Shown here: one piece after another, positions 1 to 64,000 of the stretch
Layout: every line of letters begins with the position of its first letter
Position numbering within the stretch: position 1 is the stretch's first letter
DNA from: Carpediemonas membranifera BICM
Lineage: Eukaryota; Protista; Fornicata
Direction: 5' to 3'
DNA: 64,000 nt
Assembly (NCBI GenBank): GCA_019828565.1
Contig: JAHDYR010000007.1
Span: 853,333 to 917,332, forward strand
Made by a program: the position numbers and the translations under genes
The notes under the pieces: generated by a model
What the model was told of the DNA's origin: nothing
Seen by the model: only the letters and a program-made list of their open reading frames with translations
The model's database searches: none

Positions 1-1
1 G

Positions 2-2383
2 TATCACGTTATCAAGACAGGTAAGGGTGTCAAGATCATATCTCGAGATCCGACCTGGACCTCCCTCCCATGTGTAGATATGCCCGAAGATTTGACTCAC
101 TCAAACGGCTCACCCGTCCGCTTTGTAGACCACGGGCTTGTCTGGGACGAGAAGAAGCACGGCGACGTCGTCACCAAGTACGCCGGTGTCTTCATCCTGC
201 AGCACGGCAAGTCCGTCTTCCTCTACACGCCCCCCGCCCCGCCGTGCCGGGCCGCGAAGACTGTGGAGCGAGCCCGGCAGATGGAGGTTGCTGCCACGAT
301 CCAGGAGGACGTCCCCGGGGCCCGGCTGGTGGTCGTGGGTGAGACCGAGGAGGAGGATGCGCCGTTCTGGGCAGCACTGGGCGGCAAGCCGACGTGGGAC
401 CGCCTCCAGCCCCTGATCTCCACGAAAAACGCAGCGAGGGCCGAGTTCTCCGAGTCCAACGGGGACTACTCCGAGGACGAGGGGGAGGCCTCGGACGACG
501 GCCCTGACTCCACTCCAGAGTCGCCCGAGTTGGTCAGAGTCGACTTCTCCACCGGCCAGTTCGGGATCAAACGGGTTGACAAGGACCCCGCCGGCCACTA
601 TACCAGGGCCATGCTCGCCCCCGACGGGGTCTACCTGCTGTTCACGGACCTCGAGCTCTTCGTGTGGACGGGGAACAAGGCCAGGGCCCTAGAGGTCTCG
701 GGGGCGCTCCATGCGGCCACGGAGGTGCTCGGGCCTGAGCAGGGGCTGCACGTCGAGAGGGTGATCCCCTCAATCGAGCCCGTGACGTTCACTGCACACT
801 TCCCAGGGTGGAGAAAGGTCCTGCTGCCGTCAGAGTATCGCGTAGTCGAGTCGAAGATCGCCCAATCGGTCCCGCAGATTAAGGTCGATACGAAGATGAT
901 GCACACGCCGCCAGCAGCGCCCGAGCATCCAACGTCGCCGCCCGAGGGCATGATCCGGTGCTACCGCATCAGCGATTCCCTCGTCGAGGCCGTGGAGCCC
1001 GAGCTCTTCGGACACTTCTTCTCCAAGGACGTCATCGTCGTGTGTGTCGACAACACGCAGAAGCCCCTCGACGTACCCGACCGGTCCTTCCACATCTTCG
1101 TCTGGGTTGGCCGCGACGCCTCGCCCCTCCCGGTGCTGACGTACAAGCAGGTCCTGATGGGCAAGTTCGCGGCCCAGGTCGAGTCCACGGGCGGCGGGCG
1201 GCCCATGCACCACTGGGAGCGGATGGGGAGCGAGAGCGCCGAGTTCAAGCACCTCTTCGCCTCTACGATGGTTGTCCACAGCGGAGGTAAGTCGACCCTC
1301 TTCATCGACCACACGCCAGCCCCACCCACGCCCTGCCGCCTGTACCAGGTCGGCGGCTGGCCGTACGCTGCCCCGTGTGCAAGAGAGGTCGCCGCGAAGT
1401 TTACCTCGTTGAACTCCCGGGATTGTTTCCTGATTGTTGTCACGCATGATAATCCAGCCAGACCGGCCGCGGTTGAGACCGAAAGCAAGACAGTCATCGT
1501 ACTGTGGCGCGGCAAGTTCGCCCCCGCGGCCCTGGCCAACGCAGCTTTCGACCTCGCCGAGATGTTTATAAGAGACGATGATCTCAACTCCACCGCCGAG
1601 TCGGACGACGACTCTGCCAAAGTCATCACCGAGAACGAAGGCGAGGAGGGCCCGATCACCGTCCAGGCTCTCTCCAGCCCGGACCAGAAGCCGCTGTGGG
1701 CCCAGCTCTACCCCTCGCCCGCGAACGGCGGCGTGGTTGCACTGGAGAGAGACACGGCCAGTGTGGTGGTTGAATTTGACAAGGCGCTCAAGGATGGCGG
1801 GTTTGATCATTTGATGAGGGATGATTTACGCGAGGTTATGTACCGAGCCGACAAGTTTGAGGAGATGCGGAAGACCAAGAGCTACCCGACCCTCGCCCAG
1901 AATGCCGGTGAGGCCTTTATCCCGCGTCTATTCCGGCTGTCCGCAATATCCGGTTGCTTCGACTATGACCGGATCATCCCCATCCAGCAAGTCCACCTCG
2001 ACTCCACCCAGATTTACATGTTAGACACGTATAGTCATGTATATCTCTGGGGCGACCCGACCCACCACGATTACGCCAAGGCCGAGGACCTTGTCCGCGA
2101 GTACATCAGCCAGGGGATGAGGATGGACGGCAGAGAGAGGTGCGACGTCGTGCCGGCCACGCCCGGTGCTGAACCCGTGGCATTTGTCTGTTGCTTCCCT
2201 GGCTGGAACGATCGGGCTGCCAGGGCGTTTGTTGACCCCTATGCGAAGCGCAGCGCTGAAGCTGTGCAGCGAGGGTTCGAGGCCCGCCAGGAGCGGATTT
2301 TCAAGCGGACTGAGCACGCGAGGCTGATGGACGAGGCCGACCGGCGGTCCGGGGAGAGGATCTTCATGGCTATGTCGACATGA
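2..2383 (+). CDS. Gelsolin/villin-family actin-binding protein (5'-truncated by window edge)
   Basis: The frame is open from base 2 (YHVIKTGKGVKIISRDPTWTSL...) into the 767-aa ORF. It has repeated gelsolin-type segments: GVYLLFTDLELFVWTG, GHFFSKDV...IFVWVG, SLNSRDCFLI...LWRG and LDSTQIYMLDTYSHVYLW, with EP..F..HFPGW / EPVAFVCCFPGW repeat ends. Confidence 0.8.
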   Translation, partial: YHVIKTGKGVKIISRDPTWTSLPCVDMPEDLTHSNGSPVRFVDHGLVWDEKKHGDVVTKYAGVFILQHGKSVFLYTPPAPPCRAAKTVERARQMEVAATIQEDVPGARLVVVGETEEEDAPFWAALGGKPTWDRLQPLISTKNAARAEFSESNGDYSEDEGEASDDGPDSTPESPELVRVDFSTGQFGIKRVDKDPAGHYTRAMLAPDGVYLLFTDLELFVWTGNKARALEVSGALHAATEVLGPEQGLHVERVIPSIEPVTFTAHFPGWRKVLLPSEYRVVESKIAQSVPQIKVDTKMMHTPPAAPEHPTSPPEGMIRCYRISDSLVEAVEPELFGHFFSKDVIVVCVDNTQKPLDVPDRSFHIFVWVGRDASPLPVLTYKQVLMGKFAAQVESTGGGRPMHHWERMGSESAEFKHLFASTMVVHSGGKSTLFIDHTPAPPTPCRLYQVGGWPYAAPCAREVAAKFTSLNSRDCFLIVVTHDNPARPAAVETESKTVIVLWRGKFAPAALANAAFDLAEMFIRDDDLNSTAESDDDSAKVITENEGEEGPITVQALSSPDQKPLWAQLYPSPANGGVVALERDTASVVVEFDKALKDGGFDHLMRDDLREVMYRADKFEEMRKTKSYPTLAQNAGEAFIPRLFRLSAISGCFDYDRIIPIQQVHLDSTQIYMLDTYSHVYLWGDPTHHDYAKAEDLVREYISQGMRMDGRERCDVVPATPGAEPVAFVCCFPGWNDRAARAFVDPYAKRSAEAVQRGFEARQERIFKRTEHARLMDEADRRSGERIFMAMST

Positions 2384-2681
2384 AGGTGTATTTTATGTAG
2401 CACTAGGCGGTTTAGCCTGCGGGATGTATTATAAACCAATAGACCTTATGCTTGTTGTAGTATAGACCTTGGCATGAGGTTGCTGGCTCAACGTTCGAAG
2501 GAACCCTGACGTGTCAGTTTTGCTGTAACCGTCATGGTAATGGGTCAACTCGATTTCATGACATTATTATTACCGAGTTATCCTGATTATATTCGAATTC
2601 CCTGGCCAGGCTGGTCGACTCGTGCCGAGTCGCTGATCGATTTTGAGCGTATCAAATTTGCCGACTCCTGGACTCAAACGA

Positions 2682-3008
2682 ATGCAACAAACCCTTTTCG
2701 CGCTCCTCGCCCTCTTCCTGGCCGCTGAAGCGAAGATTACTAACGTTCTTGGTTTCCCTTACCGTTTTGGTGCGGATACATCCACCCCTGCTCCCGAAGA
2801 GGACGATACGTTCGCTCGCAACGCCCGTTTGGTCTTTGTGATCGCTGCTGCCGTCATCGCCACGCCTCTTATCCTTGTAGCCCTCTGGACATGCGGAAAC
2901 CGCGCTGTCAAGAAGGGCAAGCGCCTCCACGCCCACCTGTCTAGAATGCCCGAGAACATCGAGTACCCCATGTCCTCTGAGGCTGAGCTCAACGACACAG
3001 CTATTTAA
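2682..3008 (+). CDS. Small single-pass membrane protein with signal peptide
   Basis: ATG at 2682 gives MQQTLFALLALFLAAEA (signal-like). One TM segment (LVFVIAAAVIATPLILVALW) is followed by a basic stop-transfer stretch. Confidence 0.6.
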   Translation: MQQTLFALLALFLAAEAKITNVLGFPYRFGADTSTPAPEEDDTFARNARLVFVIAAAVIATPLILVALWTCGNRAVKKGKRLHAHLSRMPENIEYPMSSEAELNDTAI

Positions 3009-3180
3009 TTGTTAAATTTCACATTTAGACACATTTCCTCACTTCTGGTCGAAAGTCATAGCAATGCCTGCTCAGAATACAGTGACTTTTATTCACACCC
3101 AGATTGCACGGGAGCACGTGGTGCCGATAATACCACTGCGCCTGGTAGTATTGACTCTTGTAAGACCTTTGTAAGAGAAA

Positions 3181-4557
3181 ATGAGACAACCGCAGTTTAA
3201 GCTCTGGCGTGTCCCAACAGGTCAAAGAATGCAGCGAGAAAGAGACGATATTGTGAAAATAGACGTTCCATTCAGCACCAATGCTCTTTCTAGTTCGTTT
3301 ACTGCGTTAGAAATCGGGGATATGCCATTCTCACAGCCTTATATGCCTGCTGGACCAAGTATGCCACAAGAAGCCTCATTTGGTGGTAGATGCAACACCA
3401 ACGACGATTTATGCCGACTTAAGGAGGAGAACCGGCGTCTACGCCAAACTTTGCTCTCGATGAAGCTCCAGACGCTCCCCGCCGTCCCTGGCGGGCCAGC
3501 CCTCAGCGACGACATGGAGGCGCCCTCCCAGATCCCCATCACACAACCAAAAGCAGTTCCCGCGCCCTTTGACTTTGCCCCCCATCCTATGGCGGCCTTT
3601 TCGGACCTCAACTTGCACGGGCCCTCTCTACCCGAGCTGCCCGCCCTCTCCCAGCCCAGACAGCAGGCCAGGACTGAGAACACGTCCCCTATCTCCGTCT
3701 CAGTGACCTCCACCCGCTCAACGACGTCCGAGTCGCGGCCCACGTCGGTCACCGCAGAGGAGCGTGAGAAGCTTCACCACGAGCGGTGGGAACGCCTGGA
3801 GGCGATGAGAGAAGGCATAGTCGGCCTCAACGCGCCCATGACGCACTCCGATCTCGAGCAGGTTACCGCCATCGCCCGGGACCTGCTCCCCGCCTCGTTC
3901 AGACCCAATTTCCTCCACATATTCTACGAACTGTCGCCCCTGGACAAGCCGACGAAGGGTCCGGCCCCCACAGGCTTTATCATGGTATTTAAGTCCCGTA
4001 AGCAATTTGTCGAAGACATGCGCAGCTTCCTCCCCCTTTCCCCAAAGTTCGACACCAACAACGGCACGTTCAAGCAGCGGTTCAAGGTCCACCGCAACAC
4101 GGCGCCCCTGTACAAGCAGATCAAGGCCAGAGTCGAAGACATGGGCCTGACGATCGCGGACTTACTCGTCGTGGAGCTCAAGACAACCAGGCCGACACAG
4201 CCGGCCAAGCCCATCGTGGACCCGAGCCCGAGGCCTGTGCCTACCAAACGGGTGCCTGAGAGGGTGGAGACGACCTCATTCCTGCTCGATAACAACGGCC
4301 GTGTCAACACTAAGCGGTCGGATCTCGTAGGGACTTACAGTTCGGCCGTCCGGACCACAGATCTCTCGTACAATCCACTTGCCCCGCCAGTGAACTTCGT
4401 GCTCCCCAATGCGGAGGAGGGCAGCGGGCGGGTCAGCCTGCAGTCTCTCGGCTACGGGGCTGGGGCCGAGTCGTCGACCCGGGCGGGGGACGGCGAATCT
4501 GGGGAGACTATTCTGCCAGTTCTCCAGGACGGAATGCCGAGCATTCTCAACTTTTGA
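3181..4557 (+). CDS. Hypothetical protein (Pro/Ser-rich, short coiled coil, central globular segment)
   Basis: 458-aa ORF with host-like codon usage. No family recognised. Confidence 0.65.
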   Translation: MRQPQFKLWRVPTGQRMQRERDDIVKIDVPFSTNALSSSFTALEIGDMPFSQPYMPAGPSMPQEASFGGRCNTNDDLCRLKEENRRLRQTLLSMKLQTLPAVPGGPALSDDMEAPSQIPITQPKAVPAPFDFAPHPMAAFSDLNLHGPSLPELPALSQPRQQARTENTSPISVSVTSTRSTTSESRPTSVTAEEREKLHHERWERLEAMREGIVGLNAPMTHSDLEQVTAIARDLLPASFRPNFLHIFYELSPLDKPTKGPAPTGFIMVFKSRKQFVEDMRSFLPLSPKFDTNNGTFKQRFKVHRNTAPLYKQIKARVEDMGLTIADLLVVELKTTRPTQPAKPIVDPSPRPVPTKRVPERVETTSFLLDNNGRVNTKRSDLVGTYSSAVRTTDLSYNPLAPPVNFVLPNAEEGSGRVSLQSLGYGAGAESSTRAGDGESGETILPVLQDGMPSILNF

Positions 4558-4871
4558 GTGATGATTTGATTTGATGACTTGTTCCAGCTGTAAATGGCCT
4601 GATAACTCGTGTGCTATACTATCCCTACTATGCTACGGCAGGGTGACAGCAATCATTCCTCCAGCGTGTCGGGGATGGTATAGCAATCATGATTGATTCA
4701 AATCATCATGAATCAGTGGGACCATGGAAGGTTGATTAAACTACGATTCCCGCCCTAGACCGGCCTGGGGCGGCCGCCACACGGCGTGCCGCACCCAGGA
4801 CCGAATCTGATTGCGGACATCAAGATCACCTTTCTGATGATTCGTCAAGATCACCAAGGGCCCACTTTGTG

Positions 4872-6707
4872 ATGGGCTTCGGTTTTGCTTGCCACAAGAC
4901 CAGATGCACCGTATGCACGCAGACATCTATTCAGTTAAGCTATAAGTCCCTCTTTGCTCAGATCTCTCAACTTAAGAGCGTCGCTCGCACAATCGACCTT
5001 CAGGTGCAACTCGACCAGCTCCAAGGCATGCTACAGACAACAGAGGCCCGTTTCCTCGGCATTCTGAACGATGTGAACACACAGTGCTGCCCCAAACCCG
5101 TTGACGACACTCTTCAATCCTGTCTTGCCTCCGTTGATGCGCTGGTCCCTTACGCCACGACCATGACACAACATATCCCTGGCGACGTGCCCCGCCTGCT
5201 CATCCTAGCACGCGATGCGCTGCTCCCGACCGTCACAATTGACGTTCTAGGCCGGCCGGCCCAAGCTGCCCGCGTCGACAACCTGGACGATTTGGCCGGG
5301 GCCATAGCGGGCGTGATGCAGCAGCTCAATGACATAGTGGGTGCCCCGGCAGAGTGCGATTCTATGTACGGCGCTTATGTGACCACAATCCACCAGATCC
5401 GCCTCGCCCTCTGTCACCTGGGACATGCTCTCGACGCAGTAACCGGGAGGAGCCCGCTGAGCATGAACATACCGCACAACCAGCCGCTGCCCGACCGGCT
5501 GTACACCCTTCTCCAGGGCACACTCTGGTCGACGTTACACTCTGCAGAAGTCCCGTCATCCGCTTGGTTCATGTGCAAAAAGTTCTTCTTCGTCAAAAAC
5601 GAGTCCGAGGCATCAGCTGAGATGTTCGGCGACGGATGCATGAGAAGCCAGCTCTACCACGGCCGGTTGATCGCCCATGTCAGGTCGGAGTCGGACACGG
5701 TGATCAAAAGATGGGTGCGTTTGCCCCCCGTTCTCTCGGTGCACCACGGGGAAAACTGCTGCGTGTTTATCGGCACCATTGACGGCATATACGCGGCTGG
5801 GTGCAACAGGCAGGGCCAGCTTGGGGTCGGGGTAGTTAGCCAAGTGGTTTCGAGTCCAAAGAAAGTTATGCTCCCACGGGATTCGGACATAGGCCGGTGC
5901 AAGTGCTACCAGACCCCCAAGCCATGGATGAAGGCCAAGCTCCAGTTCTGGCATGGCTCTGGCGTCAACTTCTTACTCACCCCGTGCTCCCTCATGGCCG
6001 CAGGAGACAACCGCTTCGGGCGTCTGGGGGTCGGGTCTTCCGAGGGTATGGTCAGCCGATTCATGCGCGTCTCCGTGCCCTTAAAATGCGTGATCAGCGT
6101 GACGACGCGAAGCTTCCCGATCACCGTGGTTCGGCAGTGCCGCGCCTGCTTTGTCTCTGGCCGCAACGACTATGGGCAGCTCTCTCTCGGGCACACAGAC
6201 GAGGTCCTCTCGGCGACGAAGCTCCCCTTCCCGGTAGACTCTGTCATCATGTCACAAACCAGCTCAGCGATGCTAAGCGACGGCAAGGTGATAGTCTCCG
6301 GCAACAACCAGTTCCGCCTCTTCCCTGTGAACGCCGATGTGGTGGTCACCCCCACCGCGCTCCAGTTCCCCTGGCCTGTATCGCGGATCATGCTCGACCA
6401 GGCCGTGATGTTCGCCGAGAGGGGCGACGGGCGGTGGTATGCGAGAGGCAGCAACGCCCTGGGGCAGCTCGGGGTGGGGCTTGGGGACGAGCACATTGTG
6501 CGATGGAGTCACGTGCCGTTGGCTCAAATCAATCAGATCCACTCGGACAGGAAGGGGACCATTTACTTTGATACATCCACCGGTATGTATATAGCTGGTG
6601 CCGTTACTTCGGACCACGCCGTGTGCTCGCCTACCATGATCCCCGCTCCCATGGCGGGACTGCCCCCGGCCCTTGACGAGTGGGTGCTGGCCTGTGCTGA
6701 GGACTAG
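4872..6707 (+). CDS. RCC1/BLIP-II-like repeat protein, member of an expanded family
   Basis: RCC1-like repeats GCNRQGQLGVG, GDNRFGRLGVG, GRNDYGQLSLG and GSNALGQLGVG. Shares GDVP, LSMNI, TLLQGTLW and WFxCKKFFF motifs with the genes at 20283 and 48337. Start codon uncertain. Confidence 0.75.
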   Translation: MGFGFACHKTRCTVCTQTSIQLSYKSLFAQISQLKSVARTIDLQVQLDQLQGMLQTTEARFLGILNDVNTQCCPKPVDDTLQSCLASVDALVPYATTMTQHIPGDVPRLLILARDALLPTVTIDVLGRPAQAARVDNLDDLAGAIAGVMQQLNDIVGAPAECDSMYGAYVTTIHQIRLALCHLGHALDAVTGRSPLSMNIPHNQPLPDRLYTLLQGTLWSTLHSAEVPSSAWFMCKKFFFVKNESEASAEMFGDGCMRSQLYHGRLIAHVRSESDTVIKRWVRLPPVLSVHHGENCCVFIGTIDGIYAAGCNRQGQLGVGVVSQVVSSPKKVMLPRDSDIGRCKCYQTPKPWMKAKLQFWHGSGVNFLLTPCSLMAAGDNRFGRLGVGSSEGMVSRFMRVSVPLKCVISVTTRSFPITVVRQCRACFVSGRNDYGQLSLGHTDEVLSATKLPFPVDSVIMSQTSSAMLSDGKVIVSGNNQFRLFPVNADVVVTPTALQFPWPVSRIMLDQAVMFAERGDGRWYARGSNALGQLGVGLGDEHIVRWSHVPLAQINQIHSDRKGTIYFDTSTGMYIAGAVTSDHAVCSPTMIPAPMAGLPPALDEWVLACAED

Positions 6708-6949
6708 GCCTATCGGTATTCTATCACATCATTATAAACGGTGTTTGTTTCAGGTTCTTTCCTTCATGATCCGTGAGGCAAACCTTCCCCTTGCTGGGAT
6801 GGGAGCACAATGGGGGTGAATCGAGGGTACCACGATAAATTGGCGGTGTGCTACACTACCTGATTGCGACCCACGACTGACCCACCACTGGGCCGAGCCC
6901 GCCCCCCATTCAAGTCGCGAGGGCAGTTTAGCCGGCATCGCTCAACGTC

Positions 6950-7372
6950 ATGGCACTGAAACGGCTCGGGAAGAGCAAGAAGAAGGCCACTGAGAACAAA
7001 GACCTGTTTTTAGACCCAGAGGACTCAAAGACATTGAAAGAACGCGCAGAGAAAGCAAAACCGATGAAGTTGAGCAAGGCGGCTCATCAAGCGAAAGGTG
7101 GAAAAGCTCTTGCGGAGATTCTAGACGACGAGCCATCCGATGGAGAAGAAATAGCCGATTTCCGCCCCCACAAACCCTCTACAGCAACCACGAGCACCGC
7201 CACGAGCATGCTCAGTGCCATGATCTCGGCCTCCGAGCAGCGCCGGGAGCAGATACGAGAGAACAAGCTTGATGTGAAGGAGGCAGATGAAGCAGACAAG
7301 TTTGAGTCGGCTGCCTACCGGGCGGCTAAGAAGGCGGATGGGGCCCCTGCGCAGGATGGTGCAGATGTCTGA
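6950..7372 (+). CDS. Small charged protein, possible NSRP1/CCDC55 (DUF2040)-like
   Basis: 140-aa ORF. The segment MISASEQRREQIRENKL...DKFESAAYR resembles the NSRP1 coiled coil plus its F-x-S/T-S/A-AY motif. Confidence 0.45.
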   Translation: MALKRLGKSKKKATENKDLFLDPEDSKTLKERAEKAKPMKLSKAAHQAKGGKALAEILDDEPSDGEEIADFRPHKPSTATTSTATSMLSAMISASEQRREQIRENKLDVKEADEADKFESAAYRAAKKADGAPAQDGADV

Positions 7373-7541
7373 GGCGAGCTAAGTGAGTGAGTATGATGTT
7401 TACGCTCTGTTCCGTGTCTTTCCAGCCGATTTTACGGTTCTAATACCTCGTTATAAACGAAATTCTCGATTCTAACCTTAAAGTGCTCAATACAGCGGCC
7501 TCGGATTTCTAGGACCCGGACGCTTTTTGCAGACAGTTTAA

Positions 7542-9506
7542 ATGGCTGCACGATACAAACTTATCAATGTATTGCGGAATGTCCAGCAATCACACTGTAC
7601 AATCTCCCCTCCGCCGAGGGCAGCGCCAGTGCATGAGAATACCGCATCTGTGAGCGACACGTCGGTCGATCAGTCCCTGTTGGCATCCGTACACTCCAGA
7701 TATGACCATAGCCAAGTACATAATCCCACAGCTGCAAACGAATCGTTTGAAATGTCGCGCGCGTCCTCGCAGGGCTTGCCAGCCTCGCGGTTCAACGCAC
7801 CACCGCCCTGGACAACAGCACCACACACTATGTACCGCAACCCGCAGCCCCATTTGTTCCCAAACACTGCCGACAGCATGCGAATGTCCCCAGCAGAGCT
7901 CCAGCGCCGCTTTGTCGAGGGCCTTCGGCGTCTAGGCGCGCCAACCCTCCCACCGCAGCCGATGCACGTCGAGCAGGTAGCAGACATGGCCCCTGTGCCA
8001 GGCTACATCCCCCTCTCGGCGCTCCACCAGCACCCTGGCCCCAGGCCGACCCAAGGCCCCGCCTCCCTCGACCAGGGTAAACAACAATACGACCAGCCGA
8101 GGCCCAGCAGTCCCCACGTCAGAGGTGTCGCCTCCCCCATCGAGGTGGCCAGCCCGCCCTCTGACATGCAAGGTCGGCCCAGGAGCGCGCCCACGCCTCC
8201 CGGGGCTGAGATCGCGAAGAGCACGAGCCCGCTCGACTCGAGAGTTAGGCCTGGGTGGTCGCCCAGTAGCAGCGCTGTGGAAGACGCCGGTGTGGCCCAG
8301 GATGCGGCACGAGGCTGGGGGGACGGCGAGACCGACGCCGAGGAAGAGACCCGCGCCATGCACTCACACCCTACCGCTTCACACATAGAACACGCGGTAC
8401 AGGAGGAAGGCGCTGTGTTTGACTTTGCTTCTGGAGGCTACGCTCCAGCCAAGCCGAGCGCCCAGGCCCCCGCCGAGGAGCTTGTCGCTGAACACTCTGA
8501 CTCTGACGAGTCGATGCCTGAGTTGCCGGAGTCCCAGCCGTGGATGGCGGACTCCCCTGTGACCGTTGAGTCGCCTGTGTCGCGTCTACCGCCCATGTCT
8601 GCCTCGCCGGTCCCTGTGGATCAGAGCGGACTCGATCTCAGAGCCGAATCTGATATTGAATCTAGTATGGCTGTATCTGAGCCTATGGATTCGATTGTCC
8701 AAGAAAAGTCCTCGATTATTGAGGAAGAATCTACGATCGCCCACAACCAGCCGGTGGATATGATTGAATCTGATTCCGAAGCGCCTTCGTTCATCCCCGA
8801 CCGCACTCAAGCTGACGCTGACTCCGACCATGACGACGGGAACGCCTCGGACTCGAGCTCCAGCAGCTCGTCGTCCAGCTCATCCAGCTCGTCAAGCTCC
8901 AGCTCATCCTCATCCTCCTCGGGCAAGTCCGAACAATCGACCAGAGCACCCGCCACCCTGGCTGTCTCGCCGACGCGTGCCTCGCCCGAGCGGGTGTCTC
9001 CTGAGCGGGTGTCGCCGACAAATAGGTCGACGGAGGTCGGTGAGGCGCTTGAGGCGTCACCCGTGGTAATTCCAGAAGAAGAGAAGAAGGTGACCGGCAC
9101 CAATGTCGCCATCCAGGAGTTGACTCCGGACTTTGTAGCCCAGTTGTTTGAGTCTAAGGGCAGAGGCCTCGAACCTGGGTCATTGGGCGGTGACCTCCTC
9201 GCCGAGCTGACCCAGGAGATTTGCCCAGACGGCCCACACAGCCTGCCGGTCTGGGAGCCCTCAAAGCATGCAGAGGCCGTCCACCGCCGCATCCGTGAGC
9301 CGACGACTCCCGATGACCTCAAGGAACGTCTGGTGAACCGCGTAGGGGAGCTCGACAACGGCAGGGGCATCGAGGCGCTGTTGATGGGTCGGGTGGCCGG
9401 TGAGAGCGCCATCAAGATCGAGGAGCTGTCTGCCCAGTTTTGCTTTGACGTGGCCGACGATATTCTCGAGAGTATTCTGATTGAGTCATGCCGAGTCATG
9501 CGCTGA
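7542..9506 (+). CDS. Large disordered Ser/Pro/Glu-rich protein with a C-terminal helical motif (possibly DUF4378/CEP350-like)
   Basis: 654-aa ORF. The C-terminal FDVADDILESILIESCRV resembles the DUF4378-type tail, but the similarity is weak. Confidence 0.6.
   Translation: MAARYKLINVLRNVQQSHCTISPPPRAAPVHENTASVSDTSVDQSLLASVHSRYDHSQVHNPTAANESFEMSRASSQGLPASRFNAPPPWTTAPHTMYRNPQPHLFPNTADSMRMSPAELQRRFVEGLRRLGAPTLPPQPMHVEQVADMAPVPGYIPLSALHQHPGPRPTQGPASLDQGKQQYDQPRPSSPHVRGVASPIEVASPPSDMQGRPRSAPTPPGAEIAKSTSPLDSRVRPGWSPSSSAVEDAGVAQDAARGWGDGETDAEEETRAMHSHPTASHIEHAVQEEGAVFDFASGGYAPAKPSAQAPAEELVAEHSDSDESMPELPESQPWMADSPVTVESPVSRLPPMSASPVPVDQSGLDLRAESDIESSMAVSEPMDSIVQEKSSIIEEESTIAHNQPVDMIESDSEAPSFIPDRTQADADSDHDDGNASDSSSSSSSSSSSSSSSSSSSSSSSGKSEQSTRAPATLAVSPTRASPERVSPERVSPTNRSTEVGEALEASPVVIPEEEKKVTGTNVAIQELTPDFVAQLFESKGRGLEPGSLGGDLLAELTQEICPDGPHSLPVWEPSKHAEAVHRRIREPTTPDDLKERLVNRVGELDNGRGIEALLMGRVAGESAIKIEELSAQFCFDVADDILESILIESCRVMR
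8853..8921 (+). repeat. Poly-serine tract (23 Ser, mixed codons)
   Basis: Directly visible TCG/AGC/TCC/TCA run inside the 7542 ORF, followed by SPERV repeats. Confidence 0.9.
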
Positions 9507-9627
9507 GTCGCCAGGAGGCGGTTTATGCTGATAGTTTCCTCTAAGTGTCATTGCTAGTAAATGCCAAGCCTAGTTAGGAACTGAGCAGAAGCCCAATCAA
9601 AACCATTCAGTCGGCCTGCTACTATCT

Positions 9628-10578
9628 TTACAGTTGCTTCCCCTTAGCGTCCTCGAGCGCCTTGACACCCAAAGCGCACGCCCCCACGATACCGGCACTC
9701 GACCCGAACCTGGACGGGCCGATGTACGTCTCCAGATCCTCCAGCTCCTTAAACTGCACATAGCCATTCATGGCCTCAGCAAACGACTCGCGGATCTTGG
9801 GATAAATGCAGGCTCTGTTGAGCACACCGCCGCCAATAGCGATCTTCTCTACGGCCGTGACGAGTGTGATGTTCAGACACATCTGGGCGAGGTAGTGGCC
9901 GACGATTGCCCAGACGGGGTGGTCATCCGAGACACTCTTCAGCTCAGCAGGGGTCACCCCCGCCCTAGTGGCGATAGACTTGGCCTTGGCCATGCCTTCC
10001 ACGCAGCACATGCCCTTGTGGAAGGGGCACTCGCCATCGTAGCCGGCCGCGACGTCAGCGGGGTGGGGCCTGACCTGCACGTGACCCGCCTCGGGGTGGA
10101 GGCCGTTGTGGATAGTTCCCGTGCGGGTGTGGACGCCGCCGCCGATGCCGGTGCCGACGGTGATATAGGCGCAAGAGGTGAGCTGGCCGTTGCTTAGGGC
10201 CACCTCGGCGTATGCGGGGGCGTTCACATCCGTGTCAATCACTGCGGGAACGTCGTAGCGCTTAGTAAAGCGCTTGAACACGTCAACGTGCTGCCAGGCG
10301 AACTTGGGGGTGTTGAGAAGCTGGCCAAAGGTTGGACTGTCCTCAACAACATCCACGGGGCCAAAGGACGCAACACCAAGAGCATCGAACTTCTGGTTAT
10401 CAAGCCATTCTTCTACGGCCTTCAGAGTGATGTTTGGGTCTTCATTGTTCGTGGGGCATTCAAAACGATCAACAATGTTGTCTGGAGAACCCTCCGCGAT
10501 TGCAACGACGAAGCTAGTTCCGCCGCACTCGATACCAGCGTAACGTACTGTCTCCTTCGTTTGTTGGCCCTCGGTCAT
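9628..10578 (-). CDS. ROK-family fructokinase (bacterial ScrK/YdhR type)
   Basis: Motifs GIECGGTSF, LGVASFGPVD, DTDVNAPA and YITVGTGIGGG, plus the Zn-binding segment HPEAGH...CPFH...C.EG. Confidence 0.9.
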   Translation of the reverse strand: MTEGQQTKETVRYAGIECGGTSFVVAIAEGSPDNIVDRFECPTNNEDPNITLKAVEEWLDNQKFDALGVASFGPVDVVEDSPTFGQLLNTPKFAWQHVDVFKRFTKRYDVPAVIDTDVNAPAYAEVALSNGQLTSCAYITVGTGIGGGVHTRTGTIHNGLHPEAGHVQVRPHPADVAAGYDGECPFHKGMCCVEGMAKAKSIATRAGVTPAELKSVSDDHPVWAIVGHYLAQMCLNITLVTAVEKIAIGGGVLNRACIYPKIRESFAEAMNGYVQFKELEDLETYIGPSRFGSSAGIVGACALGVKALEDAKGKQL

Positions 10579-10855
10579 TTTCCAATCTTATTGCTCATAT
10601 CTCTTTACGTGTATACATGACCGACGATAAATCCAATTATGCCATCTAAAGCGGTATAAAAGCTGGTGTGAGCTTAAGTATGGCCCAATTTGGGTCCCCC
10701 GAGACACGGCTGAGCTGGTGTTGTTCCGACGAGATTGTGCCATTGATATGCAGGAGTTGGGGAGGTCATCTTGCAGCAACAACACCACCGGCGGAACAAA
10801 GCACTCTGCAGTATCATGCATCCAGTGGAGAGATTCTTTAATACACACTCATACC

Positions 10856-11560
10856 TTATTCCTTCGCCGGCCGCCTGCTGTTCGCAATGGCATTGTCGTA
10901 CCGCTCCTTCTGCCTCCGCAGGATATCGTACTTCTTCGCCTCCATCCTCTCGCTCGCCGCCGTGTTCGATTCTGACCAGCCCTGGAGCCGGGTACGAACC
11001 TCAGCACGCACAGAACCGCGGGCTACACGGCGCTCCTCCTTCTGGGCTTTGTCCTTTGCTATTTCCGCCTGGAAGCCCTTGGGTTGCAGGGCAAGGCGCT
11101 CCTTGTCGGAAATGAACGAGGGAGACTGGGGTGCTTGCATTGATATGCGTTCGAACGTGTTCGTATTCATTATTTCAGCGCGTGTGATTCTATGTGGCTT
11201 CGGAGAGGGCTCTGCTGTGATAGGAGACGAAGATGTTCCGTTCTTTGCCCTTGGAGGCTGCTCAAGTGTTGAAGAAAGTCTATTCTGGCGTTCAATAGGC
11301 GATGTAACTGCGAAATCCTGCCGTTTGACTGTCCTAGTCGGTGATTCAAGATGCACCATCCCGTTCGTTCGGTCTGAGCAGAATATGGTTTGCCGCTGAA
11401 TACTGCCGTTTTGAGTCATTCCGCGCCGTATGCAGACATTATGTCTATGCAAACCCCATGTACTCCTTTCCTGAGGCTCGACTGGCCCCAGGACATAACC
11501 TGCGAAATGATCGGCTACAGTTCGGAATGACATAAGACTTGAGCAAGCACGGCTATCCAT
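10856..11560 (-). CDS. Hypothetical protein with C-terminal coiled coil
   Basis: 234-aa ORF with a charged helical C-terminus. Start uncertain: it lies only 20 bp from the divergent cyclase ATG. Confidence 0.55.
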   Translation of the reverse strand: MDSRACSSLMSFRTVADHFAGYVLGPVEPQERSTWGLHRHNVCIRRGMTQNGSIQRQTIFCSDRTNGMVHLESPTRTVKRQDFAVTSPIERQNRLSSTLEQPPRAKNGTSSSPITAEPSPKPHRITRAEIMNTNTFERISMQAPQSPSFISDKERLALQPKGFQAEIAKDKAQKEERRVARGSVRAEVRTRLQGWSESNTAASERMEAKKYDILRRQKERYDNAIANSRRPAKE

Positions 11561-11580
11561 ACCATCATCTTATCTTATAG

Positions 11581-14418
11581 ATGACAGTTTCTTCGTTGAT
11601 TCGAGAGAAATCCTCACAAACCTTCAAACTCTGCGCACATGGCATTGCCACCATCAGGTGCACCGAACGCTGCGCGCATCGCTTCATATGCAACAGGAAT
11701 CGGCGCGTATTCTGGCACCAACTTGCCCTAACCATCATTTCTATCGTATTCGGCTGCATCTCTATTCTTATGATGGCCTTCGTCGTCAAGCCCACCATCA
11801 CTCACATCGCCCTGTCCTTGACGAAGTGTGTCTGTCTGCTCCTCATCATCCCCATAGACGTGTTCTTCTACCGTCACAGACTCCGACTGGTCGCCTTCTA
11901 CATATGCATCAGTCTGTTTGGCTTCTTTTCAGCAATCCGCACTGTCTTCGTTCTCCACACCGACAGCGGCAACCACTGGGACATCAGCACGTTCATGCAC
12001 ACAGCGCTCTTCGTCTTTGTGGCATTCCAGGCGTGGCTCATTCCCATCCACCATCTCGCCGTTGCCGGGCTGTCGTACATTGGCATTCAGCTCCTGCCTG
12101 TCGTAATCGCATGCATATTCCGTGATGCCAGCAGCTCTATGATGATCGGCTTAGTCTACCACATCCTGGTGCTGTATCTGTCTGTCTGGCTGGGCACCCG
12201 TTTGAACGTCGCCATCCGCACGGGTTGTGAGTACACTAAAATGCTCGCCACCCTCACTGAGCAGCTACAGCGACAGCACAGCACCATGGCATCCCATCTG
12301 AAGGCTCTGATCCCCTCTCGCATCCTCCGCCGGCTCGATGGGGCCGAGTCTTCTGTTGTCGAGTGCTACAGCGAGGCCATCATCATCTTCGTGAGCATCG
12401 TCTTCGACCGGGAGCGAATGGATATAGAGGAGTACGTGAAGACGCTCAACCAGTGCGTTGCAGCTATCGAGGACTTTTCAGAGAGCTTTGGTGTTGAGCG
12501 GATCAAGACGGTCGAGTCAAAAGTTATGTTATTCTGCGATACGGCCAAGATTGTCGAGATTTATACATTTTTACACGCCCTAACAGACATGTTCCGCACC
12601 ATTTACGCCCCCCTCACACTCAAGGCCGGCGTCTCCGTCGGGCCCGTATCTGGCGGTGTCATCGGTAGGCTCAGGTTCCAGTACGATGTCTGGGGCACGG
12701 TGGTCAACGCAGCAGCTCGCATGGAGGCGCTAGCTAGACCTAACACCGCTGTCTTGACCGAGGCGGCGTACGCCACCGCCCGAGGACCGCTACCCGGAAA
12801 CATCGCCACGCAGCTCGAGCCGATCGACGTCAAGGGCCTGGGAGTGCTCAGGCCTTGGGTTCTGAGCCTGTCTAAGTTCCCAGCGATCCAGGAGGAGATC
12901 CACCACAGCACGTTGTCAGTAACTGCCCCCACGCGACACCCCTCTGTCGGCTCGACCGCTTCCATGTTCGATTCATTGTCGGAGCGATCCCTCGGCATTC
13001 TTGCTGGGGAGTCACAATCGTTCATCCAGGAGGAGGATGACAAGTTCGCCCTCAACTGGCGCCTTACCTTCGCCGATCGGTCCATCCGCGCCAAGTACTA
13101 CCAGCACACCTCTGCTGCCACCCCCAAGGTATACGCTGCAGTATTCCTCCTTGGGCTATTCATGTGGTTCATAGTCCATGCATTCGAGGCGTGTTTTTAC
13201 TCCAGTGGCTCGGCCGATGCGTTCATACTAATACTCGTCGTTATGCCTGGCGTGGTCGTTCTAGCCTTGTACACGGTGGCTTTAGTCGCGCTGGTCCTCG
13301 TACTCGGCACGCGACACTCGACCACAGCAGCAGGAATCCTGTACACCATATTCTACGTCACCGTCCTATACCAATATCTGCTGGTACTCAAGATCCACGG
13401 GACAGTGTCAGACTCCCAGGAAATGGTCCATTCGATGATCGCCCAATCCTCGATGACTCTGGTACTGTTCACAGGGCTGGTTCGAATATTCGACTTCACC
13501 TCAGGACTGACCACTTTGATTGTCTCCATATCTGGCTATATCATCCTTCAAATCTCCTGTGGTGCGACAGTCGGCTGGGCATCCCTTTCCCCCGAAACAG
13601 CTGTGGTCGACCTGGCACTGTTCCCCGTCGTTGTCGCGATGACGTTCAAGAATCGTCTCCTTCGTTCAGTACTCCTCTTTCAACTGACTGAGAAGGCGCA
13701 GGCTGTGGAGCATGACGTACGAGCCATGGCTGGAGGCAAGCGGCGTTTACTTGACCTGATTTACCCCAAGAGTATATCAGACACAGTGATCTCCGGCAAG
13801 CCCTACGTCCCCCAGCTCTTCCCGAGCGTCGCCGTGCTCTTCTTCGACATCGTGGACTTTACCCGCACGGCCGGCATGCAGACGTGTTCAGAGACTGCCG
13901 CGATGCTGAACTGGCTCTACCGCATGTGCGATAAGGAGGTCGCCTCGATGGCCGGGCTTCGAGTGAATAAGATTTGCACCATTGGGGACGCCTACATCGC
14001 TGCGTGCGGGGCACCTGAGCCGTCTTCGTCGCCTGTGGTGCCGCTCATTCGCCTGGCTCATGCGATTATCGACTTTCTCGAGTCGCCTGAGAACGGCGAG
14101 TTCGCCGGCCTACGGTGCCGCTTCGGTCTTGCCTTTGGTGAAGCTGTAGGTGCGGTGATGGGACGCGACTGCCGCTCGATCTTCGACCTCTTTGGGCCCG
14201 CGGTGCGTGAGGCGGAGCTGATGGAGACAACGGGCTTGCCCAATAGGGTGCACATCAGCGGGCCGGCCCTTAAGGTGTGGAAGGGCACTGATCCGAAGTC
14301 GATGGTGGACTTCGCGTTCTTCAAGCGGAGTCCGAATTTGGAGGGGCACGAAGGCAAGCACAGGGGCTTTATCGTGAAGCCAAGGGGTGGGATCGCTGTA
14401 GATAACCATAAGAACTGA
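11581..14418 (+). CDS. Membrane class III nucleotidyl (probably adenylyl) cyclase, TM-C-TM-C architecture
   Basis: Two multi-TM blocks are each followed by a cyclase domain. Domain 1: VERIKTVES...GVIG..RFQYDVWGTVVNAAARME. Domain 2: VLFFDIVDFT...KICTIGDAY...FDLFG...METTG..NRVHIS. Confidence 0.88.
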   Translation: MTVSSLIREKSSQTFKLCAHGIATIRCTERCAHRFICNRNRRVFWHQLALTIISIVFGCISILMMAFVVKPTITHIALSLTKCVCLLLIIPIDVFFYRHRLRLVAFYICISLFGFFSAIRTVFVLHTDSGNHWDISTFMHTALFVFVAFQAWLIPIHHLAVAGLSYIGIQLLPVVIACIFRDASSSMMIGLVYHILVLYLSVWLGTRLNVAIRTGCEYTKMLATLTEQLQRQHSTMASHLKALIPSRILRRLDGAESSVVECYSEAIIIFVSIVFDRERMDIEEYVKTLNQCVAAIEDFSESFGVERIKTVESKVMLFCDTAKIVEIYTFLHALTDMFRTIYAPLTLKAGVSVGPVSGGVIGRLRFQYDVWGTVVNAAARMEALARPNTAVLTEAAYATARGPLPGNIATQLEPIDVKGLGVLRPWVLSLSKFPAIQEEIHHSTLSVTAPTRHPSVGSTASMFDSLSERSLGILAGESQSFIQEEDDKFALNWRLTFADRSIRAKYYQHTSAATPKVYAAVFLLGLFMWFIVHAFEACFYSSGSADAFILILVVMPGVVVLALYTVALVALVLVLGTRHSTTAAGILYTIFYVTVLYQYLLVLKIHGTVSDSQEMVHSMIAQSSMTLVLFTGLVRIFDFTSGLTTLIVSISGYIILQISCGATVGWASLSPETAVVDLALFPVVVAMTFKNRLLRSVLLFQLTEKAQAVEHDVRAMAGGKRRLLDLIYPKSISDTVISGKPYVPQLFPSVAVLFFDIVDFTRTAGMQTCSETAAMLNWLYRMCDKEVASMAGLRVNKICTIGDAYIAACGAPEPSSSPVVPLIRLAHAIIDFLESPENGEFAGLRCRFGLAFGEAVGAVMGRDCRSIFDLFGPAVREAELMETTGLPNRVHISGPALKVWKGTDPKSMVDFAFFKRSPNLEGHEGKHRGFIVKPRGGIAVDNHKN

Positions 14419-14616
14419 CGGCTATATTATTGAGACTTGGCGGGTTGGGTCGAGTTGGTCCGTGGGGGAGTCCTTCGAAGTCTCGCGGATTCGATGGAAA
14501 AGTTTGAAATATCAAACAGCCTCGGCAACGTTCTGACGACAGAGAACACAACTTCTGACAAACATCGAAAACGATCATCATTAAATTCTGCACTAAATAG
14601 TCCCCAAGGCACCTCC

Positions 14617-15125
14617 ATGAGCTTCATCGACGCCATTAAGACGGGCCGCACGCCCGTCGTCACCCCCGAGATTGCCATTATCATGATTATTCTCAACATA
14701 TTCCCTCTCTCTGGCCTCGTTCGTTCTCATGCCCTCGTAGCAATCATTTCATTGCTGGGGATCCAGATTCTTTAACACAGGGCACTCTTATCGCCGGTTT
14801 CGCTGCTGAGGGCAAGGACAAGGACTTCATTATCATCGGCATCATTCAGCTGATCCTTGACATCCCCTTCTTCCTGATCCTCCTCCCGTTCGTCATCATC
14901 CCCTTCATCGGGCAGGTCATCTACATGGCCGGCATGGCCTGCTATGGCCTCATCCGTGTCTGCAACATCATCTTTGGCGTTTACATGGGCATCAAGACCT
15001 ATATGGAGGTCGCCGACGAGGCCCCCGTCTTTGTGGCGAACCCCATCATCCCCGTCGTCGCCACCGTGCCTGTCACTGCCCAGGACGACTGCCAGCCCTC
15101 TGCACTCCCTGCCAACAACATGTAG
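14617..15125 (+). CDS. Spec3/Stum-like small membrane protein, copy 1 (exons 14617-14718, 14781-15125)
   Basis: Splicing gives AIIMIILNIFPLSGLGTLIAG...IIIGIIQLIL, matching the Spec3/stumble pattern (LNI..PGLGT...G.LQL). It is colinear with the tandem paralogue at 15322. Confidence 0.75.
14719..14780 (+). other. Spliceosomal intron (62 nt, phase 0)
   Basis: GTTCGT...TTTAACACAG. Removal joins two ORF pieces in frame. Confidence 0.85.
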
Positions 15126-15321
15126 AGCACACCGCTTTCATAAAAGCATTCAATTTTCTCACGGACTCGGGGTGAAGCTGAGCCAAGAATCGAGCAAGAG
15201 AGGATGCTTGTGTCAGGTCATGCCTGTCTTGTGTATCTCCCGATCGGGAGTTCATACCTCGCGAGCAAGATCTCGAGATGCAGATTAGGAACACAAGCAC
15301 GACACGCATAATCGCCTCTCA

Positions 15322-15911
15322 ATGTCTTTTATCGCTGCAATTAAGCAGGGCAAGATCCCCAGTGTAACGCCTGAGGTTGCTATCATGATGATCATCCTCA
15401 ATATCGTCCCCCTTACTGGCCTTGTTCGTTTTCGGATCTTTCAGCAACTTTCCCCGCGTTTCAAAGCGTCAAGTTGCACTGATCGCCTTTAATCTTACAC
15501 ATGGCACTCTCATCGCCGCCTATGTCGCTGAACCCAAGGATAAGGACATCATTCAGCTCGGCTTCTTCCAGCTCCTGCTCGACGTGCCGTGGTTCGTAGT
15601 CCTCTTCCCGTTAATGATGATCCCCATCGTCAACATTGTCGTCCTCCCCATCTGGTACGCCCCTCCGCCTCCGCTCACACAGGTTCGCCTGCATATTCCT
15701 CTACCTCGCCATCCGACTCGCAAACTTGGTATTGGGAGTCTTCCTTGGCATCAAGACCTACACTGCTGCATCCCAGGCCCGAGGCCCGACCATGCCCCCG
15801 GCATACCCGCCCCAGCAGTACAACCCCGTCGTGCAGCCCGCCCCGAGACAGATGCCGGTCCAGGCCCAGGGACAGCCGCAGCAGTACGCACAGCCTGTCC
15901 AGTACCAGTAA
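15322..15911 (+). CDS. Spec3/Stum-like small membrane protein, copy 2 (exons 15322-15423, 15503-15654, 15683-15911)
   Basis: MSFIAAIKQGKIPSVTPEVAIMMIILNIVPLTGL|GTLIAAY...IPIVNIVVLPIW|FACIFLYLAIRLANLVLGVFLGIKTY aligns with copy 1. It has a P/Q/Y-rich tail. Confidence 0.7.
15424..15502 (+). other. Intron at the same position as in copy 1 but ending in ...CTTACACAT (non-canonical AT)
   Basis: 5' GTTCGT after codon 34, as in copy 1. Homology resumes at GGCACTCT (15503), which is preceded by AT rather than AG. Confidence 0.6.
15655..15682 (+). other. Spliceosomal intron (28 nt)
   Basis: GTACGC...CTCACACAG. Removal restores alignment with copy 1. Confidence 0.85.
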
Positions 15912-16048
15912 ACATAATGGATGATTCATTCATTCATATTCTACAGCATTCGGGCATACGACGCACCCGCTCACTGTCTGGCCGTGGCAAGAGAGGAATA
16001 CCAGAATACTGCGAGTCAACGGGAATAAGACGAGAAACACGCCGCCAC

Positions 16049-16609
16049 CTACCGCACGTCCATGTCGTGCAGGAGTCTGGCCAGACGAGCGCGGTAGTCG
16101 ACCCGGACATCGGGCACCTCCTTCTGCTTGTCCGTGAGCTCCAGGTCGTGCATCGTCAGCTGCCGCTCGACCTCAATGACTGCGATGTCCTCCATCTTCT
16201 TCTTCTTGGCACTGAGCATCTTCTCCCGTTTTGCCGTGGGGAGGAGCGCGCGCTTCAGTTGGGCGTCATAATCTGCGAATTTTCTCTCGACGTCCTTGAT
16301 GGTGTCTGATCGGAGAGACTGGCGCCGTTCGACCTTCTTAGCTTGTATATGTGCTTCTTTCGCCTTGGCTCGATGTGTGCGGCCCTGGAAGTCGACAAAC
16401 GATTGTTCGAGGCGAGAGCTGTCGAATTGGCGAACCGATTCCTTCTGTTTGAGGTCAAGGCCAGCCTTGTGGACACGTTTTAAAGCATCCACATCCCTCT
16501 CATTTTGTATTACAGCGACCAGGTCGCCGAAATCATCACTGGCGATGTCCTCCAGCGACAATTCACGGAGCTCTTGTAACATGGTATCAAATCCATTATC
16601 CTGTTGCAT
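16049..16609 (-). CDS. Hypothetical coiled-coil protein
   Basis: 186-aa charged helical ORF. Confidence 0.6.
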   Translation of the reverse strand: MQQDNGFDTMLQELRELSLEDIASDDFGDLVAVIQNERDVDALKRVHKAGLDLKQKESVRQFDSSRLEQSFVDFQGRTHRAKAKEAHIQAKKVERRQSLRSDTIKDVERKFADYDAQLKRALLPTAKREKMLSAKKKKMEDIAVIEVERQLTMHDLELTDKQKEVPDVRVDYRARLARLLHDMDVR

Positions 16610-16808
16610 GATATGTCCTAGTTATTGTGCTTATTAGTCAATATAGGAGAAAATTGGCCGCCCAGAAGACGATCTCTTCCTAAGGTTCTAAAACTGCACA
16701 CCGATCAAAAATTGATTTGATCGCCCTTGCCCTGACACCAATACAACAACCTCCCTCTAAAAGCCATAATTTATCCGTGGCTTACTATTCCGGCTCCATG
16801 GGCGCCCA

Positions 16809-17891
16809 TCACCTGATCTTCCGCTCCTGTTTCACCCGCTTCATCACCTCCTTTTTGACTGCGACCTCTTTCTTAACCTGCTTCTTCTTCCTCGCGGCCT
16901 GGTGCTTGTTCTTAGTCACTGGCGCTGTTGCTGGCGTTGTCGCCATTCCGCCGTATTTCCGCATCAGATCCTGGATGCCTCTGTCCATGTGGCCCTGGCC
17001 GGCCCGGGACTTCGCCTTGGCCTTGGGCTGGGCCTGGGGCTTCTTGGGCTTTGGCTTGCTCTTTGGTGGGTTGGCGGCGCCTGCCCGCTTGGGCTGGGGC
17101 TTCTTCTTCAACACGGCCTGAGCTTGAGCCTGTGCCTGCCGAGTTCGACTGTCCGGCCTCGAATACGAGTCGCTGCCGCGCCTTGGGTACAGCGCGGGGG
17201 CCTCCTTGGCCGCTGTCATCCGATAGTCATGAGCACCTCTGCCCCTCATTGACTGCGTGGGGCACATCGCCCAATTGTGTGTGGTCGACCCGCATAAGCA
17301 GCATGACAAGAGCTCCGCGTATGAGTTGCCGCGGTACCGCACCCGCATCCGCCTAGACTCGTCCCGGCAGAGGTGCGGCGAGTGCCCAAGCTGGTTGCAC
17401 TTGTAGCACATGATCACAACGTCCTCGCTGGGCACCCTGGGGCACCGTTCGCGGCGTGGGTGGGGGGTGAGGCACTTGTGGCACCACTGCGTGGGACAGG
17501 CGTTCGCACGGTGGTTCGACAGGCCGCAAAGGAAGCATTTCGACGCAGAGCGGTTGGGGCAGTCGGCAGCAACATGGCCGGGCTGCTGGCATACGCGACA
17601 TATGATGTCTGGCGGCTCTTCGTAGAAGCGCGTGACCTTTCGTTGGGTATTACTCGCGTTGGAAAAGGGAAGAGGCGTCTTCACATCAACCTGGGGTGTG
17701 GTGGGGGATGAAGAAGACTCCTCCTTTATCCCATCGTCGCTGGAGAGGTCGTTCTCGGGGACTGAGAAGGCATCTGAATCCTCCGCCATCTCTTCGTCGG
17801 AATCGGTGATGCTGTACTCTTCAGCACTGTTATACGCTGTACTCGTACCGTACATCGCATCGATATCATCCGCGAACTCGTCTGACGACAT
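16809..17891 (-). CDS. Multi-CCHC zinc-knuckle protein (Air1/Air2/ZCCHC7-like)
   Basis: Knuckles CRVCQQPGHVAADC, CFLCGLSNHRANAC, CYKCNQLGHSPHLC and CCLCGSTTHNWAMC, with an acidic N-terminus and Lys-rich tail. ATG 17891 chosen as start. Confidence 0.75.
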   Translation of the reverse strand: MSSDEFADDIDAMYGTSTAYNSAEEYSITDSDEEMAEDSDAFSVPENDLSSDDGIKEESSSSPTTPQVDVKTPLPFSNASNTQRKVTRFYEEPPDIICRVCQQPGHVAADCPNRSASKCFLCGLSNHRANACPTQWCHKCLTPHPRRERCPRVPSEDVVIMCYKCNQLGHSPHLCRDESRRMRVRYRGNSYAELLSCCLCGSTTHNWAMCPTQSMRGRGAHDYRMTAAKEAPALYPRRGSDSYSRPDSRTRQAQAQAQAVLKKKPQPKRAGAANPPKSKPKPKKPQAQPKAKAKSRAGQGHMDRGIQDLMRKYGGMATTPATAPVTKNKHQAARKKKQVKKEVAVKKEVMKRVKQERKIR

Positions 17892-18074
17892 TCGCGTGCC
17901 TGCGTCGATACTGCGTGAAAAAAGGAAAAGTGATTCGAGCGAGCAAATGGGACCCTGTCCGCATAGGGGGATGTGGTACGGGTCTCTTGTGAGCATGCAG
18001 TGTCCTCGCATGGCAAAGTGCAGTTTAGTTGTGCTCTATTCACACAGCAACAATTCTAGGCAGTGAGGGCAGCT

Positions 18075-18608
18075 ATGAAGGTCACTTCTGCGTTACTGAA
18101 CTCATTACATCTCAATAAGGTATATTATTTGTTGACAGGGCGAGATCTCCAGATGATTCGCGAGCTTTTCGAATGCCTCGACATAAGGCAGAAACGGCGC
18201 ATCGACGATGCTCAATTCATGGCCTTCATGAAGCACTCCTCAGACCTGAACACGAAGCAGATCTACTCTGTCTTCGACATGTTCGATATCAGCAACAACG
18301 GTTTCCTCGAGCTTGACGAGTTCTACCTCCTCATATGCATGCTCATTGCGATCAAGGACAAGCAGGAGAAGGAGTTCCTCTTCCGACATTCCAGGACATG
18401 CTTCGAGCTGCTCGACGAGGATGGGGGCGAGACGATCTCTCGTCATGAATTCATGCGTTTTGGTTTCATTTTCAACTTCAGCAAGAGTACGATCAAGAAG
18501 ATCTTCAATGAGTATGATATATCCGGAGATCACGAGCTGGACTACGAGGAATTCAAGATCTTTTGCCTGGCCGCAGTCGATAAGGAGCGCGAGAAGCGAG
18601 GGGAGTGA
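18075..18608 (+). CDS. EFCAB9: EF-hand calcium-binding protein EFCAB9 (CatSper-associated)
   Basis: Full-length colinear resemblance to EFCAB9: LHLNKVYYLL, F..F....DL...QI..VFDM.D, FYLLICML.A, F..RHSR..F.LLD, F.FN, F..YDISGD..L.Y.EFK. Confidence 0.8.
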   Translation: MKVTSALLNSLHLNKVYYLLTGRDLQMIRELFECLDIRQKRRIDDAQFMAFMKHSSDLNTKQIYSVFDMFDISNNGFLELDEFYLLICMLIAIKDKQEKEFLFRHSRTCFELLDEDGGETISRHEFMRFGFIFNFSKSTIKKIFNEYDISGDHELDYEEFKIFCLAAVDKEREKRGE

Positions 18609-19401
18609 TTATGATTGTTTCAATATTTTTACGTTAAAGATTCGTGCCAGTCGTCCCATTGCGGCGTCATAAGAGCAGGTTATCATGGCAGGTTGGGGTT
18701 AAGACAGGACTATCCTCATTCTCACAACGACCTTCCTCCAGATTGCCAGGCTCAACAAAAGTTTTTTCACAGTCACGCAGTGTCTGCCGGTATAGCTGAG
18801 CCTACCGACCCTCGGCTACCTCTACGAATTGGGGTGAATCGCGAAGTCTGTGCCAAGCATGAGGTCTAGGGAACGGATTTACAAGGGCTGTGTGTGTGGA
18901 GGGCCGAGTGATGATGTGAGTCAGTGATCGGAGTCGCTCGAGTCGTGCACGATTGACGCGGCGAGAGGTTGCCTTTTTCTTTTTTTTCTGAGGCGGTCGG
19001 CACCACTTGACCCCTGGTGTCAAGCGGGATCCCTGCGATCCCCGGGTGCTCGATCCCCGCGCCAGTAAATCCTTCCCTCGGATCGAATCGCAGGCTAACC
19101 AACTCTACAGTCTTGACGCCCTGCGGACAGCCGCCACAGGCCACGGTGGGGACAGTCCGGCATTCCAAAGCTAACAACATGTCCCATGCTTTCCCCCGGG
19201 CGTGTTACCCTGAGTGGACCCAGGGCACAGCCGCTTGATTGCCTCGCCCCGTGTTCCCAGTCCTCACAAGAGCACAGCCATGCTGTACGAGCTCGGCTAC
19301 CGGACCCGAACCTTATATCCCTGAATCTTTTCATGTGTCTCCCGATTCTGTGCCGATTATGGATCCATTTGGATCGAGTCGGCTCTGGGACGACTACAAC
19401 A

Positions 19402-19983
19402 ATGAGTGCTGCACAAGTAGTAACGGCGCCAGAGCCTTTAAGACATGCTCAGAATGGAGCAAATGATCATACATATCCATATTCAGACTCTGAAGAACCA
19501 GTGTCATCTTCTTCGGCCAGTTATCGACAAAAGGACAGTAGAACGGGTGAAAACGACGAATTCATCCCTGGAAATCAATTCACAGACTGTAGGAGAGGAC
19601 ATTCTCGGCATAAGGCACGCGGAACGCTCTTTTCACCGACACAGGTTTCTGTTTTGGTGGAAGCCTTCAAAGTATGCGACTATCCGTCCCGCACGCAGCT
19701 CTTCAACTTAGCCGAGTACCTCCGCGTGGATGTGCTCCGTGTGAAGAGCTGGTATCAGAACGTCCGAACCCGAGGCCTTCCTGGTCGCGTCGAAGTCAAC
19801 GAGCACAGGGATCCGATTTCCGAGGTGCTCAGCGGCATGGCTGTAGCGAAGCGAAAGAACGAGGTCATCGCCCATGGGATGGTTGACGCTACTTGCCAGA
19901 CTCCGGGGCTCCCTGACGGCCTGGCTGAGCTGTTCGCAATGGGACTTTTTGACGCGCTTCTTCCAAGTTCCACCCTTAATTGA
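19402..19983 (+). CDS. Homeodomain protein
   Basis: RHKARGTLFSPTQVSVLVEAFKVCDYPSRTQLFNLAEYLRVDVLRVKSWYQNVRTR contains the helix-3 W-F/Y-Q-N-x-R signature. Start uncertain. Confidence 0.8.
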   Translation: MSAAQVVTAPEPLRHAQNGANDHTYPYSDSEEPVSSSSASYRQKDSRTGENDEFIPGNQFTDCRRGHSRHKARGTLFSPTQVSVLVEAFKVCDYPSRTQLFNLAEYLRVDVLRVKSWYQNVRTRGLPGRVEVNEHRDPISEVLSGMAVAKRKNEVIAHGMVDATCQTPGLPDGLAELFAMGLFDALLPSSTLN

Positions 19984-20282
19984 GATTAGTGATTGGGCAC
20001 GATTTGCAGCAAGATACGGCGCGTGCGTTGTAAATACAGCAGACTGCATGCCCTGGCCTTCTTTTTTTATCGAACATATTTCCCTTGGTGACAAAATGAT
20101 GGAATCATTGAAGTTGACCGAGTAACGTTGCGAATATGCAGAGAAATAGAATAACAGCGCTCGGCGTACAGCCATCGTCCATCCAGGAGGAGCAGACTAC
20201 TCCAAGCAGTCCCATGACCCTGCCATCAGTGTGACCCCAACCTCAACCGACCATGTCGTTTACGAATTTATCCGTGTCTTTA

Positions 20283-22073
20283 CTACCTCGGGTCGACGTC
20301 CGCCGGCATGATAGCGGTGACCTCGTCGTCTACGATACCCGGCTCGTCCCAGACCTCCATGATGACGTCCCCGTCGGCCGAGTCGACCACGGCGAACCAG
20401 GTCCCGGCGGCGTCCCTCAGGCCGTTGAAATCATCCTCGTAGGGGCAGAAGTGGGTCGCCTCCACTGGCACGTCAAAGCTGGAAAACCGACTGTCACTCT
20501 CTCTCACAAAATGAGTCTTTCCCTCAGTGACCCAGACGCAGGTCTCTTTCATGTCGCAGTAGAAGCCCTTCACCCTTTCCTTCACCTCCAGCAGCGTGGC
20601 TGCAGGGCATATCTGGTCCCGACCGAAGCCGGGGAGGAGACCCGACTCGGCAACGGCCCACGGCACCCGACCCGCGAAGAGGAGCTCGTGGTCGCTGAGG
20701 TAGACGTTGAAGTTGGGGGATGAGGCCATGATCTTGTCCACCCTGAAAGGGAGGGGCGCGAAGGCGGTGACCTCCTCGCAGTGGCCGAGGCCGAGCTGGA
20801 AGCAGCCGTTGCGTCCGGTGATCATCTGACGATTGCCCATGGAAATGATGACGCAGCGCTCCTCGTCCAGTAAATGGTCAGGTGCGAAGCCCTTGGGCAG
20901 GGGCACTGTCTGGAAAAGCTCGGGCCCGGGGGCCTTGCCGATAAACCACTTGGGGTCGCCCGCCACAATCATTCCGACGGGAGTGAGGAGGTAGAGCCCA
21001 TGCGGTCCTATCCAGAGTCGCGTCGCAAGGCGATCTTTGCCCCAGGCGGGCAAGCTGGCCTCGTACTCGGCGACCTTGGGGCAGGCGGAGAAGACCGCCT
21101 TGAGCGTCAAGCCCCGGTCAGTCCGGGCAACGGGAGGGCTCATAGGGTGCCTGTTACGCCAGAGCCACATGCCCTTGGGTGTCACGGCAACATGGTCGTT
21201 GTGGAAGTTATACAAAGTGCAGGTTAAGGGAAGGTCCATTCTCATAAACTTCGTCGGGGGGGTGTCTTCCGGCACCTGCCGGGCCCTGTAGACGCGGCCT
21301 GCGTACAGGTAGTGAGTATATGAGTCCATCTCGTCGAAGAGTGTGTCGGTTTCGCCGTCCTTCTCTACCACGTTACGAGTGAAGAAAAACTTCTTGCACA
21401 AGAACCAAAAGCACTTGTCGACAGGCTTGAACTGCTCTCTGATCTTCTTATGCATCCTGTCCTCGAGGTCGGGGTTGGCCCCGCCCTGCATCAGACATGC
21501 CCAGACCGTGCCCTGCAGCAGGGTGTGGAAGGCTGGCACAAGGTCCTCTCCTGTCTTCAGCTCCACGTTCATGCTCAACGCCGGCCCCTCTGTGAGGATG
21601 TAGACGATCTTCCGGACCCTGCTTATGGCGTGCTCGTTGTGGAGCCGGGTGAGGCTAGCTAGCGCCCTGAGGACCTCGTCTCGGACCTTGCATGCCTCCT
21701 CTGGGGTGTTCAGAGCGACGAGCGGGCCGTTGTCTGGCAGGTCTTCGCCGAACTCAAGGGAAAACGCGCCTCGTATTAGTGATGGGACGTCGCCGGCCAT
21801 GTCATTGTAACAGTGGAGAAGAAAGGGAGAAATCGCGATCATGGTGTTTTTGTGCGCATTCTTCAAGCAGTTTGCGTCTGCTGAGATTGTATTGATGGCA
21901 TGCGCGTAACGTTCTCTCATTCTCGTCGAAAGAAGCGCTGCATCCGCTTCTGAGAAGGCACGGTTATCTATGAGAGCTAGTGCTCGACGAACGTCGTACG
22001 TTAGATCGCCCTGCTCCTTGGTTCCGTCGGTCATGGAGCGATCCGTGCTCATGAACAACTTGGCGGAAGTCAT
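20283..22073 (-). CDS. RCC1/BLIP-II-like family protein (paralogue of 4872 and 48337 genes)
   Basis: Motifs GDVPSLIRGAFSLEFGEDLPDN, GPALSMNV, GGANPDLEDRM, KCFWFLCKKFFF and GRNGCFQLGLGH, with C-terminal DVDP. Confidence 0.8.
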   Translation of the reverse strand: MTSAKLFMSTDRSMTDGTKEQGDLTYDVRRALALIDNRAFSEADAALLSTRMRERYAHAINTISADANCLKNAHKNTMIAISPFLLHCYNDMAGDVPSLIRGAFSLEFGEDLPDNGPLVALNTPEEACKVRDEVLRALASLTRLHNEHAISRVRKIVYILTEGPALSMNVELKTGEDLVPAFHTLLQGTVWACLMQGGANPDLEDRMHKKIREQFKPVDKCFWFLCKKFFFTRNVVEKDGETDTLFDEMDSYTHYLYAGRVYRARQVPEDTPPTKFMRMDLPLTCTLYNFHNDHVAVTPKGMWLWRNRHPMSPPVARTDRGLTLKAVFSACPKVAEYEASLPAWGKDRLATRLWIGPHGLYLLTPVGMIVAGDPKWFIGKAPGPELFQTVPLPKGFAPDHLLDEERCVIISMGNRQMITGRNGCFQLGLGHCEEVTAFAPLPFRVDKIMASSPNFNVYLSDHELLFAGRVPWAVAESGLLPGFGRDQICPAATLLEVKERVKGFYCDMKETCVWVTEGKTHFVRESDSRFSSFDVPVEATHFCPYEDDFNGLRDAAGTWFAVVDSADGDVIMEVWDEPGIVDDEVTAIMPADVDPR

Positions 22074-22544
22074 CCATCAGGGACAAACGCCCAGGTCGTC
22101 CTGGATCCGTCATCAGCATCCAAACGTCTGCCCGATTCTGTCGTTTTTGTCGCGATCGACAGGGTTAATCCTAATTCTGGGCAACGCAAGAATCTATTTC
22201 CCTCTGCCGGGAGAAGCTAGGAAGAATCACATTCAATCAGAACAAAAAACGCCATGATATGACAGGGCATACAGGACATAGAACATGCCGCTTGCATCCC
22301 TGGCTATCCCGACTTTGTGGCGGCGCCCTGCCGTGTCAGGCACTGCCGGGTGCCGGTCACTGTAGCCGGAGGCTGGTAAGAAATGGCGGGGATGGAGCTA
22401 TCAGGGTGGCAGAGGCTCTGGGCTCCTTGTGGAGAATAGGCGGGGACTGACAGGTTCACCTGCCGACCGTGCCCATCCGCTGAATAACATCATCACCCGC
22501 CCAGCGGGCACAATAAACAAATCCTTTACCATTCTCACTCTGCC

Positions 22545-23252
22545 CTACTTCTCCGGATCGTTGACGGGGGCGGGCTCCCTCACCATGAGCCACAGCGGAA
22601 CGCCGTCCTCCTTGCCGAGGACAGTTACCCGCTCCACCGTGCGGAACCCGTGGCGCTCGTAGAAGGGCAGGTTCTTCTCCTTGCTGTTCTCAAGGTAAAT
22701 CGGCTGTCTGGAGCGGTCTGCCTGTGCCGTGAGCCTGGCCATCGTCTGACTGCCGACCCCCTTGCCGCGGATACCGGCGCCAATGGCGTACAAATAGACC
22801 CAGTCGCCACGCTCTGCCATAATTTCCTCCCTCTTCTGCTCGAGGTAGGCATCGCACTTGGAGGCACGCCAGACGGTGACGGGGTTGAGACGCTCGGTGA
22901 TCATAGCCCAGAGCATGCGCTTGGAGACTGCCTTGGAGTATGTCTTGAGGTTGGTACTGGGGATGGCGACGACTCCGCCGACTGTCTTCCCGTCATGCAG
23001 GGTGACGAAGGTGAGGCCGAAAGGAGCGCTGGATTCGATGTCAAAGACGAATACACGGGTTAGAAGGTAGTAAAAGAAGCTCTTGGCCGTATTGTGGGGC
23101 TTGGAGCGGTACTTGCCGATTTGCAGAAGGACGTTTGGATCGTCCTCGAAGGCCCTGGCCATGATTTCCGCGAAATCGGAGATGTGCTCTTCTTTGGGCA
23201 CGATGATTTCTACGGCGGGCTTTGTAGCCTCCTGGTTGCTTATCTGGCTCAT
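22545..23252 (-). CDS. GNAT-family N-acetyltransferase
   Basis: Motifs ARAFEDDP, WVYLYAIGAGIRGKGVGS (acetyl-CoA motif A) and IYLENSKEKNLPFYERHGF. Alternative ATG at 23300. Confidence 0.85.
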   Translation of the reverse strand: MSQISNQEATKPAVEIIVPKEEHISDFAEIMARAFEDDPNVLLQIGKYRSKPHNTAKSFFYYLLTRVFVFDIESSAPFGLTFVTLHDGKTVGGVVAIPSTNLKTYSKAVSKRMLWAMITERLNPVTVWRASKCDAYLEQKREEIMAERGDWVYLYAIGAGIRGKGVGSQTMARLTAQADRSRQPIYLENSKEKNLPFYERHGFRTVERVTVLGKEDGVPLWLMVREPAPVNDPEK

Positions 23253-23452
23253 GATCACTAAACGATGGTTCGATCTCGTTCCGACATCGATCAGATCCAT
23301 ATTTGATTGATGTTGACTCAATCACCGAGCATGGTTCCTCATCGTCCCCAACCCCGCGTATTTCCCCTTCGCCCCCTTGACCGCGGCCCTCCATAGTCAA
23401 CCCTGCGTCCGGGCTACATCCGGGCAGCGCATGATAAGACAACCAGGCAACC

Positions 23453-24511
23453 CTATTTACATCTGTCCCTGTCGGCGCCATAAACTGTATAAAAGGCGTT
23501 CCACAGATCCGCGTTATGGATGCACACTGTCCCGCCGCCCCTGCTGTACTGACTGGTATTCCTGTTGATGTCGCCGATGCAGACCTTGGCCACGCCCGGG
23601 TTGAGAGAGATGGCGATCTTACTGTGGTCCTTGGTGTAGTGGTAAGGCTCACAGAAGGGGGGGGCGACGTTGTTGCTGTTGACCACGCTAAACGCACTCG
23701 TGGCGTTCACACCATGGCAGACAGAACCGATGAACGGCCTCATCCAGGTCTCTACCACTAAATCTGACTTAAACTCGGGTGCCACGCCGTCGTCGTAGAG
23801 GTCCTTGCCCCACTGGCCGCTCTTGCTGAACATCGTGAGGGGCACGCGAGAGGACGTCTCAATGTTGGTCACCGTGAGCTGGTCGTCCTCTTCATAGTCG
23901 TTGCTGAGGAGTCTAGTCATGTAATCGGGGTTCCCCCCGGTGTCTCGGGCGGACCCGATGAGGTAGACCTTGTTGTGGCGCAGGGCTGTGGTAATCTCGC
24001 CAAGAGTGGCCCAGCCGACGGACATGCAGAAGAAGGACTGCCCGAAGTCGAGCTGGGGGTCGGGGAAGAGGTACTTCTGGCCGTTGCGGGGGTGGGGGAA
24101 CCGGGGCACTGAGTGTGGCATCCAGAAGCCGCCCCTGTCGTCGGAGCTCCAGGCCATGACGCCCTTGGCATGGGCATAGCGCGGCTCCTCACCGCCGTCG
24201 ACCGGCTCGTCGTTATACATGACGTAGCCGATGTCCTGGTCGTACACCTGGTTGATGGTGCGACTAATGTGGTTGTCGGGGGCAGTGAGCCTCTTCTCGC
24301 TCAGCTGCCAGTCGCTGTGGTTCTCATCGATGAACATGTAGCGATCTCCGTCCTCAAAGCCGCTTTCATCGGAAAGAATCGGCATTTTGATGGCCACGAA
24401 CCAATCGACCTCCTTTCCGCTCTCATCGAGACAGGAAAGGGCAAAAACTGGCTTGATACCAAACGAGAAGAGTGAAAGAATGAGAACGAGAACGACAAAG
24501 AACAGCTTCAT
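23453..24511 (-). CDS. DNASE2: Deoxyribonuclease II (acid DNase, secreted/lysosomal)
   Basis: Signal peptide MKLFFVVLVL, then SCLDESGKEVDWF, YNDEP, HAKG, FWMPHSVPRFP, GQSFFC, KDHSK and CIGDINR...RGGGTVC. Both HxK motifs are intact. Confidence 0.93.
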   Translation of the reverse strand: MKLFFVVLVLILSLFSFGIKPVFALSCLDESGKEVDWFVAIKMPILSDESGFEDGDRYMFIDENHSDWQLSEKRLTAPDNHISRTINQVYDQDIGYVMYNDEPVDGGEEPRYAHAKGVMAWSSDDRGGFWMPHSVPRFPHPRNGQKYLFPDPQLDFGQSFFCMSVGWATLGEITTALRHNKVYLIGSARDTGGNPDYMTRLLSNDYEEDDQLTVTNIETSSRVPLTMFSKSGQWGKDLYDDGVAPEFKSDLVVETWMRPFIGSVCHGVNATSAFSVVNSNNVAPPFCEPYHYTKDHSKIAISLNPGVAKVCIGDINRNTSQYSRGGGTVCIHNADLWNAFYTVYGADRDRCK

Positions 24512-24809
24512 CGATCCTCGATTAGTGAGCGTGAGATAGGTGATCCAAGATCCGTTGAAATCTCTTGAATATCTAGCGGAAGGCCAGTGGGAGGCCAGTG
24601 ACGTTACTGGGTTGTCTGGAGCCCTTGGTCGGCGGTCTGCTTGACCTGGGAACCTCGTTGCGTGATACATGGCGGACTAGGCTTGGGTTACTCCCAGCCC
24701 GGCACACCACTGGCCATATCTAGTGTGCTGGATCAGCTCCGGGTCCCATTGTCATCACTCGCCCACTTAGGCGATACAACAGAGTGCAGTTTAGCCAGGG
24801 TGATCGCCG

Positions 24810-27800
24810 ATGAACAGTCGGAAAGGCGCTCTCGGACGTCTATTCGATTCCAGTGTTGATTGGAATCAGAGGGTTCGGCATTACAACGCTCAGTACAGCG
24901 GCAGTTCCCAGATCACAGCGGAGCTCGACTCTGTCGATGAGCAAACGATCTACGGCCTACGGAAGTTCATGGCTGATACTAGTGCTCAGTTTGAGCTCGA
25001 GGAGTCCGATTTTGTTGAGTTCAAGCATGTCCGTGACACGGGAGCCCACTTCTCCTTCGAGGCGCATCGTGCTGTAACTGCATTCCTCAACGGCCGTGGG
25101 GGCGTCATCATCTTCGGTGTCACGGATGCCCTACAAGTTCTCGGCCTCCGCCTCACTCGCCAGGAAGCCGAGGCGACCGCGAGACGCTGCATGGACGAGC
25201 TCGGCAAGAAGATTGAGCTGTACACTCCTGCCCTGGAGGTCCAGAGCCGTGTCATCGAGGTTAGATCGCCCGTATCCCACGGCCGCAAGGGCAAACGCCG
25301 ACCCAAGCACGTCATCCTCTTTGCCGTGCCCATGTGCCGCCAGTCGTTGACCTCGCGAGTCTTCTTCACTCTCGAGGGCATCGGGTACGCCCGCCTAGGC
25401 ACTTCCACGGTCACGCTGTCCACTGCGCTGACCATGGACCTCCAGCCCCCGCCAGGCCATGCCGCGGCGGCCTCTCAGGCAGCCCGCCTCCCCATCAACC
25501 GACCCGAACAGCGTGAGGCCTTGATCAAGAAGATCCATAACGCCCAGATCCTCTTCCTCTCGGGTGAAACGGGCTGCGGCAAATCCTCTCAGGTGCCCAA
25601 GATCCTGATCGACTCAGCCCTGCCCTCGAGCGACGGCAAGAAACGGCCGCTGAGAGTAGTGATCGCCCAGCAAAAGAGACTGTGCGCCATAGCACTCGCT
25701 AAGCGGGTGTCACAGGAGCTGGGGGCTCCTATTGGCACGCGGGTGGGCTATCACATCGGGGGCCGCAAGGTATACTCCTCGAGCACGGAGCTGCTGTTTG
25801 TGACGACGGCCATGCTGCGGGTTTACGCTACATCCGGCTCTTTACGTCAATTTCAAGTAATTATCCTCGACGAGGTCCATGAGCGCGACATGGATACGGA
25901 CCTCGCCCTGTTTTACATAAGGGAACATATAACATCCCGACCTGACCTCCGAGTCATCCTGATGTCCGCTACACTCGAGATTGAGGCCATACAGGCCTAC
26001 TTCTCCTCACACGTGGCCTCGATGACCGCCCACCACATCCCAGTCGGGTCGACTCACCCTGTCACAATCCACTACCCCCTTGACAACAAGCGGTTCGTCC
26101 AGGATCATGCCATCGACCTTACTGGCTTCGACGTTGCCCGAGGCAGGCTTGCCCAAGAAGTCATGGATGGCATGACCGACGTCATAGCCGCCTGGCACAG
26201 CAAGTGCAGACGGGAGCTGAAGCCGTCTGACCCCATCCCCGCGGTCCTCGTCTTCCTCCCCGGCCTGGGCAATATCCTCGAGTTCGGTGCAGTTTTACGT
26301 CGCCAAGGCGACCAGCAGCGGATTAAGATCTGCATGCTCCACTCGTCTGTTGACGGGGCGACCCAGCAGGAGGCCCTCCAGCCTGCCCCACGCGGTGTTC
26401 TCAAGGTTGTCCTGGCCACGAACATTGCCGAGTCATCTCTCACTGTCCCCGACATCGGCTGTGTCGTCGACTCCTGTCTCGCCAAGACCACTGTTGTCCG
26501 GGCCGGCCAGTCGCTTCTCACCGAGGTCTGGGCTAGCAAGAACGCTCTCAAGCAGAGAGCCGGTCGGGTTGGCAGGGTCATGCCAGGCGAAGTTTACCGC
26601 ATGATCCCCCAGTCGTTCGAAGCCACACTGCCCCAGACAACCACCCCAGAGATGGAGCGGGTCGAGCTGGAGTCTGTTGTTCTCAGGCTGCTGGGCTGGC
26701 GCCATGGTGACCCTGGCGCCGTCCTCAGGGCATGCCCCGCCCCGCCGTGCACGGACAACTATATGGCCGCCATGGCAAGCCTCATCCAGTGCAGGGCGCT
26801 CGCGGTGCTGCCTGACGGCAGCGCCATGCTCACACCGTGCGGGATGCTCATGGCCAGCCTGCCCCTCCCGCTCCCGGCAGCCCAGCTGATATTGTACGGC
26901 CTCGCCTTCCAGTGTATCGATGAGGCTTGCGTCCTTGCCGCCCTGGTCTCACGCCAAGGCCCCATCAAGACGCCCCTGGCCGAGCCCCGCAGGTCCATGG
27001 ACGCGCTGCTGAGGTTCAGCGGCGGTACGAGGTCAGATATCATCGCGAACTTCAACGCCTATTGCTGGTGGCTCGAAAACCGAACCGACTGGACGCCCGA
27101 GACGGAGCCTGTGAAGCTCGAGGAGGCTTGGCTCAGCCCGTTCCACATGCGAGAGCTCGACGACATCGTCATCCAGCTCAGGTCGACCCTGTCGCTGTCA
27201 GGGCTCTGCGCCCAGCCGCGTCGCCTCGATAACCACCGCAGGAACGTGTTTATGAACTCCGCGGCGATGGAAGAGACGCGTGTAAGCTCCGCCCCTTCTT
27301 CTGAGCGGCCCACCTCGCGAGCACTTGGCATCAGCCGACGATTGGACCAACTGGCCGCTTCCCTGGCCCAGGCCGAGATCGACGGCCACGACAACACCAC
27401 CATGGAGGGCCAGGTCGCCAAGCTACTCGGCGAGCTCTCCGTTGACGACATCGCGGACTCCCTGCCCGAGCACGCCGAGACCATGGCCACGCTCGCCCCG
27501 TTCACAGCCTCTACGGTCGCCCCTGACGCCTCGGGCTGGATGGACTACAGTGGGGGGCATTTTACCCCTATCAGCATGTTCCCCGGCCTCGAGGCCAAAC
27601 GCCGCGCCCTTGTTCTCATGATGCTGTTGGGCGGTGCGAACATCACGAATTGCTACGGCGTGGCTGAGGCGAGCAAGACCACCTTGGGCGAGAGGTTTTG
27701 GAAGGACTCGCAGGTCGAGGGGTGCCCCAGGGAAGCTGTGCTCATCAAGCCCGTGCCAGCCGCCATCGCAGACCCTGACCAAGCATTCGCCGACCTGAAC

Positions 27801-28814
27801 CGTCGACTGGCGGAAGTCAACCCGCGAGACTTTTCTGGACTCACGCTGCTGCCCGCCCCGACCCGCGACTCCCTTCTGGTCAAGACCCGACGTGACCCCT
27901 ACCCGCCCCGAGTTGTCCCAGAGTTCGACCTCTCTATCCAGGCCAGACTACTCGCAGCTGTGGCAAGGGAGGCATACTCTGACCTCCCCCTGCATGTCGA
28001 GGGCAGCCTGGTCTCCTCAATCAACACGGCACTCAAGCCTGTGTTCGAGACGGCCGGTCGGCATCATTCGATGAGCGGGCTGAGTCTCGTCAGCCCAGTC
28101 ACCGCCCTGGAGCCCACCGCATCGCTCAAGTGGGGCGAGGGTTTGCTTGTGTCAGCCAAGCCGTTCTTTGGAAGTCGGTCGGTCAGCCTGCACGCGAACA
28201 CTCTCTTCCCCTTCGACCTACCCGCCCCGAGACTATCGGTCCTCCTCACATTCTTCCCCACGACGCCGGTCTCAACCCGCGTGCTTTATGAGGGGAAGTT
28301 CCACATGGTGCAGTGCAGTGGCAGGTTGTTCAACCGCGGCTGTGACCTGAGGGCGACAGTGGACACTGAGACGCTGGATAGAATCACGAGTATCAGGAGA
28401 TACATATCGGATTCGCTGGGGATTATGACTGCTGAATATTTATCCGATAATCGGGATGATATCACGATTGACGAGATCCGGGACCTCATGGCCAAACGCA
28501 GGAGTGCTATCAAGGCGGCAGTCAATCATACAAGTCACAATCTGACACCTGATCGCGCGATTGACAAGTTATATCGCGTCTTGACAGACATCAAGGTTTT
28601 GAACACACAACATGTTGTTGCAACGAACGCCCAGCGTATCAAGGGCGCCTCCGTCGCTCTGGACACGGCTTCCATCGGCAAGAAGACTCTTGTGAAGAAA
28701 TCAGACCCATCGTTTGACTGGAGGAAGAGCGGCGATGTGAAGCGAAGGGCGATCAAGAAGGCGACGAGACGCAGCAATGCGTGGAAGAAGCGGCTGCAAA
28801 CGAGCGATGATTGA
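24810..28814 (+). CDS. Schlafen/AlbA_2 domain fused to a DEAH/RHA helicase (Spindle-E/TDRD9-like)
   Basis: N-terminal EESDFVEFK...AFLNGRGGVIIFGVTD..V.GL is an AlbA_2 signature. Helicase motifs GETGCGKSSQ, DEVHER, MSAT, VFLPG, ATNIAESS and QRAGRVGR follow, then an HA2-like region. Confidence 0.88.
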   Translation: MNSRKGALGRLFDSSVDWNQRVRHYNAQYSGSSQITAELDSVDEQTIYGLRKFMADTSAQFELEESDFVEFKHVRDTGAHFSFEAHRAVTAFLNGRGGVIIFGVTDALQVLGLRLTRQEAEATARRCMDELGKKIELYTPALEVQSRVIEVRSPVSHGRKGKRRPKHVILFAVPMCRQSLTSRVFFTLEGIGYARLGTSTVTLSTALTMDLQPPPGHAAAASQAARLPINRPEQREALIKKIHNAQILFLSGETGCGKSSQVPKILIDSALPSSDGKKRPLRVVIAQQKRLCAIALAKRVSQELGAPIGTRVGYHIGGRKVYSSSTELLFVTTAMLRVYATSGSLRQFQVIILDEVHERDMDTDLALFYIREHITSRPDLRVILMSATLEIEAIQAYFSSHVASMTAHHIPVGSTHPVTIHYPLDNKRFVQDHAIDLTGFDVARGRLAQEVMDGMTDVIAAWHSKCRRELKPSDPIPAVLVFLPGLGNILEFGAVLRRQGDQQRIKICMLHSSVDGATQQEALQPAPRGVLKVVLATNIAESSLTVPDIGCVVDSCLAKTTVVRAGQSLLTEVWASKNALKQRAGRVGRVMPGEVYRMIPQSFEATLPQTTTPEMERVELESVVLRLLGWRHGDPGAVLRACPAPPCTDNYMAAMASLIQCRALAVLPDGSAMLTPCGMLMASLPLPLPAAQLILYGLAFQCIDEACVLAALVSRQGPIKTPLAEPRRSMDALLRFSGGTRSDIIANFNAYCWWLENRTDWTPETEPVKLEEAWLSPFHMRELDDIVIQLRSTLSLSGLCAQPRRLDNHRRNVFMNSAAMEETRVSSAPSSERPTSRALGISRRLDQLAASLAQAEIDGHDNTTMEGQVAKLLGELSVDDIADSLPEHAETMATLAPFTASTVAPDASGWMDYSGGHFTPISMFPGLEAKRRALVLMMLLGGANITNCYGVAEASKTTLGERFWKDSQVEGCPREAVLIKPVPAAIADPDQAFADLNRRLAEVNPRDFSGLTLLPAPTRDSLLVKTRRDPYPPRVVPEFDLSIQARLLAAVAREAYSDLPLHVEGSLVSSINTALKPVFETAGRHHSMSGLSLVSPVTALEPTASLKWGEGLLVSAKPFFGSRSVSLHANTLFPFDLPAPRLSVLLTFFPTTPVSTRVLYEGKFHMVQCSGRLFNRGCDLRATVDTETLDRITSIRRYISDSLGIMTAEYLSDNRDDITIDEIRDLMAKRRSAIKAAVNHTSHNLTPDRAIDKLYRVLTDIKVLNTQHVVATNAQRIKGASVALDTASIGKKTLVKKSDPSFDWRKSGDVKRRAIKKATRRSNAWKKRLQTSDD

Positions 28815-29878
28815 ATGGCGATGGGGGGTCCGCGCGTGCATCTTATTAATGTATGGTACTGTTAAAGCTCAGGCTGGGAGTGACTTGTGTGGGGAGAGAA
28901 CACGTAAAGCTCATATAAATACGTAAAGCAGAGCTCAGCAGAGTCACCTCGACAGCTGCCGTGTGTTCAGCGCAGCGATCTCAGTCCGTCCAGGCATGCT
29001 TACCAGCTGTGGCCATCGGCTGAGGGGGTGAGTCATGCCGACTTGAACAAGTCTGAATCCAAGCAGTTGATGCAGACGGTCAGTCCAATTCAGCTTCAGC
29101 TGAACTTGATCCTGCGATGACAATGTTGCTAGACCATCCACCAGTCGGTATTCTTGCCACACCACCCGAACCCCGAAGCTCGAGTCGACTCGAAGGCACG
29201 TTTCCAATGAGATCCCGAAGACAGCTATCCAACAAGTCATTTTTCACCCTCCGTGCCCGCCGTGCTGGGGCTTCTCTCCTGACGGATCACAACAGTTACC
29301 AAACAAGTATACCAACCACACCAACTGAACCCAACGCCATCAAGACTGAGACACAATAAAGCCAGAACGACAGCCTTGTCGCCGGAGCGGGGAAATTAGA
29401 AGGTGCAGGCACCCGCGCCAGCAGAGGCATTGTAGACCCAGCAGTTGCCCTCGGCAAAAGCAACGGCAATGTCGAACTTGAGCCGGTGGTTGTCCCAACG
29501 ACTCGGAGACTGCGGGTCATAGCGAGACGTGGTGCCCGCCATTGCCGCGACCCAGGCCGAAGACTGCACCAATTGCCTCCTCCGGCGGGTAGTCGCCCAC
29601 TTCTCTTCCACGGAGCTCATATTCATCCCCGTAGGCGCTCTCCACGAGCAGATTCGAGACGTCGTCCGTAGCGTCCCGGTCGGGCCATATATCATGCACC
29701 AGAAGGCACTGGACAAGGCCCTGTGAGAAGGCCGCTCTGATTCAAGGCTGGGTAGGTCGGATCCGATGCCTGGGTCGAGGATCCAGAGTCGCGTCAAAAT
29801 GACCTGCGGCATTTACGATAAAACATAAGACGGCACGGTCTTCTAACTATTAAAACATGAAGTCACGGCAAGTCATGC

Positions 29879-31846
29879 TCAGAAGTCGAACAGTTCATCG
29901 ACAATCCTGCCGGCCGCCGCCTCGACATCCCCGCCCTCCACGCCGACCCGCTCAGCCTCCTCATAGAGGCGCTCGATCAGGGTTGATGGGGACAGCGAAG
30001 GGCTGGCCACTGACCTTGACTCGGGACTTGACTCGGGAGTCGAGTCAGGAGTCGGGTCGCCAGAGTCGGAGTCGTCAGACTCATGTTCTGGCGCTTCATC
30101 CCCGCCTTCGTACCTTTCCTCTGCCTCGCCCTCGCTTGTCTCCCCGAACCTGACCTGCCGCACCTCCTCGTCCTCGTCCCCACTCTCATACTCGACCATC
30201 CCGACGCCAGGCGCCTCCTCCTCGGGCTCCGGGGTCTGGGGCGTTGCTGAGGCCATGAGATCAGAGGAGAGGACCTCCCACTTCTCGGCCGGGCGGGGGT
30301 CGGTGATGGCAGTAGGCCGACCGCCCGTCCGCATGACACAGGCAGGGACCTTCATGAGGGGCAGCTGCTCGAACCTGTCGGTCCCTGCAAGGTCAGAGAC
30401 ATGCTCCAGGGTCAACCGCTCAACGCACACGCCGTATTCTTTCAACTGGTCGCCCCTCGCTAATAAAGCCACGTGAACATGGGGCCGGGTCGGGTAGACC
30501 CCAAACCGCACGCGACACGACCCAACGACGTCTCTCGAGTACATGATGACAGGGTGGACGTACGCCGCGTCCATGCCGACGTCCCGGCCGTCCATGCTGA
30601 GGGGAGCGTCGTCTGGCTGGGGCCACGTCCAGTAGCGGTCATCGGCAACGATGCCGTCGTCCTGGAACTGCACTGAGGGCATGCTGTTGCGGAGAGTCGT
30701 AGACTGTGCAGCCTTAAACTGCGTCTGGTGTTCGTTACGGACAGAAAGCTCCTTCTTTGTCGCCATCAGGCTGGTCTGGACAGCAGGCGAGGCGTCTATA
30801 CCCGGCACTGGGAGTCTAGTCACCCTATGCCCCCTCTCCCCCCGTCTGTCCGAGACGTAAAGTCTGTGCCGGGCAGGCATGCACCACACGACGAGACGCA
30901 GGGCCCCCGGTGGGACCACACGGCAGGCATGGACCTCCAAGTGGTACGAGGCCCTTATCACGGCGGTAGAGTCGGGCGCACACGGGGTGCTGACCGTCGT
31001 CTCGAACAGCACGCCGGTAAACCCAGCAGGTGCCACAACCCTGGTGTCTGCCAGAAGCTGCGGGCCCGAGGCGGGCACAGGGACCTTGGACGGGTACAGC
31101 CGGGACACATGGAGCAGCGGCGTCTCGAGAGGCGTGACGATACCGGCGGCCACGAACGCCCAGGCCGCCCTGAGGGCGACAGCCTGGACTGGGGCTCTGG
31201 CAGCGGGGTCGGGGCGCTTGTGGGCATTGATTGTGTGTATGTCGTCTGTGTATCCGTACGTTCGGCTGAGGACGAGGGCGTCGCGGGTCATGGCCTCGGT
31301 GACGAAGGATTGGGCGAACAGACGAAGGGTAGAGCGCATCAGAGGGTCGAACAGCGGTCTGTTGTCAGTGGTGATGATGTCTACGACCAGCCCGAGCGCT
31401 ATTGGGGAGAGGCTATCCCTTCTCTCGCAAACAGAGACCAGTGCGGCGAGGGCGAGGTTGACGTCGGTGATCGGGAGGGTTGGGAGCGATGCGAGGTTAC
31501 GGTGGAGCAGCACTAGACCCTCTACGGTCTTTATGAAGAGCGCCTGGTCGGATTTCGTCTTGGAGAAGAACTTTCGAAGGATTTGTTGGAACGTCAGCTG
31601 GCTACGGGACGGTGTCGGCAGTGTATCGCGGTCTTTCACCTTGATCACACTCCGTTTCACTTCATTTCTAGTCTCTGGACGGATGGCGACGTCGTTCAGC
31701 CGCTTTTTGGTCTTTGCCACCTTCTTGGATGCTGCTGTTGGACCAGTGGAAGGCCGCTCAAGCGTTGCTGCCAGTGGCGCACTATGCAGGTGTAAACTGC
31801 TTGATTTGAAACTCTTCCGCGACGCTAGCTCCGCGCGCGGATCCAT
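29879..31846 (-). CDS. Hypothetical protein with acidic C-terminal tail
   Basis: 655-aa ORF. No family recognised. Confidence 0.65.
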   Translation of the reverse strand: MDPRAELASRKSFKSSSLHLHSAPLAATLERPSTGPTAASKKVAKTKKRLNDVAIRPETRNEVKRSVIKVKDRDTLPTPSRSQLTFQQILRKFFSKTKSDQALFIKTVEGLVLLHRNLASLPTLPITDVNLALAALVSVCERRDSLSPIALGLVVDIITTDNRPLFDPLMRSTLRLFAQSFVTEAMTRDALVLSRTYGYTDDIHTINAHKRPDPAARAPVQAVALRAAWAFVAAGIVTPLETPLLHVSRLYPSKVPVPASGPQLLADTRVVAPAGFTGVLFETTVSTPCAPDSTAVIRASYHLEVHACRVVPPGALRLVVWCMPARHRLYVSDRRGERGHRVTRLPVPGIDASPAVQTSLMATKKELSVRNEHQTQFKAAQSTTLRNSMPSVQFQDDGIVADDRYWTWPQPDDAPLSMDGRDVGMDAAYVHPVIMYSRDVVGSCRVRFGVYPTRPHVHVALLARGDQLKEYGVCVERLTLEHVSDLAGTDRFEQLPLMKVPACVMRTGGRPTAITDPRPAEKWEVLSSDLMASATPQTPEPEEEAPGVGMVEYESGDEDEEVRQVRFGETSEGEAEERYEGGDEAPEHESDDSDSGDPTPDSTPESSPESRSVASPSLSPSTLIERLYEEAERVGVEGGDVEAAAGRIVDELFDF

Positions 31847-31994
31847 TCACACGATTTTCGAATGATTTCTTGCTTAAAGTGCTCAGCACGGAAGAAGGCA
31901 GCGTGAGCCGACCCTGACGGCATCAGAGCTTCTTATGTTGTCGGACGATGTACGCCGCTGTTGTATTTAGACAATCACACGGTAGCAAAGCTGC

Positions 31995-34208
31995 TCAGTA
32001 GGTCCGCGCCCGACGCCCGCCCCCGAACTTGCGATCCTGCTTCTGCTGGTAGATCTCGCTGACACTGACCGTCGACTGAGTCCTCACCCCCGCCTCGCTG
32101 CCCCACATTGCTACGAGCGTGACCTTCTCGTACAGAGTGTGGATGTCAGCCTCGTTTGGCCCCACCACCTCGACCAGGCCGTCGCAGTCGTAGTTATACG
32201 GCAGCTTCAACACCACAAGCTCAACGCCCTTTGAATAAATCAAATCCCGGCAGACCTGGTCGAGGGGGAGGGTCGACCCGTCGTCGGTTATAAATCCAAG
32301 AGCAGACACGGGGATGGTGCTGAGCTTGCTGTAGTCGTCCCCGCCCCACGGCGGGTCGGCAAAGACGATAGAATGACGAGGGATGTGGTAGGAGAGGAAG
32401 TTGCCGTTGACGGCCTCGGCCTTGACGTCGTAAAGCGCCAGGTTCTCCTTCAGACACTGGTAGCGTATGCTGTCGAGCTCAATAGACACCGTGTGGTCGA
32501 TCGGCGGGTACCTCATCTGTTCCATGGTCAACCCGAAGCCGATGGTGTTGCCCCCAAGCCCTGCCGTCGCATCCACCATCGTGCACTTGTTGTGCCGCAG
32601 CGAACGGACCATCGGCAGCAGCTCGAGCACGTAGTCGCACGTAGCCTCGGCGTACTGCGTCGCGGTGACGAACCGGAGCCCCTCACCGTCGAAGGCGATG
32701 GCGTCGCGGTCCACGCGGCGGCGGCGGGCGTCCACGGGCGGGAAGAGCCACTCCTTCTCCTGCTTGAAGCCGTGCATCACCCCAGTCTCGGATTCAATCG
32801 AATCTGCGGATCGGATCTTTGGATTTGTTAAGAGGCTGGTGTCTGCCGGTTTCTGGAGTGCCAAGTAGTAAACCATGCGCCACTGGAGCCACATTGCTGG
32901 GCGATCAGTCGGCCTCTCCTCCCACGCCACCGGCGACGATCTATTCCCCTCCCTGACGAACCTGACAGGCTCGAGCCCCACACCACGGGCCGCTTCGACG
33001 ACATCCTCTGCACTGCTGAACCAGGAGCAGGCCGTGAGGGCGTGGTGCGACCAGGGCATCTCCTGCTGCGGCCAGACCACGAGGGCGTACGCCGTGTCTT
33101 GGGCGTCGAGGAGGATGCGGTCGTCGTTGGACGAGGCGTCGTGGTCGCGGACTACCAGGATCCCACCCGGGGCGAGCCATGTGTGGGCGTTCGCTAGGAC
33201 GGTGTGCCATGCAGAGATATGGTGGAGTGTCATGGAGATTACAATCAGATCGAATCTATTATCCAGATCCGAGTGGTCGGCAGATGCTGAGGTTTGGAGG
33301 TAAGTAAAGTCTGCCGCGTTTTCCAGGGGACGCAAATCCATCCCTACAGCGTCACTGGCCTGCAGCCGATACTCATTCTTCAGCTCCTTCACCAGCGCTC
33401 CGTCGTCACAACCAATGTCTAAAACTGCGCGAGGTGACCATGGTCTAGGGGGCGTGAGCTTCCGAATGACGCCGCATATCTTCCTCGCCCTGCTGTCGGG
33501 GTAAGGCTCGGGCGCCTTCTCGACCTCCATGGGGCGAGCCTTCACCGCCCTGTCGCCATGAATGAGCGTGTGGATGGCGTCATACGCGCTTTCGTCGTCA
33601 GGGCAGGTCTCGAATAGTCTGAAGATCTCCTTGGCGGGGGTCTGCTTGCGGGCGCGGTCTGCCATCCACCGGGCGAGGAGCATCGCGTGGGTGCTGGCGT
33701 TGGCGGCCAGAGTTTTCAGCTGCATGCCGCTTGCGATGGTCGGGTTGGCCACAGGGGCATCCGCGTTGGCCGCTGGGATGGGCGCCGTCTTGAGAACGAG
33801 AAGGGTCGAGTCCCCCATGGTGATAGGGGCCGCGAGGAGGGGGAGGGCGTCGGGGATGTCTGTAGAGCGAAGTAGGACCCCGACACAGGGGTTTTGGAGC
33901 TTCTTGATGGCTTCTAGAGCAGATTCTGTCAAGTTGGACGTGCAGAGGAGCACAGAACAGGGCGGCTTGTCCTCTACAACAAAGGATTTCAACGTAGTGA
34001 CGTCGCATTCACTGTACTGATGGATCTTCTGCCATTGTGCTGTCTCGCTCACGCCCAGCATGCCTTCAATATCGACTGGCTTCACCATTGTCCCCTCAAG
34101 CTCTGCAACAATGAGCTCGTGGATGTTCTCGGGTATTTGGTACAAGCGGAGGTCAAATATGCGGTCTCGCGCGATGGAAAACTTGATTAATGAATCAACA
34201 AGGCTCAT
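31995..34208 (-). CDS. Tandem SAM-methyltransferase protein: class I MTase plus Tgs-type RNA cap guanine-N2 MTase
   Basis: Domain 1: VLDIGCDDG...FDLIVISMTLHHI...LAPGGILVVRDHD. Domain 2: VDATAGLGGNTI...SIELD...NLALY...FADPPWGG.DY...LKLP.N. Confidence 0.8.
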   Translation of the reverse strand: MSLVDSLIKFSIARDRIFDLRLYQIPENIHELIVAELEGTMVKPVDIEGMLGVSETAQWQKIHQYSECDVTTLKSFVVEDKPPCSVLLCTSNLTESALEAIKKLQNPCVGVLLRSTDIPDALPLLAAPITMGDSTLLVLKTAPIPAANADAPVANPTIASGMQLKTLAANASTHAMLLARWMADRARKQTPAKEIFRLFETCPDDESAYDAIHTLIHGDRAVKARPMEVEKAPEPYPDSRARKICGVIRKLTPPRPWSPRAVLDIGCDDGALVKELKNEYRLQASDAVGMDLRPLENAADFTYLQTSASADHSDLDNRFDLIVISMTLHHISAWHTVLANAHTWLAPGGILVVRDHDASSNDDRILLDAQDTAYALVVWPQQEMPWSHHALTACSWFSSAEDVVEAARGVGLEPVRFVREGNRSSPVAWEERPTDRPAMWLQWRMVYYLALQKPADTSLLTNPKIRSADSIESETGVMHGFKQEKEWLFPPVDARRRRVDRDAIAFDGEGLRFVTATQYAEATCDYVLELLPMVRSLRHNKCTMVDATAGLGGNTIGFGLTMEQMRYPPIDHTVSIELDSIRYQCLKENLALYDVKAEAVNGNFLSYHIPRHSIVFADPPWGGDDYSKLSTIPVSALGFITDDGSTLPLDQVCRDLIYSKGVELVVLKLPYNYDCDGLVEVVGPNEADIHTLYEKVTLVAMWGSEAGVRTQSTVSVSEIYQQKQDRKFGGGRRARTY

Positions 34209-34652
34209 CGAGGGAATGGGAGGGCTATCCTGCGGGACGGAGCAGATGCAGGTTGTATGGCGTGACTGTGCTTGGCGAGGCTCTTGCGGGATATTTGAGT
34301 GCCCATTTTGTCAGGGTCTGACCCTTTTCAAGTCTAACAAAGAGAAGGCTGTGGGTTGTTATTTGAAGACGAAAACACGCGGCCAGTGATGATATTGTGG
34401 CTAGTAAAGATCATTTCTTGACTCCTTGGGGTCGATCGTATGTCATGCCTTAAAGTGCGTCGATAGAACTCGCAGGGAATCACTTCCAGCGGCCAAAAAA
34501 CTTGCCGAGGGTGGCTAATCGTGATTTCTGAATATCGATAGCTTCTTTTTGTGGTTATAAATCCTCCAGATCCTTTGCTTTCCTTGTCGTCGACACCCTT
34601 GTGTCAACATGTTGAAAAAAAGAATTGGCGAGAAGCCTCGTTGTCCTCTGAA

Positions 34653-35570
34653 ATGTCCGCTCGCGAACGCAAGGAACAGTACTTCGTCAAGCTCACCGAG
34701 CTTGTCCGTACCTATAACAAGATCATCCTTGTTAAGGCTGATAACGTGGGTTCCAGCCAGCTCCACGCCGTCCGCCAGGCTCTCCGCGGCAAGGCCGAGG
34801 TTCTCTTCGGCAAGAACACTCGCATCGTCAAGTGCATCCGTACTCTTGAGAACGAGAACGAGAAGATCCAGGAGCTCGTCCCTCACATCAAGGGCAACGT
34901 CGGTCTCGTTTTCACCAACGGTGACCTCAAGGAGATCAAGGACATCATCGAGGCCAACCGCCGTGAGGCTCCCGCCCGTGTCGGTGCCATCGCCCCCGTC
35001 GATGTCATCGTCCCCGCTCAGAACACCTCCCTTGAGCCCACCCAGACCTCCTTCCTCCAGGCCCTCAACATCGCCTCCAAGATCACCCGTGGTACCATCG
35101 AGATCCTCAACGACGTCCACCTCATCAAGGCTGGCGACAAGGTCGGTGCCTCCGAGTCTGCCCTCCTCCAGAAGCTCGACATGCGTCCTTTCTTCTACTC
35201 TCTCGAGATCGCGACCGTCTACGACGATGGCCAGATCTTCGACGCTGCTATCCTCAACATCACCGACGAGACCTTCGAGGGCTTCATGGCCGCTGGTATC
35301 AAGAACATCGCCTCCGTCTCCCTTGCTGCCAACATCCCCACCATCGCCGCTGTGCCCCACCTCTTCATCAACGGCTACAAGAAGGTCCTCTCCGTCGCTG
35401 TCGCCACCGAGGTCACCTTCCCCCTCGCCCAGGCCGCCAAGGACTTCATCGCCGATCCTTCCAAGTTCGCCGTCGCCGCTGCCCCCGCTGCTGAGGAGGC
35501 TGCTCCCGCTGCCGCCGCCGAGTCTGAGTCTGAGAGCGACTCCGACATGGGCTTCGATCTTTTCGGTTAA
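34653..35570 (+). CDS. RPLP0: 60S acidic ribosomal protein P0 (uL10)
   Basis: Motifs ADNVGSSQL, GKNT, IKGNVGLVFT and APARVGAIAP, with C-terminal SDSDMGFDLFG and strongly biased codons. Confidence 0.98.
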   Translation: MSARERKEQYFVKLTELVRTYNKIILVKADNVGSSQLHAVRQALRGKAEVLFGKNTRIVKCIRTLENENEKIQELVPHIKGNVGLVFTNGDLKEIKDIIEANRREAPARVGAIAPVDVIVPAQNTSLEPTQTSFLQALNIASKITRGTIEILNDVHLIKAGDKVGASESALLQKLDMRPFFYSLEIATVYDDGQIFDAAILNITDETFEGFMAAGIKNIASVSLAANIPTIAAVPHLFINGYKKVLSVAVATEVTFPLAQAAKDFIADPSKFAVAAAPAAEEAAPAAAAESESESDSDMGFDLFG

Positions 35571-35733
35571 TTCGGTAAAATCTTCGTCTGTTGCGAGTGC
35601 TGACTGAAGTATTAGCAGTTTATTTTACTTCAGTTCGGCATTGGCGCTCATCATGTAACGCTTAATCAGCTGATGACTGACCCACGTCGACTTCAACAAT
35701 GATCACAAATGCGACCACACTAATTTAAACTTA

Positions 35734-38721
35734 CTAAAGATCGTCCTCACCATCCACATAGGGCTGCGGAGGCTCCAGCTCCATCTCACTAAAGATCGAG
35801 CTCCCAAAGTACTCGGCAACAACCGAAAACGGCGAGGGGTCGTTCTGCAGCTTCTTATCGAACCCCATAAAGTCGACGATCTTCTTCCTCATCACCTCCT
35901 GCTCCTTGTTCAGCGCGGCCATCTCCCCAGAGCACTTGTAGCACCTGTCGTCGGCCGTCAGACAGTCGGCGTGGTACGAGTGGCCGCATGAAAAGTGGAC
36001 AATCTGTCCAGTCAGCTGCTTGTGGCACGAGTCGCACTCCTGTGACCGGTAGACTCTGACACCCTTGCACAGGCGGACGTCCTCGCTGACCTTGTCGATG
36101 TCCGTCTCGAGCTTTCGTATCTCCTCTGTGTTCTCCGCGATGATGGACTCCTGCGCCTTCATCTTCTCGATCAGATAAGCGCCCAGGTCGCACAGCAGAC
36201 AGTCTGTCTGGGCTAGGGCGTCGACCACCTCGAGAGGGGTCATCACAGACTCCATCTGATCGAGATACTGGGCCAACAGACTCGGGCCCTTCTCCCCGGC
36301 GTGCTCTGCGGAGTACTTGGCCACGTGCGGTAGGAGAGTGCGGGCGACAGTCTGCCGGTCGACCGGGGTGACCGTCTCGTCGCCAGAGAACTTGTTGAAC
36401 TCTAACACGGCCTCTGGGATGTTCCCCGAGGCGATGTGGTAGCGGACGATCTCGCTGAGATGCCGGCTAAGATGGAGGATGCCGCGACGGAACTGGTGGA
36501 TGTGGCAAGTCACGAGAGCACGCTGACGGTCAGGCCCAGATTCTGGTTGGTCGAGATATCCAAGGAGATCTGATTCGACCGCAGCCTTGGCCTTAGGGTC
36601 AGCCTCCGGGTCCTTGTCAAGCTCGGCCCAAGTTGTCATTTTCAACTCAAACAGAGTCGTCCACACATCGACTGGACACGCGTCGAGCTTGACAATCTCA
36701 GTCAACAAGTCAGTCAGTAGTGCGGGGTGGTTGATGTAGAGCGGGAACACGCTGTGGATCGAGTGGCTCGTGGCGTAGTCGAGGTTGTCGCTGTCCTCGA
36801 TGGTCAGGCTAACCGTCTTCTTACGGCAGTGACGGACGATGAGGTCGTTCAGGTCGCCCGACGCCTGCTTGTCTTCGAGAAGCACGGCGGCATGCTCCTG
36901 GATGAGTTCGAATAGGGTTTCCCAGCTGACCACCTTTGTCATCGTCTCGACGGCCTGGGTCAGTTGATGATCTCCGACTTGGATTCGAGTCACCCAGTCG
37001 AGTCGACCCGCCATGTTGGCGATGCGGCTGGCAGTCTCGATGGCCTTGGCCGTGCCCCGGTTGTGGCAGTACACGATGATCGACTCGACGTCGAGTGTTG
37101 TCAGGTCGAGCGCCTTGCCTCGGCCTGAGCCAAAGATGAAGGAGCGGAGCTCGTCAACGCCGCTGTCAGCTGGATCGGCCCCGTGCTTGCCGCGCTTCTT
37201 AGTGAAGCAGTTGAGGAGCAGTCTGGTGTGATGCGATGTGTGAAGTCCCACGCGATGCAGCGCCTTGAGATAATCAGTCAGCCACTGCACATTTGACGAG
37301 TTCAAAAGCTTGTCGATGACGTACGAGGGCTCGACGCCGTGCCCGATGGTCTGCTTGTAGTAGTTCACGGCGTTCTCGGGGTCGCCCTTCAACCAGAGGT
37401 AGTCGGCGTAGTCACGTCGGATCGACGAGATGTAGTCCTCGTCCCGCCCTTCGTTCGACGCCAGCTTGATCGCCGTGGCATACTGGTTCTTCGCATAGAG
37501 GCCCTCGAGCTTCCGCTGCGTGTCAATCTCGGTGACACAGTGGACGTTGCCGTCCGCGGTCAGTGTGTAGAGCGAGTTCCCGTCGGCCACGACGTCGATT
37601 ATGCCGCAGTTGTGTGTATGCTGGAAAGTGATGATTTTCTCAGTATGGTCAACGACTGTCAAAGTCACCATCTGAGTTGCGGGCATGACTTCCTCGAAAT
37701 GCTCCATATCCTCCCGCTCGCCGAGCTCCGAGACGTTGGCGATGTCTGGGGATACGAGGACGAAGCAGCCCTTGAACGAGCTGACGATGAAGTGGCCTTG
37801 GTCCGTCGGGGTCGGGAAGAAGAAGTCGGGCCGGTAGTAGGTGTAGATCGCTGACGGCTCGGCTGCAGCGTAGCCTTCGATGCCGAACATCTCGACTGTG
37901 CCGTCTGCCGCGGCGATGCGGGGTGGGACTCGGGCCGCGCATCTGATGGGGACGCCCTTCTTGCCCTCGTCCATGACGTGGGTCAGGCGGGAGTCTGCGT
38001 CTCCTAGCTGGATCCTGCCGCCCGACAGGAAGGCCACGAGGACGGCGCCGCGGCCAAAGGTGCGGGTGTTGTCGTCAAAGAACTTCTGCACTGCCGAGTG
38101 GGGGGAGGCGGCTGAGCAGGTGGTCAGGAACAGCTTGTTCTTGGCTGTGTGAGACCAGGAGACGTTGGTGACGGCGTGCGCCTCCCCGTCGACGCCGTGC
38201 ATGTTAAGGTGGGAGATGTGCGGGTTGGGGGAGGTCACGTCTGTCACTACGACGAGAGTGGCGGAGGAGAAGCCCACGGCGACGTGCGTGTGGTCGGGGT
38301 GCACGCTGAAGCAAAGGGCTCGGCATTCGCGGCCAGGCGCGGCGATCTCACGGGGGATGATGATGGGTCTGCTCGCTCTGGCGGCGGCTGTGTTCTTCAG
38401 GATCGTGTTGACACGGATAGCGCGGATCACGAAGTGCTCCTGCTCCTCAATTGTGTTGATGCCAATGCAGACAAGCAGGTTGTTGCGGCTGCGGGTCACC
38501 AGCTTCACACTGAGCGTTATTGTGTCGAACACATCATCAACCGCCCATTCAAAGTGCTCATCAGCGACGAACACGTTCCCTTTGTCATCGCCCACCGCAA
38601 AGAGCCCTGTACTGACGTGAAAACAGGTAATTTTGCCCGCATGTTGGGGAACTTGCGGATGATTGCAGAATGTGGAGGCGGGCGTCCGTTCTAAAAAGTT
38701 GAACCTTTTGTATTGGAACAT
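35734..38721 (-). CDS. VPS11: Vacuolar protein sorting 11 (HOPS/CORVET)
   Basis: Starts MFQYKRFNF, followed by a beta-propeller region. Also has KNQY..AI.LA, YADYL..KGD...A...Y..TIG..EPSYVI, HT.LLLNC.TK, a C-terminal RING and FSVVAEYFG. Confidence 0.92.
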   Translation of the reverse strand: MFQYKRFNFLERTPASTFCNHPQVPQHAGKITCFHVSTGLFAVGDDKGNVFVADEHFEWAVDDVFDTITLSVKLVTRSRNNLLVCIGINTIEEQEHFVIRAIRVNTILKNTAAARASRPIIIPREIAAPGRECRALCFSVHPDHTHVAVGFSSATLVVVTDVTSPNPHISHLNMHGVDGEAHAVTNVSWSHTAKNKLFLTTCSAASPHSAVQKFFDDNTRTFGRGAVLVAFLSGGRIQLGDADSRLTHVMDEGKKGVPIRCAARVPPRIAAADGTVEMFGIEGYAAAEPSAIYTYYRPDFFFPTPTDQGHFIVSSFKGCFVLVSPDIANVSELGEREDMEHFEEVMPATQMVTLTVVDHTEKIITFQHTHNCGIIDVVADGNSLYTLTADGNVHCVTEIDTQRKLEGLYAKNQYATAIKLASNEGRDEDYISSIRRDYADYLWLKGDPENAVNYYKQTIGHGVEPSYVIDKLLNSSNVQWLTDYLKALHRVGLHTSHHTRLLLNCFTKKRGKHGADPADSGVDELRSFIFGSGRGKALDLTTLDVESIIVYCHNRGTAKAIETASRIANMAGRLDWVTRIQVGDHQLTQAVETMTKVVSWETLFELIQEHAAVLLEDKQASGDLNDLIVRHCRKKTVSLTIEDSDNLDYATSHSIHSVFPLYINHPALLTDLLTEIVKLDACPVDVWTTLFELKMTTWAELDKDPEADPKAKAAVESDLLGYLDQPESGPDRQRALVTCHIHQFRRGILHLSRHLSEIVRYHIASGNIPEAVLEFNKFSGDETVTPVDRQTVARTLLPHVAKYSAEHAGEKGPSLLAQYLDQMESVMTPLEVVDALAQTDCLLCDLGAYLIEKMKAQESIIAENTEEIRKLETDIDKVSEDVRLCKGVRVYRSQECDSCHKQLTGQIVHFSCGHSYHADCLTADDRCYKCSGEMAALNKEQEVMRKKIVDFMGFDKKLQNDPSPFSVVAEYFGSSIFSEMELEPPQPYVDGEDDL

Positions 38722-39508
38722 TACCCTCAAGCCAATTCGACTTTCGGCGACATAAACTGCACCATGTTCATAAGTCAAGCATGTGGGGGTTCCCGTGCGT
38801 ATTCTTGGACAACCGACTGAAATGAACCCATCCCTTCAACTGAGATGATCAACTATTTCCCATTTCCGTTGTGTCCGATATTCGAAGAATTCTGATGATT
38901 CAGCACCCCGTGGCACGTCAATCATGGTGTTCTCCTCAAGTTCACATGTTTAACGACTATTAAACCCATTCCAAGGGTGAGTCAACCCAACTCAGGAGGG
39001 GTGTGACTTGGATGGAGTCGAAGCATCGTCTGCGGAAGAAAGAAGCCTGTGGAAGCATGTCGAGGCTGCTCGCGTCAAAGGAAGCCAGTCATCGAGTGGC
39101 AAGCCTCTGTGCTCGTTCAACTCGGGTCTCCATGGCCTGCTGAATGGGGGCAGTTTCCCAGGGCTTCACCATACCGTACCGTATCATTGCCGCATGCCAG
39201 AAGTTCTTTCACCCGGTTGGGTGATAATGAGTTCAATGTCGACATACCGCACGAATACTCACATTTAAAAACGCTTTTCGCTCAGATTTGACTTATCTTG
39301 ACCACTGGGTCGAGACGAATCTTCTTCTTTATGGATCTAGACCAAATCATCGACAAAAAGGACATACGCAGGTGTTATGCACCATTCCCATGTTGTTCCC
39401 AATCCATTCGAGACATGAAAGGCAGTCGACCGTCAGGTCCCACGAGATCTTGAAAGATTCTGCCCTGACAGAAAACCAAAGCACTGCCGTGGAGATCAAT
39501 AGAACGCA

Positions 39509-42145
39509 ATGTCCCTTGAAATCTCTCCAAACCTTTACTACGTTGGCGCATATGACGCTGACCTTCGTATTTTCGACATCATCATGGAGACTGGCTACGG
39601 CACGTCTTACAACTCTTACATCCTCAAGACTAGCGAAGGAAACGTGCTTTTCGAGACCGCCAAGGAGCGCTGCTATGACGAATTCATGGGAAAGATCAAG
39701 TCCGTGATTGGCGACGAGAAGTTCGCCTTCATCGTCTGCAATCACACCGAGCCTGATCACAGCGGCTCCCTCGCCAGGATCCTCGAGGAGCACTCGCCCG
39801 ACGCCACTGTGATCGGAACCACCCACGCCATCGACTATCTAGAGCAGATCACGAACCGTTCTGATTTTAAGCGCCGTCCTGTAGAGGTTGACAACAAGGA
39901 ATCGCACCACATCAAGGTGGGCGAGTTCGACCTTCAGTTCCACATCGCGCCCTTCCTCCACTGGCCGGACAGCATGTTCACCTACATCCCCCAGCTGAAG
40001 ACGGTGTTTACCTGTGATTTCCTCGGAGCCCACTTCTGCCCGAACCCAGAGACGACTCTCGTCAACCAGGACGGCGAGGACTACTGGGACGCATTCAAGT
40101 ACTATTACGACTGCATCTTCGGCCCCTTCCCCAAGTACGTCGCTCAGGGCGTCGCCATCCTCAAGACCATGGACCTCGAGACTGTCGGCACGTCTCACGG
40201 CCCCGTGCTCGTCGGCAAGGAAAACATCGCCAAGCGTATCGAGAAGTACGCGGCCTGGGGCGTCGTACCCGAGCGCGAGCACCGCGTTGTCGTCGGCTAC
40301 ACCTCCGCTTACGGCTACACTGGCGAGATGGCTGCCGCTATCGTTGAAGGCCTCAAGGCCGCCGACCCAACTCTCAAGGTCGAGTCCTACGATCTGGGCA
40401 ATCGCACCATGACCGTGGATGCCTTCATCGGTTTCATGAACGCCTCTGAGGGTGTCATTATCGGCTCGCCCACCATTAACGGTGAAGCCCTGCCCCACGC
40501 TTGGCAGATCGTTACTGCGCTCAACACCATCGCCCACAAGGGCATGGTTGCCGCTGTATTCGGCTCTTACGGCTGGTCTGGCCAGGCGACGAAGAACCTG
40601 CACGAGCGCCTGACCCAGCTGACGTCGATGAAGAAGCCACTCTCTCCCCTCGCCATCCGGTTCAGGGCCAGCGAGGACGACATCGCCAAGTGTCGCGAGT
40701 ATGGTTCGCTTTTCGCCAAGTCCGTCCTTGGCGAGCGTGTGACCGATATCTGCGCCACCGAAGACGCTGACGACGAGGCCGACAAGTTCACCTTCATCCC
40801 CGACGGCAAGCTCCACCGCTGGAAATGCGTCGTGTGCGGCGAGATCGTCATCAGCGACATTCCCCCCGAGATGTGCGAGGCGTGCGGCGCAGGTGCCGAC
40901 GCCTTCGTTCTCCTCCCCGATGAGGATGACGAGACGACCGAATACGCCGGCCACGTCGTTGTCATCGGTGGTGGCCCCGCCGCCTTCAACGCCGCCCGCA
41001 CCGCCCGCGACCGTGCCCCTGGAGCTTCTGTCACACTCATTTCCGCAGAAAAGCACCTGCCTTATTACCGGATGAACATCTCCCATGGTATCAACAACGT
41101 TTGCATGCTCAAGCCAGACGCAATCCTCCTCAAGCCCGCCGAATGGTACTACGACAACAACATTACCGTTCGTCTCGGCGAAGAGGTGACCAAGATTGAT
41201 CGCGAGCAGCATACGATCGAGACCGCCGAGGATGTCATCCCGTACGATAAGCTTGTCATCGCCACTGGTGGCTCGCCTTTCATTCCTTACAAGACGGTCC
41301 ACCCGTGTGGTAACTCCATATCTATTAGAACGATCGAGGATATCGAGAAGATCTCGAACCGAATCTGTCACGAGAACGAGGTCCGTGTGGTTGTCATCGG
41401 CGGTGGAGTCCTAGGCCTCGAATGCCTTCCCTTCCTTCTCACACGTGATAACGTCTCCATCACTGTGGTCGAGCGGTCGCCTCATATCATGTCCGTCCAG
41501 GTCGACTCCTGCATGGCGTGTCGCGTGGAGAAGTATCTGATGGAGCAGTCGAAGGGCCGTCTCTCGTTCAAGACCAACGCTGTCGTGACAGATTTCACGA
41601 TCACTGACAACCAGATCCAGGCCCTCACGTTCGAGGACGGTTCGATCTTGGATGCGGATCTTGTGATCTGGGCCATTGGCGTTCGTTCCAACGTCAGCCT
41701 TGCTTCCGACGCCGGCATCAAGACCGGCCGCGGTGTTCTCGTCAACGACCGCATGGTTTCCTCCGACCCCAACGTTCTTGCCTGTGGCGACTGTTCCGAG
41801 CAGATGGGTGGTATTTTCGCCCCCAACTGGGCCAGCGCCGTTGAAGGCGGTAACATTGCCGGTGCCGTTGCTGTGGGCCTCGACAAGGAGTACCCCAAGC
41901 AGCCGTTCCCCTTCATGCTGAACATTTATGAGCGGACAGTAATGGCCCTCGGCAGGTCTTCCGGACGCGGCGCTGAGCCGTACTACCTCAACCAGGGCGA
42001 TGATGTCACGACCAAGATCTTCCACGAGAACGGTGCTGTTGTCGGCGCGTCTAAGCTGGGCGGCGAGTTGCAGTGCGTGGAGCTTGCCAGCGCTATTGGC
42101 GAGGGTATGTCCTCTAAGGCGGCCCAGAAGTGGTTGTTCAAGTAA
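39509..42145 (+). CDS. Class F flavodiiron protein (metallo-beta-lactamase + flavodoxin + rubredoxin + NADH:rubredoxin oxidoreductase)
   Basis: Di-iron ligands in GTSYNSY, NHTEPDHSGS, LHWPDSM, TCDFLGAH and SHGP. Flavodoxin motifs YTSAYGYT, GSPT and FGSYGWSG. Rubredoxin CVVC...CEAC. FAD/NADH motifs IGGGPAA, ATGG and IGGGVLGLE. Confidence 0.93.
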   Translation: MSLEISPNLYYVGAYDADLRIFDIIMETGYGTSYNSYILKTSEGNVLFETAKERCYDEFMGKIKSVIGDEKFAFIVCNHTEPDHSGSLARILEEHSPDATVIGTTHAIDYLEQITNRSDFKRRPVEVDNKESHHIKVGEFDLQFHIAPFLHWPDSMFTYIPQLKTVFTCDFLGAHFCPNPETTLVNQDGEDYWDAFKYYYDCIFGPFPKYVAQGVAILKTMDLETVGTSHGPVLVGKENIAKRIEKYAAWGVVPEREHRVVVGYTSAYGYTGEMAAAIVEGLKAADPTLKVESYDLGNRTMTVDAFIGFMNASEGVIIGSPTINGEALPHAWQIVTALNTIAHKGMVAAVFGSYGWSGQATKNLHERLTQLTSMKKPLSPLAIRFRASEDDIAKCREYGSLFAKSVLGERVTDICATEDADDEADKFTFIPDGKLHRWKCVVCGEIVISDIPPEMCEACGAGADAFVLLPDEDDETTEYAGHVVVIGGGPAAFNAARTARDRAPGASVTLISAEKHLPYYRMNISHGINNVCMLKPDAILLKPAEWYYDNNITVRLGEEVTKIDREQHTIETAEDVIPYDKLVIATGGSPFIPYKTVHPCGNSISIRTIEDIEKISNRICHENEVRVVVIGGGVLGLECLPFLLTRDNVSITVVERSPHIMSVQVDSCMACRVEKYLMEQSKGRLSFKTNAVVTDFTITDNQIQALTFEDGSILDADLVIWAIGVRSNVSLASDAGIKTGRGVLVNDRMVSSDPNVLACGDCSEQMGGIFAPNWASAVEGGNIAGAVAVGLDKEYPKQPFPFMLNIYERTVMALGRSSGRGAEPYYLNQGDDVTTKIFHENGAVVGASKLGGELQCVELASAIGEGMSSKAAQKWLFK

Positions 42146-42291
42146 GCAGGGTCAAATAAATGTGTAGAATGAATAGTTGTACTCAACTTGCCTTAGTTCC
42201 CGGTGGGGTGTGGAGAAGGTCGTGTATGCCGGTGGGTTGGGGAAAAAACTTTGCATGAAAAAAAACAGCTAGCAGCGATACGGACATAGCA

Positions 42292-43050
42292 ATGCAGTCT
42301 GGTGCTCCCGCTTCCAACGAACGCCGTCCCCGTACTGGTTTCGGTGGCCGCCGCCCCCAGCGTGGTGGTCCCCGCAAGGAGGAGTGGATTCCCGCCACTA
42401 AGCTTGGCCGCCTCGTGAAGGAGGGCAAGATCAAGAGCCTGGAGGAGATCTTCCTTCACTCCATGCCTATCAAGGAGTACCAGATCGTCGATCACTTCTT
42501 CAAGGACGAGCCCCTCTCCGAGGAGGTCCTCAAGGTCATGTCTGTCCAGAAGCAGACCACTGCCGGCCAGCGCACTCGCTTCAAGGCCTTCGTCGTCGTC
42601 GGTGACCACAACCGTCACATGGGCCTCGGCATCAAGGTCGCTAAGGAGGTTGCCCTCGCTATCCGTGGCGCTATCCTCGTTGGCAAGATCAACATGGTTC
42701 CCATCCGTCTCGGTTACTCTTTCGGTAACATCGGTGGCCCTCACACTGTCCCCATGAAGGTCACTGGCAAGGCCGGCTCCGTCCGCGTCCGTCTCTGCCC
42801 CGCTCCCCGCGGTTCCGGCATCGTTGCCGCCCCCGCCGCCAAGAAGGTTCTCGCCTTTGCCGGTGTCCAGGATGTCTTCGTCCAGTCTTCTGGTTCCACC
42901 AGAACTCTCGGCAACTTCGTCTCGGCTACCTTCCAGGCCCTGTCCAAGACCTACTGCTACCTGACCCCCGACATGTGGGCCGCCACCAAGGCTGAGGTCG
43001 GTCTCCTCGAGAAGCACTCCGCCTTCCTCGCCAACTCTGGCAAGAAGTAA
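42292..43050 (+). CDS. RPS2: 40S ribosomal protein S2 (uS5)
   Basis: Motifs [29 protein letters not shown] and [10 protein letters not shown]. Confidence 0.98.
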
Positions 43051-43168
43051 ACGGTCTTCCGCGCTCATGTTTCATGGCCATTTTGTCCTCTAATGCCGTC
43101 GGTAGCGCTCATACAGAGCTCTTTTATCACCTGCAGTTTAAGGTGTTGTATTCTGTGCTATTGAAGGG

Positions 43169-43196
43169 TCGAACAATGTGTTTATACTGCGCAACA
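43169..43196 (+). repeat. 28-bp direct repeat, left copy (TCGAACAATGTGTTTATACTGCGCAACA)
   Basis: Exact match to 44563-44590. Confidence 0.95.
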
Positions 43197-43236
43197 CTGC
43201 CCTGTCTCCCTCCTACTCACGTCTTAAGATTTAGAT

Positions 43237-43283
43237 GTTTACTGGGGGTTCATGTAAAGAAGGCTTAGGCTGTCAACCCCCCG
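43237..43283 (-). repeat. Dispersed ~50-bp hairpin repeat, copy A
   Basis: The reverse complement CGGGGGGTTGACAGCCTAAGCCTTCTTTACATGAACCCCCAGTAAAC aligns with 62370-62420. Confidence 0.85.
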
Positions 43284-43794
43284 TCACTGGGCGATGGCGT
43301 CCCTGAGTCTGCGCTCCCAGCCCGAATTATAAAACGCCAAGTCCTTTACTGCCACGGGTATAAACAGTACGCTGGCAATGATAATAACATAATAGCGTGC
43401 TAAAGTCATCAAATGATTACCCTAGATGAGGGACAAACATTGTCTCACCAACCTCTGCATCCGGGGGCGGGGTGGCTGGAGCCAGGGAGATGAGAGGCCC
43501 GAGGGGGCGAGGGTCGCCATGCTCAAAGTCACTAGAGTCACCGCCAGAGAGGGCACCCTGGGCGTAGAAGAGATTCTCTCCGTTCTCAATCTCCAGGAGG
43601 TCGACGCCCGACTCGTCCGAGTCGCTCGAGTCACTGACGGCTCGGCGTCGGACTGGCCGCCGTCCAAGAGTGAGACTAGTCCGGCAGCCTCGGATGACCT
43701 CGCCCTCTGGCTGACTGGGGCGAGGCGGCGGTAGGCCAGTCTTGCCTGGGAAGGGGAGGCCGGCGCTGGGGTAACCGCCGCCCTATGAGTTCGC

Positions 43795-44510
43795 ATGATT
43801 GGCGCCTTGGTCCCCACCGCGGCAGTCACTCCATTGGCGGCAAGACTAGTGAGTATCAACAACTCTATTAGGTTTGTGCTGGACAACGCGAACGACATTT
43901 TCGAGGCTGGAATGCGTAAGTCTTTCCGCCTAGTGCGCTTTGCGAACCACATCCTTCGCCAGAAGCACTTCGCCCGCTGCGGCCAACAGTTGGCTCGGGA
44001 GTTCGGTTGGCGTCGCCACCATCCCATCGCCACCCCCATTCGCCTGAAAGTCTTCTACGGGAGCTCGGGATTCACCACGCCTGCTGGTATGTTCATTCCT
44101 TGCGCGCCATATCGAAAGTTCGCGAGAGAGGTAGTACCCCTTCTCAAGGGGTATAACATTGTCGTCGATCTTAACATGGTTAACAAGGATCGCACCACCG
44201 TCGTCTGCCCTCACTGCCACGCCCCCTACAAGCGAGTTCGTCCGCGTGATGACCAGCACGTTCACCCACATCGTGTGATGCTCTGCGAAAATCTACAGTG
44301 CCGTGGTGCTTAGTGGCGCGCAACAGTTCCTGATGCTCTGAATGTTGATCATCGGGACAAGAGTGCTGCAGAGACATCCTGTGGCGTTCTCTTGCCACGG
44401 AAGATGAGCTCAGTGGCTCTCCGTTCAGTCGCACATTGATCCCACGTCTTCAAACTTCATTCCAGTATCATCAATTGGCTAACCGCCAACATTCGTCTAC
44501 GGACGGATGA
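43795..44510 (+). pseudogene. 5'-truncated, decayed Fanzor (Fanzor1-like TnpB homologue)
   Basis: Reads R..RF..H..RQK, VFYG..GF, P.AP..KF, VNKDRTT..CPHC, R...C..L.C, then an in-frame TAG (44311), then HRDKSAAE. After a 1-nt deletion near 44374 it continues (N)ILWR...PFSR. RuvC-I is absent. Confidence 0.75.
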
Positions 44511-44590
44511 TGTTGTGCAGTTTGGCACTTTGATCGTTCCTTTCAGGCCCTGTCTTGGAGGTTCGAACAATGTGTTTATACTGCGCAACA
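44440..44590 (+). ncRNA. Putative omegaRNA-like scaffold plus guide at the Fanzor 3' end
   Basis: An 8-bp hairpin CATTCGTC-TACG-GACGGATG (cUACGg tetraloop, 44490-44509) overlaps the ORF end. A second imperfect hairpin at ~44534-44566 ends at the element boundary. Boundaries are inferred. Confidence 0.45.
44563..44590 (+). repeat. 28-bp direct repeat, right copy
   Basis: Exact match to 43169-43196. Ends 26 bp before the BRF1 ATG. Confidence 0.95.
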
Positions 44591-44616
44591 TATTCGAGGC
44601 AGTTGCAAAGCAGGTT

Positions 44617-46075
44617 ATGCCGCCGTCCTCTGGCCAACGCCATACCCCCAAGGGTTCTAGTTGTCCAAGATGCGGTTCAGTTGGCACTCTTCAGGTGCAA
44701 GCAGCAGCTGGAAACATGTATTGCACTGTGTGCCACCATGTCCTCGAGGAGGATCGCATTGTGAACGAGGTTTCCTTTGCGGACAAAGGCAGTGGAGGAT
44801 CAGGTGTTGTTGGCAAGTTTATCCGCAGAGATATCGCCGCCGGTGGCTCTGAAATGACCGATGGCCGCGCCCAGACTCTAGCCAATTGTATGGCCCATTC
44901 CACGATCTTACACAGCCCGCCGACGCCTGGCTCAGATCGCAGACGGCCTCCGCATCTCCGAGAACTTCGTGGACGCAGCCCAGCGGCTCTACCTCATCGC
45001 ACTGAACGGCGGCTTCACCAGTGGCCACTCAAGCCAGGTAGTCAGCGCCGCCTGCCTCTATGTGGTCTGCCGCCGGTCCAAGACGGAGCACATGCTTATC
45101 GATTTCTCCAACGCCCTTCGAATGAACATGTTTGTCGTTGGCAACTGCTTTCTCAAACTCCGTCGCCGATTTAACCTTGACGTGCCAATCGTTGACCCGT
45201 CATTCTACATCAACCGGTTTGTCGGAGCCCTGCAGTTTGGCGAGATGAAAGGCCGCGTCACCGCCACCGCTCTCCAGCTAATCGCCAGCATGAAGCGCGA
45301 CTACATGCACATCGGCCGACGTCCCGCGGGCCTATGCGGCGCAGCTATATTCGTAGCAGCTCGTATGCATGGCTTCGAGCGTACCCAGGAGGAGATCATG
45401 CAAGTTGTCCATGTCCACTCGACGACGATCGATAAGAGGCTCCAGGAGTTCTCCCAGACGGCCACCGCGGGCCTCACCGTGCGTGAGTTCCAGGCTGGTA
45501 AGGCGGAAGAGCTCGAACACGCCGCAGCACCGGCCATGCGACGTCGTATGGCTCGAGACATGAGGGAAATGGCGGCCGTGCTCGCAGACCCCATGCTTGC
45601 CCGCTACCAGGCCGGGGAGAGCTTCCATGACACCGTGTGGGACGATGAGATCGCGGACGACGATCCATTGCTGCTGGATATGCGGGGGCAGCTCATTGAG
45701 AAGGACGAGAACCCGTCTTCGTTCTACAAGCGGCGGGAGACCACGTGGGTGGCTCATGAGCAGAAGGCGTACATCAGAAGACTCATGGCACCAACCAGAG
45801 CAAAGGGGACCTCAGGCCGGAGAGGCCGCCGCAGTCTGGCCGGCGGGTCAGCTGCAGAGAGTGCGGAAAACGTCCTCAGCGCCCGAGCCCGCTCGCTGAA
45901 CCGAGCAAGCTTCGTAGAGTACCTCCGCAAGGATGTATCAGCTTTTACTCACAACGGGTCGTCTGCGGCGTCGTCTCCCTTTGCCTTGAGTCAGTCGCTG
46001 GCTGCAACACAGGAGGAGCAGGAGCCAGAGCTAGAGATGGAGATGGAGGAGGAGGACGACTTTGTGATGTTCTGA
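44617..46075 (+). CDS. BRF1: TFIIIB subunit Brf1 (exons 44617-44887, 44916-46075)
   Basis: Zn ribbon CPRC...G..YCTVC..VLEE..IVNEVSF. Cyclin folds ACLYVVCR, MLIDFS, VDPSFYINRF, MKRD....GRRPAGLCGAA and RL.EF..T. Confidence 0.92.
44888..44915 (+). other. Spliceosomal intron (28 nt) in BRF1
   Basis: GTATGG...CTTACACAG. Removal joins TLAN to SRRRLAQIADGLRI. Confidence 0.9.
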
Positions 46076-46200
46076 GGTGTCGATCTTGATTGATGTGTTC
46101 AGGTGGAATCATGAGTTCAATGGAATAGCCGGACAACCTCGGCCTGAGGGAACGCCCAGGAGAGGTACTCTCGCTGGTACAGGTCCCAGTATGTAATGTC

Positions 46201-46479
46201 AGCTTGTTCTTGGTAAACAGTCCTTTATATTCATGGCTCTCCAGCCTGTATCGATTCCAAACGCGGTTTAGGTTCACGGGTTTTCGACTTGGCCACTAAT
46301 TCTCTTACCGCGTGCAAACATTGCTCCAAGATGAGCCCTTGTCGGTAAACTTGGTTTTGAGAGGAAGAACTGCGGCTTCCAGCTCACTACGTGTGACAAA
46401 ACGATTCTTGTCCATGGTGGTGATCAACAGAAGTGAAGCAGTTTAAGGTAAAACTGATCTGCTGAGCTTGTTCTTGGTA
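46201..46479 (+). repeat. 15-bp exact direct repeat pair AGCTTGTTCTTGGTA (46201-46215, 46465-46479)
   Basis: Directly visible in the BRF1-galactokinase intergenic region. Confidence 0.8.
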
Positions 46480-46557
46480 TAGCTTGTGTGATCAGTGAGG
46501 TGTTGCCGTGTTGAGGCAGCGAGGCAAGGGTCGTCGTTTCGCCGGATTTGACCACAG

Positions 46558-47955
46558 ATGCCCACGATTCCTTCCCGAGCTTTGAGCGAAATCTACACTG
46601 GCATAGATGCTCAGAAGGAGCGGTATAACCATCTTATCCTTCGCTTCCGTGACGAGTTTCCAAATCACGAGCCTAGTTTCTTCGTGCGAGCCCCAGGCCG
46701 AGTGAACGTCATTGGCGAGCATGTAGACTATTCAGGCTATTCAGTACTCCCCTTTGCGATCCCAAACGACTTCGTTTTCCTCGTAGAACCCACAGATGAC
46801 AGATCAGTGACGATCTCCCACGACGACCCCTCTCTCCCGACCTTCCACGGCCACCTGGACTCCATCACCATCCCCACCGAGCATAACTGGACCAAATACC
46901 TCGCAGCAGCTCTCAAGGGTATGCACACCATCTTCGGCGCCACCGTCGGTGTTCGCATGGTCGGGCACGGCACTGTCCCGATCGGGTCCGGCCTCTCCTC
47001 TTCATCCGCTCTCGTGTGCGCCACAGCTGCTGCAATAGCTGCGGCGGGCAGACTAGAAATCACTCTACCCAACCTCGCTGCGGCTTGTATTGACTCGGAG
47101 CGACTCATCGGCCTTGCTTCAGGAGGGATGGACCAGTCGGCCTCTTTGCTCAGCCAGCCCCACGCCCTGCTACATGTGGAGTTCAGACCAAATCTCAAAG
47201 CTACTCCATTCATGCTCAACAATGTGCAGTTTATGGTTCTTGACTCCGGAGTGGTCAGTGAGAAAGCAGTGCCCTCGGATGACGGATACAACAAGCGTGT
47301 AGCAGAGTGCAGGGCTGCGGCTGCCCTACTACTGGCAACATCCGGTCATGCGCCGACCAGGGTGTCGACTCCTTTCATCCTCAGCGAGGTGCAGGAGGTC
47401 CTCGGGCTCGGGTTCAACGGACTGGTGAAGGCGGTGGAGAAGTTACCGGAAAGTGTAACTATTGCTCAATTTGCCGGAATCTTGAAAATTTCAGAGTCGG
47501 ACGCGACTCGGTTGATTCTTTCAAATTCTCGTGGGGAGCCTCTACTTGTCCCTAACGTGCCCATGTTCGTTCGCAAGAGAGCCCGCCACGTTGCCACAGA
47601 AGCCCAAAGAACTCACGACTTCATTACTGAAATGACTCGACCCACCCCCGACCTGGGCCATCTCGGCCGACTCATGACTGAGTCACACGAGTCATGCCGC
47701 ACTGACTATGAGTGTTCATGTCCGGAACTTGACTCTCTCGTTACCCTTTGTCTGGCCAGCGGGGCCTTTGGGGCGAGGTTGACTGGGGCGGGGTGGGGTG
47801 GTCATGCGATTGCAATGTTTCCGGCAGATGTTGATATGAAGGATGTGGCGGAGAGTGCGGCGGGTTGGAGCTCTGGGCATTCGCCGTTGGTCGTGGAGGC
47901 ACCTTCTGGAGGGGCTGCGATTGTTCAAATGGCAGATATCTGTAAAATGACATGA
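46558..47955 (+). CDS. GALK: Galactokinase / N-acetylgalactosamine kinase (GHMP family)
   Basis: Motifs RAPGRVNVIGEHVDY, PIGSGLSSSSA, GGMDQ, YNKRVAEC, YECSCPELD and GARLTGAGWGG. Confidence 0.93.
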   Translation: MPTIPSRALSEIYTGIDAQKERYNHLILRFRDEFPNHEPSFFVRAPGRVNVIGEHVDYSGYSVLPFAIPNDFVFLVEPTDDRSVTISHDDPSLPTFHGHLDSITIPTEHNWTKYLAAALKGMHTIFGATVGVRMVGHGTVPIGSGLSSSSALVCATAAAIAAAGRLEITLPNLAAACIDSERLIGLASGGMDQSASLLSQPHALLHVEFRPNLKATPFMLNNVQFMVLDSGVVSEKAVPSDDGYNKRVAECRAAAALLLATSGHAPTRVSTPFILSEVQEVLGLGFNGLVKAVEKLPESVTIAQFAGILKISESDATRLILSNSRGEPLLVPNVPMFVRKRARHVATEAQRTHDFITEMTRPTPDLGHLGRLMTESHESCRTDYECSCPELDSLVTLCLASGAFGARLTGAGWGGHAIAMFPADVDMKDVAESAAGWSSGHSPLVVEAPSGGAAIVQMADICKMT

Positions 47956-48336
47956 GGGTGAGTTTAGAGCACAGCTGCTGAGGAGGGCATTGCCTCCCTC
48001 GAACCTCTGTTGGGTCTACTCTCCGTCGTGAGGGGCAGCGCGTTGGGCCACAGAGTGGGACACACAGTGAGCTTCGCCTCGGAGTGACTGCTTTGACGGG
48101 CCTGCGCCCTTCCCTCGAGTGTTATCGAGGGACGGCGGGGGTGAGTCTGACTAATGTCAGGTGAGATCTGCTGCTGTTGTGACCGACTCGGCTCAGAGTG
48201 TCACCATGCGCTTGTTGGTGAATCTCTGCGCTTTCAGTGGGGAGCGAGTGGCTGTGGAACGGAATGGGTGGTCCTGCATCGCAATGGTCCAAGTCAGTCT
48301 CGGGCGACCGACTGTCACGAGTCATTCTCGAAGACG

Positions 48337-50144
48337 ATGGATGCTCAGGAGGCTCTTCAGCGGCTGGACGCCCACATCACCGATATCGGCATCGATATCG
48401 CCCAGTTGAATGACATGATGCTTCTCGATGAGGATATCGATGCCCGCATCGCGAGCCTGGACGCTTCTCGCGCTCGTCTTGTCGCAATGCGCTCTTCAAC
48501 GGCTTTGAGCAGCAGAAGCATCCAGCGCTATGCCTTCATCTGCGCCATCTCCCGCATTCCGACCGAATATGCCGACGTTCCCGGCGACATTCCCACTCTC
48601 TCATGCGAAGCGCCTTCACCCACGAGTTCGGCGAGGAGCTCCCCGACAACGACGGCGATGCCAGTCCAGCCACGGCCGAGGAAGTAGCCAGAGCGCTCGT
48701 GGCCCTGGACCTCCACAATCGCAGCGCCACCAGCTTTGTCAACAGGGTGGCAGCGATACTGACGCGCGGGCCTGAACTGAGCATGAACATCCCACTGGCG
48801 CCCGGTGAGATGCTCCCGGCAGCCCTGCACACGCTGAACCAGGGCGCGCTGTGGGCGTGTCTGCTGGGTGGTGGGGCCAACCCAGACCTCGAGGACAGGA
48901 TGCGGAATCAGTATCAAGAGGAGCGGCTGGACGAGAGCGAGACGCATGACGTCCGCAAAGCTCTCACCCCCGAGGCCAAGTGCCTCTGGTTCCTCTGCAA
49001 GAAGTTCTTCTTTTCATTGAGCATCGCCAACAAGGATGGCGAGTGCTATCAGTGGAAAGACGAGGAGTTTGAATTTTGCTACCTCTACCGCATGTACATG
49101 GGCCGACTCTTCGTGTTCGACAGTGAATTTGCCGACCCCTCCTTCACCAGGGCCAGGATTCCTAGGGCTCTCGAGGTCTACAGTCACCAGAACAGTCACA
49201 TCGCCAGGACACTCAAGGGCCTGTGGGGCTGGGGTGAAATCAGAGTTGGGCAGCTGGGGTTCAAGTCAGAACGTTATGAGTACATTATCCCAACCTGCCT
49301 CACCTTCCCCGCCTGCCCCAAGGTCGCCAAACTCGAGGCCAGCCTGCCCCCCTGGGAGAAGCACGCAATCGTGACCGATATGTCGATGAAAGGCAATTGC
49401 ACGTTCATACTCACCCCGGTCGGCACTGTCATGGCTGGCGACATTGACTGGTTCACTGGCCGTAAGGGTCGGGCATATGTCGGCCCAATCGAGGAGGAGA
49501 ACAAGCACCTCTTCCACCCAGTCGCTGTACCCGCTGGCTTTGTCCCAGATCACATCATGCATTTACAAGGACCAAGACCTTTACATTCAGGCACTGTCAT
49601 CCTCTCTATGGGAGATCGGCAAATGATCAGCGGTAGCAACATGTATGGCCAGCTGGGACTCGGGCACAAGAATGAGATGTCTGGCTTTGTCAACCTGCCA
49701 TTCAGGGTCGACCAGATCATGACGGAGGCATGTGGATTCAACGTATTTCTCAGCGGCCACCAGCTTCTGTTCGCCGGCGAAGTTCCCCATCATATCGCCC
49801 ATTTGGGCCTGCTGCCTCAGTTTAGCAAGGACGACATCTGCCTCACACCCACCCCACTCCGGTTCCCTGAGAGGGTCAAAGGGTTCTTCGCATCGAACCA
49901 ATATCTGATCTGGGTCACCGAGGGCCAGACCCATTTTCAGCTAGGATGGGGCTACTCGACTTCCGTCATCCCGTTCGAGGCAGCTGCGTTCCTTGAAAGT
50001 ATCCTCGGCGTCTTTTTCTGCGACGCTTCCGGACAGTGGTCGTGGGACGATGCGTTGTATGGCTCGGGAAAACTGGATGAGATGAACTTGTTCAAGGGCC
50101 ACTTTAGGCAATTTCGGATTCATACAACTGACGTCGACCCGTAG
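48337..50144 (+). pseudogene. RCC1/BLIP-II-like family gene with a 2-nt frameshift near 48601
   Basis: The MDAQ... frame reads to DVPGDIPTL and homology continues as MRSAFTHEFGEELPDN in another frame (the paralogue reads GDVPSLIRGAFSLEFGEDLPDN). There is an extra TC in ACTCTCTCATG. Confidence 0.75.
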
Positions 50145-50624
50145 ACCCCGACCGCCGTCAGATAAACGCTGGTATGATCTTCTTAGACACCTGACGGGCA
50201 GTGTTGAGCCAGCCCTCTTTCGCCAGCTCGTGAGGGAAGTTCAGCTGGGATAGCTGCTGATTACCTGCTGGCGGAAAGAGTGTCAGATGGGGTGGCTGAG
50301 CTAGTCGTGTGTGGCGCCTAGACGACCGAGGGAGCTTATCCCAGTGTCTACCCAACCCCTCAATCATAAATGCTCTCAAGCTATGATTCTGACGACCCGA
50401 AGACGTGTGAGTTAACTATGGGAGCGGTGTCACTTTAGCTCCCCCATGTATTGTTCGAGTTAGCCCTGCTCGACCCGACCCGAAAATGAAGGTATTGGTT
50501 TCGTACTAGTACTGCTGATTGAAGTGAACCAAACACAGCGTGAGGTGAGAATCCAGTCAGCACCTACAACGTGCAACGGCACCTGAGGACCACGCTCAGA
50601 GAAGAAGATCCAAGCGGCGCCACC

Positions 50625-50936
50625 CTAGATCTTCGTCGCGTACGGCGCCCCGTCCAGCGTCAACTCCCCGCCGGCCTCTACCAGCTTCCACGCCTCGCGC
50701 CGCACCTCCTCGGTCAGCCTCGCCCACAGGTCCTGGAGCTGCGTGTACTCTGCCTGTGCGGAGACCCGCCCGGGCCCGGTGAGGATCGGCCGGCCGGTAT
50801 GTACGCCCAGAGACTTCTCCAGAGTCGCGATCTGGACCTTCAACTCCTCCCGTCGCTTGACCACTGCCGCTTCCCAGAGTGTCAGGTCAGTTTCGAGCTT
50901 AGTGACGGTCGACAGGTGCATGTATGGAGCCACCAT
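50625..50936 (-). CDS. Small hypothetical coiled-coil protein
   Basis: Helical, charged ORF with host-like codon usage. First ATG at 50936. Confidence 0.4.
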   Translation of the reverse strand: MVAPYMHLSTVTKLETDLTLWEAAVVKRREELKVQIATLEKSLGVHTGRPILTGPGRVSAQAEYTQLQDLWARLTEEVRREAWKLVEAGGELTLDGAPYATKI

Positions 50937-51010
50937 AGCGGTCTTCACAAGCCCCGGCGTGGCTGAGATGGTCGGTTTCAAGCACTCGACTGCTGCCAAG
51001 TCAAAACCCG

Positions 51011-51907
51011 ATGCCAGCGATCTTCACGCATTGGGTTTCGACCAGCTATACTACCACATGGTGTACACGCGCATTCTGCTGTCATATACTCTCAATCTTA
51101 CTCATTGTCTTCATAACTCTTCTTCTGGCCGCATACGGCGACGTATGGGACAACACAGCGACCGAGGAGCTATATCCGACTGTGAGCTCGGATCATGAGC
51201 TAATTGCAATCGCGCATCTCTCCGATGGCAGCTTCCTTGGCTGCTCAACGTCGAACAACATTGCCCGAGTTTTCGACGAGAATGCCCGCCCATGCACCAT
51301 CACTATCACCACACCGAACGCCACACTAGGCTATTCTACCAGTAACCTGACCATATCGGCGACGATTCCAGTCTCGAGCTCCGTTGTCGTAGGGCTGAGC
51401 CTTTTGAGCCCGCTTTCACTGAAACTTGACGGGAAAGTCACTGTTGAGGCGTCACCAGTACTTGCCATACGGTTCCCGAGCCTCTACTATACCAGTGAGG
51501 CCCACATGTTCGGTACACTCGAGGTAGTCCAACGAGACTCCGTCATTGAGGGCCAGTCCATCACTATCCCCTCTGCTTGGCCCCAAGACCCTCTGACTGC
51601 ACTCGACGTCGACCCGGTGATGATCATGAGAGCTGAGCTGGCCAATAACTGGACCACCGTGGCCACCAACACGTACACGCACACCAGGACGGGTCCCGGG
51701 CCCAGTGTCACAGCAACGGCTGAGCTGCGGCTCCTACCAGCCACCGTCACATACACCCGCGGGTTATACGCCACGATGGTCCATGCTGTGGGCCCACTCG
51801 CTGTGATTTTTTCTGTATGCTGGATAGTGATCCGAGGCTGGGGATTGAGGACACTCGTGTTGGGCGGTTATCTTAGGGGCAGGCCGGTTAGACCCAAGAA
51901 TATGTAA
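51011..51907 (+). CDS. TMEM231: Ciliary transition-zone protein TMEM231
   Basis: N-terminal F.H.V...Y....C..A, TM1 and W......E..PTV...H, then a Q-containing luminal domain and a C-terminal Y..G.....TM2. This matches the TMEM231 layout. Confidence 0.7.
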   Translation: MPAIFTHWVSTSYTTTWCTRAFCCHILSILLIVFITLLLAAYGDVWDNTATEELYPTVSSDHELIAIAHLSDGSFLGCSTSNNIARVFDENARPCTITITTPNATLGYSTSNLTISATIPVSSSVVVGLSLLSPLSLKLDGKVTVEASPVLAIRFPSLYYTSEAHMFGTLEVVQRDSVIEGQSITIPSAWPQDPLTALDVDPVMIMRAELANNWTTVATNTYTHTRTGPGPSVTATAELRLLPATVTYTRGLYATMVHAVGPLAVIFSVCWIVIRGWGLRTLVLGGYLRGRPVRPKNM

Positions 51908-52031
51908 TAACATAAAACTGATTTTCGACAGGTGCAGTTTATCTCACACTTCACCTGACGACCGGACAAGTCGATTCCACCTGGTGACGATGATGCCGTC
52001 AAAACTATCTTCACAGCTAGGAAAGACTACA

Positions 52032-52481
52032 ATGGCCGAAACACGAGATGAGCACGGTCTCCGCCACTTGAAGAGCGCGTACCAAGTTAAGCAGGCCGTT
52101 TTGTACCACAAATCCACAGTTGTGTGCCTTCGATTCGGAAACATGGCTGATGAGACGACAAGTATGCTTGATCACATCCTTGGCTCTATCCAGCCGATGC
52201 TTGCCAACCATGCCTCCATCTTCGCCGTCGACACGGACAAGGTCAAGGACTTCAACGACAGCTTCGAGATCGACGAGTTCCTTGGCCCCTGTGTCATCTT
52301 CTTCTACCGGGAGAACCACATTCAGGTGGACATTGGCTCTGGGGACAACACCAGGGTCTATCTCTCAGACGCTCGCAGCAAGCAGGAGTGGATCAACATC
52401 ATCGAGCGGGTTGCCACGGAGAGCAGCAGGGGCAGGGGGATAGCCAACATGGCCGAGTTCATGATGAACGTCAGAGCGTGA
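52032..52481 (+). CDS. TXNL4A: U5 snRNP thioredoxin-like protein Dim1
   Basis: Motifs HL.SAYQV.QA, VV.LRFG, VD..KV.DFN...E, FFYR..HI.VD.G.G.N and KQE.I.IIE.....S.RGRG. Confidence 0.85.
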   Translation: MAETRDEHGLRHLKSAYQVKQAVLYHKSTVVCLRFGNMADETTSMLDHILGSIQPMLANHASIFAVDTDKVKDFNDSFEIDEFLGPCVIFFYRENHIQVDIGSGDNTRVYLSDARSKQEWINIIERVATESSRGRGIANMAEFMMNVRA

Positions 52482-53289
52482 GATTGAAGCAGCATTGGGA
52501 GCCACGATTGAGACGCTCCCAAGACTGATGGACAAGCGGCCTAGCTTTAGCCGATCAGGCCTGGATGATAGAGGTCGGGAGAGGACCGGACTGACAGGCC
52601 CCCGTTGTTCATGGAGAAGCTGGTGAATGATTGATGCCGAGGGCCGGCCTTGATGGCGGCGATAATAAATGGGCCTGAGCTGGTCGATGTGTGGCGCTCG
52701 CTCGGTTTTACGAGTGCTTTTTTTCGCTCACTGGTTTTGACCATTTTCGCCACAAGGTGGTTTGTCTCTTCTTTCACACTCCAGCATTATGAGGATATTC
52801 GCGTCCAGCCTTCCACTACTCCCCTTATAGCTCTCAGTATGTCTATTTGTGGTTCTGATGCCTTGATGACGAGTCTTACTGGTGAATCGGGAGGTGGCAT
52901 GCCGTTCTGGATAACCCACTGCCTTATTCATTGCCTTTCATCGCTCTGCGGGTTAGGTCTTGTGAATGATTACACCGGCTACCTGTTCTGAACCACTCAC
53001 ACCCTCTCTATTACACATTCTCTGCTCTTTTCCGTGCGTTCGCCTCAAACTCAATTTGTTTGTCACAGGTTGGAATGATGAAAAAGGCATTTATCCGAGT
53101 CGCTTGCTGTGTGGCGTTTTGTCCGCAGCCTGTGCACTGTTGAAGAATCTGCGCTACCTAACTTTTTTCTGACTCCAACAGCTCTCATTCTCACACAGAA
53201 CAACATCAATCTTCCTCCATCGCACCTGTACCCTCAATAAACTAAATTCTTCATTGTAACTCCTCCCTAACAAGACAAGAACAGGTTGA

Positions 53290-55134
53290 ATGCGTGCAAT
53301 AACGTCCAGCTTAAATTATCCAATGAACTCAGCCTCCCCAGTGGGAATCAGATGCATTCATAGAGACATTCGACTGGAGCAGAGAACCATCTATGGAGTT
53401 ATGAGACTGATGGAGCCTGATACGATGGCAGGAATATGCACTTTATGCACTCAAGCTCGAGACGTCAGCAAGCTAAGTTCCAGACAAGCGACGGATCCGC
53501 AGCACATGACGCCACAGCGAGATATGCAATACATACCGGAGGATGAAGCTCCCGAGGAGGAATGCGACCCGAGCGTTGACGCTGAAAACGATGAAAGATT
53601 CCAAGAGTTCTACAACCGCGGAGTCTCTCACGTGCAGCCCGTCACCGACCTCCTCAACCAGCTTCTCACTCTGAGAGGCATCGAAACACCACACGATGAG
53701 GCCGAAATCGCTCTAGAGACATTCAACGAGCAACTCCTCCTCCACGCCCGCCGCTACAGCCTCAACTCCATCGCCCTGGGCACCCCAGAGCTCTCCGACA
53801 TCGAGCTGGCCATGCTCAAGGCCGACATAGCCGACCGCGTGGGTGAGATTGCCTCTGAAGTCTTTACCAACCGAGACTTACCCCAGGTGGGGCAGTGGAC
53901 CAAGGCCCTGGTAACCCTTCTCTCAGGCACCGTCCACGAGATCGGAGAGGGTGTGGTGAACATGTACGATGTTCTAGAGACGAGAAACATTGACCTTCAG
54001 CTCAAGTTCGAGGCCCGCGGCGAGGAAATGGAAGAGCTTCTCAAGGCAAGCGAACAGCTGATGGCTGAGACAGCCAAGCACGAGGAGACTCAGGCTGAGA
54101 TGCAGAGGGCACACAGCGCAGAGGTTGCCATGCTCACTGAGGAAATCGGCTGGCTCAAGTCTCAGAACGAAAAGCTCCAGGCCCAACTCCGTACCGCCCA
54201 GATTACCACGCCGCGCAAGCTGGCCGCCACAGGCAGACTTGGCTCTACCCAACCTATCCGCAAGCAAAGCGCCACCATTAGCCGTGATCAGAAGGGGACG
54301 AACGAGCCAGGTCAGCTCAAGGTCATCACAGTCCGCCAACTCCGGGATCTGATCGAGGAGCTGTACGAGTCGAAGAGCAGATACGACAGCAGGGTCAGTG
54401 AGGGCGGCCAGCCGCCGGAGACTATGGAGCAACATTTATACACGTTCCTGAACCACAGATACGGGCTCAGACAGCTCGTTGTGGACTGGGCGGCAAGTAT
54501 CAAGCGGGCTATTGCTGAGTTTGAGAGTATGGACAATGATGTGGCCGTTTTTGCCCGGATTATGAGGAATGAGATCGATGAGCAGTTTAAGTCTGTGTTG
54601 AACGACCTCAAGAACACCGTCAAGGAGCTCCTGCGTGCCGTAATCGCACAAAAGCTCGGTACCAAGCCCAAGACCGACGCAGTTGCCGCGAAACTTGAGC
54701 AGAAGACCGAGGGCACCCTCACGGAGGACGAATGGGTTGATATCGTCAAATACATGTATCGCCAGGACGACGCCCTCGCCGTGATTGTCACCATCAAGAG
54801 TCAGCTCAAGGCCCGTCCTACCAAGAACGGCCAGCGCCCTCGGACTCGTGTCCCGTACTCGATGCTGGTCAAGGCGCTGCTTGACTTCCAACTCCAGGGC
54901 CATGACAGGTTCCTCATGAAGTTCCGCAGTCTTTTCCGGCAGTATGACACTGATAGCGACGGAGTTTTGACTCGTGAGCAGTTTATTGAGTTATTCCGGA
55001 CATTGACCTCTGGGTCGGTCGACTTGGAAGCGACGGTGGAGTCAGCTGACCCGTACCACCATGACAAGATCACGTTCAGCTCTGCTGTGGCGGTGCTAGC
55101 GGGAAAACTTGTCGAGGCGACGTCTGGGCGATAA
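53290..55134 (+). CDS. Coiled-coil plus C-terminal EF-hand protein (TSNAXIP1-like)
   Basis: Coiled coil, then ETMEQHLYTFLNHRYGL and DNDVAVFARIMRNEIDE, then the EF-hand DTDSDGVLTREQF. Start uncertain. Confidence 0.7.
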   Translation: MRAITSSLNYPMNSASPVGIRCIHRDIRLEQRTIYGVMRLMEPDTMAGICTLCTQARDVSKLSSRQATDPQHMTPQRDMQYIPEDEAPEEECDPSVDAENDERFQEFYNRGVSHVQPVTDLLNQLLTLRGIETPHDEAEIALETFNEQLLLHARRYSLNSIALGTPELSDIELAMLKADIADRVGEIASEVFTNRDLPQVGQWTKALVTLLSGTVHEIGEGVVNMYDVLETRNIDLQLKFEARGEEMEELLKASEQLMAETAKHEETQAEMQRAHSAEVAMLTEEIGWLKSQNEKLQAQLRTAQITTPRKLAATGRLGSTQPIRKQSATISRDQKGTNEPGQLKVITVRQLRDLIEELYESKSRYDSRVSEGGQPPETMEQHLYTFLNHRYGLRQLVVDWAASIKRAIAEFESMDNDVAVFARIMRNEIDEQFKSVLNDLKNTVKELLRAVIAQKLGTKPKTDAVAAKLEQKTEGTLTEDEWVDIVKYMYRQDDALAVIVTIKSQLKARPTKNGQRPRTRVPYSMLVKALLDFQLQGHDRFLMKFRSLFRQYDTDSDGVLTREQFIELFRTLTSGSVDLEATVESADPYHHDKITFSSAVAVLAGKLVEATSGR

Positions 55135-55314
55135 ATGTTATCATAGCGCGAGCTGGGATCGGCTGGGGATCGTGGAAAGGATATGGGGCACCGGGTGTGC
55201 TCTTTTGTCGTGGGATTCGCAGTGCGTAGCAACTGACATGACCCTGGTTCAGCGTTCTAGGGTCATCATTTTTTGCAGGAAAAAATCTGATTGGAACAAG
55301 AAGGAGAACGGTAC

Positions 55315-56094
55315 ATGCCGCAGGGTGATTATATCGATCTTCACCGGAAGCGCTTCGGTCGCCGCTTGGATTATGAGGAGCGTATGCGGAAGAAGGAGGC
55401 CCGTGAGCCACACCGGATCTCAAAGCTTGCCCAGAAGCAGCATGGCTTGAAGGCGAAGCTGTTCGCACAGGAGCGGAGAGCGGAGAAGATCAAGATGAAG
55501 AAAACTATCGCCGCCCACAAGCAGCGCGATCAGAAGCAGAAGGAGGCCAAGCTGGATGAGGGCGACACGCCCGTCTACCTCCTTGACCGCCAGCAGGAGA
55601 AGCGCGCCAAGGTTCTCTCGAATATGCTCAAGCAGAAGAAGAAGGAGAAGGCCGGCAAGTGGGATGTCCCGATCGCGAAGGTCAAGCCCGTTTCCGAGGA
55701 GGAGATGTTCAAGATCATCCGCACGGGCAAGCGCCAGAAGAAGCAGTGGAAGCGCAAGGTCACCAAGATCACATTCGTCGGCGAGGGTTTCACCCGCAAG
55801 CCTCCGAAGTACGAGCGCTACATCCGGCCGTCTGCCCTCCGCATGAAGAAGGCGAACGTCACCCACCCAGAGCTCCAGGCAACCTTCCAGCTCGACATCC
55901 TCGGCGTGAAGAGGAACCCGTCGTCGGCGCTGTACACCAACCTCGGAGTGATCACGAAGGGGACGATTGTCGAGGTCAATGTGTCTGACCTCGGCCTCGT
56001 GACCCAGACGGGCAAGGTCGTCTGGGGTAAGTATGCGCAGGTCACGAACAACCCTGAGAACGACGGCTGCATCAACGCCATCCTCATGGTCTGA
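55315..56094 (+). CDS. NSA2: Ribosome biogenesis protein Nsa2
   Basis: Motifs [38 protein letters not shown] and [19 protein letters not shown]. Confidence 0.97.
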
Positions 56095-56462
56095 GCATAC
56101 GCGGCTTAGTAATCACTTTACTTTGGCACATCGTCATAAATTCCGGCTTATGAATGTTTCCCTTCTCTCACAGCAGACGAAGATGACGACGACATGAGCT
56201 TCAGACGCCGGCAATGGACGACAGATGAGCGCGTAACAGACGAGCACAGATGCGAAAGAAGACAGCAGCGTTCGACACAGACGATGGACGACGCATCTTT
56301 TCGTGCAGACCGACGACTGAAAGCACGAAAGCCCGATTGTATAGTCGAGGGCTGAAGTGGGTGAGTGGAGGTAGTGTGCCGCGCATGATTAGAATTGTTT
56401 AGTCCAGTTAGTTAGCTTCACCGACTGTACGCTAACCTGCGTTTTGAGGATTTTGGTAAAAT

Positions 56463-58217
56463 ATGGCCAGCACCTCGAAAGGCATGGATCCAGAGGTTAA
56501 GAAACAACTGGGGAAAGAGGGATATACTATATCAGGCAAGATAGGCGAAGGAGCATTCGGAACGATTTGGAAGGCGACAAAGAGCGGAGAAGAGGGGAAA
56601 AGATACGCTGTGAAGATTCCTACACCGGAAAAGGGGACAGAATTGCTCATAGAACACGGATTTATTGCCATGAGTTCGTGGTGTCCCCACGTCATGGACT
56701 GCGAAGACATGCTGCCGGGGCGATGGCCTACACCACCCGCCATGGTCATGCCACGAGCCGAAGGCGACCTGATGAAGTTTGAGAGGGGCCGTAGGAAACG
56801 GGGCTACATCTACACATGGCGTGAGCTGCAGGAGATGCTGTTTGACATGGTCATGTCATTGGCCGAGATCCATCACGCCGGGATCGTGCACCGCGACATC
56901 AAGCCAGCTAATTTCCTGGTCATGCGCCGCGACGTCTCTGCGCCCGGTCAGTCAGAATACTCGGTCGTCTTGGGAGACTTTGGCATCTCTGTCAAGGTGA
57001 ATAAGGAGGAAGAACAACACACGGGCCAAGCCACCGTGGCCTTCCCGACAGCCATAGCCGGGACAGGCAAGTTCCTACCCCCTGAGACGCTGGAGCGAGG
57101 CGAGTCCGGGCAGCATGAGGTCCACCAGAAGGGCGACATCTGGGCACTTGGGATCACACTTTATCTTATGATCTATGGCAAGCACCCCTTCTGTTCTTCC
57201 GACCTGACTAGGGAAACCGTTGCTGAGTACACAAGGACGCTGAAAGGCAAGACGCTTGAGTTCCCAGACACCATGCGGGAGTTCAAACGCGGCCGGATCA
57301 GAGTCCACCTGGCAGGGGATGTTCTGGTCAACCCCGAGGAGATAGACGAGAACGACGAGACATACGATAGAGCTTTCCGCAAGTTCGAGGATAACCTCCG
57401 GCTGGCTAATAATTTGATCCGTTCATGCCTGAAGATGAATCATCGAGAGAGGAAATCAGCGCAAGACATCATCAAGGAGCATGTGTTCCGAGTGGGTCTA
57501 TCAGACATTGAGCACAGCAAGCGGGGCCTCGAGGACATGAATCACAGGGTGGAGAATATGAAGCCGGGGATGCTGATGCGGGGGGCGATAACTTTCTCGA
57601 GCCACTACCATAAGAACGGCAAGTCACAGCTGACTCGGCGAGACACGAAGGCGGCAGACCTGAAGAAGTTCCTGGATGAAATCAAGTTTTGCCCTGAGAC
57701 GGTGCTCAGGCTGCTGCACAAGGAGAAGGCCGGGAGACGGGCGAGAGCGCTGAAGCGGGAGGAGCAGAAGACTGCGGAAGACGACTCGACGACACAAGAG
57801 TCGACCCAGCTCCCTCAGGAACCAAAGCCAGCTGCAACGAGTAGTAATCCAGTGACGGAAGCACCCGCCCCCGCCCCCGCCCCGGTTCCAGCACCAGCCC
57901 CTGTGCCATGCCCCGTGCCCCGTCCGCAAATGCACATACCGAGCTCACACACCAATCTCCAGCTGAATTTATCGTTCCGAAAGCGTCAGGTGCCTGTACT
58001 GACTCAAGCCAAGGCCGACCCAGTTCTAGTCGAGAATCGCCCGTCGATGACTCCAGTTCTGAGTCATGCCAAGGTCAACCTGCAGCTGGATGCTCAGAAC
58101 ACGCCAAATATGCCTCGAACTGATTTTACTAGGTTGACGCCGATGAAGAGTGCCAGTCGGCCAAGGTTCTCGTTACCACCCTCAACTAAGGTTGATCTTA
58201 GTAAATTCAAAAGCTAG
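56463..58217 (+). CDS. Ser/Thr protein kinase with Pro-rich C-terminal tail
   Basis: Motifs GEGAFG, AVK, HRDIKPAN, DFG, GT..F.PPE and DIWALG. Confidence 0.9.
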   Translation: MASTSKGMDPEVKKQLGKEGYTISGKIGEGAFGTIWKATKSGEEGKRYAVKIPTPEKGTELLIEHGFIAMSSWCPHVMDCEDMLPGRWPTPPAMVMPRAEGDLMKFERGRRKRGYIYTWRELQEMLFDMVMSLAEIHHAGIVHRDIKPANFLVMRRDVSAPGQSEYSVVLGDFGISVKVNKEEEQHTGQATVAFPTAIAGTGKFLPPETLERGESGQHEVHQKGDIWALGITLYLMIYGKHPFCSSDLTRETVAEYTRTLKGKTLEFPDTMREFKRGRIRVHLAGDVLVNPEEIDENDETYDRAFRKFEDNLRLANNLIRSCLKMNHRERKSAQDIIKEHVFRVGLSDIEHSKRGLEDMNHRVENMKPGMLMRGAITFSSHYHKNGKSQLTRRDTKAADLKKFLDEIKFCPETVLRLLHKEKAGRRARALKREEQKTAEDDSTTQESTQLPQEPKPAATSSNPVTEAPAPAPAPVPAPAPVPCPVPRPQMHIPSSHTNLQLNLSFRKRQVPVLTQAKADPVLVENRPSMTPVLSHAKVNLQLDAQNTPNMPRTDFTRLTPMKSASRPRFSLPPSTKVDLSKFKS

Positions 58218-58671
58218 AAAAGCAGCAGATCGGAATAACGCCATCTTTTCATCAGTAGTCGGCTTCAACTTCACTACCTAAGGGTATTTTAAGCTACCAC
58301 GCCAGGCTTGAGGACCCTGATTCATCTTTGAGACCCCTCCTCGCGTTGCATGGCTCAGTTGACTTATGAGGACTTGTGTCTCATTTGTGTTCATTTCGCC
58401 ATGGGAAAGCAGCATTGGAGTGCTCATTGCGCTGGTGTCATCTGGAAGTGCGATTCCGGAAATCATTTCAAATCGGTATTGCTCTCACTTACGCGAATCT
58501 TAAATGATCAGCAAGTGATTCGGACAAATCAAGTGCAAAATCATTCAAGAATAATGGAACGGATGGAAACCAAAGCCAGTCGTCACTAGCGCAGCACGTG
58601 GGTGACAGTACGCAACGCGCCAAACTTGTTGCGCCGGATCCGGGTAAGACTGCACAGAGTCGTTTCGCCAG

Positions 58672-60463
58672 ATGTCCGATAGTGAAGGATCAGCCGTCAG
58701 CGTCAATAGTGCGCATAGCGAACACGACGAATCCGTCACGGACGTTGTTGAGTATCCAGTTATGGATGATGGAGCTATTTCATCAGATTCTACTGGTGAA
58801 ACCAGTGATATCCTAACCGAAGCTACCGTTTCAGTCGCAGAAGGAGAAGCAGATGACCGCATCGACGATCTTGTTGAAGAAGTGATCGAAGTCGCCGCTG
58901 TCCTCGAAGCCGAAGGCGCCAAGCCCAACGAGGCAAACCTGAACGAATGGATGGCACACCGCCCCATCCCCCTCCTCCTTGCCCAGTTCGGTATCCCCAG
59001 CGGTGTCGGCATGTTTATCCAGATGATATACGCTGTTTGCGACATGAGTTCGTCCCCCTCCCCATTCTGACACAGTCATCGTCGGTCAGACCGGCGGCGG
59101 GTCCGCTGCCATCTCAGGAATCGGCCTGTTCTACCCCATTGAGGCTATTCAGGCCGGCGTGGGTATCGGTCTTGGCAGCTACACCTCTTCTGCCATCTCT
59201 CAGGCCCTTGGTGCCAAGGATTTAAAGAAGGCCCAGCGTGTCATCGGCAACGTCATCCTTCTATCCTTGGCCATCGGCATCGCCTTCCCCCTCGCCTTGT
59301 TTTTCATCATGCCGCAATTCCTCGAGTTTACCGGCGGAAACGACGAGACGATGAAACACGCCCTGCCGTATAGCCGTATTCTCCTCCCCATGACCTTCTT
59401 CCAGACACTAATTATGATTGGCAACGACATCCTCCGCGGAGACGGCAAGCCGCTCTGGGCGATGGTCGCTACTATCTCGTCTGCCCTGATTAATGTCAGC
59501 GTCGACCTGATACTCATCCCAGGCTTCGGACTCGGTACCACCGGATGTGCCATCGCCACTGTATGCGGTACAGTCATCCCGTCGTGCTGCATCATCATCT
59601 TTTACACGTTCAGACGCGGCCCCGGACTCAAGTTCTCCAAGGAGGGCTTCATCCCCGACCCAAAGGTGCTTGTCGCCATCGCCACTGTCGGCTCGGCTCT
59701 CCTGGTCCAGCAGGTCGGAGTAAGCATAACTACATTCACGTCGAACGCCATCTTTAAGCAAATTTTGCCCGAAGACCGAGTGACCGACTACATCGCCGCG
59801 TTCCAGGCCGCCATCCGCACGATGATGCTGTGCATGGTCCCTCTCATGGGTATCGGCATCGGCGGCCTCCCCATCTACGGCTTTTCACTCGGCCGCCGCC
59901 TCTGGCGTCGACTCGCCCATACTTATCTCCTCGCAATCGGGCTGGGTATTCTCGTCGCCACGGTCGCATGGGCAGCCCTCATGGCCTTCCCCAGAGTATA
60001 CATGCTCGTCTACACGACAGACCAAGACACAGTCGACGCCGCAGTTGTGACTGTGCGTCGAGTCTTTGCGGGCTTTTTCACGCTCGGATTTATCATGCCG
60101 ACACAGACTATGTTTTTAGTCATGTTCCCGCCGTTTGGTCTCCTTTGCACGCTGTCACGGTCCCTGCTTATTGTTCTTCCTGTTCTGCTAGTCCTCGGGC
60201 TCGTTACGAGAGATGTTCACTACATGTTGTGCGCCCAACCGGTTGCTGACCTCACAACTGCCGTCATCGCTTTCGTGCTGCTTCTTATCGTTGTTACCAA
60301 GCTTGTTAGTCTTGCACGGAAAGACCACGCTGAGAAGATCAAGGCTGGATGCGAGACGACTTTTGACTCTCCGCTGGCCTCTGGGCCCCTCTCGTTGAAT
60401 GCGTCCGTCAATGTGTCAATACAGAGCAGTCAGGCCGACCTTGAGGTCGTTGCCAATGAATGA
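58672..60463 (+). CDS. MATE efflux transporter (exons 58672-59047, 59076-60463)
   Basis: Motifs FGIPS..GM....IY...D.IIVGQ, SQALGAKD, LRGDG and N...D.ILI..FGLG..G.AIAT, with ~12 TM segments and an acidic N-terminal extension. Confidence 0.9.
59048..59075 (+). other. Spliceosomal intron (28 nt) in the MATE gene
   Basis: GTTCGT...CTGACACAG. Removal restores DMIIVGQ. Confidence 0.9.
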
Positions 60464-60744
60464 GCTACATGAATGGGGTGACCCCTCATAAATTTGCGGT
60501 AATTTATTACGGAGTGGCACAGTTATAGTCTAGTCAACTTATGGTCCTATTTTGTTTTTTCCGTATTGCTATATTGCCTTATCCTGCGTATGCCGGAAAA
60601 GACATTTTCCGGCACATGGTTGTCACGGAAATTTGAGCAAATTATCTCTTGAACTCAACTTTACGGTTCTCCACTGCTATCGGCGTGGACTCTGGTGCAA
60701 AAGTCCGACTCGACTCCAACTCGGGTCAACGAAGGACTGCGGCA

Positions 60745-61782
60745 ATGGCGAAAGCTCGCGATGAAGCATATGAGGAAGCAGATGTTACCGACGACGAATG
60801 CGAAGAGACCGTAGAAAGCTCGTTCCACAGCATTGATCTCCTAGCCGCGCAGGGCATAGGTGCTGGCGACATCAAGAAGCTCCGGGAGGGCGGCATCCAC
60901 ACTGTTGAGGCTCTTACGATGAACACCCGGAAAGAATTGGCGTCCGTGAAGGGACTCTCTGAAGCAAAGGTGGAGAAAGCTCTTGTTGCAGCCCGCAAGA
61001 TCATGGGTGAGGGCAAGGAGTTCATTAACGGCACTGAATACCTCGAGAAGAGGAGCAAGGTGCTCAGAATCAGCACGGGAAGCAGGGATCTGGACTCTTT
61101 GCTTGGCGGTGGGGTCGAATCAATGTCTATCACAGAGGCGTTCGGTGAGTTCCGGACGGGCAAGACCCAGATCGCCCACACCCTTGCCGTGACGGCCCAA
61201 TTGCCCAAGTCTCAAGGCGGTGGAGGCGGCAAGGTGATCTTCCTTGATACGGAGGGCACTTTTAGACCCGAGAGGCTCACACCGATTTGTGAACGGTTTA
61301 ACGCCGACGTCACCAGCACCCTGGACAACATCATTTACGCCAGAGCGTACACCCACGAGCAGCAGCTCGAGTTGCTTTCTCTCATCGCAGCCAAGATGTC
61401 AGAGGAGCACTTTTCCCTCATCATTGTCGACTCCGTGACCGCCCTGTTCAGAGTCGACTTCTCCGGCAGAGGTGAGCTGGCCGAGCGGCAGCAGAAGCTA
61501 GGCTTCTTCATGTCCCGGCTGACAAAGCTGTCCGACGAGTTCAACGTCGCCGTCTTCATCACGAATCAAGTTGTAGCTGATCCTGGTGCCGCCGCCATGT
61601 TCACAGCAGACCCGAAGAAGCCCATCGGTGGCCACATCTTGGCGCATGCGTCGACGACGCGCCTCTCACTACGGAAAGGACGTGGTGAAACTCGGGTGTG
61701 CAAGATTTACGATTCTCCCAGCCTGCCCGAGGCTGAGGCGACCTATGCGATCACTAGTGGAGGCATTGATGACGCTGAGTAA
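60745..61782 (+). CDS. DMC1: Meiotic recombinase Dmc1
   Basis: [39 protein letters not shown] and [15 protein letters not shown] carry Dmc1-type rather than Rad51-type residues. Confidence 0.93.
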
Positions 61783-61892
61783 ACGATTATTGTGCATATG
61801 CCTCTTTCTGATCGACCTTGTCATCACGAAATCTCTCCTAAATTATCGCTAAATATCTCAAGCCATGAGAACGCGCAGAGAGGTTGATCTTG

Positions 61893-62270
61893 ATGGAAGC
61901 CTTGGTTCAGAACAACCTTGAGATGCGAGCTCAGCATGATAAGCTTCTAGAACACAACATGCGGCTCCTGCTTCTTCTGAAGGAAAAGGAGCAGAAGATC
62001 AGGAAGCAGGAGCTTGTGATCAGGAAATACCGCAGCCGTCTCGTCCGCTGGTTCGAAGACATGCAATACGATCCGATGGATGAGATCCCCGATGCGGAGA
62101 TGGATGACGCTGATGTGGGATTCGACGAGGAGGAAAGCAAGGAGGTTCCTCGCCCCGCCGCCCAGTCCAAGACCAATCTCGCCCGCAAGGCCGTGGACGC
62201 AGAGCCACAGGTCCCAGGTGCGGACTCTGTGAAGCGGGCGAAGGTCGAGGATGAGCCAATCAAAGGATGA
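61893..62270 (+). CDS. Small hypothetical coiled-coil/acidic protein
   Basis: 125-aa ORF with an N-terminal heptad pattern and an acidic middle. Confidence 0.55.
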   Translation: MEALVQNNLEMRAQHDKLLEHNMRLLLLLKEKEQKIRKQELVIRKYRSRLVRWFEDMQYDPMDEIPDAEMDDADVGFDEEESKEVPRPAAQSKTNLARKAVDAEPQVPGADSVKRAKVEDEPIKG

Positions 62271-62369
62271 ACGGACCCGACCGCCAAACTGACCGGCGAG
62301 TTGTGGGGATAAAATGGAGCACTGCTCGAGACAACTGGCTCAGGGTCTATACTCCTCTGCAGTTTATCC

Positions 62370-62420
62370 CGGGGGGTTGACAGCTTAAGCCTTTCCTTTA
62401 CATGAATCCCCTGTATAAAC
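62370..62420 (+). repeat. Dispersed ~50-bp hairpin repeat, copy B
   Basis: CGGGGGGTTGACAGCTTAAGCCTTTCCTTTACATGAATCCCCTGTATAAAC aligns with the reverse complement of 43237-43283. Confidence 0.85.
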
Positions 62421-62657
62421 GCTCTATAGTGGCAAAGTTCATTCCCAGTCGCTGGTGGCATAAAACTGCGCAAACAGCTTCCCCGATCGTTTGTCCCTGA
62501 ATACGACACCCAGGCCCTCTTACTGCACAGATAGTGGTACTCGCTGCCTCCTTTGGTTTCCTCTGTGTTCATACACGCAGCATTGGACAGTCCAGACGTT
62601 ACATTTTTTCATCCAGCCATATTTTTTTTCGTCGTAAAAAAGATAGCCAAGAAGAAC

Positions 62658-63080
62658 ATGTCCAAGCGTGGTCGTGGTGGTGCTGTTGGTAACAAGCTTC
62701 GTCTTACCGTTGGTCTTCCCACTGGTGCGGTTATCAACTGCTGTGATAACTCCGGTGCCAAGAACCTGTATATCATTGCCGTCTATGGTGTCCAGGGCCG
62801 CCTTAACCGCTACCCCGCCGCTTCTGTTGGCTCCTTCGCCATTGCTACCGTCAAGAAGGGCAAGCCCGATCTCCGCAAGAAGATCCACCCCATCGTTGTC
62901 GTCCGTCAGCGCAAGCCTTGGCGCCGCCAGGATGGTGTCTTCATCTATTTCGAGGACAACGCTGGCGTGATCGTCAACAACAGAGGTGAGCTCAAGGGTT
63001 CCACTGTTGCCGGGCCTATCGCCAAGGAGTGTGCCGATCTCTGGCCCCGTGTGGCCTCTGCCGCTGGCACCATCGTCTAA
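62658..63080 (+). CDS. RPL23: 60S ribosomal protein L23 (uL14)
   Basis: Motifs [40 protein letters not shown] and KECADLWPR. Confidence 0.98.
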
Positions 63081-63486
63081 ATGAGTACGAGGCTTATCGA
63101 TTATTGAAGTGTCGTGATCCTAGGTCGTGGGAGGGTGTGTGAGCCCTGCGACACTTACAGTCGCCCGCAACGTGCAGGTGCTTCTTGCATGGGGGACCGA
63201 AAAGTTGTTCTACGCAGATTTGGACTCGACCCAAGGCATTTTACGGAGTTTCACTCGATCCATCGCATAGCTCAGTGTGCAGCAGTCCTCACGCACTCTC
63301 ACCAACCCGGCCAAGACAGAGCCAACTATGCCAGCCCTTGACCTTGGACCAGATGGTCGTGCTACGAGCAAATGCTCGCACTCCGAGTGTCTTGGCTTCT
63401 GTCTCTCGTTCCTTCTGGATTTCTCAAACCGATTCTTGCAAAAAAAAATGGGGCGAGAATTTCGGACAATTCCCGAACGAACGACA

Positions 63487-64000
63487 ATGGCGACAAGATC
63501 CTCATTCGCTGGCGATTATTCCCGCCTCACTAGAAATCCCCGCAAGCGTGCTTCCCGCCCTGAGCTTACGGATGAGCAGAAGCAGGAAGTTAAGGAGGCT
63601 TTTGACCTTTTCGATACAGATAAGAGCGGTAGCATCGATTACCACGAATTGAAGGTTGCGATGCGTGCTCTTGGCTTCGAGGTCAAGAAGGAGGAGGTTC
63701 AGCGCCTCATGACTGAATACGACCGCACTGGGAGCGGTGAAATTGACTTTGATAGCTTTGTTGAGATCATGACCGCCAAGATTGCCGATCGGGACCCTCG
63801 CGAGGAGATGCTCAAGGCATTCCGCCTCTTTGACGACGACAGCACCGGCCGCATCACCCTCAAGAATCTCAAGCGCGTTGCGAAAGAACTTGGGGAGAAC
63901 ATGACTGATGATGAGCTTCAGGCTATGGTCGATGAGTTCGACCGTGATGGCAGCGGCGACATCAACCAGGAAGAGTTCCTTGCAATCATGCAGAGCTCAT
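63487..64000 (+). CDS. CETN3: Centrin (centrin-3/Cdc31 type), 3'-truncated by window edge
   Basis: Not in the ORF track; read manually: [39 protein letters not shown]...[29 protein letters not shown]. An in-frame upstream ATG exists at 63448. Confidence 0.9.

Follow-up and report, generated by a model that had tools for sequence, protein, structure and literature searches.

A single-chain fusion of a Schlafen/AlbA_2 domain and a DEAH/RHA helicase in Carpediemonas membranifera, a candidate helicase-coupled RNase

Introduction

The genome of Carpediemonas membranifera, a free-living anaerobic protist, contains an open reading frame (ORF) in which a Schlafen nuclease-like domain precedes a DEAH/RHA helicase, raising the question of whether the two are truly parts of one protein and, if so, what such a protein might do. 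The ORF lies within a window of 64,000 nucleotides analyzed here (contig JAHDYR010000007.1, positions 853,333 to 917,332), to which all nucleotide coordinates below refer. A preliminary description of the locus, made from its letters alone, had proposed a single-chain enzyme that unwinds and cuts RNA in defence or small-RNA biogenesis. The reading we put forward, with a probability of roughly 45%, is that of a single-chain, helicase-coupled Schlafen endoribonuclease that would act in RNA surveillance or defence in Carpediemonas.

Results

A single, intronless gene

The whole gene (24810..28814, plus strand, stop codon included) reads as a single ORF of 1334 codons with zero internal stops, encoding a protein of 1334 aa. 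Transcript-like contigs from run X1 span 24819-28946 with no joints, so that no introns are seen, and cover the ORF at low, even depth in RNA apparently derived from an ordinary culture. One of these contigs (25101-25517) bridges the junction between the AlbA_2 and helicase domains, which speaks for one transcript rather than two genes. All strings quoted in the preliminary description are found in the translation: ESDFVEFK (aa 65-72), GVTD (aa 103-106), VGYHIG (aa 312-317) and VPDIGCVVDSCL (aa 545-556).

An assembly error, a missed stop codon or a missed intron could in principle have fused two adjacent genes, and we consider this explanation exceedingly improbable. The ORF is unbroken across 24810-28814, a transcript-like contig without visible joints crosses the domain junction, another organism, assembled independently from short reads, shows the same architecture, and a diverged paralogue with the same architecture lies on a different contig. 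Together, ORF, orthologue, paralogue and transcript-like contigs refute the artefact for practical purposes. The single-chain combination of AlbA_2 and DEAH/RHA helicase is hence real, as the continuous ORF, the Pfam domains and a matching full-length orthologue all indicate.

Distribution of the architecture

Among billions of proteins searched, the fusion of Schlafen domain and DEAH/RHA helicase occurs in two organisms only. The one full-length relative was found in a second Carpediemonas-like assembly and shares 45% identity; the literature searched holds no description of an AlbA_2 and DEAH/RHA fusion. The suggestion that the architecture is undescribed, and not a widespread characterized family, is borne out within the scope of these searches. 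The orthologue keeps the catalytic residues of both modules. In C. membranifera itself, the paralogue on the separate contig is degenerate, having lost the AlbA_2 catalytic residues and carrying dead helicase motifs. The gene neighbourhood shows no conserved context pointing to defence.

The N-terminal Schlafen/AlbA_2 domain

A leader of 60 residues (aa 1-60, 24810..24989), predicted to be helical in a low-confidence AlphaFold2 (AF2) model, matches no family and is partly kept in the orthologue. It is followed by a single AlbA_2/Schlafen nuclease-like domain (aa 65-205, 25002..25424) that aligns with other AlbA_2 domains. The Pfam SLFN_AlbA_2 model (PF04326) matches aa 65-174 with an E-value of 1.3e-9 and 39.1 bits, exceeding the curated cut-off of 25.3 and upholding the initial assignment of the N-terminus; in a six-frame genome search the same model scores 43.3 bits for this gene. 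Protein-language-model look-alikes of the domain are AlbA_2 clusters (0.83-0.85). The AF2 model of the region, with a mean pLDDT of 45.6, is too low in confidence for a fold search, and its strands and helices follow an order compatible with AlbA_2. The same genome encodes a second use of this domain in an NLR-like AlbA_2-STAND protein, where AlbA_2 is joined to NB-ARC/AAA_16.

The catalytic pattern comprises the Ex4ExK motif (E65, E70 and K72; 25002..25025) and D106 of GVTD (25125..25127), the third carboxylate of the Schlafen triad, which is invariant in the AlbA_2 alignment. A phmmer comparison with the PDB pairs E65, E70 and D106 with SLFN5 E191, E196 and D233, the positions that make up the Schlafen nuclease carboxylate triad (PMC8789055). 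K72 completes the motif, named as catalytic in PMC13056530, and matches a lysine kept in cleavage-proficient Schlafens, such as K212 in rSlfn13 (PMC8789055), whereas SLFN5 has no lysine at the aligned position. The acidic pattern reported at the outset is thus intact, and all four residues are kept in the orthologue despite only 38% identity over the domain.

Two features set limits on this comparison. There is one AlbA_2 match and only about 60 residues lie upstream of it, leaving no two-lobed Schlafen core, so that activity may need dimerization of the single unit; and aa 175-235 contain one Cys only, compared with the H/C/C/C zinc site of SLFN5, which leaves no zinc finger. Moreover, SLFN5 binds nucleic acids and lacks nuclease activity though its carboxylate triad is kept (PMC8789055), and therefore the residues alone do not prove catalysis. 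By its motifs, we infer that the domain is a putative metal-dependent endoribonuclease.

The SLFN5 precedent allows for a different reading, in which AlbA_2 is a non-catalytic nucleic-acid-binding accessory that recruits or orients the helicase, the sole enzyme of the chain. N-terminal RNA-binding domains (dsRBD, R3H, S1, RWD) are indeed common on DEAH/RHA helicases and appear among the database matches. Even so, we judge this quite unlikely, given that the Ex4ExK lysine is present as in cleavage-proficient Schlafens and unlike SLFN5, that E65, E70, K72 and D106 survive in so diverged an orthologue, and that the degenerate paralogue has lost these very residues as well as functional helicase motifs.

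A helicase core of TDRD9/Spindle-E type

The helicase comprises a RecA1 domain with motifs I, Ia/Ib, II (DEVH) and III (SAT) (25509..26039; Pfam DEAD at aa 234-394) and a RecA2 domain with motifs IV-VI (26217..26609; Pfam Helicase_C at aa 494-590). Motifs I (GETGCGKS, aa 252), II (DEVHE, 354), III (SAT, 386), V (TNIAESS, 537) and VI (QRAGRVGR, 582) are intact. A winged-helix plus ratchet (HA2) module follows at aa 621-801 (26670..27212), with AF2 pLDDT values of 75-95 and a Pfam HA2_C match in the orthologue. Foldseek matches it to DHX36 (E = 3.5e-9), HrpA, Prp43, Spindle-E and DHX29, with E-values from 1e-9 to 1e-7. With motifs I-VI intact and this module modelled, the SF2 DEAH/RHA helicase is complete, as first described.

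Several lines of evidence place the helicase core with the TDRD9/Spindle-E type. Its best PDB match is Spindle-E (248 bits), ahead of DHX29 (219 bits) and DHX36 (213 bits), its top named matches in protein databases are TDRD9 and Spindle-E, and it has the signature residues VGYxxG, AESSxTVPD and DxCL in common with them. A phylogenetic tree, which did not include named YTHDC2, DHX29, DHX30 and DHX9 sequences, splits the query and TDRD9 from DHX36, DHX57 and spliceosomal paralogues with 100/100 support. The proposed affinity to Spindle-E/TDRD9 over spliceosomal DEAH proteins accordingly holds on scores, signatures and tree alike. Within that side of the tree, the 15 TDRD9 sequences form a clade of their own (100/99), and the query groups (88/82) outside it with Tudor-less helicases, namely two paralogues from its own genome and two others.

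We also considered whether the protein could be a TDRD9 orthologue. Pfam finds no Tudor domain in the full-length sequence, nor when C-terminal pieces are searched separately, and this absence, together with the position outside the animal TDRD9 clade and the metamonad host, rules that identity out.

The C-terminal half

The preliminary description had left some 500 aa at the C-terminus unassigned. This no longer applies to the winged-helix/ratchet module or, tentatively, to an OB-like segment described below, and it stands for aa 916-1109. Downstream of the ratchet, a poorly conserved linker (aa 802-915, 27213..27554) that cannot be aligned with the orthologue and has pLDDT values below 50 is probably disordered. 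The conserved region that follows (aa 916-1109, 27555..28136) is about 30% identical in the orthologue and sits where TDRD9 has its Tudor-containing insert; it has no sequence match in Pfam or PDB.

The next segment (aa 1110-1208, 28137..28433) may be a remnant of the OB-like C-terminal domain common to TDRD9 and Spindle-E. Its similarity to TDRD9 C-termini is weak but above control: hhalign scores it at 31.6 (E = 0.006), and none of 60 column shuffles exceeds 24.5. The TDRD9 C-terminal region in turn matches the DHX36-type OB/CTD (E = 7.6e-4), and language-model look-alikes of the C-terminal segment are OB_NTP_bind clusters (0.90-0.92). No OB-fold (OB_NTP_bind) match was found in Pfam or PDB sequences, and AF2 confidence is low there. 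The protein ends in a Lys/Arg-rich tail (aa 1301-1334, 28710..28811), evident from its composition and not conserved in the orthologue, with a putative role in nuclear targeting or RNA binding.

Rate of divergence and a possible housekeeping role

Over the first 875 aa, the identity with the orthologue (45%) equals that of a Prp43-like helicase from the same two organisms (45%). This match, the low and even expression under seemingly ordinary culture, and the loss or replacement of many canonical nucleic-acid-processing complexes in C. membranifera (PMC8516963) would all suit a housekeeping factor of RNA processing or decay (tRNA, rRNA or mRNA turnover) that substitutes, in this lineage, for lost canonical factors and has no defence role. 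We hold this to be unlikely, in that the fusion is confined to two organisms, other fornicates evidently doing without it, and characterized members of the families of both halves fight selfish nucleic acids. Arms-race immune genes nonetheless do not typically evolve at the pace of a core helicase or show expression in an ordinary culture, which counts against defence.

Small-RNA machinery and a possible substitute for Dicer

The C. membranifera genome encodes two Piwi-domain genes (Argonautes) and one RNA-dependent RNA polymerase (RdRP). Neither PF00636 nor PF14622 detects an RNase III domain in it, and the RNase III signature motif does not occur within a real ORF. C. membranifera thus appears to have retained Argonautes and RdRP without Dicer. 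Proteins of this lineage are very divergent, and the PAZ model missed even the PAZ domains of the Argonautes themselves.

Two Argonautes and an RdRP without detectable RNase III make a role as Dicer substitute possible. The TDRD9-type helicase would present precursor RNA to the Schlafen nuclease, which would trim or dice it to feed the two Argonautes, with substrate coming from the RdRP, and one chain would join roles split in animals between PUCH (nuclease) and Spindle-E (helicase). The type of helicase agrees with this, a Spindle-E structure having been solved with a PIWI protein (PDB 9nhs), and a housekeeping-like rate of conservation suits a core pathway component. We nevertheless rate it as rather unlikely: RNase III was judged absent from HMM and motif searches, applied to a lineage whose proteins are very divergent, the Schlafen-helicase has no Tudor or other known PIWI-binding module, and, by the account given in PMC13056530, most characterized Schlafen/AlbA_2 nucleases cut tRNA and do not make guide RNA. 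That the protein is the missing small-RNA-producing nuclease itself, equivalent to PUCH and Spindle-E in one chain and independent of Dicer, seems improbable. If it were, the pairing of a Schlafen-fold nuclease and a TDRD9-type helicase with Argonaute silencing would either far predate animals or have evolved twice.

Discussion

In the helicase-coupled endoribonuclease that we favour, the helicase module would bind single-stranded RNA and translocate 3' to 5', like other DEAH/RHA enzymes, acting either as a sensor that licenses the Schlafen RNase or as a motor that delivers unwound RNA to it. The RNase would then cleave its target endonucleolytically and in a metal-dependent manner, the target being tRNA or whatever foreign or transposon RNA has been bound, and the degenerate paralogue, with both modules catalytically lost, could serve as a regulatory or scaffolding partner. 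A sensor of this kind has a parallel in SLFN11, whose tRNase is activated by binding of ssDNA to its SF1 helicase domain, and, according to PMC13056530, characterized Schlafen/AlbA_2 domains of bacteria and mammals serve as RNase effectors in fusions with sensor modules.

The catalytic residues of both enzymes are intact, and Schlafens that cleave are defined catalytically by Ex4ExK and the carboxylate triad (PMC13056530, PMC8789055). The TDRD9/Spindle-E family acts on RNA in transposon silencing, the orthologue retains both sets of catalytic residues while diverging no faster than a Prp43-like helicase, transcript-like coverage runs from end to end, and an AlbA_2-STAND protein is encoded in the same genome. 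Against an RNase with a defence role stand the low confidence of the AlbA_2 fold model (pLDDT 46), the single AlbA_2 unit, the lack of a defence neighbourhood and the SLFN5 precedent. By analogy, the unwind-and-cut role in defence or small RNA suggested initially is plausible.

An emerging view of Schlafen RNases is that of ancient immune effectors mounted on many sensors; with this protein, a DEAH/RHA RNA helicase that translocates would join those sensors. Since C. membranifera apparently lacks Dicer and keeps Argonautes and an RdRP, the protein is also a specific candidate, amenable to experiment, for an unconventional nuclease in RNA silencing. The TDRD9/Spindle-E-type helicase core is usually regarded as an animal germline innovation; Tudor-less relatives of it in a metamonad bear on the origin of the piRNA-pathway helicase.

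Comparison with known systems

TDRD9 and Spindle-E resemble the Carpediemonas protein in helicase core (the best-scoring match), signature residues, side of the tree and, weakly, an OB-like C-terminal segment. They differ from it in that the Carpediemonas protein is Tudor-less, lies outside the animal clade in a metamonad host and carries a Schlafen nuclease that TDRD9 lacks. Dicer and Cas3 likewise place an SF2 helicase and a nuclease on one chain, the nuclease acting on nucleic acid handled by the helicase. The analogy is one of function only, since their nucleases (RNase III, HD) have unrelated folds and their helicases belong to other subfamilies. PUCH, the nematode nuclease of piRNA precursors, has the Schlafen fold in common and operates in small-RNA and transposon silencing, as a multi-subunit complex with no helicase. 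SAMD9/SAMD9L and NLR-like AlbA_2-STAND proteins also carry an AlbA_2 effector on a large NTPase-driven protein, the NTPase in Carpediemonas being a translocating SF2 helicase and not a STAND switch.

Prokaryotic Schlafen (pSlfn) sensor-effector fusions, Cash and SLFN-pAgo similarly join a single Ex4(E/D)xK AlbA_2/Schlafen unit to a large variable partner. In its main text, PMC13056530, which tabulates 55 architectures, lists as common pSlfn partners histidine-kinase, HTH, DUF5929, Ig-like, DUF262 and TBP-like domains, and a DEAH/RHA helicase is absent among them. The group III (long) Schlafens SLFN11 and SLFN13 carry an N-terminal Ex4ExK plus Asp Schlafen RNase and a helicase on the same chain, and SLFN11 relies on its helicase domain to detect nucleic acid and license the tRNase (PMC13056530). 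The Carpediemonas helicase is SF2 DEAH/RHA rather than SF1, and its single AlbA_2 unit contrasts with their two-lobed zinc-finger core, with no SWADL/linker domain. The metamonad fusion hence looks like an independent, convergent event relative to the mammalian long Schlafens, and would represent a second, independent invention of the Schlafen-plus-helicase design.

A single reading frame joins a Schlafen domain to a DEAH helicase

On the plus strand of the window, positions 24810-28814 form one open reading frame (ORF) of 1334 codons with no internal stops. Pfam assigns to its product an SLFN_AlbA_2 domain at aa 65-174 (E 1.3e-9, 39.1 bits against a cut-off of 25.3), a DEAD domain at aa 234-394 and a Helicase_C domain at aa 494-590. 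The first of these matches bears out the N-terminal AlbA_2/Schlafen domain put forward in a preliminary description of the sequence, and all the sequence strings quoted there are found in the translation. Helicase motifs I (GETGCGKS, 252), II (DEVHE, 354), III (SAT, 386), V (TNIAESS, 537) and VI (QRAGRVGR, 582) are intact. A scan for bacterial promoters and terminators was set aside as irrelevant to a eukaryotic host.

Transcript-like contigs from run X1, which is classed as RNA by guess only, cover positions 24819-28946 at a depth of 3-9, and none fall within 24528-24818 or about 28947-29593. Depth reaches 187x over the neighbouring DNase II gene and 41-72x over the downstream gene, and we infer from this unevenness and from the empty intergenic stretches that the pattern is that of RNA. 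The passage from AlbA_2 into the helicase is bridged by one contig (25101-25517), and the X1 contigs over the gene show no splice joints. The data are consistent with a single low-abundance intronless transcript, the point on which the preliminary description had sought confirmation, but fall short of proof because the contigs are fragmentary. That the fusion is an artefact of the gene model is effectively excluded.

The DNase II gene (23453-24670, minus strand; Pfam E 1.7e-82) is about 40x as abundant in X1 as the Schlafen-helicase. Since its X1 contig ends at 24527, short of the longest-ORF ATG at 24670, the true start codon may lie further downstream, leaving a divergent intergenic gap of about 290 bp. 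At positions 28946 and 29594, just 3' of the Schlafen-helicase gene and where the following gene starts, two X1 contigs run on into sequence that does not match the window (125 and 255 letters).

The Schlafen domain retains its catalytic residues

A phmmer search of the PDB placed aa 60-135 on the human SLFN5 C-lobe, pairing E65, E70 and D106 with SLFN5 E191, E196 and D233, which correspond to the E205/E210/D248 catalytic triad of rSlfn13 (PMC8789055). Cleavage-proficient Schlafens possess an additional lysine (K212 in rSlfn13) that is absent from SLFN5 and mSlfn2 (PMC8789055), and SLFN5 has no lysine at the column aligned to K72 of the query. The Schlafen catalytic motif has been defined as Ex4ExK in work on bacterial Schlafens (PMC13056530), and in the query it is complete (E65-x4-E70-x-K72). 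The acidic catalytic pattern had been read as intact from the sequence, and it stands, with the three acidic residues on the SLFN5 triad positions and K72 completing the motif. Among the few relatives that can be detected and aligned, E65, K72 and D106 never vary and E70 hardly does; set beside this residue set, the alternative that the AlbA_2 domain is a non-catalytic accessory appears improbable.

About 60 helical residues lead into the sole AlbA_2 unit of the query, which we therefore regard as a single domain of prokaryote/SAMD9 style, whereas mammalian Schlafens are two-lobed with a zinc-finger core. An AlphaFold2 (AF2) model of the N-terminal 232 aa, built from an eight-sequence alignment, reached a pLDDT of 46, which does not allow a fold search, so that the AlbA_2 fold is assigned putatively, from the profile match together with language-model look-alikes. 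When aa 1-230 were searched with phmmer against 1.84 billion representatives, six proteins were recovered in total, with a helicase in the orthologue only, and the N-terminus of the orthologue, used as query in a word-based search, retrieved nothing besides the orthologue itself.

Rare architectures occur among the nearest relatives of this domain in the representative library, namely three S1 RNA-binding and two AlbA_2 domains in P0123, and HEPN/Toprim_N with AlbA_2 in P0124. Another library protein, P0121 (2337 aa), contains AlbA_2 repeated in tandem about 20 times (Pfam E 1e-155 over 20 stretches).

The helicase lies on the TDRD9/Spindle-E side

After the orthologue, the best matches among 5.8 billion proteins are animal TDRD9/Spindle-E (about 32-35% identity across about 40% of the query), followed by DHX36 and DHX57. 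In the PDB, Spindle-E (9nhs_G) scores 248 bits over a single 568-residue stretch, compared with 219 for DHX29, 213 for DHX36 and 205-208 for DHX9/MLE. Column inspection agrees with the motif argument of the preliminary description, which had favoured TDRD9/Spindle-E over spliceosomal DEAH proteins: query and TDRD9/Spindle-E share the glycine of VGYxxG (arginine in DHX36, DHX57 and spliceosomal paralogues), AESS(I/L)TVPD (elsewhere AETSxTIDD) and DxCL (elsewhere DxGK or DxGL).

The helicase phylogeny it had proposed was inferred by maximum likelihood (LG+C20 PMSF, 53 rows, 555 columns, 1000 ultrafast bootstraps), with named YTHDC2, DHX29, DHX30 and DHX9 sequences not among the rows. The query falls in a 21-row group comprising 15 TDRD9-family members, the query pair, two Tudor-less helicases and two C. 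membranifera paralogues, split at 100/100 from DHX36, DHX57/ucp12 and the organism's own spliceosomal-type paralogues. It thus sits on the TDRD9 side, yet outside the TDRD9 family, which is monophyletic at 100/99; its grouping with the Tudor-less rows reaches just 88/82. An earlier quick tree that retained long branches gave the identical split.

Two very divergent DEAH paralogues, G000:C1:296085-297533 (locus L016, 1221-aa frame) and G000:C11:323270-324718 (locus L009, 1165-aa frame), show no Pfam HA2 or OB match and, though lacking the TDRD9 signature residues, branch with the TDRD9 side, a placement possibly reflecting long-branch attraction. Two further DEAH-like segments, G000:C63:173977-174753 (L013) and G000:C8:965389-966162 (L014), are identical in the aligned columns, with zero branch lengths, and look like a recent duplication; the C63 copy is seemingly split over two reading frames.

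The C-terminus carries an HA2 module and a probable OB-like region

The preliminary description left about 500 C-terminal residues unassigned. For aa 621-801 this no longer holds: AF2, run as had been suggested, models the segment at pLDDT 75-95 (30-sequence alignment), and Foldseek matches it to the winged-helix and ratchet of DHX36, HrpA, Prp43, Spindle-E and DHX29. In the model of aa 582-1334 confidence is confined to this HA2 part, and past residue 801 no match was found with Pfam (E up to 10), PDB phmmer or a two-sequence profile.

When a profile of the two Carpediemonas C-termini was compared with one of 14 C-termini from TDRD9, aa about 1110-1208 aligned to the post-Tudor block of TDRD9 (LLVS...SLHANTLFP...LLTFFP in the query, LLVA...LRNTTLMP...LLFAP in TDRD9). 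The score was 31.6; 60 column-shuffled controls averaged 16.7 and did not exceed 24.5. The TDRD9 block itself resembles the OB/C-terminal domain found in DHX36-type helicases (E 7.6e-4); comparing the query C-terminus directly with OB domains of DHX36 type by hhalign gave no significant match (E 0.25), and for aa 880-1334 every language-model look-alike is an OB_NTP_bind cluster (0.90-0.92). The region is thus probably, though not demonstrably, a diverged, TDRD9-type form of the OB-like C-terminal domain, and an insert of about 190 aa (aa 916-1109) would probably sit where TDRD9 carries its Tudor-containing insert. A MAFFT alignment of aa 905-1010 to the TDRD9 Tudor was rejected as spurious because the segment has neither a Tudor Pfam match nor an aromatic-cage pattern.

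Conservation and duplication of the fusion

The only full-length relative is the orthologue P0002 (1464 aa), encoded on a 16.9-kb contig of GCA_002919055.1, which we infer to be the C. frisia metagenomic bin mentioned in PMC8516963. It has the same Pfam architecture as the query, with an identity of 45% in the first 875 aa that falls to 30% in the last 430 aa; the two loci share no synteny. Since the Prp43-like helicases of GCA_002919055.1 and C. membranifera are likewise 45% identical, the fusion protein experiences purifying selection on a par with that on a core helicase. A housekeeping role in RNA processing has to be weighed beside such constraint, and we consider it improbable; the characterised members of the Schlafen and TDRD9-type families deal with nucleic acids that are selfish or foreign.

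C. membranifera has a degenerate paralogue of the gene (G000:C15; L029:2161-6552, plus strand; 1463 aa), whose product is colinear with the query from the helicase through HA2 (25% identity, E 1e-29). The P-loop survives, but DEVHE is replaced by DELQT, motif VI is gone, and none of the four catalytic residues is left in what remains of AlbA_2. The architecture has thus existed in this lineage for long enough to duplicate, one copy having turned into a pseudo-enzyme.

Genomic context and comparison with known systems

The C. membranifera genome (24.2 Mb, 69 contigs, GC 57%) encodes two divergent Piwi-domain Argonautes (G000:C7:87108-88037 and C65:23790-24737) and one RdRP (G000:C6:763156-764388). 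Its Prp43-like paralogue shares 99% identity with a protein recorded for C. membranifera, and on this ground, together with genome statistics in line with PMC8516963, a holozoan (Corallochytrium-like) host was rejected. No RNase III domain was found in it with Pfam PF00636 or PF14622, and no RNase III signature motif lies inside any real ORF genome-wide; motif matches at G000:C8:644135 and C8:795528 were taken as chance because neither shares its frame with a real ORF. The RNAi toolkit thus possibly operates without Dicer, but absences in so divergent a lineage need care, since the PAZ model had no genome matches and missed even the Argonautes. That the Schlafen-helicase substitutes for Dicer in small-RNA biogenesis is a doubtful reading.

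The genome also holds a second AlbA_2 gene (G000:C23:165750-166157; L004:3233-5356, minus strand; 708-aa ORF), whose product combines SLFN_AlbA_2 (aa 67-202, catalytic E..EFK retained) with an NB-ARC/AAA_16 STAND NTPase and is an NLR-like or SAMD9-like Schlafen-STAND protein.

By analogy with characterised systems, the query would be a helicase-coupled Schlafen endoribonuclease acting in RNA surveillance or defence, the reading that we favour, with a probability of roughly 0.45. The preliminary description had not recognised the architecture as described, and the literature searched, which excludes the supplementary architecture table of PMC13056530, likewise reports no Schlafen-DEAH/RHA fusion. 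Schlafen domains are recurrent RNase effectors joined to sensors, and the helicase domain of SLFN11 gates its tRNase (PMC13056530). Because the principle of coupling a Schlafen RNase to an NTPase or helicase sensor is already known, we take the Carpediemonas protein as a variation on an existing design.
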